This document shows positions 1 through 64,000 of a stretch of DNA of 64,000 bases, piece after piece; position 1 is the stretch's first letter, and the number at the start of each line of letters is the position of its first letter. The translations under genes were made by a program, and so were the position numbers. This stretch comes from Lytechinus pictus. Its lineage: Eukaryota. The notes beneath the pieces are model-generated. The model saw only the letters and a program-made list of their open reading frames with translations. It was not told the origin of the DNA and did not search any database. Location of the stretch: positions 2,728,001-2,792,000 of the forward strand of contig NC_087251.1 in NCBI RefSeq assembly GCF_037042905.1. Reading direction: 5' to 3'.

Positions 1-498
1 ATTATTATTATAAACTTTCAAAGTTATGATGGTAATTCAACAGATACCCCCAATTCGGCCAAAGTTCATTGACCCTAAATGACCTTTGACCTTGGTCATG
101 TGATGTGAAACTCAAGCAGGATGTTCAGTGATACTTGATTAACCTTATGTATAAGTTTCATGAACTAGGTCCATATATTTTCTAAGTTATGATGACATTT
201 CAAAAACTTAACCTTAGGTTAAGATTTTGATGTTGATTCCCCCAACATGGTCTAAGTTCATTGACCCTAAATGACCTTTGACCTTAGTCATGTGACATGA
301 AACTTAGGCAGGATGTTCAGTAATACTTGATTAACCTTATGGCCAAGTTTCATGAACTAGGTCCATATACTTTCTAAGTTATGCTGTCATTTCAAAAACT
401 TAACCTCAGGTTAAGATTTGGTGTTGACGCCGCCGTCGCCGCCGCCGTCGGAAAAGCGGCGCCTATAGTCTCACTCTGCTATGCAGGTGAAACAAAAA
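1..498. mobile_element. Helentron/HINE-like non-autonomous element with internal tandem repeats (truncated by window edge)
   Basis: Repeated GACCCTAAATGACCTTTGACCT units ~190 bp apart; ends in a GTCTC..CTGCTATGCAG hairpin followed by an A-run. Confidence 0.65.
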
Positions 499-1209
499 CC
501 TCAAGAACATCAAGTTCTGAACCTTAATCAATGAAATCAAACAATGCAAATATTGGTACAAATCATATTCCAGTAAACTGGCATGATGGACTTACGTGCA
601 TTTTCACTGGACTACAAAGTGACCACATATCAATGTTGGAAACAAAGGGATACCAGTAATATCAATACTAAAGAAAAAAAAAGAAAAATTATCTTTAATA
701 ATTAGTTTGATAAACTTTAATTAGAATCACTTCACAGATAACACAGACAACTCTGGCTTCAATTGAAGACAATTCGGAACACTTCAAACCTTAAATCAAG
801 ACTCACATTCTTTGCCAGACATTGAATGCTAACAGTTTTTAAGCAGTCCATACCTTTGAATGTTTTTAAACAGATATATGGCACCATGCAAATACCATGA
901 ATTGTCATCATAAAAGTGATCTTAAATCATTACAGATTGTAAACAAAAAGCTGTAATTTTTATTATTTAATAAGAGAGAAGAGCAGGGATGTTGAGGAGA
1001 GAGTGAACTCTGGAGTTATCATAAAACCCTCCTGTCTAGACAGGTAAGCAGAGAATCTTTAAAAAGCTTCTTATATTTCCTGTTTCTCACTTCTTACAAT
1101 GACAAGGTAAAAATCAACATGAACATTAAGTGAAGGCATTGTGGATAGTTCATCACAGGGCTGTTCAGGGCTTATTGGTACACTTTGCAATCATACAAAG
1201 AAAGAGTAT

Positions 1210-1440
1210 GAGAGACAATAAATGAAAATGGGAGAGAAAGACAGAGATATATGATATATAGTGGGAGCTAGAGAGAGATTTAGAGAAAGATTGAGAGCAA
1301 ATGAGAGTGAGCGAGTAAGAGAGAGAGAGAGAGAGAGAGAAAGGAGTAAGAATAGAAACTGTGTGAGAGAAAGAGAGAAGGAAATAAACAAAGAAATGAA
1401 GAGAGAGGGGGAGGGAGGGAGGGAAGTGGGGGGGGGGGGT
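1210..1440. repeat. (GA)n-rich low-complexity tract
   Basis: Direct inspection. Confidence 0.9.
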
Positions 1441-2221
1441 GATTAGAAACAACAAAGTACTAAATAGAAATAAATTTATCATACATGCATCAAGGCTGGC
1501 AGTTTACTCAGGCACCATACCAAAAGGAAGAATTGTGCCTTTCACACAGGAACCTTCCCTAATCCTCAAAAAGACAAACCAAAGGGAAATGCAAGAAATA
1601 GATGATGGCTTTGAATCCCATAAAGCACTATGTACCTTTCACATTCTGCAGTACTATTTTGTCTATGGTGAATGTGAGAATAAGGTAAGGTGTCTCAGGT
1701 ACCACTAATAGTCTGTAAGGGTTACCACTCAGGATTACCAGAAGGGTCCAGGATTCACAATGAAAGACAAGGTTCAGACTTTTAAAAAGGAAGCCTAATA
1801 GCAACATGGAGAGCTTTTCAATTGTTTGAGATATGAAAGTTGTCTTCTGCACTGAGTCTTAATAAAGAGTTGTGATTAATCATACAAATCACTATGTAAA
1901 GCCAGAAATGTCATCATATTCATACATCCTTTCAATATATGTTTCTAAATACAATGTATACTGTTGCATGCATCATTCTCATGCCAAATCAGTGCTCGTC
2001 TTTGTTTTCAAAGGATATTGTGTACATATCCTGCATGGAGAATTATGATATTAATGGATTTCCACAGCTGAGATTGATCACAATGGTTTGTAAGATGGGG
2101 TCCTGACAATCTTATCTAGATGACTACATGACACAATTATATTATAGTAGCGTTCTGATTGATTTCAAATAAACCTTCTTATAACCACCTGTTGCATTCA
2201 GTTTTATGGTATTATGGCCTT

Positions 2222-3095
2222 TGAACAAGATGCCAATTCAACACATACTCCCAACACAGCCAGAGTTCGTTGACCTTTAAATGACCTTTGACCTTGGCCA
2301 TGTTCCTGAAATACACACAGGGTATTCAGGGATACACTGCTGCTGTTATGTCCAAGTTTCATGAACTAAATCCATAGACTTTTAAAAGTTATGATGACAA
2401 TTCCACAAATACCCCCAACATTACCAAAGTTTGTTGACCCTAAATGACCTTTGACCTTGGTCATGTGACCTGAAATAAGCACAGGATGTCCAAGGATACA
2501 TGATATTTGTTTTGTATCATTTTGTACAAACAAAATATTGGCAATTGCCAGTGAAGTTCTAATAAATTCAATTCAATTCATGATTGCTCTTATGTCCAAG
2601 TTTCATGGACTACATCCATAAAATTTCAAAGTTGTGATGACAATTCCTCAAATACCCCCAATATGGCCAAAGTTTGTTGACCCTTAGTGACCTTTGACCT
2701 TGGACATGTGACATAAAACTCAGGCAGGATATTTAGTTATACACTATTACCCTTATGTCTAAGTTTTATGAACTAGGTCAATATACTTTTGAAGTTATGA
2801 CAACATTTCAAAAACTTAACCTTGGTTAAGATTTCGATATTGATTCCCCTAACATGGTCTAAGTTCATTGACCCTAAATGACCTTCGACCTTGGTCATGT
2901 GACCTGAAAATCAGGGAGTATGTACAGTAATACTTGATTACCCTTAATTCCAAGTTTCATGAACTAGGTCCATATACTTTTTAAGTTATGATGACATTTA
3001 AAAAACTTAACCTTGGTTAAGATTTCAATGTTGATGACGCCGTCGGAAAAGCGGCGCCTATAGTCTCGCTCTGCTATGCAGGAGGGACAATAAAA
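2222..3095. mobile_element. Second copy of the same HINE-like family
   Basis: Four GACCTTTGACCTTGG-type units; same terminus GCGGCGCCTATAGTCTCGCTCTGCTATGCAGG. Confidence 0.7.
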
Positions 3096-3269
3096 AACCT
3101 TCATAAACTAAGTTTTCAGCTTGACTTTATGACAAAGCAGTTGTGTCACATATTTGTGATACATTATAATGACAAAATTGATTATCTTTTTAACCAAGGA
3201 TAGCCACTGAAGCCAGTAGTTCATCTTCCAGCAGGCCTTATATAAAGATAGTACCCTTCTCAATTCTAC

Positions 3270-3396
3270 ATCATGTGCCTGACAAGAAGGCAGATGGCCC
3301 CAATTTTTAAGTCTTTGGCATGACATGGATGGTATTAAACCAACAACCTCCCACTCTCGAGGAGGGCACTTTACTACTGAACCATCATGTCCAGTC
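3270..3396 (-). mobile_element. Degenerate tRNA-derived SINE head
   Basis: A/B-box-like head; similar to 49800-49990. Confidence 0.55.
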
Positions 3397-3560
3397 AATC
3401 AACTTACTTTTGGAATTAGGTTACAACTTTTACCTTAGGTATTCCTCATACAAAAAAAATATAAAATGATGGAATTTTGCAGTAACTTTGGGGAAATATG
3501 TTCGAACTTATATTCTAGAAACGCTATAAACTAGGTAAAACTGATTGGGCCATGACTTAC

Positions 3561-3718
3561 CTCTTCATTGTTAGATGTGGATTCTATACCTCCCTCTCTG
3601 ACCCAGCGGATAATAGTTGCTAGGCAACCATTTGGGTTTTGTTTTAGATGAAGATGGGATAGGAGATATGGTGTCACAAATAGCAGCAGGAATGGCTGAA
3701 GATCCCAGGACACAAGGT
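3561..3718 (-). CDS. THADA: THADA exon 37 (LVSWDLQP...NNEE)
   Basis: GTAAGT donor, open, phase 1-0; next exon not located. Confidence 0.8.
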
Positions 3719-4863
3719 CTAATCAATAGAAGAAAAATTAGAATGCAAAGATCACTCTAATATTTACACTGGTATTTTAAACAAAACATCTTCATTTCGC
3801 TCTCAGCAGTTGATTTATGATTTTTCTCAATGTCTTGTATATTGATGACATATCATGTTCTATTTCTATAAACTAATTTGATTTTATTCTGTTCCATTGA
3901 GTTAGTTACTAACTTTCTCTACTTGTATTACAGTGACAAAGGTAATTTACTCAAAACAAAATCTCACTTTTATTTACATCCTCACTTTCCTACTGCATTC
4001 ATTTTTTTCCAGAAAATATGACAAATTCAGTCTGATGATCTAACCTACCAATCTCATTGCTGAGCAAGATACAGTAGACATGTCTGTAGGTTTCTACCAT
4101 TCTTTTCAGCATTTCCATAGAAACAGGCTCTTCCTTTGAGTTCAGTAGAATGGACCAATCAGATGAGTTTTTAGTTTCTTTTATCTGAAGAAGGTAACAA
4201 GATAAACTTTATAAAAATAGGATTTTAATACCAGCAGCATTAATAGTGAATATATCACACCTAACAATCTCAACTGGACACCACTCGATGGATCAATACA
4301 TCAATATTCATTAAATGTAAATCAAACCATTGTTTGACAAACAGATATCATAAAATCATAAGAGTGAATTTCATGATGCATACATACATATTCTCACAGA
4401 GTAAAGTGTGTTTGAAAACTTAGTCACTTTCTGATTCTAAAGATGCTTTCCTTTTCTTTAAAAAGATGTGAATATACACATTTACTAAGTAATAAAATTT
4501 ATTGTAATTACAGCCCCTTCTAACCAGAAATTCTACCACTTATTAATATACCTTATTGTAATCACATGAATCCACATCTGTTACAGCATCATTCAATCTC
4601 CTCAGGAACGTTTCTGTAGTGAATTCTGAAAATTCTAAAAATAAAAAGAGTTAAACTTCAATTGATGCAGAGAGATAATGATCTATTATTTTTAAGAATC
4701 ATCACTTCAATTGGAAATAAATCTATACTGAGCAACAAGATTAATATGACCTTGATATTTGGTGTATTTTTGTTTTTTATTCATGTCATTTATGTCAAAA
4801 CATTCATTCACCAAATCATTCTTCATACTTATCAATTTTTATCACAACTATCATTCATGTCAG

Positions 4864-4895
<32 letters not shown>

Positions 4896-7800
4896 CCACC
4901 ACCAGCACCGCCACCGCTATCCAACACCACTACCACCATCATCATCATCACAATTACCACGATCACCATAATCATTATCCTCACCATCATTACCTTTGTT
5001 GCAACCATCCATACCATCATCAATGAACTACTACTATTCATCGTAGAAAGTAATTGATCTGTCATTACCATTCATAGGCTTAATCAAATGAGTCGTTTTC
5101 ATAACACATCTAGCAGCAGTTCTTCTAACATCATCATCATCATCTTGTAGGAAAGCTACCACAATGTCCCATAGAGATAATTGTTCATCAGCTGCAACAG
5201 AGGCAAAGAAAGTATGAGAGAGAAGAGAAGATTTGGTTACCGGGAGAAGACAGACAGAGAGATAGATACAGATTCGACTGGAATATGGATACAATCACAT
5301 TCATTTATCTGTAGATAAATAATTAAATCATTGGTGAATATAATTAAAAGAAACAAGAGGAATTCCCCTGGCAACATCCACTGCATTATTCAATTCAATA
5401 TAGCAGCAATGTTGACTTTGTGACATTGAAATATCAAACATTCTTTTATTAACCTTTGAATCAATAAGTGGCACTTATGTCTCACTCCTGCTATACAGGT
5501 GTGATATATAATATATCATCTCAATACAATAACAAACTCTACATCATATTTCAACTGTCACATAGTCATTTTATGTATATTTATACTTAAGGTTAAACAA
5601 TACCAATAATCATCTTTCACAAGAATTATAATATGAAATATGCAAATACAATTTTGAAAGGATATGAAAGGGGAAAAAAAATAACGTCCTAAGCCAATAG
5701 CACTTGTAATTACTTTATAAGGCATTTTAGATTGTCATATCCTGCTATATATCTTTCCAATGAATTTTATTTTATTTTCTTGAAAAAATATTATGGGTTT
5801 TAATCAAACACATGTGGTCCTTTATCTTTCAACTTCATTCAAATCTCTGATCTGAAAAGTTGTTGAATTATTCTTTCAGACAAAATAAATGAATCATCAA
5901 AAGATAATGATAGGGGTGTCAGTGTTTTACAAACAATGTTCACGGTACTAAAGTATTCCAGAGGTGGCTCATATGAACTAAGATTCGTAGAAGCACAATG
6001 TGTAATATGTATGTTATCAATTAACATTATGCTTTATGATTTAGAGGTGTTGTGGCTCAGTGGATAAGTCTCCAGACTTTGAACCACAAGGTCCGAGATT
6101 CAAATCGCAACGCAGCACTCGCGTCCTTTGGCAAGACGTTTATCTACATCTGCCACTCTCCACCCAGGTGTAGTAAATGGATACCCGGTAGGAAAGAATT
6201 CCTTGAATGCTCGAGCGTCATTTCAGGATAGCCGTGCTAGAGCCAGGGTAATAGTATGCAGTGCTTAGAAACATTTGTATGAAGCGCTATATAAATGTTG
6301 CATATTATTATTATTATTTACCCCTTTCTTGAGATACTAATAATAAACGAAACATTAAAATGCCTGCCAAGACAAGTGCACTCATCCTGACTCCAAACTA
6401 TGACCTTTGATCCTATAAAAGATGCAACACTATGGGCAACATCACTTACAGAAATGTGGCCTACAGTGTGTACATGTAATTAAAAAGGAAAGATATAGGC
6501 CTTTGGCCCCCTTAAAGATGGATCCCGAGGGACAGCATCAATACTTTCCAATGGATACATGAGTTTATATACATGTATGATAACACGATTAATGAATGGA
6601 CGATCTTTGTTACCTATATGTTGTTGAGGTACACCAAGTAGTGATGTGGCAGAATGAAGAATGACTTTGGCTACTGCATGTCTGAGTTGAGCACCTCTTT
6701 CTGATCCACTACATGACTTCATCAGATTTAACCAACTTTGGAATAAGAGATGATCAACATCTGCAACCTATATCATGAACAATGGAGGAAACAAAGATCA
6801 TTACCAATAGGAATTACCAGCATAGATTTTGGTTTCTTTGAAGGTTGTTGGAGAGGGAATAAAAAGAGAGGTTTCATGGTACACCATGTATTCTGTCTTG
6901 GACATTTGTGCTAAAAGGGTTGTTAAAAATTTAATGTATAGATAGTCAAGAGTGTTCTTTCCTACGAAAATGAGATACTTCAATGTATTTAATAACCTCT
7001 ATGACCTTTGACCTCATGATCTTCAGATCATAAGTTTAAAAATGAATCCTCAAATAGTTCTTTAAGGTATTGTAAGAATAGGATATGTTTTAAGTATACA
7101 TGTATAATTACCTCTGCGACCTCTGACCTTAACAACCCTAAAGCTAATCAGATCATTGTCACATATGCATACATGTCTAAGATCAAATTTGATCCATCAA
7201 ATAGTTCTTTCGTGCAAGAGTGAAAATGGGATGAACAGATGGATGAACTCAAAACATAATACCTCAAGGACCCAAGTACGGTGGGCAGAGGGGTAACAAA
7301 AACTAATATAACTTGTAAGAGATATTTCTCAAACATTTCTTTAAAATATAATCTGAATTAAAAAGAAATGTGCGTATAGACAGCATAAAAAACAATACAT
7401 CAGTGAAACTATGAATAAGCTCAGATAAATTTATCTGATGGGCATGGAATAACATGTTTAGGAACCTGAATCTAACAGTGTTAAAATAATACTTCTACCT
7501 TGGGAATCATAGGATTTTAATAAATGGTGACTTGGTAGGGAGAAAGCACTTATTTCTTTTTTTAAATTAATTAAATAACAAAATATGAAAAAAAAAAAAA
7601 AGATAAAAGAATGAAAATGTACATTGACTTTATTTATAAATGTACAATTGGAGATCAATCAAGTTCTGGATCATATTCACAAAAACTGTCAGTATATAAA
7701 CATAAACAAGTATAAAGAGCAACTTGCTAATTAAAAAAAATATAAATGACTCATATTGTATGGTACACTCATTTGAATTGAATAAACATGGTTTACCTGA

Positions 7801-10800
7801 GAAGAAAGGTCCATCAAAGGAAGTAGTGTACCAGTCAACATAACAATAGAAGCAAGAACCTCTTCTCTGTGAGTAGATATGAGATTTGGATAGTATATGA
7901 AGCACAAGACCTCCAAAAGCTTAATAAAACAAAGTAAATTTAATGATTTAAATAATATAAGTGCCTGCCCCATCGCAGGCTTTTGTGTGTTTACACTGGT
8001 CAAGAGCTTTTCGGAAGAAGAATGGTCTATTTAGCCATCTTCGAACCCACAAGAATTTGTGAAGTTGTGATTGTCTCCAAAAATGAAGAACGAAAATCAT
8101 CATATTGTAGAACTGATCCAAATGTACCTTTTACCTGTAATTCTTACTAATGCAATGATGATATGAATTATTTGTAAAATAAATTAGCCATGTTTCCGAG
8201 TGCTTTATAGACAATAGATATATGATAACCCCTGAATATGGTGTAAACCAATTCTCTCCTTATTAAAATGTATCCACTGTAGTGCTCACATTAATAAGCA
8301 AGCAATTGGGTATCACCTGTATGGACAGTGCTATATGGGGGCACCTTGTCAATCATAAACAAACAATACAGAATTCTCTATGTTTTCGATACTTCCACTA
8401 TATAATGGTCAAATAATTTTAAGAATGTTGAAAAGGTGCTAATCTTTAATTCCTAAGACTCTTTTAAAAAAAGTCTTTGTTAAGACTTACCTTGGATAAT
8501 TTTCTTTGGCTAAATCAATACACTGTCTGACAAGCGTCTTTGGATCATCTACCAAACCAGATGATGATGAGGGTGACGATAAAACAGCATTCAATGCTTC
8601 ACATACCTAGTTCAATCAAATACAAGAAACAATAGTAAAAAATTAATTGCAGGGATTTCCATCTTTTAAGTTTAGAATCCATTCCTTACTCAGATTAATT
8701 CTTACATTAGCTGGAAGAAATAAAATCAAACCAAATAATTTTTCAAAGAAATTAGAGTTAACAAAAACTTGTGTCTCTAGAGGCAGGTATTGATGGTAAA
8801 TACAGAATCAGATGATAAGCCATTTGTCAGTGAGCTAACAAGGAATGGGATCTGGGTTTTCTAAGGGGTGGATCTTAGCAAGTTGATAGATATTTCTTCA
8901 AAAATTATGAATTTGGATAGTTTTGTAACAACATACAAGTTGTATTCAGCAATGTTTGTCAATAGGAATCAACTAGAATTTTGTTTTAATCATCCATGGC
9001 CTGCACTGAGCCACTGATATTAAACCACAGAAGAGAATGTTAAATACCTTAGCTAAACACTGATGATCCTCTTCATGTAACATCATATCCATCAGTAGTT
9101 TCACCAATTCTTTCTTATTGCACACCCCTATATGAGTAGAGGTATTTCCCAGATTTGAACTTTGACATGTGGACTGTTCCATTATCTTGACAAGGTGAGA
9201 CAAGGCAACCATTCTCACTTCAGGGAATGTAGAATGGAGGAAATAGAGATGTAAGCCCTCTGTACAACCCAGCTCAGAAGGATTCCTTTCAGGATGTTCT
9301 TGTTGCTGATGATGCAGCTTTGGTTGCCCTGTTGGTGGCATGGAAACTGAATTACAGGATGGTTCTTTCTCTTCTTCTTCTTCTACCGTTTGCATGAGCA
9401 AGACTGTATCTCTAAGCTTCAAACACAATGACGCAAAGATTCCTTGCCATTGATGAAAGCCTGGACAACTTGATGAAGACACATCATCAAGTTCTCCACA
9501 ATGGACAACATTCTTTGCCACTGTTAAGATTGGATCCAATAAGAGAGTCCTGTGCCTTGGTATTTGCATCCATCTGCTATCCACAAAGAAATCCTTGATA
9601 ATTGATGTAAATACTGCTCGTGTGATGTACGACTTGTTTTCACTGCTGATCAGTAAGTTAAAAATAGAATATAAATCTAAATCAAATAATTAATCATATG
9701 ACAACTAACATATACATGTATTATGATCTGGACTATTTGGAACTTACACTTAAAACCCATATATTATTGCACATTTTGAATGCACAACATTTTGAATGAA
9801 TTTTAATTAGATGCATACTTGATTTTTTTTTTATGATTTGAACATCCTTGGAACCCAATAGGTATTAGGCCAATTGATGATTGGAGCAAACAGCAATAAG
9901 ATCTGATCAATAATGGATTATTTATACGTATGTAGTCATAGAGGTGCTTGGCAGTTTGAGAATGATACCAACCTACCTTGATGCTAGCCACATTAGTTGA
10001 GGAATTCTAGGAAGAATGATTGATGTTAGGTCATCTAGGATGCTCTCAGGTAAGATGCTCTCTCTTAGATTCTTCTTCAATAAACCATCAATCTAAAAAT
10101 ATCAAAATAAGGTCAATCCTTATTCAAGACTAGCTCCAAAATAATATATTACATTGTTTTCATTGTAATAGCTTATCTCCATTAATTCATTATTTATATT
10201 GTAATAATAAAACATACTGATAAACCTTTATTAACATCAAACTCCTCTCCCTGATTTCACACTCTTCTGTGAATTTCTTTCTGAAATTCTTCTCCATTTA
10301 ATCAACTAGTTTCTGTCATCAAGTTATTTATCATTTTAAAGCTTAGGATCTGCTTTTTCAAACTGCATAGAAAACACAAATTTCATTTTGACTGACTGTG
10401 TGTGTGTTTAGAGCATGGCAGCCAAATAAATTAAGTTCAAATAGCAGAGTTAAAAAATCAACATTGGCTTTTTTTCTATATGCACAAACTGTGGATTGCA
10501 TAATCATATTACAAGAATCTACACCATGAAATAGTTACATTAAACAAAACATACATTAGTATCAATAGATAAATTGTCTTAAACAAAGTATGGACATAAA
10601 CAAAGTAAATAGGAAACATTTCCTATTAACATGTTGACTAACCTGAATGAGGATACCATGTATAGCATTAGGATGTGGTTTAGGGTGATTTGCTGCTCCT
10701 AGTAGTACATCTATGAGATGATTTAATGTATGAACTAGCTGATTAGGTGGGACCAGCGGAACAAGGGCAGTAGCTGCAATGCTGCGTGTCTTATGTATGG

Positions 10801-13800
10801 CACTACATCCGGCTCTACACACAATATGATATAATCAATGTTTAGAATATATAAATTCTAAAAAGGAGAGTTTATATGGAATTACATACTAGTATCTAAA
10901 ACTTGCTATATATTCATCTGGATTTGAACAAACATCATGTCACATCCTATTACCATGAATATGCATGTGTATATACCTTAAACAGATAAAAAATAATTAA
11001 CCTTAGGCTAAATTGTATCAAAGTTATAACCCTACAATGACCTGGGGCGGTTTTCTGAGGTCATTTTATCTCTTAAAATGAAATTGGTATTCTGAGATGA
11101 CATTTTATCTCTCAGATAAAATTTTTAATCTTATCTTGCGTATAAATTTAATATTGCGTATCTACAGATGATACGCAACAGAGCAGTGCCTGCGTATACA
11201 TAACAATCGCGTATCTGGCCATTGCAACGCGGATGATTTGCTTGTGCCTATGTTACTTTGAAGAAAAAAAAAAAAAACTTAAAAGAGGCTATTTTATCTC
11301 CGCGACGTTGATTTTCATCATTATTTCTATGTGAATTAACTCCAAATGTTGACATGAAAATGAAAAAAATATATACATCTATTGAGAATAACACCTTAAC
11401 GTTATTCCTGTACAATCATGAAGTATTTCATAAGACTTTTCTTGACTAATATTGTCTTTGAAATGATGCTTGAAAAGATGCGATATAGACTTTAAAAAAA
11501 AGATAGAGTATTGTCTTTTTTTTTAAAAGAAATCTCTGTAAAGATGCGCAAGCGTATAGTGCGAGCGTATTTGAAGTCAATAAATTGACGCAATCTCACT
11601 CCTTTGCCACACCTCCTGGCGGAATGGATTTTCATTGGTTAAGTAATATGAAAGAGCTATAAAAGCGCGTTTCCAATTGGATATTGATTAAAAAATAGGT
11701 TTGTCTTACAGAGAAAAAATGAAGATAAAATTGTTCTCAGAATACCAATTCAGAGAGATTTTAAGGATATTTTATTTCACTGATTTTAACGGAGATAAAA
11801 TATTTTATTTTATCTAGATAAAATGGATCTCAGAATACCACCCCAGCACATTATATCATTTTTTACAGCATCAAGAGATATAGAAATTCAATAAGAGAAT
11901 TGCAGTTATTTCTCACCCAAATCTTTGTAAAAGAAGCAAACATAAAATATGTGGAAACATGAATTTAGGTCAAGTTCACCCATTCTTTCACTTTTTCATG
12001 AAGTGACAAATACTGAGTACGATAAACATACAGGATGGCAGAAATAAGAAATTTTGCAAAAGGCAAAAGTCACAGTTTTCAGGCATCTTCATTATTGCAA
12101 ATCATCATAAATCATTTACATACAGTAGTCTGAAACTTCATGAGGTTAAAGATAATACTTGAAGATGTCCAAAAATGTAAAAACTCATTTTTTTTTCCCT
12201 TGCAGTTTCTGCTAGTTTGTAAGATGAGGGATGGAAATAGGGATTACTAAATGTTACCTGATAACATACGGCATAAATGATGACATACTCATATTGGTAT
12301 TATTAGCATCATTAGGAGATGGATAAAGTCTTGATAATAAGAGAAGACATGGGAATAGATTAGGATGTAGAGTAGTCACACCAGCTCTGAAATCAAATCA
12401 GAATAGAAAACATTTCTAAATGAATGAAACATATTGAATGACTTGTCAATTCCACTTGGAAATCAATATCTCAGTCATTGCCGGATGTGAAATATGTAAT
12501 ACATGCTAAAAAACCAACTGTAATATTCTAATCAGATCATCACCACTCCAATATACATATATTAAATAGTTATGACTTTGTTAGGTTTATCTGATCTTGA
12601 TGATTAGGGCTCCCTGTTTCTATGATGCATATTCCATTTCAAGGGAAACTAAAATATTGGTCTTTATAAACAGGTGGTCTTTCTATACAGAAGGTTGCTA
12701 ATGTAGGTTTGACTATAGTCAGTCTTCCTTCTGTTTTAACAAGGAAGTTTCTGCAATCAACCAAAATGAATGAATGGATATCCAATATCAATGACGACAG
12801 TCTACTTTAGTTATGGAACATCGAAGCCAAGCAACATTTTTTGAATGGTGTTCATACATTTCATCAACTCCTAAGAAGGCCTATAGTCCAAAATTGCTTG
12901 AATATAATCATGACATCATAATTGATAATTATATCATTATGATGTATTATGTTTCTCTGCAGACTTTGGGTAGAACTAATTTTGTACTCTTTAAGAATTC
13001 TTTCAATACGCTATTTTTCCTCGCTACGCAACTGAAAAATATCCCCCATGTCTGCATCATTTGTTTGTTGATGCCTCATATGTCATAGACTTTGCAATTC
13101 GTACACAAAATATTGCTGACCATTGTTGGTGGGAGAGGCATAAACATTTGGAGGAGGGAAGAGAACTCACTTTGATTTGTTCTCCACTTCTTGTGCATGT
13201 TGGAACTGCTCTAAGAGGAAACTATGAAGCGATGGAAATCTGGAGAAGAATTCTCTACCAGTCATGCTGTAGACAAAGAGCAATACAAGAACAAATGATT
13301 TCCCATTCTGTGACCTTCAATCAGAAAATATCTCATTACTATGCTAAATGAAAAGGATATAACTGAAGCACCTTATGAGAGAAAGAGCCACATATTTCCA
13401 ACAGGAATTCATCAAGCATCTATTCATCGCTAATCAACATGCATCTAAGGAGAAAAAAAACAATAGTACTGTAAGGAAGCTAAAATGCCTTTATAGTCTT
13501 TGTGCCTGGCATCTTTCCCACATCCTTACTCATTTGTCTATGGTGAAATTTGAGGATCAGAGATGAAAATATACTTGAGGGATTTATGCAGGAAAAGAAG
13601 CAGCTTTCAATATTGGTAAGGCACTTTAGACAGTGATGCATTCATCTTCCCTGGCTTCCCTGGGTAAATATACATATATTATCATTATTTTTATTATCCT
13701 CTAAGTATTCAACAATCACAATCTACAGCATACAATCGAACAAAGCAAAAGATATACCAAATATAGTCCCAAAAGTGGGGCAGGGGGGGGGGGGGGTCTT

Positions 13801-16800
13801 GAACCAATAATATAATACATTTAATTGCAAATTGGCTCTAAGCAATTGAAAGTGTTTATAATGTTACACAATAATGAGTGTAACAAAAGAAATTGAATTG
13901 TGAATATAAAAGACTTCTTACCAATTCTTCCTTGCCAGTTCATCTCTTGCTCTCTTGACTCCAAATATTCTAGATATGAGGGCACTAAATAGCATCGTGG
14001 CTGAATTACGCACCTTTACAATCAAACAACAGAGATACCACAAGTGATATATTATGTTAAGCTCATGGCTGTTATTCATAGCACTGCACAATTATGTACT
14101 GTAGTAAAAAAGTTCTTACCCATGTCTTGTTTTTTTCATTAAATATTAGGAAGCTCCAGGGGGTTAATTTTGACAGATTCTACAACAACTCGCATATATA
14201 ACATCATTGCATTATTTCAAGCGACAATAACAGGCATTTATATTTTATGCTGGTGGGTCATTAAATGCGATGTAGGGAATACAAGAACAATACCAAAAAC
14301 ACAGAAAAATGAGTCAATTTAAAATATTTGATACACAATGTATTTTGACTAGTAGACCTTCTTGATAAACTATATACAATTTTGTCAGAGGTAAATTTCA
14401 CAAAAATTGATTAATAGATTGATAAGTAAAACATGTTTCTGTACTCGGGTACATTCATACAGACCTGGTTAGTTGAATCATTCAAAGGCTAAAATTTGAT
14501 TAAAAATTGAGCAAATTTATGTATACATACATTTGCATGATATAAAGTTTTCACTTACAGCCCAAAGTTTGGCAGCAAATCCTAAGATAGCAGCTTTGAC
14601 TCCATCACCAATATAAGGTAGAACCTCTTGACCTAATTTGGTATCACGGAATAGAGCTCGCAGAATGTTCAGAGCATGTACCTAGTCAAAATCAATTCCA
14701 TACATATTAAAGTTGCGAACATGAAAGTAAGAAATGAATAAAATTTTGCTTTCAACACAAGGAAAAATTATCTTGAAAAGTTACCTCGAAATTTTCTGCT
14801 ACTGACTGCAGCATTCCTTAGCAATGTGACTTTTCAAGATTTTTTTTCTTGTGTTGAGAGCAAAACTTTAATCAATTGTTACATAATACAGTCGTGGTAA
14901 TAACAAATTAATTCAACAAGAATAATAATAAAAGAACATCCAAGTGTTTGTTTTTATAAACGAAATTATGTGCCAAATAATTTGACAGATAACAAGTATT
15001 TTCTACATACTTTATGGCAAAAAGAGCATTGCCATAATTTATAACATGAAATTGTTGCCATGTGTCCTTATATATTCTTAGCTACTTTTCATCATTCAGA
15101 GTCTTAGAAATTAATTGATTATGAATATGGTCTTTATAAATCCATGCAAATGAAATGATATGGGGCTTATTGTTCCACCATTGCAAAATTTTGAAGAAAA
15201 AAAATATAGGGCAGAATTTGCAGATTTTAAAGTTTAAAACACAATTTTGATAATTTTTTAATAATTGGGCCTACTTGTATATAGGAAGGGAGACTAGAGA
15301 AGCTTTTAAAAATTCACAGACTGCAACATGGATCATCAAGGATCTAAATAAGTGGTGTTCCAGGTTGTAAATCAATATTTTTCTTGCAGTACCGGTGTGG
15401 ATATGATCCCAGCTGGGTATTCATACAGTACAGTATAGTGTCTACATGGATAGACAAGGTTCTCTCCTGGAATATCTCCAGATATCTTGACACAGTTTTT
15501 GTTCAGTTTGTTTTTTATATGATGCTGGATGACCCTAGATTGAAGACCTAGATTGATCCATGAAGGTGCAAAAGTCCCTAAGAAAAGAAATCAGACTCAC
15601 CCGAGCTGTGTGATCCTGAATGTCAGATGGTGGTTGTGCCAATGTTAGCAATGTCGTCATGGTATGATGAAAGAGAGGTTTGGCAACTTCTTTAGGCTCA
15701 GGTAACAGTAGGGCCTGGTAAAGATAACAAAACTGTTCATGATATAACCCAAGTACAGTGTATCTTTTAGGGGACACTTTTTCAGCCTCTCTTTATTCTA
15801 AATGAAATATGAGAAAATTGGCACCTATAGTTTCGCTCTGTTATGCAGGCAAGACAAAAATGTACACAAAAAATTATACTGAAAATGATGAGTTGTACCA
15901 CAAGCAACTGGTAATTTAAGTGTAATATAGCAACACTTTATAACTTTGTGAATCCCTCCAATGAAAACCAATAACCATGAGCTTACCTGAATAGCAAATG
16001 GGATTCCAGCACTTCGTCTTGTTGCACATAACATAGATTGGTTGCTTGTGATCTCTTGAAGCAATTCTGACAACCATTGTTGCGGAAGACCATCAATACT
16101 GCTTGGTTCACTGAAAACAAACCAGCAATTTCTGCTATGATAATTTATCTTTCCTGTGCTTTAACATCTTAATTTGTTTTTTATAAAAATGTAGAACAGA
16201 GCTAAATATCAAAGCATATCTCTAGCTTTGGCAAAGGTTCAATATTGTGAGTTATATTGGACTTTTATACTCACTTTCTAACCTATATGCAAAAAAAAAA
16301 AAGATGAGTAGAAGATTTGCACCATTTCTTATAATTAGTTTTTTTTTCCAGGGTGTCAGTAACTTTATCTATTTGTCTAGGATTCTTCAAAATCAGAATC
16401 AATGATTCAGATGATTTGGGTACTAATATGATTTTAATTTTGATCTTTATGGTCAGACAAGAATGGTCAGAGAATTGTAAGCTAAGTGGACAATTATTCA
16501 TTAAGATATCTTGATATTGTGATACTGGTACCACCATATCACATGCCGCTTCAATAAGCCATCCAAGAATTTTTTCTTTTTTTTAAATGCACAATGGATA
16601 GCAAACCTTGATTATTTGTCACTTTTTTAAATAGTTAGTAACCTACCTCCATATCCTAGAAGTAAGTTGAATGAAACCAGCATAAGCTAATTCAAATGCT
16701 CCTCTGTGCTTAGATTCTCTAAGTAGCTTCATAAAGAAAGTCCCAATAGATTCCATCTGAATCACAAAAAAACAAAGACATATTAAACACAGAAAAAAAG

Positions 16801-19800
16801 ATAAAGAATGTTGATCTTCATAAACACTTAACAAGCTCTTTGAACTTAAAATATTTTGATGTCTCCAAAATATCAATGGGATCTTTTCTGTAAGTTTACA
16901 GGCAGCATATTTTATTATCAATTTATAATAAAAATGTATTCAGGGGCCAATGAATTAAGACGCAGATAGGTCAGTAACAGTAACTTTAAGGATTGGATTT
17001 GAGTTACTGGATTGAAAGTCAAGGGTGTTTGATGTGTATAATATGACTATTTCTCACCTGTGCACTAGTGATAAGGCCTTCACTATCACCATCCTCCATG
17101 GGTGTTCTTTGACTTAGTTCACCAAGGAGTAAAGACACCTCCTTCATACTCCTCCAACAACAGACAAGAATCATCTGAGGAGTCACATGGAATGTCTCCA
17201 GTTTACTGCTTGTTCCATCCTCTTCCACTGAAAGACATTCTTCATCAATCACTACAAGAAGACAATTGATGACATTATTAACCCATCTAGGCACTTTCTA
17301 CTATAAAAGAAACGTTCACACTTCCTCTTCATCTTTAAATGGTGAGAGAAACCCATATTGTAAAATATATCCAATGCAGTATGATATGTCATTCCTTCAT
17401 AAAAGTGGTTTCACTGAAGCTTATCTTTATGCACCCTAAGTTTGCAATCCAATGAATGAGATAGAATCCTGGTTAACATATGCATATTGGCAACTTTTTA
17501 ATGTATTATTCAATTTTTTTTGTTCAATTTTACGTAAGTCATATCAATATTTGACTTCTTTTTTTTCAAACAATGTAACCAGGTAATTTTTTTATATTAA
17601 TTGCCCACTTGAAAGCAGGTTTTACCTCTAAGGGTGAATATATTGACCTAATGCATTCTATCTGCTTTGTTGAGAAACCATCAGAGTTAGTATTTATTTC
17701 ATTTTGGATATAAATATATTCCCAACTGATTAAAAAACAACTATATTCTAGCTAGTGAACCCCATCCCTTTTTCCCTTGATGTATCATTCCAAATAAGTA
17801 AAAAATCATTTTGCATTGAGGTCAGTCACACAGATCTGGCCTAATCCTCTTCAAACAATCATGTAATATTTACAATTATGAAAAAAATAGAAAATGATTT
17901 GTCTGGACCATTGTACCTTGTTTCTGTTCTGATGGAATGAATCCCTCGGGAGAAGAGTTGCATACCACTTTGGCAGCCACTTCAGCAACATCGAAACAAA
18001 GCTGAATGAATCTTGTAATGATACACTTCCATGCATCAGCCATTTGCACCATTCTATATTAAATAGACCATCATATGTTATTATACTTGAAGGTACATCA
18101 TTGATTTCAAAGAGCATCATGAATTATGTTGCTTTCATGTTAGGAGCTATGCAAGTTGAAACATCGAATTTTCTCAAAATTGAAATTGTGTACTGTGAAA
18201 TGAGAATTTATTGTGGACTGTAAATGGTCACTTACATAGCATGAATATTTTGCCCGGCAGAATATCAATTTCAATTGTGAAAATTGCAAGTGCACAACTA
18301 TTTCATACCATTTTATATATAAGGAAGAGCTATCTTTCTCTTTCTCTCTCTATCTCACCTAAGATCTGTGTCTCTTAGCAGAATCCTCAAACAATGCAAC
18401 AATCCATACATAGGGCCCTGTACTGCAGCCTCTAATAGACTCTCTCCAGCCACTTCTACCTGTCCTTCAAGAGTATCACATATGTTCTGAATAACACAGA
18501 TTGTGTTGGATTCTATGGAACTCCTAACATCAAGTCTAGCTTGGGGTTGGTTCTCTTTTGCCTCTACATTGCTGGTTTTTGATAGACTGGTATGGAGCCT
18601 AGGTTGGGTCTGTCTGATGAGAAGTCTGAAGACAAAGGCTGCTGTTTCACAGTTGTAAGGTTTGTTGCTGACAGCAAGATTGTATGCAACTCTGTAGCAA
18701 TCTTCAAGCTCTTGAGCATCCTGTTACAGGTGATAGAACAACAATTCAAAACTTAAAACAAACATGAAATCATGCAATGCACATCTTAGAGCAGGGGTTC
18801 TCAAACTTTTTCTTTGAAGGGCCAGATGTGACTCGAAATAAACCTGAAAGGGCCAGGTGAAGTGGAAAGCAAAGACCCTTGCGGCCGTGGTCCTAGACGC
18901 TCTCTGGTGCAATCTGGCCCTTATTTTGAGAGAATTTAATCCAACAAATTTATAAAAGTTTCATATGAAACACAGGCAAAATTAGAAATGATTTCAAAAT
19001 ACATTGAGAGTGAATTAATATTAATGACAACAAAATTTTAGTACTTTGTTAAAAGGAATCCGGTAGCTGGAATTGAAGAGACAGATAATGTTTTGTAGTA
19101 GGCCTATCGATAATTTTTGTAGTCAAAGTAGATTGGCCAACACATTTGCCTTTTGCTCGATTGCAGCAAAATGAATACTTGTCTGTCGATTCTTCATGGA
19201 AAACACGATTTCCAGCATCCACCTTTCTTTTTCTTTGCAGAATTTGATGCCATCTTGACCTGGCTAACAATTAATGATGACTAATGTACCCCTGAAAAAA
19301 AAATCCGCACTAATTGATCGCGTGTTGGAATGTGTGCGCACATGTTTTCAAATGCAACGTGATATCAACGTTTGACGTGTGAAACTACTTTTTTTTCAAT
19401 GTAGCGCCACGCTGGTATCATCTAATAAGAAAGTAGAACAGATAGAAAAGACTCCACTAAACTTTGTTTAAAAGTCAAATTAATTTGACTGCCATTACTT
19501 TTATTACTGTTTCATTGATACACAATGTAATCATATTGAGCTATAAATTATGTTTCATATTGTGACTTAAAGTGATTTAAAAGAAACAGAGTCTCGCGGG
19601 CCGGATAGAGAAGCTCCGAGGGCCGGATTCGGGCCGCGGCCGTAGTTTGAGAACCCCTGTCTTAGAGTATGTGAAAGTCTACATTTTGATTATTATAATG
19701 ATTATCCCCTTAATAAAATTGATCTGAATATTATGTCATCAACAACAGCATAATTTAGATCAGTGAGATAAGTTCACATCCCTGTAGTAGTGCTGCAATA

Positions 19801-22800
19801 GCTCTTTGCATGTGTAATTTATTCATTTTAGTACTCATGGAAGATTGAAATTATTAAACTTTAATCACTGAACTCATTTTCATTTACCTGTAATCCAAGA
19901 ATGTCTGGTGGAAGACTAGCTAAGAGGTCAAAGGCCATGATCCTATTGCTCTCATAGTTATCCATTAGTCTCATCACAAGGAGATTAACTCTTTTTCTAC
20001 ACCATAACAATGATATGTCAAACAGACCTGAAAAAACATGAAGATAATTGTTTTATTTGATCATTAAAATGAACAACACAAAAGGATGAAGAAGTCACGT
20101 TTGAACTTAATAATGCAACACATATGGAGAGTATATCAAACACAATTACATAAATCAAGGAGCTTCCTTGCATAAATATAGGCAATTTGTAAAATTTGCT
20201 CAATGATACTTTTTATTGCAATCCACAACTGTTATCTAAATGAACTTCTACAATCAAGTGAAGTGAAAGCAAAGTGTTTCAACTTTTCCCTAACTGAAGG
20301 CAAATCTTTAAGAAAAGCTCAAATGACCTCTGATTTCTGGGTAAGATGTCTCTATCCCAACGTCCAAACTACATTTAAATCTCCTCTGCTATAAGCATCA
20401 CCTAAGACTGGTTGCTATAAAGATGAGTAAAGCATTGTGAAACAGTAATCAAAAAGTCTATTCAAATACTTAATAAGTGATAACAAAAGAGGCGATGGAT
20501 ATAACATACCGGTAATTCAGCAGTCAATACATTAAACTGTTGCCTACTGGAACCCCTGAATACAACCTATAGGTTTCACCCATTGCCTATTGGAAGTGGG
20601 TTGTCCCTGTACAATGCCTAGGTGGAAATCTGATGTGTAATGTAAGGATTAAAGGGGAATCCAGCCTTGGCCATTAAATGTTGTGTTGGGAAGGAGAAAA
20701 ATAAATTAAACAGAATGGTGAAAGTCTGAAAGAAATCGGACAAGCAATAAGAAAGTTATAGCTGATTTAAAATTGAGATCACTAATACTATGTAGATTTC
20801 AAATTGGCAACTGGGTAAGTAAATTATGACAAGGGGCAAGGAAAACTTTCCCATAGGCCATGTACTTTATTATCAGGGATTTGTGGTTTTCTCCTAAGTA
20901 CCCATTTCCCTGGGGCAGTAATCTAAATATAACCCAGGTAGTATATTGTTTGATGTCCTCATGAAAGAAAAATATAATTTGAAATAAAACTTTTGGGAAA
21001 AAGGAAATTTTAGCCATAATATGTATTGGAGTACATGGAAGAGTAGTCCTTGCCTTACATCACTATGACATCCCATATGCGGCCAATTTGAAGTCTTCAT
21101 GGGTATAGTGATTACCAATATTTACAACTTTTAAAAATTCATAACTTTCTTGTTGTTTGTCCAATATTGTTCAAACTTTCACCTATCAACTTGTCTGATT
21201 TTTCTTTTCCTTATAAAAACAAGTTTTTATTTGGGTTGGATTCCCCTTTAAGGATGCTCACCACTGCTTGACCCATTAAAGGTTGAATGGATAGCTGTTA
21301 AGATTTGAAGTGAGGTAGCTCGACATGGGTAACCAAATCCTGGACTCAGATTGTCAAACATCAATGAACACAACCATTCAAGGAATTCCTACAATCAGGA
21401 AAGATAAAAAAAAAAGGAAGATTCACATGAGAGCAAATCTAAGAATCCCTAATCATTAACAGGTATGTAGTCAAGGCCAGTCTTGAGGCTACATTCTGCT
21501 AGCCTTGGGCCAAGGTTGCCTGAGGTAACCAAAGATCTGTTATATACAGGATTTATTGAGGATAAGATGACATCATGGCGATCTATACATGCTTCACTAT
21601 TGCCTCATGATTTTCTTCTTAAAGAAACAGTGAATTGTGGGATCATATTTGAGAACTTGAAAAATATCTGAAAGAAATATAGACATTTTAGAAAAGGAGA
21701 CACCTACTTTATACTTGATATGCAATCCTGAAGAATTATCATTGGAATTTCCGGCTCTCTGGGACTTCATTAAAAGAATTCTTCCACTTTCCCTCAAGCG
21801 AACAAGAAGCTGCAAGAAAAACAGATCAAAGCTATCCAGATTGACAGGATCATAGAACATCAAAGAATACTTTTGAGGGGGCACTGTCAAAACCATTCTC
21901 TGAGGTGATTGTGAAGGGATAATTTAATTGCAGACAACATGCAAAATGATTTTTATTTCTTCATTTGTAGTAAATCCCATAAAAAATTCTTTCCTTTCTG
22001 GTGAGAACAATTTGCTCATTTGTTACTCAGAGAGGGGCAATAATAATAACAATAATAACTACAGTAATAAATGGATTTATTTAACACCGTTTCAGAGGAT
22101 ACAAAGTGTTGTTGAAGGCATAAAAGCAATAAGATTTATCATAAAGGTGTGTTTCAAATTTTTTTTTTAGTGTTGTGTAAAATTGGAGGGAATTCATTCC
22201 AAAGTGGGCCATGAAATTTAAAGGAATTAAATTGGAAGGAACAGATGTAGAATGAAGATAGTATGCTGTTATCATTAGTTTACTTTTTTTTATAACACCT
22301 AAAAATAACACATCATAAATAATATTTTATCTGTTCATTAATTAATCATGGCAGGTTATTTCTATATTATGGAGGGGGGGGGGGGCAATCCAGAGGGGGT
22401 TACCATGTATTCATGACAATTGACTTACTTTCTTAATATGACTGATAAACTGTTGCCTGAATGATGGAGAGGAATTGTTGAGATTGAGAGCAAGAGCAAA
22501 GATAAGAAGTGAAAGATCCATCTGTGAGACGTCTTCCGTTGTTTTGTTAGAGTCACATAGTAGACCAATGGTATCAATACGAATCTGAAAGATAACAAGC
22601 ACTATATCAATAATCTTGTAATTATTCTCCTTATTCAGAGTTATCAATGGATGCTAAATTCTCCACCAACTGTAACTATATTGTAACATGGCAACATTTA
22701 CGGACAGTGATTTTCCGTTTTATCGGTAAACAAAATGGAAATTCTGTTTGGTTCTTATACTTTTCATGTATATATTCATGGAATTCACCTTTGCACAAAC

Positions 22801-25800
22801 AGAATTCAGGTTTTTGCTGTGTACATTTTCAGTGACAAAACAGAATTTCCATTTTTAGATCAAGTTGAAACTGAATTACAGATTTTCAGAAACGGAAAAG
22901 ACAATTTTTTTAAACTAAAAAAATCACTGTCTCTAAACATTGCTCAACCGCGAATTGTAATCAAGGTTTCCATAAAGATATCAAAGTTCACCCTTTCTTA
23001 TTGGAGGGGATTGGAAATTGGCCCAATTAAAATAACATAGTTGCCATGGTAATTGATAAAAGGAAAAAATAGTAGCAAACCCAACACCACTTCATACTGA
23101 TAAAAAATAAGAATATGAATACGGGATATTATAATTTGTATAGTAATATACCAACATATAATGTCATAAAATAATATTCATGATTTTGTAATGAGTATGA
23201 ATAGCCATATACCTGATGAGTGGAGTGGCTCACAGCCTGATAGAGAAGTCTAACCGGAACAAAGCCCTTCCATACTCTTGATTTCTCATCTTCCATTTCT
23301 TTCAAATCTGATTTATCTTTTTTCTTCTGCTCTTCTTCACCCAAGGTCTTGTTTCGTTTCTTCTTCTTTGTGTTATCTGCACCCTGAACACTCCTGAGCA
23401 AACCCAGTGATCTAGCCATCTTCAGACAAGACAGAAGAGCCCCTAATCTCCCACCATCAGAGGGTGATCTACTTGGCTGGAAGGCATCACTGGTAGGTTG
23501 GTCTTCTTCCCTTCTTGAAGCAGAAGAAGAATCCTCACAGCTCAGGTGTTGTATGATGAATTCAAGGCTTGTTGGATGACATTTCAGTAGCTTGGGGATC
23601 AGATACTGTATCAAATTAAATTTACAAAATAAGAAAATATGAAATAATAAAGACCCTTATATTTATGTTTAATGGTTCAACAGTACAATTAAAAACAGTG
23701 ATCATTTAATATGAGGACTGATTTTATTCGTTAAAAAATTAAAATAATTAATTATGATTATATTTACTTTGATACATATCACCTAACACCTCTCTTATCA
23801 GAAGCCTCTAAGTGCTCTAAATTAAATGAAACATATTAATCTGGCTTTTTCAATAAATATAAATCAATTCATTGTCTTAAATACATTCATCCAATCAATC
23901 AATTCGAAAGTAGTACAGACAAATTATAATCATAAATTCTAGGATCATTACTTGGATAATTATACCATAATATAATGTTTTAAAATGTAAGCAGCCATTT
24001 TTCTTCATTAATGCAAAGTTTAAATGAAATCCTGAGTTGAATCCATGACAAGAAAGTAAATATCTTTCAGATTTTGAAGTTGAATAATACTCACATCAAT
24101 AATAAATCCTTTTTGTTTGTTTGGTTTGGTTTGGTCACTCAATACATCTAGGATTGGTATAATCCAAGTTTCATTCCACATGATTGAAACATTACCCTTC
24201 ATCTGTTCCAATTCTTTCTTGTGTTGGTTGAAGAGTTTCTCTATTACTTCACATGACTGAAAGGAAAATATGACTCTTTGACGCATCTCTGACCATCAAT
24301 GCCCTTGAGTTCACTTTCAAGTGACAGCTTTGTCAAATATCGAGGCTTCAACATTTGCATAACAATGTTCAGAAAAAAAATGAATACTGTAATGAAAGCT
24401 GATTAATTTCAGCCCTGGATTAAGGAAATTATCAATCTTTTGGCTTCAAAGAACGTATGTTTCTGACCCAAATAGATGTTGTGAGAGGATACATTAAACA
24501 AACAAATGAACATGGGGAAAATGAAATGACAATTTAGCCAGTTCGTAGAAATAAATAAAATGTGAACATGTGCAAGTATATGTAATATGAAACAAAAACC
24601 TAAAACTCACAAACATGCAACCCCTGACATAGCAACACTATTTCAATTCAACTTCATAATAAACATCAAGCTTCAATAAATCAAGCAAATAGAATAAGTA
24701 CTCTCCACATGTCTGTGACTGAAGTGTGTATGCATAGATTGGAATACTGTACTGTAGCGGTCTATTGTTCATTCATGACATATTTATGATATCAAGAGGA
24801 AGAATTCATTTTTCAAAAGGGAATTTTAGGTCAAAATGGGACATCTCTGTTACTTCGTGATCGTCTGCTCTAAGCTGACAAATGACTTCTCCATGTTTAA
24901 AAATGTCTGTAGATATGAGATGATTTGAATGATGATGATGATAATGAAACTTACATGTGTTGCCATGGCATGTTCACTCATCACTGTCAGAAGTTGTTGA
25001 AGAATACCAGGATAAAGGTTGATAACATGAGATGCTCCTACAACCTCAACCATACATCCTAACACTCCATACTTTCCTCTTGTATGCCAGTCACTGTTTA
25101 CTAGTGTGGATAGTATGTCTAGTGTGAAAGGGTCCTGGTGTGCAGCAACTGTTATAAACCAAGAAAACAGCTCTCAATTTAATTTCATTAGAGATCACTT
25201 ATGTTTATAGCTCCAGTTGCAAGAGGAGTACAATTACAAATACAGATTGATTCTTGACTGCATGAAGTCAAAATTTATGTACCTTGCTTCTAAAATTGTC
25301 AAGATGATAATTACTGTGTCTTGTAACCTTTGACATGAAATCCATTCAGATGTAACTAGATAATACATCCAGTGATATTAAGTCATGTTTCAGCTCTCTA
25401 TTTTGGCAATAACGTTTTCTTACTCTCCTGAAATTTCTTTTTTAATATATTGCCCAAGCATCAATATGACTGGCAAAGAACACTTCAATTTTCTTTCATT
25501 TTTATGATACAAATGAGAGAAGGGAGACCATACATATACATGTATGACTTCCATTGGTATTGTATTTATATAAGGACAATAAACAGATTGATAGCACTAT
25601 CAATCAAAATTGGCAATAATGAGTGAATCTTACTGCCTTCAAGAGACTTGACATGTAGCTTCATCACACCTTCAAATATTGCTTTGGTCTGATGACGGAT
25701 ACCCTGTGAAAAGACACAAAATATTAACAACTGAGCTGCAAATAATGAGAGAATTCAGAAGTCAACAGGTTAATCCATTGACTATTTGAACCATTAGAAC

Positions 25801-28800
25801 TATGGGAATTACAGAATTCAGTGTCAACAAGTTAAACGTTACCCACTGGATATGATAGTCCCTGTATAAAACCTTTCTCACAACAAGTTAAACATTACCC
25901 ACTGGATAGGATAGTCCCTGTATAAAACCTTTCTCACAACAAGTTAAACGTTACCCACTGGATATGATAGTCCCTGTATAAAACCTTTCTCACAACAAGT
26001 TAAACGTTACCCACTGGATATGATAGTCCCTGTATAAAACCTTTCTCACAACAAGTTAAATGTTACCTACTGGATAGGATAGTCCCTGTAAAAAACCTTT
26101 CTCACTATCACCCAATCATATTATTCTTTCATCTCCCTCTCTCCTTTATCTATCATCTCTTCTCAAACCCTTACTAATCCAAGAGGTGTTTTATAAAGAC
26201 AAAAGTCTAACTTGAAGTCATTCTCAAGTGCTGTAATCTCATCAATAATCACATTGTAGAATGCGTCTCCAAGTGTAATCTGACCAATTCAGTGATATGT
26301 TATTATATCATACACAGCTGGAAATTGAAATGCCATTTTTTTGTGAAATAAACACAAGGGCCCGTATTCTGAAGTCGGGTTTAAGTATGGATGGCCAATT
26401 GTTACATAAATCACTAACAGTAGAGATATCATATTTCAGCTCATTTGGCTCTTAAATCATTCATGATTATCTAGGAAGTATAAATAGATGATTGTTTTCA
26501 CCATCGATGAATCAGGAAAGAGAAGAGTAAACATAAGAAACGTACAACTTGATAAAAATTTTGATACTTTTGGCTTCCCATACTTAAACCACAACTTTAA
26601 ACCTGAGTTTAAGTTAAACCCGACTTCAGAATACAGGCCAAGGAAACTGATTTTTATATAAGTCATACATATTTAAAACTAATTAACAACTTACATCTAT
26701 CGGATGGTCCCAATGGGTCATTACATACATGAGGAGCTTCTGAGGAATAGGTGATGGACCAGAGAGTGTACTCATTAAATGCGTTGATTCTACCGCATTC
26801 GCTGTTACCTCTACCCATTGACACAGCGTCCTGGCTGCTGCTAATGATGAACTAGAATTAGCAAGGCTGCATAGGAAAAGCAAATGAAATATAATGGAAG
26901 ATATACAGTCAATTCCTTCAAGTAGAATTAGTACTTTTCAAAATCTTAAACATATGGATAATGAAGATAAGTTTAGATAAAGAATACTGAAATATTTTGA
27001 TAAAGTAATTGAAGATGTTGTTAACATTTAACTTTTTACCATCTTACATCTACCATTTAATTTTTGACCTTGATCTATTCTAATGATTATAAGACAGAAG
27101 CTATTTCATTTTATATTCTTCAAACTAAAAATGTTACTGCCTAATAAGTAAATGAAGCGATATATTGCCCATTATTACAACATGGTGTTCAGCATTTAAC
27201 TGTGTGCTATCTTTAAAGGGGAAGTTCACCCTGACCAAAAGTCTATTGTAAAAATAGCAGAAAAATTAATTAAAAATATTGCTGAAGGTTTGAGAAAAAT
27301 CCATCAAAGAATAAAAAAGTTATTAGAATTTCAATTATTTGATTTGTGACGTCATATGCAAGCAGCCTTCCTTCATATCACATGGTAAAAATCAATGGAA
27401 TGTCATTTTTACTGTACTTTCAGTATATCAATAGACAAATCATTCTAAACACGTTCTTAAACAGAAAACAAAAAAGTCATCATGAACCATTAAAAAATTG
27501 AAATTTATGCTTTTTATATTAAATAACATATGGGGCAGCTGCTTGTTTGTAACGTCACAAATCCAAATCTAAAATTCTAATATCTTTCTTAATCTCTTAA
27601 AATTCAAATATCTTTCTTAAGGTCAAGTCCACCTTGGAGAAATATTGATTTGAATCAATAGAGAAAAATCACATAAGCATAATGATGAAAATTTGATCAA
27701 AATTGGATGTAAAATAAGAAAGTTATGACATTTTAAAGTTTCGCTTATTTTTCACAAAATAGTTATATGCAAAATTTAGTCACATGCAAATGAGAGAATC
27801 AATGATGTCCTTCACTATTTCTTTTGGTTTTTATTGTTTGAATTATACAATATTTCAATTTTTACAGATTTGACAATAAGGACCACCTTGAGTGAACCAT
27901 GAAATGTTGAACATTGGTAATTCCACGTGTTCAGGGAGAAATAAAACTTTGTTTCACACTACATGTGAAGAGAAAATTAGAAAATTTCATATTTCATACA
28001 ATAATAATATCCAATTTTTATAAAGCGCTTTTCCCAGAATGGCTCAAAGCGCGTTACAGCATATTATTACCCCGGTCATTGGATTCATTTCAATCCCGCA
28101 CGAAAAGTGCACAATTTCCACTCCCTGGGGAGCATTCCTTGCATTCATCGCAGCCTCATTATGGCGCTGGCAAAATCAAACATACAATATCTTTCGCATC
28201 CTACCGGGTACCCATTTAGCACCTGGGTCGAGAGTGGCAAAGTGTGGATTAACGCCTTGCCAAAGGACGCTAGACCGCGGTGGGATTCGAACACACGACC
28301 CTCTGTTTACAAGGCGAGAGTCAGAACCACTACACCACGGCTCTTCCACTCACAATAAAATACAAAAGAAATAGTGATGTCATCAGTTCCTCATTTGCAT
28401 ACTGACCGGGATATGCATATAACTGTTTTGTGAAATTAAGCGAAAATTTAAAATGTCATAACTTTCTCATTTTACATCAGATTTTTGTTATGCATGTTGG
28501 ATTTTTCTCTTTTTATTCAAATCAACTTTTTGTTGGAGTGGACTTGTCCTTCAATTAATCTTTGGTGGATTTTCCTCAAACCTTCACAAATATTTTTTAT
28601 TATTTTTCTGCTATTTTACAACAAACTTTTCTTCAGGGTGAACTTCCCCTTTAAATAGAAACAAGTTCATTGCACTGTATACTGTCTTGGGTAAGTGTTG
28701 GTCCTCAAAAGGACCATCCAAACTTTGGTCCTTTTCAGGACCAACACTTGCTCAAGAATGATACATGAAAGATACATGGTGTACTGTGAAACCTACTACA

Positions 28801-31800
28801 CTATGGAGATAAAAGATGTTTTACCGTTGTGTGAGTTGATAAATCTGAGGGAAGAACACATCTAACATCAAAGTGTTACCCTGGCCAAGATCCTGGATCA
28901 GATCCTGTAGTTCTAACATTACTATAAACCCATGGCATAGATACAAACAAGATAGATCAGGTACACTCTGACATAGATCAGAGGTGAGATGATGGAGATG
29001 GCTTGATTCAACAGCTGAAGTCTTGGAATAATGGAACATTGATGCTACCTGCAAAAAATATGATAGTAATACAAAATCATCATTTTCTCCTTCAATTCTT
29101 TATAACTGGAATTGAAGACATAACTCACACATCATCCTCTTTAACTCAAAATTTCAAGTAATCTTTCCAAATGGAGGAATAGAATAGTTACATGATACAT
29201 AACATAAATCCCTTACCAAAACTGTTCTAGCAATTCTTTATTTTTCTTTCCGCAATCCTAATTCGTCCTGGTCTCAAAATCAACTCACAGTTACTTACAC
29301 TTCTTTTGGTAATAAAATGTCAAACCAAATGGACATTTTTTTGCAAACTAATCCAGTAAGATCCATTTAAACATGTTTGTCTTATAACATCCATATTAAG
29401 AGTTGTGTCTCTAATTTTTGATATGGGTATGATCTACAAATTTACCAGTGTTTTCCTCATTTCTTTCTTTGTTTAATGCACTTTGTATCTGATGAGAAGG
29501 TGCTTTATAGTATGAAGTACTACCATTGTTAGTGCATGTGCCCTTACCATATCAACAAGATGTTTCCCTGACGGAATCCATGTTTTACAGATCAAAGCAA
29601 ACATCAGACTACCAGCACTTCGACAGTCAGCTAAGAACATGTCTAAATTAACATAAATTGAGAATGAGTCATTTACTTTGATTTCTTACTGTAGTTATTC
29701 AAAGAAAAACTCAAATAGAAGAATTGTCAATGATGGTCCAATCACTACGTTATCATTTTGAAAGATTACAGATGGCCATGCTGTAAAGCAAGCTGATTTA
29801 AAGCCTGTCTGAAATTTCAGTAAAGATTTTATATTAATATATCGAACACTGTAATTCTACCATTTGATTATTACTGAACTGGAGAGACTGATGGAAAGTG
29901 TCATGCTTAGATTCATTCAGCAATCTGCTAAACAAAAATCAATAGAAAACAATTTCTTCTATTTATCTTATAATAAATGAACTGATGAAATCTATCACAT
30001 GCTCATGAATGCAACGTTTCTGGAAACAAAAATTAACACAATTATACAAAATCAAAAGAATACAACTCACCTGTTTTGAGAATTGTTGCAAGAAGTCTTA
30101 GCAAAGTCTCAAGGGATGATAAGGTTTCCATACACCTTGCTTCAATTCTACTAGTAATAGAGGATGAACACTTCTGTATGACGGTCAAACCTGTTTTTAT
30201 TAGCACTAGGCATTGCTGCATAGCCTGACTTTGAAGTAGGGTACTGCTATCAGATCTAATGTTTAAATGAATTAGGAAGTCATCCAAATGAGCGTATATG
30301 ATTATTGACTGAATACCATATTGTTGATCAGTAATCTACATGTATTTGTGCCATGCTACAGTCTGAATGTTTATAATATTCAGCATACTCAGAATATCTT
30401 CATTTGTTTTTCAGATCTCACAAAGTTTCAACTATTTTGACACTAGATTATTTCTAAGGGGGATTATGGATTTGTACTTTCAAATAATTTAAATTATTTT
30501 GAAACTCTTCGTTAATTTGTATTCTTTTTTTCTTGGCCTAATACCATTTCCAAGTCAAAGCTGTATAAAACTCAACAGAATTTTCTCACCTACTCTCTGA
30601 AACCAGAACAGCTAATGATTCCGCCAAAAAGGACAGCACTGTAAGTAAATAAAAAATCAATATAAATTAGATATTGTAAGAAAACATGAAATGATCCATA
30701 TCAAGTTTAAATGTCTTATGATGAGAAAATAAGCTGCCATTGTCATACAACAATGCAAGGGATGGTGATTTTTCAAAAAATTTCTGATTATTTTTAAACA
30801 TGAAAGAGGGATAACCAACCTCCTAAAGAGGAGTTATATTATTTTTAGGGATAAAACAAGCAGTTTGGGGCGATATTTCTATGTTTTCTGCAATATATGT
30901 ATAATTAGATCTACTCACAAAAGTATTTAGACCTTTGACCTGAAGACTCACCCTTTCCATAATAATCTCTGACAGAAGATATGACAGTCAGGGGGGCGTT
31001 TCATCAATATTTTCGTCCGACAAGTTGTCAGATCTGACAACTTTCCTGGATTCTGATTGGTTGAGAAGCACTGTTATTATAGCAACTGTCAGATAAATCA
31101 GGACTTGTCGGATAAAACGTCCGACAAGTCCTTTCATGAAACGCTTCCCAGGTCATTTGATGTGACCTGACTGTATTTTAATGTCATCTACCCAGACACC
31201 AAACATGTTTAAAATCTGTTGAATATTTCCAAAGTTATCATGCGGAAACCAACTCGCATATACAATGAGTTGTGACCTTTGATCTGCAGACTCCAAATTC
31301 GAACTTAGTCTGTATTTTGGTGTCATCTACCTACACACCCCAATTTTTTTAATTCGTTGAATATTTCATAAGTTATCATGCTGAAACCAACTTGCATATT
31401 TAATGAGCTGTGACCTTTGACCTGCGGACTCCAAATTCATACTTAGCCTGTATTTTGGTGTCATCTACCTACACACCAAATTTTTTTTTAATCCGAGTTA
31501 TTGCACGGAAAACCAAGTGGGGGGGCGGACGGAAGGACGGACAGACAGGGGCAACGCTTAATGCCCTCTCCGTACTTCGTCTGCGGGGGCATAAAAACTG
31601 ATCATGTCATAGTATATATGTAAATTAAAGAACCAACATACTATACTTACCAACAATAACCTCTTGTTTAACACATTCTTCTCCTAGTTTGAAATTTTCA
31701 AGATGAGTCCGAAGCATACAAAGCATATTTTGTATCTGCTGTTTGTCTGTGTTGTCCACTGCTGATATTGTTTCACAGAGCAGGGTTGCCATGGTATTCA

Positions 31801-34800
31801 CTACATTTTCATGGTAAAGAACTGGTAAACTTTGAAGGATTCTACAAAAAAATCACAAGAATGAAGATCTGTTTAGCCTACTTTTCTCATTTGAATACTG
31901 TGCATGAATAACAAGACTAGATATGGACATATTTTTAATGTTGATGTACATGTATCTTAGTGGATCATCATCAAATTCCTAACCACCACAATCATCAGTA
32001 CTGCCATTATCATTTAAGTATTAACAACCACCTCAATCCTTATAACATCATCACCAGATTCACCACCACCTTCATCCCTACTACAATCACAACCACCCCA
32101 CCACCACAATCACAACCACCAATTACCACCACCACCANNNNNNNNNNNNNNNNNNNNNNNNNNNNNNNNNNNNNNNNNNNNNNNNNNNNNNNNNNNNNNN
32201 NNNNNNNNNNNNNNNNNNNNNNNNNNNNNNNNNNNNNNNNNNNNNNNNNNNNNNNNNNNNNNNNNNNNNNNNNNNNNNNNNNNNNNNNNNNNNNNNNNNN
32301 NNNNNNNNNNNCACAACCACCCCCACCACCATTATCACCACCACCACCACAATCACAACCACCCCCACCACCACCATTATCACCACCACCACCACAATCA
32401 CAACCACCCCCACCACCACCACCACAATCACAACCACCCCCACCACCATTATCACCACCACCACCACAATCACAACCACCCCCACCACCACCATTATCAC
32501 CACCACCACCACCACCACAACCACCCCCACCACCATTATCACCATCGCCACAACCACCCCCACCACCATTATCACCACCACCACCACAATCACAACCACC
32601 CCCACCACCACCATTATCACCACCACCACCACCACAATCACCACCACCCCCACCACCATTATCACCACCACTACCACAACAACCACAACCAAACGAAAAC
32701 CATTATCATCACCACCAACACAACCATCCCCACCACCACCACCATTATCACCACAATCACAACCACCACCATCTCCACCACCATCATCTCCATCTCCATT
32801 ATCAAATTCACCTTCATCATTATGAATAACCTCTTATGTAATTGAATATAGCTGATTAAGTTTAATACTAGTTGACAATAATATTTGAAATGAGTCTTCT
32901 ATGGTGCATCATAATAAACCAGGGACAGGAATCAGGGGCCTGTTGCATGAAAGGGTCTTTCGTAGAACCGTTCTACGTAAGAACGAGATATCGCTCAAAT
33001 GTTTCACAAAGCCAATTTGGGCGATACGAAGAATGGTCCTTGGAAAGACACCTCCAGACATGTCCTACGTAGGCATGATCTTCTTTTGACACCGCCCGCC
33101 ACCGACGGCAAGCCACACTGACATGTCACCTTTAAACATTTTTTTGGGGGGTCATTCGAGTGCACTCTCATGCATTTTATCTGGGATGGCGCCAAGTCAT
33201 TTTTTATATGGGGCAAATTGTCTTAGACGACCCAAAACGGATGTCATTTTACCTTCTCTGGGGTATAGGCCCAAATAATCTTTTTATAATGTTTTCTTTT
33301 ATTCTCCCTCCTGTCTTTTTCCCCACCCCTTTTCCATTTTTTTTTCAATTAAACTTGAAATATCGAAATGGGCGGCAATCTCTCTGACACAGATTATTAG
33401 ATAAACAATATGAAAACAAATTAAAAAAAAAAAATTATGTATGGTAATAAAAGGTGTTTATAACGTTCAGAAAAAAAAAAAAAAAAAAAAAAACACGATA
33501 CAAAACTAAGATGTTACTTAACATGCTAAATCATTTATTTCTTTTCATTTCATTTTCATTACAATTTTTTTCTGCTGAGATGAAAATTAATTGATGGCTA
33601 ACTTCAGGTGGTGAATGAAACAAAATGAGAATCTACAATAATAACATAGCTGAATTTAAGATATAGATTAGGCCTATAGCTTACGAATCCATCACAATCA
33701 TTACAAATGAAGATAAGTTCATTGTACCAATAAAAGAAAAGATTATGAAAAGTCCATTTTAAATCGTAGGGTAGGCCCTATCGGCCCCTAGCTATGTCAT
33801 GTTAAAGCAATAATGTAGTCTCGACTCCTTAACTTGGAAATGTTACACATATATATATTTTTTATATTCTTAAAGCTTATATTCTTATATAAACTTCCAT
33901 AAAGTTATCAACTTTAAATATGACCAACGTTTATGATTGTTGTCATTTTAGCATTGTTTATGTAAATAGTATTTTTCCATTGCGGATTGATTTCACACAT
34001 TTTTCTATGTTTTATTCATTGCAAAGCATTACTTTACCCACTTGGACATGTTTGCAACAATTTTCATATTTTGCTTGTCTTCGGTTACTCATCATGCAAA
34101 GGTATGTTTATACTCTACAACACTCACATTTGTATTTCTTGCGTTATATCTGACAAATAAAATAAATTAGATTTTTCACGCGCAGCCTCTCATATTTTCC
34201 TTTTTAGTCTCATACAATCAGACACGTTGACTTTGTTTACTCCAATTCAAACCCTATTTTTACCTCAACAAATAACATTTAATGCATAATTTGCAAAATT
34301 ATCATTATAAATAAGTATTTTATAAAAAAATCAGAATACTGAACTAAAACAATGTCAAAGTTACTTAATTAATTCAATTTTTATGTCGGACAATGGTCTC
34401 TTTCGTCGAAATATCAATGAAAGGTGTCTCTAAAAGGACACCGTGTTCTAAATAAGGGAAATTTATAATGAAAATTTTGATTTTATCCAGTTATGTTTGT
34501 GAATCTTTCAAGTTTTTTCTCTTTTTACCTCATAAAGTAAGCTCCATACATCAATTCTACAATCAGTTATAAATAAAACATTATTTGATCTCAATTTATT
34601 GAAATATGTGATTTCATGAAAGTCGTCAGTCTGAAATAAAAGGTTCAGGTGACGATGAAGACTAAATATTTTTCAGACACTAAAAAAAAACAAAGTCGCG
34701 GACTTGGAAGACAAAATTGCCTTCATGAAACGGAAAGCGCTGATTTGTCGCCAATCTTCCTATCTCGGAAGAATGGTCCTACATGTAGGACGTTCCTACG

Positions 34801-37800
34801 TATCACTCATCTCGTCGTGCAACAGGCCCCATGGTCCTTGCAAAAGATTATTTCATGCAATTGGTCTTAGATTCTAATCTCTTGTGATATTAAATCTCTT
34901 GATAAAAATGTCAATTTATAAATTTCGTGTGAGTTGATACTACTTTTTTTATCAGACTGATGCCAAAGATGATGAATATTATCATAACAATGATGATGAT
35001 CATACTGACATAGTGATGTTTGTTTTGTATTCAGATGTATAATAATGATACATAGCATTTATAAGGCGCTTACTTCGGGTGTTTCTATGCACACTGTGTT
35101 CTGTGTATAGTTTATACGAGGGAGAAAAAAAAGTGGAATGGGAAAATAACAAAGCTAATACAACTATTAATAATTATCAAAATTGGTGTGCACCTCCAAT
35201 TGACCGACCCACAACAAATCATTTATTAAACATTGAGTAGGGTCTTAAACTGACTAACATACATGGCATTGTGAATGTAAGAGGGTAGCTTATTCCAAAG
35301 GGAAGGGGTAAATTTGAAGAAAAAGTGCGGTTGCCATACTTTGTAGAGGTTCGAGGTCCAGAGTTAGCTGCATCGTAGACGATGAACAGACGATGAACGA
35401 TGCACTAATAGTTTCATTTTTAATATTTTCTTTTAAAATTAGCTTATGATTTATAATCATATATCTCCCATATTCCCATATTGAAACACATTACTACTTA
35501 TTTTTTATCAAGTTAATGATTATTTATAGAATGATAACATAATATTCTTACCCTCTCACAGCTCTGCATCCTAAATCTTTGGAGTCTAAAACAGTAAACA
35601 GTCTTGGCAGAAAATGAGAAAGAATTTCAACTTCCTCAAACTTTACATCTTTCCATTCCAACTTCTTGATGTAGGAACCAAACTGAATCAAAGTGAAAAG
35701 ACAAAAAATCTCAATAACTTTATTTCAATTTTCCTTTTTGTGATATGAGAAAGTATGTGGAAGTAAGATTTGAACCTTCACATGAGTGCACTCAAGATCA
35801 AAAGTTTTTGGACGATAATATTTGAACATGCCTCTGTGTGCACACATTTTACAAACCACAACACAGTAATAATGAGTTGATGATAATGAAAATAATTGTC
35901 TTTTTTTATTGTTGAGCTAAGGCCTATTTTGAAATGATTTGACACTACCGCTGCTAAGGACCATTTAACAAGTTTGTTCTGGAGGAATGCATGACTTCAC
36001 AAGCAACTTATCGATTCATTGGTGACCGTTTTTGTGCTATAAAAGGTCCTACCACAAACTTTCCTTGTTTTAACATACCGTAATGAAAGAGCATTCCATA
36101 TAAATACCTCCCCTTTTTTTTCATTCATTTTTTTCAAACAGAAGCTTTTTAAAAATAAGTATTTTAATCCCCAAAGATCATATTTCATCTGAGTAGCTGA
36201 TGGGATTCAAACTTAATGAAAATCTGATTTAGCATCCAAGAAATAGAAGAAAATGTAATCAGTGAAAAGTCTCACATAATTTACAAACAGCTTGCCTTAA
36301 TGAAACAGTATGTGTCCTCTTAAATTGTGTGCGGGATATAAATATAATGTCTTAATATCATATCGTTAAAATTGATAATAATTACCTCTTTAATGTGAGC
36401 AGCCCATTTATTTGATGAGTCTTTGGACAAATTTTGCAGAAATGGCCTCCACGGAAAATGAAATTCCATCTCTGAAACCTCACATCCTGCATTTCATAAA
36501 ACAATATTTTATAAAACAAGGAGATATGATTTTCTTGTTTCATCAACAGATATAGATTAACTTCAATCCTCTCATCTTTTGATGAAGACATCTTTTCAGT
36601 ATACAGTGCGTATCAAAAAAAGTTTACACTTTGAAAAAGCCCTGGGAATTAAAAAATATACAACATGTGGGTAATTTTTTCACATAGATAATCTTGGGTT
36701 TGGGTCTCATCTATCCAATGAAAGTAAAAGTTTTGACAGAATGTTACACTTGAGTGAGCACTGTCCATTTTCGTAGAGCTCGCAGAAATCTGTTTGCGCA
36801 GAAATGCTCGTTTTCACGCTGTGTAAAGGGGAAAGGGTGAAATCAAACTTACCCTGCAAAACATTTCTCATACATTTCCTTTGCACTTTTAGTCGATTGA
36901 AATAAAACGGATACATTCAAGCATTTTGTAACAATTTTGCCACCCAAATTGAAATTTCAACACTTGGTAAGCACAACCTTTACCCTTTTATGTGCCAGCT
37001 GGATCTGCGGACATAACTGAATCTGAACAAAAGTTTATATCAGACATCTCCTGCATTTTTCACTAAGTTTGTATCATTTAAAGTGGGTTTACATTTCATT
37101 TTTCATTTGATACTTGTTTCTCCACACTTTTCCCAAGCTTGATAATGATTAATAAAATGAAAATGAAGCCTAAGCCATTTTATGTAAATCACAGCTCAGT
37201 GTAAAGCAAATATCGCCACGATGGCATCGGTGTGTGGGGGAGTGGGGTGGGGCTCAATGCACTCTTGGAAGTGTTTTGGGCAAGGAAACAACTTTAAAAA
37301 GCTAAAAGATATCATCAAATCAATTTTACTAGCTAAATTCCACGTGTTCTTCATGATTAAGGTTTACTTTTATTCGCATAACTATTTCCAAGTTCTGCGC
37401 AAATCATTTTTCACTAATTTTTCAAAAGTGGTGCTCACTCAAGCGGAAATATTTTTCGACAGTTATATCGTCATTTGCTTAAATGGATCTGTACCAATGT
37501 TAAAATGTGGAAAAATCTTCAGGATATTACACATATATAATTTTACAGGATTTTTTCTAAGTGTAAACTTTTTTTTGATACGCACTGTAGTAAAGCTTTT
37601 TCACTAGTATACATTCATCTTTTCAATATTTTCCTCTTTTCAACTCATTAGTCTCTTCAAAATCCTTGTCTTTAATTTCAATATCTGCATATAAAAGATG
37701 AATGCATAAGATCTAAAAAATAGATGAAATCATTGGAAATTAAGTTATATAAGAAAATAAAGACATCAAAGAAATTATATTAACACATGAAATTGTACTA

Positions 37801-40658
37801 GTGTCTTGAAAAGATTATACATTTAAACATGATCATGAATAGGCCCTAGATGTGATGAACATATATCTATTCAGATCTTATTTTAAACTATCTCAAAGTG
37901 TTGTGTTGAGAACGGAATGGTGCGTTACTGCAACCTTTTCAGACAAGAGGGGGAAGGGCTCTCCTCAAAATGCCAAGGTGCTAGTGTAGTCTTCCACATC
38001 AAATAATGAAATTCTGTAAACGGAATTCAGTTTGCCTGTCTTTGAGAAGAATGAAAAACATTTTTGAAGTCTGCATAATAACACTAGCAGCTACCAGAAG
38101 TCGTGGAACGAGGGGTTCAAAATAAAAAACTTACAAACTTTACATTACAAATTATGATTTATTTTAGACGGATATCACTATCAGTCTCTGTTTTTTGGTA
38201 GTTCCATTATCTGACGTTAGATTCTAGTCAAAATTACAAGAAACAAATTCTGTCTAGACCTAGCACAAAGAAAGTCAATGACATAGATAAAAATAACATC
38301 AATCCATCCAAGTTTAATTTCATCTTCAAGGTTATACTCGGCTGCATGCTGCAGAGCCCTTTGATGTTGTTCGTTTTGGGCCTGTTTCACGCCCTCCTCA
38401 GCTCAGGACCTCAGTAGACACTTGGGGCCTGTTGCATGACGAGATGAGCGATACGTAGGAACGTCCTAGGACCATTCTTTCGAGATAGGAAGATTGGCGA
38501 CAAATCAGCGCTTTCCGTTTCACGAAGGCAATTTTGTCTTTCAAGTCCGCGACATCGTTTGATATCGATAGTATCGGAAAAATATTTAGTCTTCATCGTC
38601 ACCTGAACCTTTTATTTCGGAATGACAACTTTTCATAAAATCATATATTTCAATAAAAGGGGATCAAATAATGTTTTATTTATTACTGATTGTAGAATTG
38701 ATGTATGGAGCGTACTTTATGAGGTAAAAAGAGAAAAAACTTTCAAGATTCACAAAAAAAACAGGATAAAATCGAAATTTTCATCACTTCCCTTATTTAG
38801 AACACGGTGTCCTTTTAGAGACACCTTTCATTGATATTTCAACGAAAGAGACCCTTGTCCGACATAAAAATTTATTTAACTAAGTAATTTCGACATTTTA
38901 TTAGTTCAATATACTGATTTTTTTATAGAATACATATATATAATGATGATTTCGCAAATTATGCGTTAATATGTTATCTGTTGAGGTAAAAATAGGGTTT
39001 GAATGGAGTAAACAAAATCAACAGTGTCTGATTGTATGAGACTAAAAAGGAAAATATGAGAGGCTGCCTGTGAAAAATCTAATTTATTTATTTTATTTGT
39101 CAGATATAACGCAAGAAATACAAATGTGAATGTTTAGAGTATAAACATACCTCAGTTGCATGATGAGTAACCGAAGACAAGGAAATATGAAAATTGCTGC
39201 AAACATGTCCATCAAGTGGATAAAGTAGTGCTTTGGCTTTGCAATAACAATTAAAACATAGAAAAAGGTGCAATCCGCAATGGAAAAAATACTATTTACA
39301 GAAATAATGCTAAATATTACAATGATCATAAACGTTGGTCATCTTTAAAGTTGATCACTTAATTTATGGAAGCTTATATAAGAATATAAGGTTTAAGGAT
39401 ATAAAAAATATATATGTTCAACATTTCAAAAATTCAAAGTTGAGGAGTAGAGACTACATTATTGCTTTAACATTTTAGTAGGGGCCGAAAGGGGCCTACC
39501 CTACGATTTAAAATGCGCCTCTTCGTATGGACTCATTTCCATAATCTTTTCTATAATGAACTAGCTTATCTTCATTTGTAATGATTGTGATGGATTCGTA
39601 AGCTATATGCCTAATCTGTATCTTAAATTCAATTAGCTATTTTGTTACTGCAGATTTTTGTTTTGTTTCACTGTTTTAGTACATCTCAAGTTAGCCCAAA
39701 TCCGACAATTAATTTTCATTGATTAAAATTAATCTTGAGCAGCAAAAAAATAATAATTATAATGAAAATGAAATAAAAATAAATGAATGATTTACCATGT
39801 TTAACATTTTAGTTTTGTATTGTGTTTTTTTTTTGCTGAACGTTATAACCACGTTTTTTACCTTACATAGGCCCTAATTTCTTTTAAAGAAATTTGTTTT
39901 CATGTTGTTTAATTATCTATAATGAGAAAGCATGAGGGGTCAGAGAGATAGTGCCGCCCATTTCGATATTTCAAAAAAATATAATGGAAATGGTGTGGGG
40001 ATAGGACGGACCATAAAAGAAAACATATTTAAAAAAATATTTGGGCCTATATACATTATCCCCGGACATAAAGCCCGGAGAAGTTAAAATGACATCTGTT
40101 TTTGGTCGTCTTGCCTGAAATTGATGACAACTAGCCCCCATATAAAAAATAGCTTGGCACCATCCCAGATAAAATGCATCAGTGTGCAACCACAAAATGT
40201 TTAAAGGTGATATGTCAGTGTGGCTTGCCGTAAACGCATTTTCTCTCAATGCCGACGGTGGCGGGCGGTGTGCAAAGAAGATCATGCCTACGTAGGACAT
40301 GTCTGGAGGTGTCTTTCCAAGGACCATTCTTCGTATCGCCCAAATCGGCTTTGTGAAACAGTTGAGCGATATCTCGTTCTTACGTAGAATGGTTCTACGA
40401 AAGACCCTTTCATGCAACAGGCCCCAGGAAGATTATTGAAGAGAGGCGTGACGCTAACGCACTCAGCAATTACGGTCCTATGCAATTCAAATGCGGCAAT
40501 CATGGAACCGTGACAATCCTTAACGAAATGTGTGCACAAGTATCGCACGTGCCGCTGCGTTTACGTCTGCCATGTGGAAATTACTTACGTTTTATCTCGC
40601 CGATGCAAAGTTCCCGCACTTTATCTTCCCAATCAGTCATTCCTGCATATCTTGTCAT
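3561..40658 (-). CDS. THADA: THADA / Trm732-family armadillo-like protein, 37 coding exons in window (~1922 aa), 3' end incomplete
   Basis: Hand-spliced GT-AG exons with consistent phases. Family-typical segments include HWDHPIDGIRHQ, NSSPEG, CCWRSMKE, SKHRGAFE, TRRSAGIP, VHALNILRALFRD, WAVRNSATMLF and FFSRFP. No stop exon found to the left of 3561. Confidence 0.95.
4049..4184 (-). CDS. THADA: THADA exon 36 (putative; IKETKN...SNEI)
   Basis: AG/GT bounded, open, phase 0-1; not recognisably conserved. Confidence 0.55.
4552..4634 (-). CDS. THADA: THADA exon 35 (putative; FSEFTTETF...YNK)
   Basis: AG/GT bounded, open, phase 1-0; not recognisably conserved. Confidence 0.55.
4850..5040. repeat. 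(CAT/CAC)n microsatellite
   Basis: Direct inspection. Confidence 0.9.
5069..5191 (-). CDS. THADA: THADA exon 34 (...LQDDDDDVRRTAA...)
   Basis: HEAT-like LQDxDxxVR, phase 1-1. Confidence 0.9.
6044..6319 (+). mobile_element. tRNA-derived SINE
   Basis: TGGCTCAGTGG A-box, GATTCAAATC B-box-like, CACCCAGGTG core, AAGCGCTATATAAAT followed by (TAT)n tail. Confidence 0.85.
6614..6767 (-). CDS. THADA: THADA exon 33 (VADVDH...QLRHAVA...QQHI)
   Basis: AG/GT bounded, phase 0-1. Confidence 0.88.
7797..7866 (-). CDS. THADA: THADA exon 32 (EEVLASIV...LSSQ)
   Basis: AG/GT bounded, phase 2-0. Confidence 0.85.
8491..8606 (-). CDS. THADA: THADA exon 31 (VCEALNA...ENYP)
   Basis: AG/GT bounded, phase 0-2. Confidence 0.85.
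9048..9642 (-). CDS. THADA: THADA exon 30 (ENKSYITRA...HQCLAK)
   Basis: Overlaps ORF 8973-9584 in frame, phase 2-0, CAGCAG acceptor. Confidence 0.9.
9977..10092 (-). CDS. THADA: THADA exon 29 (IDGLLKK...WLAS)
   Basis: AG/GT bounded, phase 0-2. Confidence 0.88.
10643..10814 (-). CDS. THADA: THADA exon 28 (AGCSAIHKTR...NAIHGILIQ)
   Basis: NxxHG motif, phase 2-0. Confidence 0.92.
11044..11844. mobile_element. Non-autonomous DNA transposon (PIF/Harbinger-like MITE)
   Basis: ~29-bp imperfect TIRs GGGGYGGTWTTCTGAG..ATTTTATCT, CWG flanks. Confidence 0.75.
12258..12386 (-). CDS. THADA: THADA exon 27 (...LHPNLFP...LYPS...)
   Basis: Conserved motif, phase 2-2. Confidence 0.92.
13171..13266 (-). CDS. 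THADA: THADA exon 26 (MTGREFFSRFP...)
   Basis: Conserved motif, phase 2-2. Confidence 0.93.
13922..14013 (-). CDS. THADA: THADA exon 25 (VRNSATMLF...ARKN)
   Basis: Conserved motif, AAG acceptor, phase 0-2. Confidence 0.93.
14559..14681 (-). CDS. THADA: THADA exon 24 (VHALNILRALFRD...LWA)
   Basis: Highly conserved motif, phase 0-0. Confidence 0.95.
15601..15714 (-). CDS. THADA: THADA exon 23 (ALLLPEPK...HTAR)
   Basis: AG/GT bounded, phase 0-0. Confidence 0.9.
15987..16110 (-). CDS. THADA: THADA exon 22 (...TRRSAGIPFAIQ)
   Basis: TRRSAG motif, phase 2-0. Confidence 0.95.
16647..16756 (-). CDS. THADA: THADA exon 21 (...SKHRGAFELAY...)
   Basis: HRGAF motif, phase 0-2. Confidence 0.95.
17058..17251 (-). 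CDS. THADA: THADA exon 20 (...CCWRSMKEVS...)
   Basis: DUF2428-region motif, phase 1-0. Confidence 0.95.
17917..18053 (-). CDS. THADA: THADA exon 19 (MVQMADAW...NSSPEG...)
   Basis: SSPEG motif, phase 2-1. Confidence 0.92.
18359..18720 (-). CDS. THADA: THADA exon 18 (DAQELE...GPMYG...DTDL)
   Basis: Open 120 codons, conserved PMYG, phase 0-2. Confidence 0.92.
18792..19659 (-). mobile_element. hAT (Charlie/Buster-group) deletion derivative with transposase N-terminal remnant
   Basis: TIRs CAGGGGTTCTCAAACT; perfect 8-bp TSD TCTTAGAG; remnant KRKVDAGNRVFHEESTDKYSF. Confidence 0.9.
19888..20027 (-). CDS. THADA: THADA exon 17 (LFDISLL...LGLQ)
   Basis: AG/GT bounded, phase 1-0. Confidence 0.9.
20653..21247. 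mobile_element. Kolobok-like MITE
   Basis: TTAA TSD, TIRs AGGGGAATCCA. Confidence 0.8.
21262..21388 (-). CDS. THADA: THADA exon 16 (EFLEWL...GSSS)
   Basis: AG/GT bounded, phase 0-1. Confidence 0.9.
21708..21809 (-). CDS. THADA: THADA exon 15 (LLVRLRES...KYK)
   Basis: AG/GT bounded, phase 0-0. Confidence 0.88.
22429..22584 (-). CDS. THADA: THADA exon 14 (IRIDTIGLLC...HIKK)
   Basis: Conserved LNNSSPSFRQQ, phase 0-0. Confidence 0.93.
23213..23605 (-). CDS. THADA: THADA exon 13 (YLIPKLLK...HSTHQ)
   Basis: Inside ORF 23129-23614, phase 0-0. Confidence 0.92.
24095..24256 (-). CDS. THADA: THADA exon 12 (SCEVIEK...FIID)
   Basis: Inside ORF 24020-24286, phase 0-0. Confidence 0.9.
24955..25148 (-). 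CDS. THADA: THADA exon 11 (...WHTRGKYG...MATH)
   Basis: Conserved WHxxGKY, phase 1-0. Confidence 0.92.
25634..25703 (-). CDS. THADA: THADA exon 10 (GIRHQTKAIF...)
   Basis: AG/GT bounded, phase 0-1. Confidence 0.92.
25825..26104. repeat. 56-bp minisatellite, 5 copies
   Basis: Units start at 25825, 25881, 25937, 25993 and 26049. Confidence 0.95.
26358..26640. mobile_element. Harbinger-like MITE
   Basis: TIRs GGCCYGTATTCTGAAGTCGGGTTTAA. Confidence 0.8.
26695..26866 (-). CDS. THADA: THADA exon 9 (LANSS...HWDHPID)
   Basis: Conserved HWDHP, phase 2-0. Confidence 0.93.
27620..28550. mobile_element. Kolobok-like MITE (middle element of the nest)
   Basis: TIRs AGGWCAAGTCCAC; right-end fragment of a related family near 51480-51696. 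Confidence 0.75.
28000..28347 (-). mobile_element. tRNA-derived SINE (inner element of the nest)
   Basis: Minus strand: GTGGTGTAGTGG A-box, GTTCGAATCCC B-box, (ATT)n tail. Confidence 0.85.
28685..28757. repeat. 73-bp palindrome / miniature inverted repeat
   Basis: AAGTGTTGGTCCT..AAAAGGACCA / TGGTCCTTTT..AGGACCAACACTT. Confidence 0.75.
28825..29048 (-). CDS. THADA: THADA exon 8 (VASMFH...YQLTQ)
   Basis: Inside ORF 28821-29054, phase 0-2. Confidence 0.9.
29548..29642 (-). CDS. THADA: THADA exon 7 (MFLADCRSAG...LVDM)
   Basis: AG/GT bounded, phase 1-0. Confidence 0.88.
30071..30255 (-). CDS. THADA: THADA exon 6 (SDSSTLL...TILKT)
   Basis: Inside ORF 30042-30287, phase 2-1. Confidence 0.9.
30590..30638 (-). 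CDS. THADA: THADA exon 5 (LSFLAESLAVLVSES)
   Basis: AG/GT bounded, phase 1-2. Confidence 0.85.
30852..31598. mobile_element. HINE-like element (second family) with nested MITE
   Basis: AAACAAG start, TGACCTTTGACCT repeats, GGAC microsatellite, terminal hairpin GCCC..GGGGGCATAAAAA. Confidence 0.6.
30990..31151. mobile_element. Small MITE nested in the HINE-like element (related copy at 62352-62505)
   Basis: TIRs GGGGGCGTTTCAT...ATGAAACGCTTCCC, CAG on both flanks. Confidence 0.7.
31651..31841 (-). CDS. THADA: THADA exon 4 (ILQSLP...LENFKLG...VIV)
   Basis: AG/GT bounded, phase 2-1, LENFxLG segment. Confidence 0.9.
31980..32825. repeat. CAC-rich minisatellite spanning an assembly gap (Ns at 32138-32311)
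   Basis: Direct inspection; the poly-P/H/V ORFs are artefacts. Confidence 0.92.
32935..34830 (+). mobile_element. ~1.9 kb non-autonomous DNA transposon (Harbinger-like), copy 1
   Basis: TIRs GGGGCCTGTTGCA; colinear inverted copy at 38424-40425. Confidence 0.85.
35040..35420 (-). mobile_element. Probable LINE (L2/CR1-like) 3' fragment
   Basis: Degenerate LWNKLP-type end of ORF2 and AAGCGCCTTATAAAT tail. Confidence 0.4.
35552..35682 (-). CDS. THADA: THADA exon 3 (FGSYIKK...CRAVR)
   Basis: AG/GT bounded, open, phase 0-2. Confidence 0.85.
36386..36486 (-). CDS. THADA: THADA exon 2 (CEVSEM...AHIKE)
   Basis: AG/GT bounded, open, phase 1-0. Confidence 0.8.
36604..37587. mobile_element. Tc1/mariner-type non-autonomous element
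   Basis: TA TSD; ~29-bp TIRs CAGTGCGTATCAAAAAAAAGTTTACACTT. Confidence 0.88.
38424..40425 (-). mobile_element. ~2.0 kb non-autonomous DNA transposon, copy 2 (inverted)
   Basis: Same TIRs; the ORF track shows matching pseudo-peptides (MTMKTKYFSDT.., HERVFRRT..) on opposite strands. Confidence 0.85.
40589..40658 (-). CDS. THADA: THADA exon 1 (MTRYAGMTDWEDKSAGTLHRRDK)
   Basis: ATG, open frame and GTAAGT donor; phase 1 matches exon 2. Sequence itself not recognisably conserved. Confidence 0.6.
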
Positions 40659-40998
40659 TCATGTACGGTATAATAAAGTTGATTAAATGAAGTTCTCTTT
40701 AGGTTCATTAGACATTACAAGCACATGAGCAGCATAGTTTTGAGCACTGTGCAGACCCTCACATCTCACATGAGCAAAGTTCCCTGCTCACGCTGTCAGC
40801 TATTCAGCTTCTCAAAGGGAATTTCCCTGGGCCTTGCCGGTCACCGCTTCGATCGGCCGCGCCGGCGCGCGGCGCGGCGCGCGCGCGGAGGCTAGGTCGA
40901 TTCGAGCTCCATATCACCTACAAGAGAAACGGGTCTTTATTGTCTGACTTAACAGTTTCTTATTTTATTCAATTTTCTTTAATCGCAGTTTTAAAAAT
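40659..40998. promoter_or_regulatory. Probable bidirectional promoter / 5' UTR region shared by THADA and TBCB
   Basis: Divergent start codons ~340 bp apart; CpG-rich core with a 35-bp pure G/C run at 40854-40888. Confidence 0.7.
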
Positions 40999-41118
40999 AT
41001 GGCGGGTGATTACTCCGTGGTAACTGCCAGTTATGTCAACGTGCAAATCTCGAACTCATTGACGTCATTTGCATCAGAAAAGCGATTTCCGAAAAGTATT
41101 ACCATTGCAGAGCTGAAG
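40999..41118 (+). CDS. TBCB: TBCB exon 1 (MAGDYS...IAELK)
   Basis: ATG to GTAAGT donor. Confidence 0.93.
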
Positions 41119-44100
41119 GTAAGTTCACTGAGCTGATGATGAGCCGGGTTCTGAGCTGTGGCCCGCTTCGCGGGCCGGAGTTTAGGACTCGTCCGTGACG
41201 GTGTAGTAGGATGGGGGGTGGGGTGTCCGGACACTTAATATTTTTGAAGCCTTCTTTTTTGTCTTTGGATTACACTAAAAATACGAATTCAATAGTTGTA
41301 ATCATCTTCTGTTTTGTTCTCTATAATATTACCTAACATTTCGTACTAAACATTTTATGAAACTTTGCTTGTAAATTTTTCCAAATGACTTTCTAAAACT
41401 GATCGTCCGGACACACAACAACTGGGTATACTAGTCAAACATTTACTCTCCAAAATGGGTTAGAATCAATGTGGTCGCAATAGCACTCCAGATAAAAGGG
41501 GAAAATAATGAATTATGCACTTACCTCGATTATATGGCTGAAGGTCTATCGTGACACAGAATTCCTGACATCGAGGCACAAACTGGGCCCTCAAAAAAAG
41601 GAAAAGTTGGACGTCTATGTCGCGTTCGTTTTGGTATCGATCTAGCCTTGAGGACTCCATGATGATATTTTTTAATATTTTGACATATACTTCTTCATCA
41701 TGGAGCCTTGAACCGCCTCCCATATATGTTAAAGAGACACATGTAAACAAAGATGGATTTCCCTAGGAAATCCATCTTTGAAGATAGAAATCACGTAAAT
41801 CAATGTTAGTGATTTTATTTATTTTTACACCTTCATACGCCTAGCCCTAGAAATGCATATGAAGGTTTCAAAAATTGGTTAATAAAAAGGTGAAAAATTG
41901 AAGGTTTCTTACCAGACCGATCTCGTGTACATGTAGATCCCTCGATCCGTTTGTCAAAGCAAATACAATAGGTCTGACCTAGACAGCTGGCAGCTGTCTG
42001 TTTCGAGGAGTTTTTTGACATGTTTTTATTTTTTGAATTTCTCCTCATACACAGATGGCTCGCTATCGTGCAGCCACCATTAGGGGACTTACAATGCAAA
42101 ATCCCCCCGTCGGGGCTCTTCAATTTTTGTCTTTAATGAATCAAACTTTTGAAAATTAACGCGACCGAAATGCAAATTAATATTCCCTCTTGGCATTAAT
42201 TGCCAAAAAACGGGGAAAATCAAGTTAAAAGGAACAAAAACAGTGACTTACCTCGGCTGTCGCGCAACTTCACTGTCCTGTTTTATCTGAACTTAATACA
42301 CATAAACATAAGGCCATTGAGTCCCCTGTACAGATCGCGCTAGAACTTCGGTCTCTGTATTTGGTGAGTGAAGCCAACGGAGTTCAGCTGAACAACCAAC
42401 ATAACAGAGACCGAAGCTTTTGGTCTAGGTCTGACCCTGCCTTGAACCACTTCGTTATGACGTACGGTACCTTTGATTAATAGTGATGACTGATGTTACA
42501 AAATGCCGTTTTGAAGAAAAATTTATAGATAAAAATTATTATTTAACAAATACTAAAATTTAATATGTGATTATAAATAATAATAATTATTAAATAATAA
42601 TAATTATTATTTATAATCACGTATTTTAGTATTTGTTAAATAATAATTTTTATCTATAAATTGTTCTTTGTGAATACTTGACGAAATCTGATCTGGCAGA
42701 TCATTAATGTACATTGATAAAAAGGCCCAAGAGTGATATCTGTCGTCTATTACGTCAGCCACTATGACTGATTAACCTAGACGTAAAATGTTTCCAAGGT
42801 AATTGGTTATATACCAGCTTGGCGTTTACCAGCAAAAAAATGCTGTCCTGCCGAGTTCCTACGGGAGTTACCACAAACAGAAACAGAAACAAAAAGCAGG
42901 GGTCCGAGGACACTCCCTTGCGGTATTCTGCTGGTTACATCAGCCCAGTCAGAGAACCCACCATTCACACAAACACGGTGCTGTCAACCGACAAGAAATG
43001 GCCTGACCCACCCACATATGAGCTGCTTAGATATGCCAAATCCCTCAACTTTGGCTTCTCTGGCATGGGACCTTATCAAAGGCATTCATGAAATCTAGGT
43101 AGATGACATCAACTGCACCACCAACTTTCAACATATTTGTCCTATCATCTAAAACATTGAGTAATTGCAACATTGTTGATCGACCAGACACAAATCCAAA
43201 TTCTTTTGCACTGAGAAGGTTGTTGCTCCTCACATGCTCATATATTTCATCCCTCAGGATAGACTCCATGATTTTATATTCAATACATGTAAGACTTACG
43301 GTATTGGTCTGTAGTTTGAAGGGAGTTCATTTCATTTCATTTATTTATTTGAATACGATACAATCACCCTTTTTTAATACAGCACTGACATTGGCTTTTT
43401 TCCACACATTTGGTACTATGCCTGATGCAAGAGAGTTTGAGTAAATAATACTCAAAGATTTTGCAAGAACAGGTGCCAGTATACGGAAGACACGGGGATG
43501 CAACTCATCTGGACCTAGTGATTTAGATATATTCAAATTCTCTTATTTCTTTAATACACATTCTTCAGTAATAACAATTGTGTCTAAAATATGAACATCA
43601 TGATGTTGAACAGATGGGAGAGGTCCATCAGGATCTTTAGTAAAGACACTAGAAAAATGTTTCAATAGTGCATTAGATTTCCCTACATCTGATTGACTGA
43701 TTATGTCAGTGTTTTACTACTTCCAGTACCATCTTGGTAGAGTGGTGGTATTCCACTCTTTACTTTTGTCTTGAACTTTGCATACTGCAAAAAAAACACG
43801 GGCAGTCATTTTCAGATCGAACAAAAAAATGGTGCCCAATGTCTGTGCATCCATTCACTTTGCACGTGATTCAGGAATTTTTATGAGAAAGGCTGCACTT
43901 AGAGGGCATAAATGAAATGCCCAAAATTCATTATTTTTCCACCTTTTGAGTCAGATTTTTAAATATGTTTGCGGTATGATGTAATGCATGTGTAAAATTT
44001 GTGTTTGTTGCGTATCTTCTTATAGCTCAGATACGCGCACGCGCAGACAAGGGGAACTGTGCAGACTTGGGGGAACTTGCCATACTAAAAATTGATAAAC

Positions 44101-47100
44101 TTTGCTTCTCAATTTTTCAAAATGGCAAGGCTTCACACTAACTTTTTTTCTTGGTGGCCCAATCAGTCGTCCACCAAAATCATCTATTTCATATTTTTGT
44201 TGGCCGGCAAAGCAAATTTAGTGGCCCTAAATTTCTAAAACAGAAAACATAACCATTTATCAAAACTTTGGTAGCCCGCGCCAACTGGGCCACCAAGTGT
44301 TTTTTACAGAATTTTGGTGGCCCGATTCTCATTTTTGGTTGCCCCGGGCCACTGCTAATGTCAAGCCCTGCAAATAGTCTAGCTAGGCCTATATCTATTT
44401 AAAATCAATTGTCCAGACACGCAACACAGATAGGCTCAGTCCCATTTCTCGACACTGTCTGACTCTGAGTCACTGTCATAATTTTATAGTCTTTCTTGTA
44501 GAGTAATAGACCCTAGACATACTATATTTGGTTGAGGCTATTACAAACACACATGACATTTGTTCAGCTGAAATCAATCCTCCAGTTATTTAGAGCTAAG
44601 TATTAATGCTTGTTATGAATGTTACATTTTGTATTATTTTCAGGGTAAATTTGAGTTGATAACGGGATGTAATGCAGCAGCTACAGATCTAGAGCTCTAT
44701 ACATCAGAAGGAAAGTTAGTTGGACCTATCAATAATGATGATGCTTTGTTAGGATCTTACCCAGTAGAGGATGGAATGAGGATTCATGTGAGTTGGTTTT
44801 GTTTTATTTAGCTTTATTTGCTTTGATTACACAGGTATATACATGTATATGGTCATTTTCATAGTAATGGTCTAAAGGATGTAATTTATAAAAAATAGTC
44901 AACATTTCAACAACAAAAAATATATCATTATAAGCATTTCTTCTAAAATCGATCAATTTTTTAAATCATTCAATCCTTTTTGTTCTAGAGCTTAAAGTAC
45001 ATGAAAAACATTTTAAAAATAATATTGAACTTTGAAATTTATATAATAAAGTTGGACAAATCATGATTTTGTTTTAACTCTTAAAAACCTGTTTTCCAAG
45101 GAAACGTTGAAAGCATTATGCCTATTCATCTGACATTGCATCTAGGTTTCTGGTGTGAGCTGTGTAAAATATAGAGCAATGCAAACATGTACAATCTGTA
45201 GTCTAACATCAACTTAAATTTCCAGAAATCAATCAGAGTAAAAAAAGAAAGAATATTCCACATTTTCATTGTATTTTACAACCAAATACTAGAAATTCAT
45301 TCAAGGAATAATGGACAATAGACAAGACACTCCATGGATGTGAGAATGTGAAATGTAAATTTTCGAGATTTTTTTCTGTGACTTCAATATTTTCTGGGCA
45401 TGACTTTTCCTTAAAGTGATCATTTCACTTTGTTCTGATTTAAAAAAAATCTCATTTTGGTTCTTGAAAATGGGCTAAACATTAGGCTTACTTAATATAG
45501 TGTAAAAATACCATCCTGACAGTATCATATCTAAAGGAATTATTTTAAAACTTCGGAGATGTAAACCAAAGTTTGAAAATAATTGGGGGTTGGTTTGATC
45601 GACTATGTGTATACAACACAAACTCTAGATGAAACCAGCATGACCTACATACAGTGTGTAGTGTGTACAAGGTGCACTGAATGTACAGAGCAGCTAATGA
45701 TAGTGTGTGCATTATCAGCATAGGAGATACACACAGCAGAAGGGAGTCAACACAGCTAACAGACTTTTTGAATGTGAGAAAACTGGGCATAACCTGAATT
45801 CTTCTTACAGACGGTTCTCAAAATCAGACTAATAAATTGCTACTTTTGTCTAAATTAGAGTTTTTCATCCTACAGTGTGTATTATGGTCTGTTTAAGGTT
45901 TTTTTAAGGACAAATACAAGCACTCATACACATGTTTTATCTTGGTTTGACAATTTTTTTATATCAGCTGCTCAGAAAGTGAAACAATCCCTTTAAGGTC
46001 TGCACGAGTTTGTGTTGTGCTTATGCTTACATGCACTCTAATTTGACTTTGAATTGTAGGCAATTGTTTTAGAAAACAACAGAGTGCCTCTTGAAAATTG
46101 TTATGGGGTTATTAAATATCCATATCAAATCTTATTTTTTATTGAATCTAATTTACCTTTACATACAGGTAATCAATAGGGATACCAACAGAGCTGCAGG
46201 GGAATTTGAAGATGTCTCAAAGGTGGAAAAATTTGAGATTTCTCAAGATGAATACGATAAAAGATCAGGTGAGTATAGTCCCCGGAATGAATATAGAATG
46301 CTACCAATGCACAAGTATTCTTTAACAAAGAGAGAGTAGATGTGTAGTTTTCTGAATGGTTTGCAGAGTTGTCAGTTTACAGGCCTTGCCTAATGTCATG
46401 CCCTGACCCATTTCAGGCTTTGCCAAGTTTTATATTGTTTAGCATATTTGGGGTGTTACCATGTTCTGGCTTCTTCACAAGCCCAATGAGAAAAACTGAC
46501 TATCATATACCTGTATTATTGTTCAAGTTTCATGATCTTAATTACCGGTACAATATTTTTAAAGTTAACCTATTGCTTTTACCTGGCAGGTTCTGCATCT
46601 AGAAATTCACCTACGTACATGTATTTAAGCATTACAACCTCAAAAATGCCACATGTTATATTGAAAAGAGAGTGATAATATAATTCATTGATTATTTCTT
46701 CCCAAATATTGGGTGAAACAGATTCTGTGCGAGCATTCAAGAAGAAAATGAAGATGGGACAATTCAAGGAGGTGAGTCCTGAGGAACAAGCAAGGATAGA
46801 TGCAGAGAAAGAAGAGAAAGCAGCAGAAGAAGAAAGACTTGCTAATGCTATTACACTGGAATCAAGATGTGAAATTGCTGTACCTAATGCACCACCTACT
46901 AAAAGAGGAACTGTCAAATTTGTTGGTAAATTAAAGCTGTCTCTTTTAAAAGTTTATTTAAAGGAGAATGAAACTCTTGGAGCAAGTTAGCTTTTGTGAA
47001 AGCAGAAAAATCAAAGAATAAGATCAACAAAAGTTTGAGTAAAATAGGACTAGCAATAGAAGAGTTACGAGCATTTGAATGTCGAGATCACTAATGCTAT

Positions 47101-49043
47101 GGAGATCCTCCCATTGGCAATGCGACCAAGATCTATGATGTCACAGATGAACAACTCTCCCCTTTTGGACACTGAAAATATACCCCAAAACATCTCTTTT
47201 TGCTCATTCTAATCATATGACAAACGATTCATCAATGATATAATGTTGTGAAACCTCTGTACTTGTCCTCTCATAAAGAGAACACCTCACCTTGTGATAG
47301 ACTCTATAAAATTGAGAATATAAGTGAAATAAGTACTAAAGTAACGAGGGAGTTGTACGTGTGTGACATCAAAGATCTTGGTCGCATTGCCAATAGGAGG
47401 ATCTACATGGCATTAGTGATCTCAATATTCAAATGCTCATAACTTTTTTATTATTCATTCAATCTTCCTCAAACTTTCAACAATATGTTTCTTTGATTTT
47501 TCTCTTTGATATGGATTCAGCTGGTTTTGAGGGTTTCATTCTCCTTTAATGTTTTAAGCTTATGTGTATTTTAGTCTATATGTATCATACCTTTCAACAT
47601 TTAATAATGAAATATTATTATTATTATTGTTTACCATTGTTACCTGGATGCAGACTTATGGGGTGTTTCACCAAGAGTTAAGTGTGAATTTGAGTTGCAC
47701 TTAGATGTCATTTGCATGTGGTATATAATACATATCATCAATGGTCAATATAATACATGTACATCTCATTCACACCGGTCCCACACTACTGCATATAAAT
47801 CAATCAGATTATGTGTTCAATAACATGCGTGTTGGCTCTAAGTTACAATTTAATCTTTGTGAAACATTCCCCTGAAGTGATAGTTTGAAGTGAGACGTTT
47901 CAAAGGTAGCAGAGTGACTGAAAAGGGTGGGGGGGCAGAGCTTTGACCATTTGCCATTGTAAACAGTGCACTGGAGTGTATATTGGTTCAAAGAGATCAA
48001 AAGTCATGTACTAACTTAATGGTTCAATCAGGTCACATTGTAAATTAACTTGCAATATTCTACTTGAATTCTTGAGTATGAATTAGGATGGAAACATGGT
48101 CAGTAGCTTCTCTGTGGAGACCTCAGAGTGTACATGTAGTCCGTGATCAAGGTCATGTAAATTTGTCAAATATCTATTAAAAAAAAACACTTTACACACT
48201 TATAAAATCTGCAAAATTCTCAGTATCTTGTAGCTCTTGATGAATTGTAATATGAGCCATGCTATTGTTTGTGTTTATAGGGAAGACAGACTTCAAACCT
48301 GGCTTCTGGGTCGGTGTACAATATGATGAACCTCTAGGCAAGAATGATGGCAGGTTAGTCTTATATATTCTGATAAAAAATCATATTATTACCCCCATTT
48401 ATTAACAAGATGATCAGCTTTTATGTTATGCCGTCATAGCCATTTCTTTCTTTCCCTGCATGAATCCAGCAAATGCATTTTCATCACTTATCCTCACATT
48501 TCATCAGACCAAACAATTTCAAACTGTTGAGCGAAGATGGTCTTATTAGATTTTGAGGTCATTTTTTAAGCCTTTTTTTTTAAATGTATTTTTGGATTGG
48601 CAATGGTGAAGGAATACATTTTGAGCGTGCAGTCAAGAATCTATTTTTTTCTTTTCAAATTTATTTCTATAAACTACTTATATATCTAAATTGCAGACAT
48701 TAACAAGTACATTTTACAACATTGCTTGCATTTTGAGTGTTTCTTTTATATTTATATATTTTATTTGTACATGTATGGTGCTCAGTTCTGTTCTTTTGAT
48801 TCCATAAAGTATACAATGAAAGTTTGGAGAAGTTCCTCAAATAACCAATGCCAGTTATTTTGACTTCTGCTTTCCTTTGTTTTTTATTATAAGTTTACTA
48901 AAATTATTTTCTTTATTTCATTTTCCAGTGTTGGTGGTAAGAGATACTTTGAATGCCCTCCTAAGTATGGTGGCTTTGTAAAACCTCAATACGTGACGAT
49001 AGGTGACTTTCCTGAAGAGGACCTGGATCTCGATGAAATGTAA
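40999..49043 (+). CDS. TBCB: Tubulin-folding cofactor B, 6 exons, 251 aa
   Basis: N-terminal Ubl domain (EKRF...[20 protein letters not shown]), coiled region, CAP-Gly domain with GKNDG motif, C-terminal DEM; phases consistent. Confidence 0.96.
41748..41780. repeat. Perfect 15-bp-arm palindrome
   Basis: CAAAGATGGATTTCC-CTA-GGAAATCCATCTTTG. Confidence 0.85.
42520..42662. repeat. AT-rich near-perfect palindrome (~143 bp)
   Basis: Arm AATTTATAGATAAAAATTATTATTTAACAAATACTAAAAT and its reverse complement. Confidence 0.85.
42800..43790 (-). pseudogene. CR1-clade LINE reverse-transcriptase fragment, disrupted
   Basis: [43 protein letters not shown]; frameshifts and stops. Confidence 0.88.
44126..44370. 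mobile_element. hAT-like MITE
   Basis: Imperfect TIRs CAAGGCTTCACACTA / TAATGTCAAGCCCTG; internal GGTGGCCC repeats. Confidence 0.55.
44644..44787 (+). CDS. TBCB: TBCB exon 2 (GKFELITG...MRIH)
   Basis: AG/GT bounded, Ubl domain. Confidence 0.95.
45415..45992. mobile_element. Kolobok-like MITE
   Basis: TTAA flanks, imperfect TIRs ..TTTCACTTT / AAAGTGAAA.. Confidence 0.6.
46169..46268 (+). CDS. TBCB: TBCB exon 3 (VINRD...YDKRS)
   Basis: Conserved EDVSKVEK. Confidence 0.95.
46722..46925 (+). CDS. TBCB: TBCB exon 4 (SVRAFKK...GTVKFV)
   Basis: Phase 1-1, start of CAP-Gly domain. Confidence 0.95.
46962..47545. mobile_element. Kolobok-like MITE
   Basis: TTAA TSD, TIRs AGGAGAATGAAAC, long subterminal inverted repeats. 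Confidence 0.85.
47659..47872. mobile_element. Harbinger-like MITE
   Basis: GGGGTGTTTCAC..AAGA / TCTTTGTGAAACATTCCCC termini. Confidence 0.55.
48281..48353 (+). CDS. TBCB: TBCB exon 5 (KTDFKPG...GKNDG)
   Basis: CAP-Gly GKNDG motif. Confidence 0.96.
48929..49043 (+). CDS. TBCB: TBCB exon 6 (VGGKRYFEC...DEM*)
   Basis: Terminal exon ending in TAA. Confidence 0.96.
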
Positions 49044-49270
49044 CGCTGCCATCGTTGCTAAAGGACACAGTATATTGGCATAGATTTGGTGAACTTTTAG
49101 ATTATACTTCAAATTAAATGTATTATCCTCATTTGCAACATACATGTATGTAAATGTAGCGTGGAAGTAATGTGTTGAAATGGTTTGAAATCTCTAGCTT
49201 TCTAGAGGGTCATGTTTTCAAATTCCAATAGGTAACTGGCATCAATTCACACCTGGCTGCTCTCCAACTA

Positions 49271-49630
49271 GGGCCGTTATTCAATTCAAAGTATTATATA
49301 AGTAAATTATTTAGCATTTTACCTGGCTAAGCAATATGCTTATTCAGATCACTCGTAAGAATTTCACCTTATCAAGCCAACTTCAAGCAAAATACCTGAT
49401 AATCATTGACTTCATGATGTCTGAGCCAAATAATGTGCAATGCTTGTATCCATCTGTGCATGCTAGCAAGGTTGATTCTGCATATGTACGTTTGTAAGCT
49501 GTACACTTTGAAGCAAATACTTAGCCAAAATGGCAATTAGATAGCAAAGAATGTTAAGCATTTTGATTGAGCAGAATACTGAGTAAATAATTAAAATTCT
49601 GGCTAAAAGTATTGAATTGAATACTGGCCT
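49271..49630. mobile_element. Harbinger-like MITE downstream of the TBCB stop
   Basis: TIRs GGCC.TTATTCAATTCAA / TTGAATTGAATACTGGCC. Confidence 0.65.
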
Positions 49631-49799
49631 TGGTGCTTATAGGTACCTTGTAAGATACAAATGTTGTAAATTGGAGCTTTATTTCAGTCAAAATGGATCC
49701 AGAATGCTATGGATTGAGCTTGAGATACACATAAAAAATTGAAAGCATCTGCTGGATAACAGATTAAAAAAATTAAACTTAAAACCATTTAAAGAAGAA

Positions 49800-49990
49800 G
49801 GTGGTGGGTCAGTAGTAGAGCACCCACTTCATGAATGGGAGGTTGAAGGTTCGATCTCCACCCAAGTCATACCAAAGACTTTAATACTTGGGACCTTCTT
49901 CCTTCTTGTAAGGTGCTTGATGTTTTAAGGATGGAGAAGGGTAATAATAACATATGTTATGCAGGATTGCATAAGTTATAAATGATTACC
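49800..49990 (+). mobile_element. tRNA-derived SINE fragment
   Basis: GGTTCGATCTCC B-box followed by GTCATACCAAAGACT body. Confidence 0.6.
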
Positions 49991-50194
49991 CCCAAAGGTG
50001 TCAAGCAAGGTATGATGCTGATTGAACTGTCTTTAAAAGCCATTTTTCATCCTGCTTCAATTTTTGTGAAATCTTGAATGTTGTCTACTGCCTTTAAAAT
50101 ATATGAGGAGTTTAAGGGGAATTGACTTGATCAAATATAAAGCTGCAGAGGCCCACTGATTTGACCAAATTAGAGTTTCATAAAGAGAGCAACT

Positions 50195-50917
50195 GGGCCA
50201 TGTTTCACAAAGATTTGCAAGTGATCTGATCAATCTTAACCATGGAAAGCCATCAATGTCATAATTCTTCATAGGAAAATTTACACAGCATCCATCCACT
50301 TTGAAACAAGGAACATACTGATTCTTGGGTATACATTAAAACACTTGAAAAAGTCTTGAATGGAAAGACACACATTCTAGATGTTGGCCTTGCTGGCTTT
50401 CCGTAGTTTGCATTTGATCCGATCAATTGCAAATATGGAAAGCCAGCAACACCAACATATATAATGCATGTTTGTTCAAAATATATTCTAGATATTACGC
50501 ATTTTCATACATCTATCATTTTCTTAAAAATTCAGTGTGCTTCTCCGTTAACAAAGGACATTGTGCAAATTTCCATACAGTTGAGGTTGATCAGATTAAT
50601 CATAATTCTTTGTAAAACGGGGCCCAGATCAATCGCAACTCTTTGTAAGATGGAGCGCTAGGTCCCATCATACAAAGAGTTGCAATTGATCCAATTAATC
50701 ACAACTATGGAAAGCCAGCAAAGTAAACATAAAATGCATGTATGTTTTTAAAAAATCTAGATATGAATGTATATCCATATATTCATTGATTTCTTGACAA
50801 TTTGGAGTGTTCTCCTTTGTTCACAAAGGACATTTCGAAAAATTTCCTGAAGGAAAAATTATGACACTAATGGATTTCCATAGTTACTAATGATTGGATC
50901 ACTCGTAACTCTTTGTG
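50195..50917. mobile_element. Cluster of three copies of one MITE family (further copies at 1855-2105 and 53781-54050)
   Basis: Shared ACAAAGAGTTGCRATTGATC..ATGGAAAGCCAGCAA and ATGGATTTCCATAG segments. Confidence 0.75.
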
Positions 50918-52349
50918 ATCATCAAGTACTATCATTGAGTATGAATATATTGGATTTTTTTATTCTTTCTGTAACCAATGAAAATAAGAGCATAAAAGGA
51001 AGATAGAGATTAAGCTTAAAATGTAAAGTTGTGACGAGATCATTATCAAGTTTTAGTATTTATTCAATTCTCTTTCTTATAAGTCGGTTGAAGATTGCAG
51101 TAGGTAATGTATCAAGAAACTTGTGTATTTGATTCAAACAAAATCAGTCTTTTTAAAACCTATTACTTGCGTAATACTGCTTGGAATGGTTATTCCTTTT
51201 AAATTTAATGCTCCATTACTATATAGTGACTACTTTCCCCAAAGTGATATTGATTTTTATGTAATGATTGTCTATCTAAGGGCAATTGTATTTGTATACT
51301 TTACATTCCATGATAATTTATATAAATGAATTAATAATTTACAATGTTTCAACATCATAACCATAAAGTACAATGATAGCAAGAGTGATGTACAAACCTT
51401 TTTATAAAATTGTATAAAATTTTCAAGAAGCTAACACATGTATTACTTAATTTGATGGAAAAAAAAATTCTTAGTTCATATAACCCCGTGCGAAAGAAAT
51501 ATTGAGTGGGTGATGTCATCGTTTCCCTCATTTGTATACCAACCAAGATTGGCATATCACTATTTTGTAAAATTAATCAAAACTTCAACATTTCTTAACT
51601 TTTTATTTTACTTCTGATATATAAAATTTGAATGTTGTATTTCTTTGATTGTTCTCTAATTTGAAAAAAAAATTGTTTGTGTGGACTTAGCCTTTAATGA
51701 ATGGTAATTATGTTCTGATCAAGATGTCATGTGATTGGTCAGTCAGAAGCATACTTGAAGGTTTGTAGATTTTACTGTTAAAAGTAACTTTTACAGGGCG
51801 AAATATGGTTTTGTTGAGATCAAACAATGCATGTAAAAACTGTAACACTTTATTTTTCTTCTTTCAAAAAGATGTCTATTTATTTCATATTACTTTTATA
51901 CATAATTTTAAGAAAATGTTTAAGTGGACTGTTTAACTTGGATGCTCAGTGATGTCAAATATATTATGTGTTTGCTGTTCAGTAATACTTTGTTCTAATT
52001 TGTTTCATTTTTTATTCTTCAGAGAACGAATTTGAATTCAACAATATATTCTTCAAATCTAGTGGTTGAATATTTACAGTTTTCATAATTCCCTCTTATG
52101 AAGGGTTGCTTCCTCTTCACTTTATGACAACATTCCCTCCTTCCTCTTCTTTCTCTCTTTAGTATGCTCCATGTTTAGACATACCTTGCTGCTTTCCTTC
52201 ATCACCATATCATTCAATGTAATCTTCCCTTTCCTCTTTCACCATCCACTTCTAGATCCCATGATCTTTCCATAGTTTCATCATCATCTTTCTCTGCTTG
52301 ACCCATCCATCTCAAACCACTTCAGCTTGGAATAGATGATAACTTCAGG

Positions 52350-52800
52350 GTGTTCAGAATAGTACCACTTTTTAGTTTTCGGCTTTGAATCTTGAATTCA
52401 TACTTCTCCCTTATTAAGGAACTGCACTGGTTACCTCTATTCCAACCCATCAGTTTCAACTGTTTATATGTCTACAAAATTGTTAATCATTTGACACCTG
52501 AATATCTTAATAACATCAAAGTATATACACCCTCTCGTAATCTTTGTTCAATTATTGACACTTGTAGACTTTGCATTTCCTTTGTTGAAACTCTCCTCTG
52601 CTGAAAAACGTTTTGTTGTAGCAGCTGTCAAGACTTGGAATGCCATCTCTCTTCCAATAAGAAATGCTTCTAGTATTCTTGGTTTCAAATATTCCTTTAA
52701 AACATACCTTTTTTGCCGCAACAACTCATTTTTCTATTGATCTTAAACGACTGATTGTGTTTATTATTGTAATTGTGATTATTATATTTTATAATTTGTA
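52350..52800 (+). mobile_element. L2-like LINE 3' fragment
   Basis: ELHWLP, YTPSRNL and F..AAVKTWNAI segments typical of the L2/CR1 ORF2 end. Confidence 0.65.
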
Positions 52801-54063
52801 TGTGTTATGGTACTTATTGTTTTTAGCACCTCTAACTATCCATATTTATTATTTACTAGTTCTACAAGAGTTTTCTCCAAGACAACCATTCTATGAGCTT
52901 GGGAGGAACTGTTGTGAAAGTGTTTGAGATGGATGAGTTTCCATCGTCCATCATTCAGAGTATAATTCATCAAATTTATCACCTTCTTGGTATAGACACA
53001 TTGGTAAATGATAAGTTATCAGCCACTGGCATGGGCGTACAAACATTTTCTTACACATAAAAACAAAAATGGCATAGGCGAAAGGTCATCACCATAAAAG
53101 AAATCCCCCCCCCCCCCCCATTTTCATCTCCATGTGAACTGATAATTGTTTATTAATTTAAAGTTTCAGGGTGCATTCATATCCCGTTCATATAATAAGT
53201 AATTATATTTAACATCACATTAGACATGGTAGAGATTAAAGCTCACATTCAGAAAAGAGGTTTAAGCCATTTCCTATGCAGATGACCTCCCTCAAATAAA
53301 TTTCATAAAATGTTATTGTGATTTCATTTTACATTGATTTGTACTTTTCAACTGGGCCAGATAATAATAATAATATTTGAAATTTATATAGTGCATAATA
53401 GTTAAAAGACTGCGCTTTACAAAATATATTTAATTACTAAATCATACATTAAACCTTATCTGAATTATACAATAAACCTTAATCTTAAAATACTTAATAC
53501 AAATTAGAACAAATTAAATCAGATGCAACACAAAAATAAATTAAATCAGATGTTGTTACATCACTGTTAAGTTTGTCAGAATCACGTATAATTTACTGTT
53601 TTCTTTAATTTTTGAGTAACAGAAAGTCAGAAAAATCACAAGATGGTGTATCATGAAAGTAACTTTCTATATAAATCTGATGATAGATTCTTTACTGGGA
53701 ATTATTTTCCCATGTTTAGAAGACTCGTCACTGAAACACCCAGTCCTGATTGAACTTGGAACAAGCCTGTTTCGGTCATCAGGACCCTGTCTTACAAAGA
53801 GTTGCGATTGATCCGATCATCTACAAATATGGAAAGCCAGCAACGTCAATATCTAAAATGAATGTTTGTTCAAAATTGTTTCGAGATATATGCTGTATCA
53901 TTCATACATTCATCTTTTTTTTTTTTAGGGGGGGGGATGAAATTCAGTGTGCTTTTTGTTTACAAAAGAGGTGAAAATTTCCTGTAAAATAATTATGACA
54001 TTGATGGATTTCCATAGGCCTATAGCTGAGGTTGATCGACTTTGTAAGACGAGGAGCGATGTA

Positions 54064-54619
54064 TCACACTATCTCGCAATCCTGATCGTAATGTAATATT
54101 TCCTCCCTTGCACAGGCTTGTTCAATCATTTGATGATAATAAATCACAGAAAAACACAGCTATCTTGTAATTCTGATCTTAAATCGTCCACCTTGCTTGG
54201 TACAAACTTATTCTATCATGTGATGATTCACAGAATCTCATCACTATCATGTAATTCGGCTCGTATTTTCTCCATCTTTGCCCAAGCTTGTTTTATCATC
54301 TGATGAATCACAGAAACACATCACTATCATGTAATTCGGCTCGTATTTTCTCCATCTTTGCCCAAGCTTGTTCTATCATCTGATGAATCACAGAAACACA
54401 TCACTATCTTGTGATTCGGCTCGTATTTTCTCCATCTTTGCCCAAGCTTGATCTGATGAATCACAGAAACACATCACTATCATGTAATTCGGCTCGTATT
54501 TTCTCCATCTTTGCCCAAGCTTGATCTGATGAATCACAGAAACACATCACTATCTTGTAATTCTGATCGTAACTTCTCCACCTTGGCACAGGCTTGTCGA
54601 GTCATTTGATGATGTAGAC
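54064..54619 (-). repeat. Tandem array (~7 units, 73-84 bp) of the gene B terminal coding segment
   Basis: Stop-codon positions recur at 54534, 54461, 54388, 54308, 54228 and 54144. Confidence 0.9.
54534..54619 (-). CDS. Gene B terminal exon (LHHQMTRQ...DVFL*)
   Basis: TAG acceptor, phase 1, TGA stop. Confidence 0.7.
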
Positions 54620-57600
54620 CTAATGTAGACTTGTATGCTGCAAATGGAAGTTAATGTTCATTATCTCCTATGAATACAGGAACATAATCTATCTATAATC
54701 TATCTCTACATGTAACTGTACAGTGTGTCTCAAAACCAAATCTTTCTTTTATTGAAGTATTAACATTCTTACAAGAAATCTGATTTTCTTACAAATCACT
54801 TAATCATGATCGAGGAGCACTTGTTTCCTTTTTAACTAACTATTTAACCAGGGGCGGATCCAGCCTTCGCCAATAGGGGGGCCCAGAATTTTTTTTCAGC
54901 CATATTTCCCCGATCGGCTGCTCGAAGATAATTTTTGGTTTCTTTGAAGGGGTAGTCCTAATAGTCACTTCTTAGCTTTATTCTTATAAATCAACATAAA
55001 TATATAATATCATATATCCTTGTATATAATGCGAGCGCAAAGCGCGAGCTAAATTTTTTGGAAATCTGTGTATTTTTCCTAAAATTTGAACATTCTGGGC
55101 AATGTTTGTTATCCTGAAAAAGATATGTGTATGCAATTAAATAATTACAACGAACGCGATGCGCGAGCAGAAATGAACTAATGAAAAAAGTACTCGTTAA
55201 AGACTGCATGCAGTTAGCCATGAAGACGTTATATATTTATTTTAAAATTCAAATAATGCGAGCGCGAAGCGCGAGCTGAATTTTTTTGACATTTTTACAT
55301 AACTTAAGCAGAATAGGTTTATAACTAAACATGCGAGCGCTAAGCGCAAGCGGAAAATTTCTAGATTTAGACCTACTGAACGAGACACTCTATTCATGTT
55401 ATGTAAACCATGAAAAGGATGAGTAGTTGGGGATCTTTCGTACAGTAATAATGCGAGCGCAAAGCGCGAGCAGAAAATTTTTATATACGTTTTGAACTGA
55501 TCGAAAAGGTACCTGTTAAGGACTGCTTGCACTTAGCCATGAAGACTACATATTTCAACAATCAAATAATGCGAGCGCGAAGCGCGAGCTGAAAATTTTT
55601 GACATTTCTATATAAAGAATGGAAAATTTTAATCAATTTTTTGTAATCGTGAACAGGATAGCTATATAACTAAACGCTTGATGCGAGCGGGAAAAAAAAT
55701 CGAGATTTAGACCTAAAAACGGGACACACTATTCATGATTTTTAAATCATGAAAGGAATGAGTAATAGGGGATCTTCCTACATGAATAATGCAAGCACAA
55801 AGTGCGAGCAGAAATTTTTTGATATTTTGTGATCTGAAACTGGATAATGATTTAAATAGAGAACAAGTTGAGTATCTGAATAAACATGCGCGCGTGTTTC
55901 ATATTTAGACCGAGAATCCAGCCATTCTAATCCTTTATCGTGAAAATCAAAGCGAGCGCGAAGCGCGAGCTCAAACTATTTGATATTCCGATCTGAAAGA
56001 GTCAATTTCAGCTCTATATTTCAAGCACTTCCTATTCCTCTTGCTAAGCGCGAGATGAAACAAAAAGGACAATTTAATTATCAAATTAATATCTTATTCA
56101 TTAATGCCTAATGAGGGCGCGAAATCTGATGATATTATGGCCTGAAAACTGGAGAAAAAAATTGTAATTATAAATAGGATGCATCAGTTAATATATTTTT
56201 AACCATTAATGCGAGCGCAAATTGTTAGCTCAAGGAGCTGGAAGCTCCTTGGTTAGCCAAAATTTATTCTAAACTATATGTAATGCAATTTATATTTTGA
56301 TCAATATTGAAAGTAAAAAAGACTATCATGAAAAGGGGACTTTAGAGACATACATAACTCGCCAATCAAAATGCGAGCGTGCAGCGCTAGCTGATACGTT
56401 TTGACAATCAGACCTGAAAAGGGATATTTTGACAACTTTATGGAATACACGAAAAATAGGTACCTGATAAATCAAAATTTGCGAGCGCGCAGCGCGAGCA
56501 GAAAATGTTAATATTCAGACCATAAAACTGACATTTTTACAGAGCACTTTTTAAGAATCAATTTGTAAATCACATAAAATAATGGAAGTTCGGTTTCCGA
56601 GGTGAAATATGTTTGTGTATTGACTTGACTTGATATTTAAACTCCATATTGAACAAGATATGAAAATCACCTTTACTACAGGCAATGCGAGCGCGAAGCG
56701 CGAGCGAAAATATTATATATATTGACATGACAGATTCTTTTTATTTTACAAGTCTTCTTATTTTATTCACTCGTCTTCCTCTTCTTCTTTCTCCTCTCTT
56801 TTCCCTCCTTTTTTCTTGCTTTCCCTTTTTTTCCTTTTTTTTGCTCCGCCAAAAGGGGGGCCCGGGCCCCCCCTGGATCCGCCTATGTTAACGATAAGTG
56901 TAACCAAGTGATTTGGGGGTTTGTTTTAATTGCGGATAAGCCATAAAATAACTTTCAAACTCATAGGCTATTCATCCGTGTGAAGAAAAAAAAGAAAATT
57001 TTGTTGAAAATTTGTATTTTTGCTTACTCTTAATTTTTAACAGTTTTGAATTTCAAGAATCCACTTTTATTTTCATTTTTTGAGAAACTAGAATGAACTG
57101 TGATAAAAATTTCAAAATTTTTGCTCGCTCACAACTTTTTATTGATTTTACATGATACACCATTTCGAGCCCCCTCTAAAATTTTGCCTCATTACTCCAC
57201 TATTAACGTATAAAGAAAAATAATCCACTTTTCCCCCAAACACTAGATGCATCACAGATATTGGGTAATTTACGATAAATAATGTGAATCAATCAGTCAA
57301 TCAGTTATTTTAAATACTGCGATTTTCTGTGGGCTGGGAGCCTCGCATTGTACTCTTTGATTTATTATGAATTATGATTCAATGAGTAGAACAAAGAAGA
57401 TCACAAACCTTTGGCGATGTTCTGAATAATTGGCAAAGCCTCTCGTCGAGTTTGAAGAACGATCGGGAATGGCACTGATGTATTTAATTCACGTGATAGT
57501 CGGGTGAACAGATCTAAATATCCCGGATACTTTCGCAAAGAAGAAAAAAAGAACGAAAATTAAGCAATATACTATTATTACTATCAGATTCTGATATACA

Positions 57601-60102
57601 ACGAATATTTAGAGTGGTCAAAATGGCTTCTACTTGAAGTAAAACGTCGGTTTTATTGAATCTCCGTCTCTCTAATCAGTCATGATGTTGAGACAGATCA
57701 TGGACCTATCAGATCAAAGCAACTTCCAAAATATTATTTGAAAAAGAAAACTAATCATGGATATGTTTTGAAAATGGATAAAAGAACTAATTCGTATTGA
57801 AGGATTACCTTTTCACGAGTTTCTCGAGTTCCTGTATGCAATCTCTTTTTCGTTTTCCATCTGATCATTGATGTTAAAACACCAGCAGTTGATGCTAAAC
57901 CTCCTGTTATAAATATATGACAAATTCAAAATGCGTCATTGTCAAGCATAAATATGTTTAAAAGCCGATCTAATTTCCTTTCGGTTAACGTACTTGTTAA
58001 AACAAAGAGTCAGAAATGTGAATTAAAAAACAAAATGTCATAAAATCTTACAATAGTGTTGTGGTCACTGAAGATTCTTAGCAAGCATGATAAACATACT
58101 TACCACTTTCATCTACATCAGCGTTGTCTGATGTCACTGGTTTCTGAAAGAATAAAAAAAGCAATTTGAGAGGCGCTGGGATTTGATATCGTTAACGGTG
58201 AACAAAACATTGACTGGGAGAAATTTTACAATATATATCCAAATTCAGTGGCATATAGCTAGCCTAAATGGAATGGAGAAGGGGTGATTGTAATGACATG
58301 AATCTGTGTAGATTGAAATTCTTGTCGTTTTCAAGCATCTCAATTCAAATTATTTATTCGTCATCCAATCAACAAGAGCACCTTATTCGTCATCCAATCA
58401 ACAAGAGCACCTTATTCGTCATCCAATCAACAAGAGCACCTTATTCGTCATCAAATCAACAAGAGCACCTTTAGAACATAGCATTGAGTAAACTTTGTCC
58501 TTCATATTCATTCATTATTCAACTAAGTATATAAGAGCAATTCCTTTCGAAGTTTACTGTCTCAGTGCGTTTACAAGACTATTCACTTTATATTGGAATC
58601 GCAAGGTCCCATTTCCTTTTTTCATGTTTGTATTGTTTAATAGTATAGCATAGTATAGTATTTATTTTTCGTATAAAAAAAACAACAACGGATGGATAGC
58701 CCTTATTCAGTTTGGATTCATAAATTATAAGAAGTAACAAAAAAAAGTAAAAAGGAAAACGCACTTTATGGAACTATTCAGTTGAATAAGAACAGAATCA
58801 GTTTGTAATTTAAAGTCTGTTAAGGGAACAATGGGGAGGAGAAGGGGAAGAAAAAAAGCATACAATATTGAGTTTATGACAAGGTAAGCAATGAATACAA
58901 CTAAGAATGCGAAAAAGAAATTATAGTAATGTTTACTTGGTGGCCCTCCCTTTTACTAGGGGGAGGTTCAAAATTTAGTTTTATATTCTATGAAAAAAAT
59001 GCTATTAATAGACATACACTGGTCATGTGCGGCAATCATTTTTTTTTTATTTGAAGGGGATAAATTTTGTGCGTCACGTAGGTGTAATCGAATTTTTACC
59101 TGTATGGATAAATATTTTCAGAACAAAATAATACAGAGACCCTTTTTTAAATCAATCTCCATGCAAGATATACAAACCTTGTCTGCTGAGGCGACCGGAC
59201 CAGAATCCGAACCTACATTAGAAAAAAAATGCATGTATAAGAACCCATGCTCAATTTCGAAAGCATTTTCTAATACAACGCCGCGTGAGATCATTGCCAC
59301 CGCCCCTCCCAAAAAACACATATCTCTAAGCAACTGAAATAATATATGTAAATCTCAAATTGTATTTTGAAACAACTATTATTTGTTACTGATCATTTCC
59401 CTACGATATTAGTTATAACTGAAGTATTTCTTATGACGTATATTTTATTTTTCTGATTATGTATTCATATATGACTTTTGAATTTGTTCGTTGCTATGCT
59501 CATTCTCTAAATATGGAAATTAATAAACTGTCAGACCTTGAAACCATATATCTTACAATCCTTATGAATCCGATTGACCAGAAGATTAATTGAAACACCC
59601 CCAAGAAAAAGCAAATGTCCCATGACTCGCGTCATACGTCCTTGTCGCCTTTCACTATACGACTGATCTCTCCACTAAGGGAGAGATCAGTGTTCACTAC
59701 GTTGCAGGTATGGTCGCAGAATAATTTCGCTACCCGCCCCCCCCCCCCCCCCAGTAATGAAATAAAGATAAAACAAAAGTCAACTTACCCCGCGCGCCAA
59801 GGATTTTTTTCAGGAAAGACATGCCTTTATCTGTGTCGGTTTCCTTGGTTACTTCTATACTTTCCTTCCCTGCTGGTTCTGTAGTAGTCACCTTTTCTGA
59901 TTGAGACACTGAATGCTGCATATCAGATGAGCTTCTTGACCTATCATCATAATTATTCGGAGATTCAATGATCAATGAAATATTTTGATTTTAGGCCTAC
60001 GTTACCGCACTTCCCCCCTCCTATTTTAAATGAATTTGTTTACATAATGACAGAAGCTTTACGGTGCACGTGACGAAAGAGCGATATATTTTACCTTGCC
60101 AT
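54534..60102 (-). CDS. Uncharacterised gene B, 178 aa, 7 coding exons: 60095-60102, 59789-59940, 59178-59212, 58104-58143, 57809-57903, 57409-57529, 54534-54619
   Basis: All junctions GT-AG and in phase (2,1,0,1,0,1). Protein: MARSRSSSDMQHS...GLASTAGVLTSMIRWKTKKRL...YPGYLDLFTRLSRELN...KLRSELQDSDVFL*. Confidence 0.7.
54849..56887. mobile_element. ~2 kb non-autonomous DNA transposon with internal GCGAGCGCGAAGCGCGAGC motifs, in gene B last intron
   Basis: TIRs CAGGGGCGGATCCAG / CTGGATCCGCCTATG; TTAAC on both flanks; ~15 motif copies. Confidence 0.8.
57409..57529 (-). CDS. Gene B exon 6 (YPGYLDLF...NIAK)
   Basis: AG/GT bounded, phase 0-1. Confidence 0.75.
57809..57903 (-). CDS. Gene B exon 5 (GLASTAG...TREK)
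   Basis: AG/GT bounded, phase 1-0. Confidence 0.75.
58104..58143 (-). CDS. Gene B exon 4 (KPVTSDNADVDES)
   Basis: Strong acceptor, GTAAGT donor, phase 0-1. Confidence 0.72.
58354..58469. repeat. 29-bp minisatellite, 4 copies
   Basis: TTATTCGTCATCCAATCAACAAGAGCACC units at 58354, 58383, 58412 and 58441. Confidence 0.95.
59178..59212 (-). CDS. Gene B exon 3 (SDSGPVASADK)
   Basis: Strong polypyrimidine acceptor, phase 1-0. Confidence 0.65.
59789..59940 (-). CDS. Gene B exon 2 (SRSSSDMQ...LGAR)
   Basis: Part of ORF 59730-59975, GTAAGT donor. Confidence 0.75.
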
Positions 60103-60138
60103 GTCGACCTATAAAAAGTTATAATTAGTCGCCATGAC

Positions 60139-60826
60139 GGTAAATTTCGTATAACAACCATTTGGTCCAATCATCACTTCGTCTAATCACCAGTTCGTCT
60201 ATGACAATTTCGTCTCATAACCAGTTGGTCTAAAGGCGACCGCGCACACCTTATATTGGTCTGCGACCCGATTTCAGAATAAAATGTAGTAGAATTTGAT
60301 GCTAATATTGAGACTTGGAATATCTTACTGTGCAATGTTCTAAATCATCGTACGAATATTATGTTCAAATTTGTGACTATGCTGTCATCCTTCTTAGAAT
60401 AAAAGCGAATTTAATATCTAGTCGTAATGACGTCATAGCTGTCGTACGATTGGCTACTCCAAAATAAAGGTTTGCCATCTTTCAAAATGGTTATATTAGT
60501 ATTCTTTCAATTAAGTTTAACCTCAAATAAAATGATTATGTTCCATTTACATTTTCAGAAAATCAGCAAAGTGCGATTTGTTCCAAAATCGGATCGCGAA
60601 CAGTCGTAAGGTGTGCGGTGGCCTTAATATTCGTTTTATTTTCATTCACTTTACCCAATTAACACTTTTTCTATTTTAATTAGACCAAATGGTATATAGT
60701 AAATGGTTATTAGACGAAATGGCAATTAGATCATGTGGTTATTGGACAAAATGATGGTAGACCAAAATGATAGTAGACGAGTTGGCAATTGGACGATTTG
60801 ACATTGGACCAAATGAAAATAAACCG
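60139..60826. mobile_element. Inverted-repeat element with TTCGTCTA/TAGACGAA subterminal repeats
   Basis: Short repeats face each other from the two ends; interrupted by the next element. Confidence 0.55.
60234..60624. mobile_element. PIF/Harbinger-like MITE nested in the previous element
   Basis: TAA TSD; TIRs AGGC.ACCGC..CACACCTTA / TAAGGTGTGCGGTGGCCT. Confidence 0.75.
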
Positions 60827-61196
60827 TCATGACCAGATTTAACTGAACTCACCATGACGGTATAAAACTTCAACTTGGCAAGGTAACTTGACGTATTTCG
60901 TAATGCTTGACTAACTATTTCTACATGACAACACAATTTATTATGTATCACAATAATCACACCATCTCGTCAAGTAGAGCTCCATATAGTATTTACTAAA
61001 TAAAACTTCTTGTTGTTGGCAGCTGAGTGTGGTAATCATCAGTACAACGTTTTATGTACAAACGAAATCATGCTTTAGACATTAGAAGGGTACAGACCGC
61101 GGGTGTCAGACAAGGAGTGCCAAACAGCAGAAAAAAATATCCATCTTATAGGTTACTTTATATAATGATTGATTGGAATCCACCGGATTTCATTTT

Positions 61197-61278
61197 TTAA
61201 AAGTCCCGAAGTTCCATCAACCTTCTCTTCTTCACTCCGAATTCATTTCCCAGCCGGAACAATATGCGGTAATACATA
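61197..61278 (-). CDS. Gene A terminal exon (MYYRILF...RDF*)
   Basis: CAG acceptor, phase 2, TAA stop. Confidence 0.6.
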
Positions 61279-63702
61279 CTGTATGAATATAGATATGAAT
61301 CATGACTGGTGAATGGCGACTGATTTCAACCAAGGATCCGGGTCATATAGGTTCTTATAATGAAATAGTAGGCCTATTCAATTATAACTCCGGTAAAATA
61401 TTGGTTAAAAGCAGTGATGATTATTTCCTATAAAAATTGCCATTGTATTGCAATTTGTCATAATTTATAAATATGGTTCCATCTCAGAGATAATGACTGA
61501 AATGTCCGGGCTCAGATAATGCGCATAAAAGGGAAGATGAAAACAGCAAAGTAAATAAATACCTGTACCTTTTCGCATAATAAATGTATTTGAGTTTGAA
61601 TTTCTTGAATTACGATAGAAGTTTTTTAATCGGTACGATGTCAGACAACGTACTTGTATGATTGCATCTCACATGGTCTGAGTAGACTAACATCGTCTGA
61701 TCCCATAGGTTGATAACGCCCGAGGGATGCTCTCTCTAGTTTGTTACCGCGTGGATCTGTTTGCATTATCTCAGCAACAAGAGACTTCTTGCTCACATGG
61801 TTGTCTTCGCACATTGAAGAAAACAATGGAAAACATTAATTAATAAATTCATTCTTTCATTGTATTATACTGATTTTTAGCCGAGTGACTCATCATCACC
61901 AATAATGATGGGAAGTAAAATAATTTATAACAATGTTAACAAAGCAAAAACGGCTATGCCTACATAAATTATACCGGGTACATGTCGCCTAAAAAAACCC
62001 GCCACCCCCCCCCCCCCCCCCCCCCGTCAGGATCGCTGCCCTTCATAGTTTATGAGCTGGTCCCTATTATTTATACCCAGGCTTCAGATCGAGATAAGAA
62101 AGATGAGGGTGACGTTTTGTGTTTTTGATAAGGTAGTGATTGTGCCAAGTCAAAACAACACACTAACCATGCAGGAAAGGGGTGTGGCGTTTACATCACG
62201 AGGCAAACAGAACTCTTGAGGTTGAGAGGGCCGATTTTTTTTATACCACTTACTGTTTCTTTTTAATGACGTTTTAGCTGCTCTTGATAATGGTATTTAT
62301 AACTTAAACTAATAATGAATTTAAGCACGACATGTGCCATAGTGACTTGTTGGAGCATTCCATGATATAGGACTTGTCGGACTATTTTATCTGACAGTTA
62401 CCATAGAAACACCCCGGGGTAACAACGCTTCTCAGGCAATCAATATCAAGGAAAGTTGTCAGATCCAAAAAAATTCGGACAGAAATAGTAATGATATGCT
62501 CCCCCGACCTCGAATTTAAGAAATTTTCTTGTTCTTACGAACAGCTTTATTGAACACTATCCTGACAACTTGTACACAATATATATATTTATTTTTAAAG
62601 AAAATACCGCGTGGATTCAAAAGAGAGTTGTATTTGGACGCTGATTGTTGATAAATGGCTTCGTCGCTCCCTAAGGTATCATCCAGTCTATTTTTCTCCA
62701 CGGCTGCTCCAACCACTAAAGCCATTAATGGGATCTGAGGTCGTCGTCCAGGAATCGGAGACGATGGTCGTGGCTTCATCGGAGATGCTACTCTTTCAAC
62801 CGGTTTACCAAAATCTAACCTGTTAAAAGAAAAATAAAAGACAACCATAGAAGGAGAACAACACCGGGGATGGTAAAAGGAGAAAAAAATGCTTGGCCAA
62901 TACTGCAAAATAATTAGTATAGGAAGTCGACGTTTAAAGCAAAAATATAGTAGGCCCTAGATCTGTATGGTAGTGTGTTCTAAAGCTATGCGGGTCCTAA
63001 ATAAATCCCAACAAAACAAAAAGTGTGCCTAAAACAAAGTTGAGAAAGAAATCAGACGGGTATGCAAAAAGTTGCGCGGCGGCATCCTCGTTCATCTTCC
63101 AAAAGGTGCACACAGGAGCATAGGCGGATCACGGTGGGTGCACATCCGGCCCGTGTCCCCTCCCCTTCTTTTGAGATCCCTGAAAAATAATTCCTAGTGG
63201 GAAATACGGGGCATAGATAGTCTAGGCTCCAGTAGATCTAGATGTCTACAAAAAGAAAAAATGTTAGGCATAAACAAGCCTCATGATATAGGTCTACCAG
63301 ACACCCCATCGTGAAGAGTGATTCTACTACGGAACCATTAACTCACCTTTGGGATTCATTTTCCGTGTTTTCCTTCTCTTCAGATTCTTTTTTATCTCTC
63401 ACCACGCTTTGTTGTTCCTCCTCTTCATCTCCCCCATCATGCGCATTGTTATCATCTTTTGACTCCTCGGTGGTTGAAGTCATTGACTCGATGGTGATTT
63501 CAGGCACGTTGTTTCGATCCCGTGCAATCCTTAGTTCTTCACCATCCACACCGCCATGATCATCCATTCTCAAAACTCTGTGAGGGTTTTCAGGATCGGG
63601 TGTGGCTGCAAATTGTCTAGGAGGATACCTGATTGGGTTTCCTTCATTCTCTCCGCTTTCCAGCATCGGGTTTTCATTTGGTAGTTCTGTCATATCCTCC
63701 AT
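61197..63702 (-). CDS. Uncharacterised gene A, ~266 aa, 4 coding exons: 63347-63702, 62608-62819, 61654-61804, 61197-61278
   Basis: GT-AG exons with matching phases (2,1,2). Acidic, probably disordered N-terminus; ends MYYRILFRLGNEFGVKKRRLMELRDF*. AATAAA at 60937-60942 (minus). An acceptor precedes the ATG, so an upstream exon exists. Confidence 0.7.
61654..61804 (-). CDS. Gene A exon (NHVSKK...MQSY)
   Basis: Part of ORF 61641-61826, phase 1-2. Confidence 0.75.
62608..62819 (-). CDS. Gene A exon (LDFGKP...LNPR)
   Basis: Part of ORF 62516-62908, phase 2-1. Confidence 0.8.
63347..63702 (-). CDS. Gene A exon (MEDMTEL...NESQ)
   Basis: Part of ORF 63343-63915; acceptor at 63704, GTGAGT donor. 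Confidence 0.8.
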
Positions 63703-64000
63703 TCTAAAGAGAAAGTGGATTTGATAATTTGATTTAAAAAATTCGGAAAGATAACCAAAACTGTTTCTTCTGTATGTAAACAAATGAAGCACGCAGCACC
63801 TGCTCCCAATCAAAATATATCTGCATATGCCCATATACAGGCGCGCCTGTATTAATGTTTGGTGCGCGAAAAAAGAGCGCTTCACGCGGGAGGATTGGCA
63901 TGAATGTGCGCGCAAAAATTTAGGATTTTATTTATGAATCATTAATTTGATTAGTGATTTATTGTTGCATTTATCTATTTCATTTCTATTAATCATTCAT

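What the first reader, a model, noticed from the sequence alone, without database searches (positions are those of the whole stretch)
54064..54619. Last coding exon of an unrecognised gene amplified into a tandem array of intact small ORFs or alternative C-termini
Seen: directly after the gene B stop (minus strand), its own last ~75-80 nt recur about six more times. Four near-identical units read QAWAKMEKIRAE(L/S)(H/Q)DSD(VF/EI)L*, versus QACAKVEKLRSELQDSDVFL* in the real exon. Across the QA..FL segment, the nine differences between the real exon and the consensus unit fall six at codon position 3, three at position 1 and none at position 2. Most replacements are conservative (V>M, L>I, S>A, Q>H; C>W is not). 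Each of the four units has its own ATG, giving a 15-aa MEKIRAE... peptide; the 80-bp units give a 23-aa MI(E/K)QAW... peptide starting 8 nt after the previous stop. Three units also contain an AG in the correct phase (CAG|AT or TAG|AA) to splice onto exon 6. Inference: this could be a polycistronic smORF 3' UTR or a bank of alternative C-terminal exons. The numbers are small, so a neutral minisatellite is not excluded.
Basis: partly seen in the sequence, partly recalled or inferred. Interest (0 to 1): 0.72.

Follow-up and report, generated by a model that had tools for sequence, protein, structure and literature searches.

The report
Terminal-exon-derived 3'UTR minisatellite in sea urchin
The last 80 or so bases of an unannotated sea-urchin gene, stop codon included, have been copied head to tail six more times just behind the gene; the small reading frames in the copies look inherited from the parent exon, not selected, so this is an ordinary minisatellite.

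Summary
Window 54064-54617 (minus strand) holds seven head-to-tail units of 73-84 bp. Unit 0 is the end of a putative last coding exon and includes its stop. Units 1-4 are 94.5-100% identical to each other. Units 5-6 are old and broken by a nonsense codon and frameshifts.

The array occurs once in the 812-Mb genome. A 6-bp direct repeat, TACATC, brackets it, which fits slippage or unequal exchange as its origin.

As a selection test it fails:
- unit 0 versus the consensus unit gives 4 synonymous and 5 replacement changes (P=0.086);
- the four young copies differ only by replacements (L>S, H>Q, V>E, F>I);
- the ATGs and in-phase AGs each trace to one or two mutations that were then copied.

No AATAAA or ATTAAA lies between the stop and 53609, so the array should sit in the 3'UTR if the gene is transcribed. 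I found no RNA evidence: the runs found behave like genomic DNA.

The host gene (my 7-exon, 382-aa model) has no Pfam domain, paralogue or detectable homologue.

Verdict: most likely a neutral 3'UTR minisatellite. Alternative C-termini or translated small ORFs are unsupported but not excluded. Earlier notes of this scan describe the same kind of array at two other loci of this genome (s1-327685, s1-320132).

The parts
54534..54637 (-). Putative terminal coding exon (exon 7) of the host gene. It has a phase-1 acceptor ttgcag|CA at 54638/54637 and a stop TGA at 54536-54534. It encodes A-YKSTLGLHHQMTRQACAKVEKLRSELQDSDVFL*.
   Evidence: In contigs of a related organism the exon has only 2 differences (54567, 54570). 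Both are synonymous third positions. The adjoining 190 nt of intron has 13 differences plus 9 gap letters.
54534..54617 (-). Unit 0 of the array: the last 27 codons plus the stop of exon 7. It starts 21 nt inside the exon at the TACATC motif (54616-54611).
54388..54533 (-). Units 1 and 2 (73 nt each; 54533-54461 and 54460-54388). They are a derived subfamily with a 7-nt deletion, reading SSDQAWAKMEKIRAE(L/S)(H/Q)DSDVFL*. CAG|AT is in phase with the exon 6 donor.
   Evidence: u1 versus u2 is 97.3% identical
54228..54387 (-). Units 3 and 4 (80 nt each; 54387-54308 and 54307-54228), reading HQMI(E/K)QAWAKMEKIRAELHDSD(VF/EI)L*. u3 equals u1 apart from the 7-nt indel. u4 carries V>E and F>I.
54144..54227 (-). 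Unit 5 (84 nt), an old decayed copy. The homologous CAA has become TAA, and a 4-nt insertion shifts the frame. It is 71-79% identical to the other units.
54064..54143 (-). Unit 6 (80 nt), an old decayed copy. It has a 5-nt insertion (ATTAC doubled) and has lost about 11 nt of the tail. Its frame stays open only by chance, and the peptide is not homologous after the shift.
54058..54063 (-). TACATC directly after the last unit. It is the same hexamer that opens unit 0 (54616-54611). This is the microhomology that brackets the duplicated segment.
57409..57529 (-). Exon 6 of the host gene (YPGYLDLFTRLSRELNTSVPFPIVLQTRREALPIIQNIAK, then G of a split codon). The donor is AAAG|gtttgt.
59178..63702 (-). 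Inferred upstream exons 1-5: 63702-63347, 62819-62608, 61804-61654, 59940-59892 and 59333-59178. All are GT-AG with consistent phases. With exons 6 and 7 they give 1149 nt, or 382 aa.
   Evidence: My own model, without transcript support. The exon 1 stop-free stretch of 194 codons is unlikely by chance (about 0.004 expected in the window).

Best explanation
This is a locus-specific minisatellite that grew out of the 3' end of a gene's coding sequence.

Origin. An 80-84 bp segment, made of the last 27 codons plus the stop, lay between two copies of the hexamer TACATC. Replication slippage or unequal exchange between those short repeats duplicated it. This step is inferred.

History. Early copies (units 5 and 6) decayed freely. 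A later copy diverged by about 15% from the coding unit and then expanded recently to four near-identical copies (units 1-4). One subfamily of those carries a 7-nt deletion.

Position. The units abut the stop codon, and no poly(A) signal appears for about 925 nt. If the gene is transcribed, the array is therefore simply part of its 3'UTR.

Reading frames. The small ORFs, their ATGs and their stops are inherited from the parent reading frame and are not maintained by selection. The only likely link to the protein is concerted evolution. The last 21 nt of the coding unit are identical to those of units 1-3, which suggests unequal exchange or gene conversion between the coding unit and the array.
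For: - Head-to-tail units without spacers.
- The array occurs once in the 812-Mb genome. It sits at low, single-copy-like depth between high-copy repeats in four runs.
- TACATC lies at 54616-54611 and again at 54063-54058, bracketing the array.
- Identity shows a young homogenised core beside older units. u1-u4 are 94.5-100% identical to each other. They are 79-85% identical to u0 and 71-75% to u5 and u6.
- u5 has a TAA plus a 4-nt frameshift. u6 has a 5-nt insertion and a truncated tail.
- Selection tests are null. u0 versus consensus gives 4 synonymous and 5 replacement changes, pN/pS 0.31, P=0.086. Within u1-u4 there are 0 synonymous and 4 replacement changes. Combined, 4 synonymous of 13 compares with 2.6 expected.
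- By my reading of the alignment, units 5 and 6 share the unit 0 state at most of the nine sites. Most changes therefore arose once in the ancestor of units 1-4.
- No AATAAA or ATTAAA lies between the stop and 53609.
- The array shows no RNA structure signal (z = -1.41) and no Rfam hit.
- All nine u0/consensus differences lie in the first 42 of 63 nt (P=0.026), which fits a conversion or exchange breakpoint.
- Earlier notes of this scan report the same type of array at two other loci of this genome.
Against: - The codon-position pattern (no change at position 2, mostly conservative replacements) leans weakly toward constraint on the ancestor of units 1-4.
- The internal ATG has a good initiation context (A at -3, G at +4).
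- Three units offer an in-phase AG behind a moderately pyrimidine-rich stretch.
- The identical last 21 nt could also reflect selection for the ...DSDVFL* ending rather than conversion.
- I have no transcript data, so the 3'UTR position is inferred.
- The host gene itself lacks outside support: no homologue and no Pfam domain.
Confidence: 0.75

Rival explanations
1. Bank of alternative C-terminal exons. Exon 6 (donor at 57409, phase 1) would sometimes splice to the AG inside unit 1, 2 or 3. That would replace the 34-residue tail with D/E-QAWAKMEKIRAE(L/S)(H/Q)DSDVFL*.
For: In-phase AGs lie before 54525, 54452 and 54372. By my own count on the sequence, the pyrimidine content upstream is similar to that of the canonical acceptor. 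Mutually exclusive terminal exons that arose by tandem duplication do exist, for example Drosophila pip (PMC9013439).
Against: - The duplicated unit starts 21 nt inside the exon, so it carries no native acceptor, branch site or intron spacer.
- The CAG arose from one A>G change. It is in phase only in the 7-nt-deleted subfamily, which is one event that was then copied. The TAG of unit 3 is already lost in unit 4. These amount to two coincidences at 1 in 3 each.
- The units have no poly(A) signals of their own.
- No such joint appears in the laid contigs.
- The copies differ by radical replacements.
Confidence: 0.06
2. Translated downstream small ORFs. Ribosomes would re-initiate or be recruited in the 3'UTR and make the 15-aa or 23-aa peptides. 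Alternatively, the act of translating these ORFs would tune the main ORF.
For: Four ATG-initiated frames exist, and the MEKIRAE ATG has A at -3 and G at +4. Translated downstream ORFs are documented in mammals (PMC7544200).
Against: - The ATGs come from a single V>M change and from the parent Met codon.
- There is no amino-acid-level constraint among the copies: 0 synonymous and 4 replacement changes.
- The older copies are broken.
- No expression data are available.
Confidence: 0.04
3. Repeated 3'UTR regulatory element. Each unit would multiply a binding site, for example the GU-rich TGTGTTTCTGTGA tail, for an RNA-binding protein that controls mRNA stability or localisation.
For: The array lies in the predicted 3'UTR. 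The GU-rich tail is the best-kept part of units 0-3.
Against: There is no structure signal (z = -1.41) and no Rfam family. Near-identity of young copies is expected without function. Unit 4 already carries changes in that tail.
Confidence: 0.07
4. There is no gene. The 7-exon model would be a chance chain of open frames, and the array would be an intergenic minisatellite whose unit merely happens to be open in one frame.
For: - Exon 5 found nothing among 1.84 billion representative proteins.
- Exon 1 found nothing in two searches.
- No Pfam domain and no paralogue in the genome.
- No RNA run was found.
Against: - A 194-codon stop-free stretch with an ATG in exon 1 (about 0.004 expected per window).
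- Six GT-AG introns with consistent phases.
- In contigs of a related organism, exon 7 carries only two synonymous differences beside a much more diverged intron.
Confidence: 0.08

Closest known systems
Minisatellites / VNTRs in or next to 3'UTRs (for example the 40-bp repeat in the human SLC6A3 3'UTR; from my own knowledge, not looked up here)
   Same: Units of tens of bases lie head to tail without spacers. The locus is unique. There is a homogenised core with diverged edge units, and a higher-order 73/80 substructure. The predicted position is the 3'UTR.
   Different: Here the first unit is itself coding and contains the stop codon. Every young copy therefore carries an inherited open frame and stop. 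Copy-number polymorphism, the hallmark of a VNTR, could not be measured.
Tandem exon duplication giving mutually exclusive or alternative terminal exons (reviewed in PMC9013439, with Drosophila pip as an example; human cases in PMC9741552)
   Same: Homologous copies of a terminal coding segment lie in tandem on the same strand downstream of a shared donor.
   Different: Those duplications copy whole exons with their splice sites and flanking intron, are usually old, and have junction support. Here the unit starts 21 nt inside the exon. Copies abut each other, have no acceptor by descent and no poly(A) signal of their own. The older copies are broken.
Translated downstream ORFs in 3'UTRs (PMC7544200; bioRxiv 10.64898/2026.05.26.727855)
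   Same: Short ATG-initiated frames lie behind the main stop codon.
   Different: The known cases rest on footprints or on conservation of the ORF. Here there is neither, and the frames are explained by descent from the parent exon.
Earlier notes of this scan on the same genome: ELMO 3'UTR minisatellite (s1-327685) and a 140-bp array beginning with a gene's last codons and stop (s1-320132)
   Same: The anatomy is the same: the last codons plus the stop form the first unit of a 3'UTR array. The ELMO follow-up likewise judged its mini-ORFs a by-product.
   Different: They lie at other loci with other unit lengths and copy numbers. I did not re-examine them.

Membership tests
Minisatellite / VNTR | Head-to-tail repeats of a 10-100 bp unit without spacers | tested here: met
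   Seven units of 73-84 nt. TRF gives period 80, 5.2 copies, 89% matches.
Minisatellite / VNTR | Locus-specific, not a dispersed element | tested here: met
   Only self-matches in the 812-Mb genome. Depth over 54092-54682 is low and single-copy-like, between high-copy flanks.
Minisatellite / VNTR | Concerted evolution: a homogenised core with diverged edge units | tested here: met
   u1-u4 are 94.5-100% identical to each other and 71-75% identical to u5 and u6.
Minisatellite / VNTR | Copy number varies among individuals | tested here: inconclusive
   Contigs of other runs break at the repeat. Coverage of the central units is patchy and cannot be counted.
Tandemly duplicated alternative terminal exons | Each copy is a whole exon with its own 3' splice site and flanking intron | tested here: not met
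   The unit begins at 54617/54616, which is 21 nt inside exon 7. Copies abut with no spacer.
Tandemly duplicated alternative terminal exons | Each terminal copy has its own cleavage/poly(A) signal | tested here: not met
   No AATAAA or ATTAAA between 54534 and 53609.
Tandemly duplicated alternative terminal exons | Split reads joining the upstream donor to each copy | tested here: inconclusive
   No run on record as RNA holds the stretch. The laid contigs show no such joint but behave like DNA.
Tandemly duplicated alternative terminal exons | Purifying selection on the copies | tested here: not met
   Within u1-u4 there are 0 synonymous and 4 replacement changes. u5 and u6 carry a nonsense codon and frameshifts. 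u0 versus consensus gives P=0.086.
Translated downstream small ORFs | ATG-initiated frame in the 3'UTR | tested here: met
   15-aa and 23-aa frames in units 1-4. They are inherited from the parent frame.
Translated downstream small ORFs | Ribosome footprints or peptide evidence | not testable with these tools
   No Ribo-seq or proteomics access.
Translated downstream small ORFs | Conservation of the peptide | tested here: not met
   Replacements L>S, H>Q, V>E and F>I among young copies. The old copies are broken.

The most novel reading that the evidence does not exclude
Stop-codon-anchored minisatellites may be a recurrent feature of this sea-urchin genome (this locus plus two others noted by the scan). 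They could act as a reservoir for C-terminal variation. Unequal exchange or gene conversion between the coding unit and the array would rewrite the last codons of the protein; the identical last 21 nt of unit 0 and units 1-3 hint at this. Occasional use of the in-phase AGs would give alternative tails.
Probability: 0.07. Interest if true: 0.55.

Novelty: new member of a known kind. Interest (0 to 1): 0.17.

Why it matters
As it stands, this is an ordinary minisatellite, and its main value is as a caution. When a tandem duplication starts inside a coding exon and includes the stop, every young copy shows an intact ORF, an ATG and a stop. A codon-position bias can also appear on a handful of sites without any selection.

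If the exchange between the coding unit and the array were confirmed, the locus would be a small, clean example of a 3'UTR repeat driving concerted evolution of a protein's C-terminus. The host gene, with no detectable relatives, may be a lineage-restricted gene worth annotating.

Tried and rejected
- RNA evidence. The look-up of sequencing runs returned 23 runs holding only 6-10% of the sampled words, none on record as RNA. I laid four of them on 53501-59400. Their contigs cross the exon 7/intron boundary and pile up on dispersed repeats, so they behave like genomic DNA. No joint from 57409 appears, and there is almost no cover of exon 6.
- Gene identity. Pfam on all exon pieces gave nothing above threshold. 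Searches of the window's own genome with exons 5 and 6 found only the exons themselves, so there is no paralogue or retrocopy to reveal splicing. Exon 5 against 1.84 billion representative proteins gave 0 hits. Exon 1, alone and inside its 194-aa open stretch, gave 0 hits.
- Spliced protein not searched. The spliced 382-aa protein has no reference and was too long to type, so I never searched it as a whole. The nulls say little about full-length relatives, because the search for homologous proteins filters candidates by length.
- Dispersed or TE-borne satellite: rejected.
- Structured RNA: rejected (z = -1.41; no Rfam family).
- My first automatic exon finder was too strict and found only exon 1. 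The model was built by eye.
- One repeat finder failed on a strand argument and was not needed afterwards.

Full report
**What is there.** On the minus strand, window 54617-54064 consists of seven head-to-tail units. Tandem Repeats Finder reports 54214-54612 with period 80, 5.2 copies, 89% matches, and sub-periods of 73 and 153. I cut the strand at each TGTGA and obtained these units:
- u0 54617-54534 (84 nt)
- u1 54533-54461 and u2 54460-54388 (73 nt each)
- u3 54387-54308 and u4 54307-54228 (80 nt each)
- u5 54227-54144 (84 nt)
- u6 54143-54064 (80 nt)

Unit 0 is the end of a plausible terminal exon. That exon has the acceptor ttgcag|CA at 54637 and a stop TGA at 54536-54534.

**The setting.** The window is piece C7:2728001-2792000 of an 812-Mb animal genome. 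Earlier notes of this scan call it a Lytechinus sea urchin (not checked by me). I built a 7-exon minus-strand model, all GT-AG with consistent phases, giving 382 aa:
- exon 1: 63702-63347
- exon 2: 62819-62608
- exon 3: 61804-61654
- exon 4: 59940-59892
- exon 5: 59333-59178
- exon 6: 57529-57409
- exon 7: 54637-54534

Support for the model:
- A 194-codon stop-free stretch around exon 1, with about 0.004 such stretches expected in the window.
- The consistent splice phases.
- A comparison with contigs of a related organism. Exon 7 shows only two differences (54567 and 54570), both synonymous third positions. The next 190 nt of intron show 13 differences and 9 gap letters. Fisher P is 0.095 for substitutions alone and 0.003 with gaps.

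Against the model:
- No Pfam domain.
- No paralogue or retrocopy in the genome.
- No hit for exon 5 among 1.84 billion representative proteins.
- No hit for exon 1.

The gene is therefore unannotated and possibly lineage-restricted. I could not search the spliced protein as a whole.

**The array is local and unique.** A search of the whole genome with units 1-4 found only this locus. In four public runs the array and exon 7 lie at low depth, between flanks that reach depths of hundreds to tens of thousands. Those flanks are dispersed repeats at 53698-54091 and 54683-57046. It is not a satellite carried by a mobile element.

**How it arose.** The hexamer TACATC opens unit 0 (54616-54611) and recurs directly after the last unit (54063-54058). 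This is the footprint expected if the first duplication came from slippage or unequal exchange between two short direct repeats that happened to bracket the last 27 codons and the stop. The unit boundary is thus set by microhomology, not by the exon. It begins 21 nt inside exon 7, so no copy inherits the exon's acceptor, branch site or any intron.

Pairwise identities give the order of events:
- u1-u4 are 94.5-100% identical to each other; u1 and u3 are identical apart from a 7-nt indel.
- They are 79-85% identical to u0.
- They are 71-75% identical to u5 and u6.

The distal units are the oldest. A later copy of the coding unit diverged by about 15% and then expanded recently to four copies. 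The 80-nt form is ancestral, because u0, u5 and u6 all have the 7 nt. The 73-nt form (u1, u2) is a derived subfamily.

**Is there selection on the small frames?** Reading the alignment by eye, units 5 and 6 share the unit 0 state at most of the nine sites. Most changes therefore arose once, in the ancestor of units 1-4. Everything the four units share (W, M, I, A, H, the ATG, the CAG) is one lineage's history, not four observations.

The selection tests give the following:
- By Nei-Gojobori counting the nine differences are 4 synonymous and 5 replacement, over 12 synonymous and 48 replacement sites. This gives pN/pS 0.31 and P=0.086 for at least 4 synonymous of 9.
- Among the four young copies all four differences are replacements: L>S and V>E at position 2, F>I at position 1, H>Q at position 3. 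None is synonymous.
- Combined, 4 of 13 changes are synonymous against 2.6 expected.

The older copies are broken. u5 has TAA in place of the first CAA and a 4-nt insertion. u6 has a doubled ATTAC (+5 nt) and a truncated tail, and its frame stays open only by chance.

The in-phase AGs are equally weak evidence. The CAG comes from one A>G change (CAAATG to CAGATG). It is in phase only where the 7-nt deletion occurred, and that deletion was then copied once. The TAG of u3 is TAA in u4.

**Where the array sits in the transcript.** The first AATAAA or ATTAAA hexamer after the stop is ATTAAA at 53609. Another ATTAAA follows at 53434 and an AATAAA at 53154. None lies within the array. If the gene is transcribed, the array is 3'UTR. 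It shows no fold signal (z = -1.41) and no Rfam family.

**Transcript evidence.** None was found. No run on record as RNA holds the stretch. The four runs I laid behave like DNA and show no joint from 57409. This does not show silence.

**One detail worth keeping.** All nine differences between u0 and the consensus lie in the first 42 of 63 nt. The last 21 nt, GAT AGT GAT GTG TTT CTG TGA, are identical in u0-u3, synonymous sites included, while u5 differs there (P=0.026). The simplest reading is an exchange or conversion breakpoint, meaning that the coding unit takes part in the array's concerted evolution. Selection for the ...DSDVFL* ending is the alternative, but u4 already carries V>E and F>I there.

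**Comparison with known systems.** The locus meets the tested criteria of a minisatellite: spacer-free 73-84-nt units, a unique locus, and a homogenised core with decayed edges. Copy-number polymorphism could not be measured. It fails the tested criteria of tandemly duplicated alternative terminal exons, as reviewed in PMC9013439, and of conserved downstream ORFs.

The scan has noted the same anatomy at two other loci of this genome (s1-327685, whose follow-up also judged the mini-ORFs a by-product, and s1-320132). I did not re-test those.

**Verdict.** The functional interpretation is not supported. The best explanation is a neutral 3'UTR minisatellite derived from the terminal exon (confidence 0.75). 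It is a new member of a known kind, of low interest.

Noticed in passing
window 46679-49040 (+): A CAP-Gly-domain gene lies on the plus strand. The CAP-Gly domain is split over exons at about 48256-48402 and 48864-49040, and the protein ends ...[10 protein letters not shown] at 49040. By my recollection it looks like tubulin-folding cofactor B. It converges tail to tail on the host gene of the array, leaving about 5.5 kb for both 3'UTRs.
   Followed up: partly
window 53698-54091 and 54683-57046: High-copy dispersed repeats flank exon 7 and the array. Summed contig depths reach hundreds to more than 80,000 in four runs, with many loose ends at 53778-53786 and 53819. Intron 6 is largely repeat-derived.
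   Followed up: no
window 59733-59940 (-): Exon 4 has two possible donors. The short form (AAG|GTGACT at 59892/59891) keeps the frame into exon 5. The longer donor (CGGG|GTAAGT at 59789/59788) would leave exon 5 out of frame. Read-through past that donor runs ...MSFLKKILGARGKLTFV... into a G-run and a stop near 59733.
   Followed up: partly
window 54111-54306 versus run X7: A 478-nt contig of a related organism aligns to units 4-6 with 15 mismatches and 17 gap letters. It has the same depth (6.22) as the contig over exon 7 in that run. If both pieces belong to one contig, that individual would have far fewer central units. I could not resolve this from the table.
   Followed up: no
window 32001-34000: A 174-N gap lies at 32138-32311. 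The 2-kb bin containing it has a strong GC skew of -0.47.
   Followed up: no
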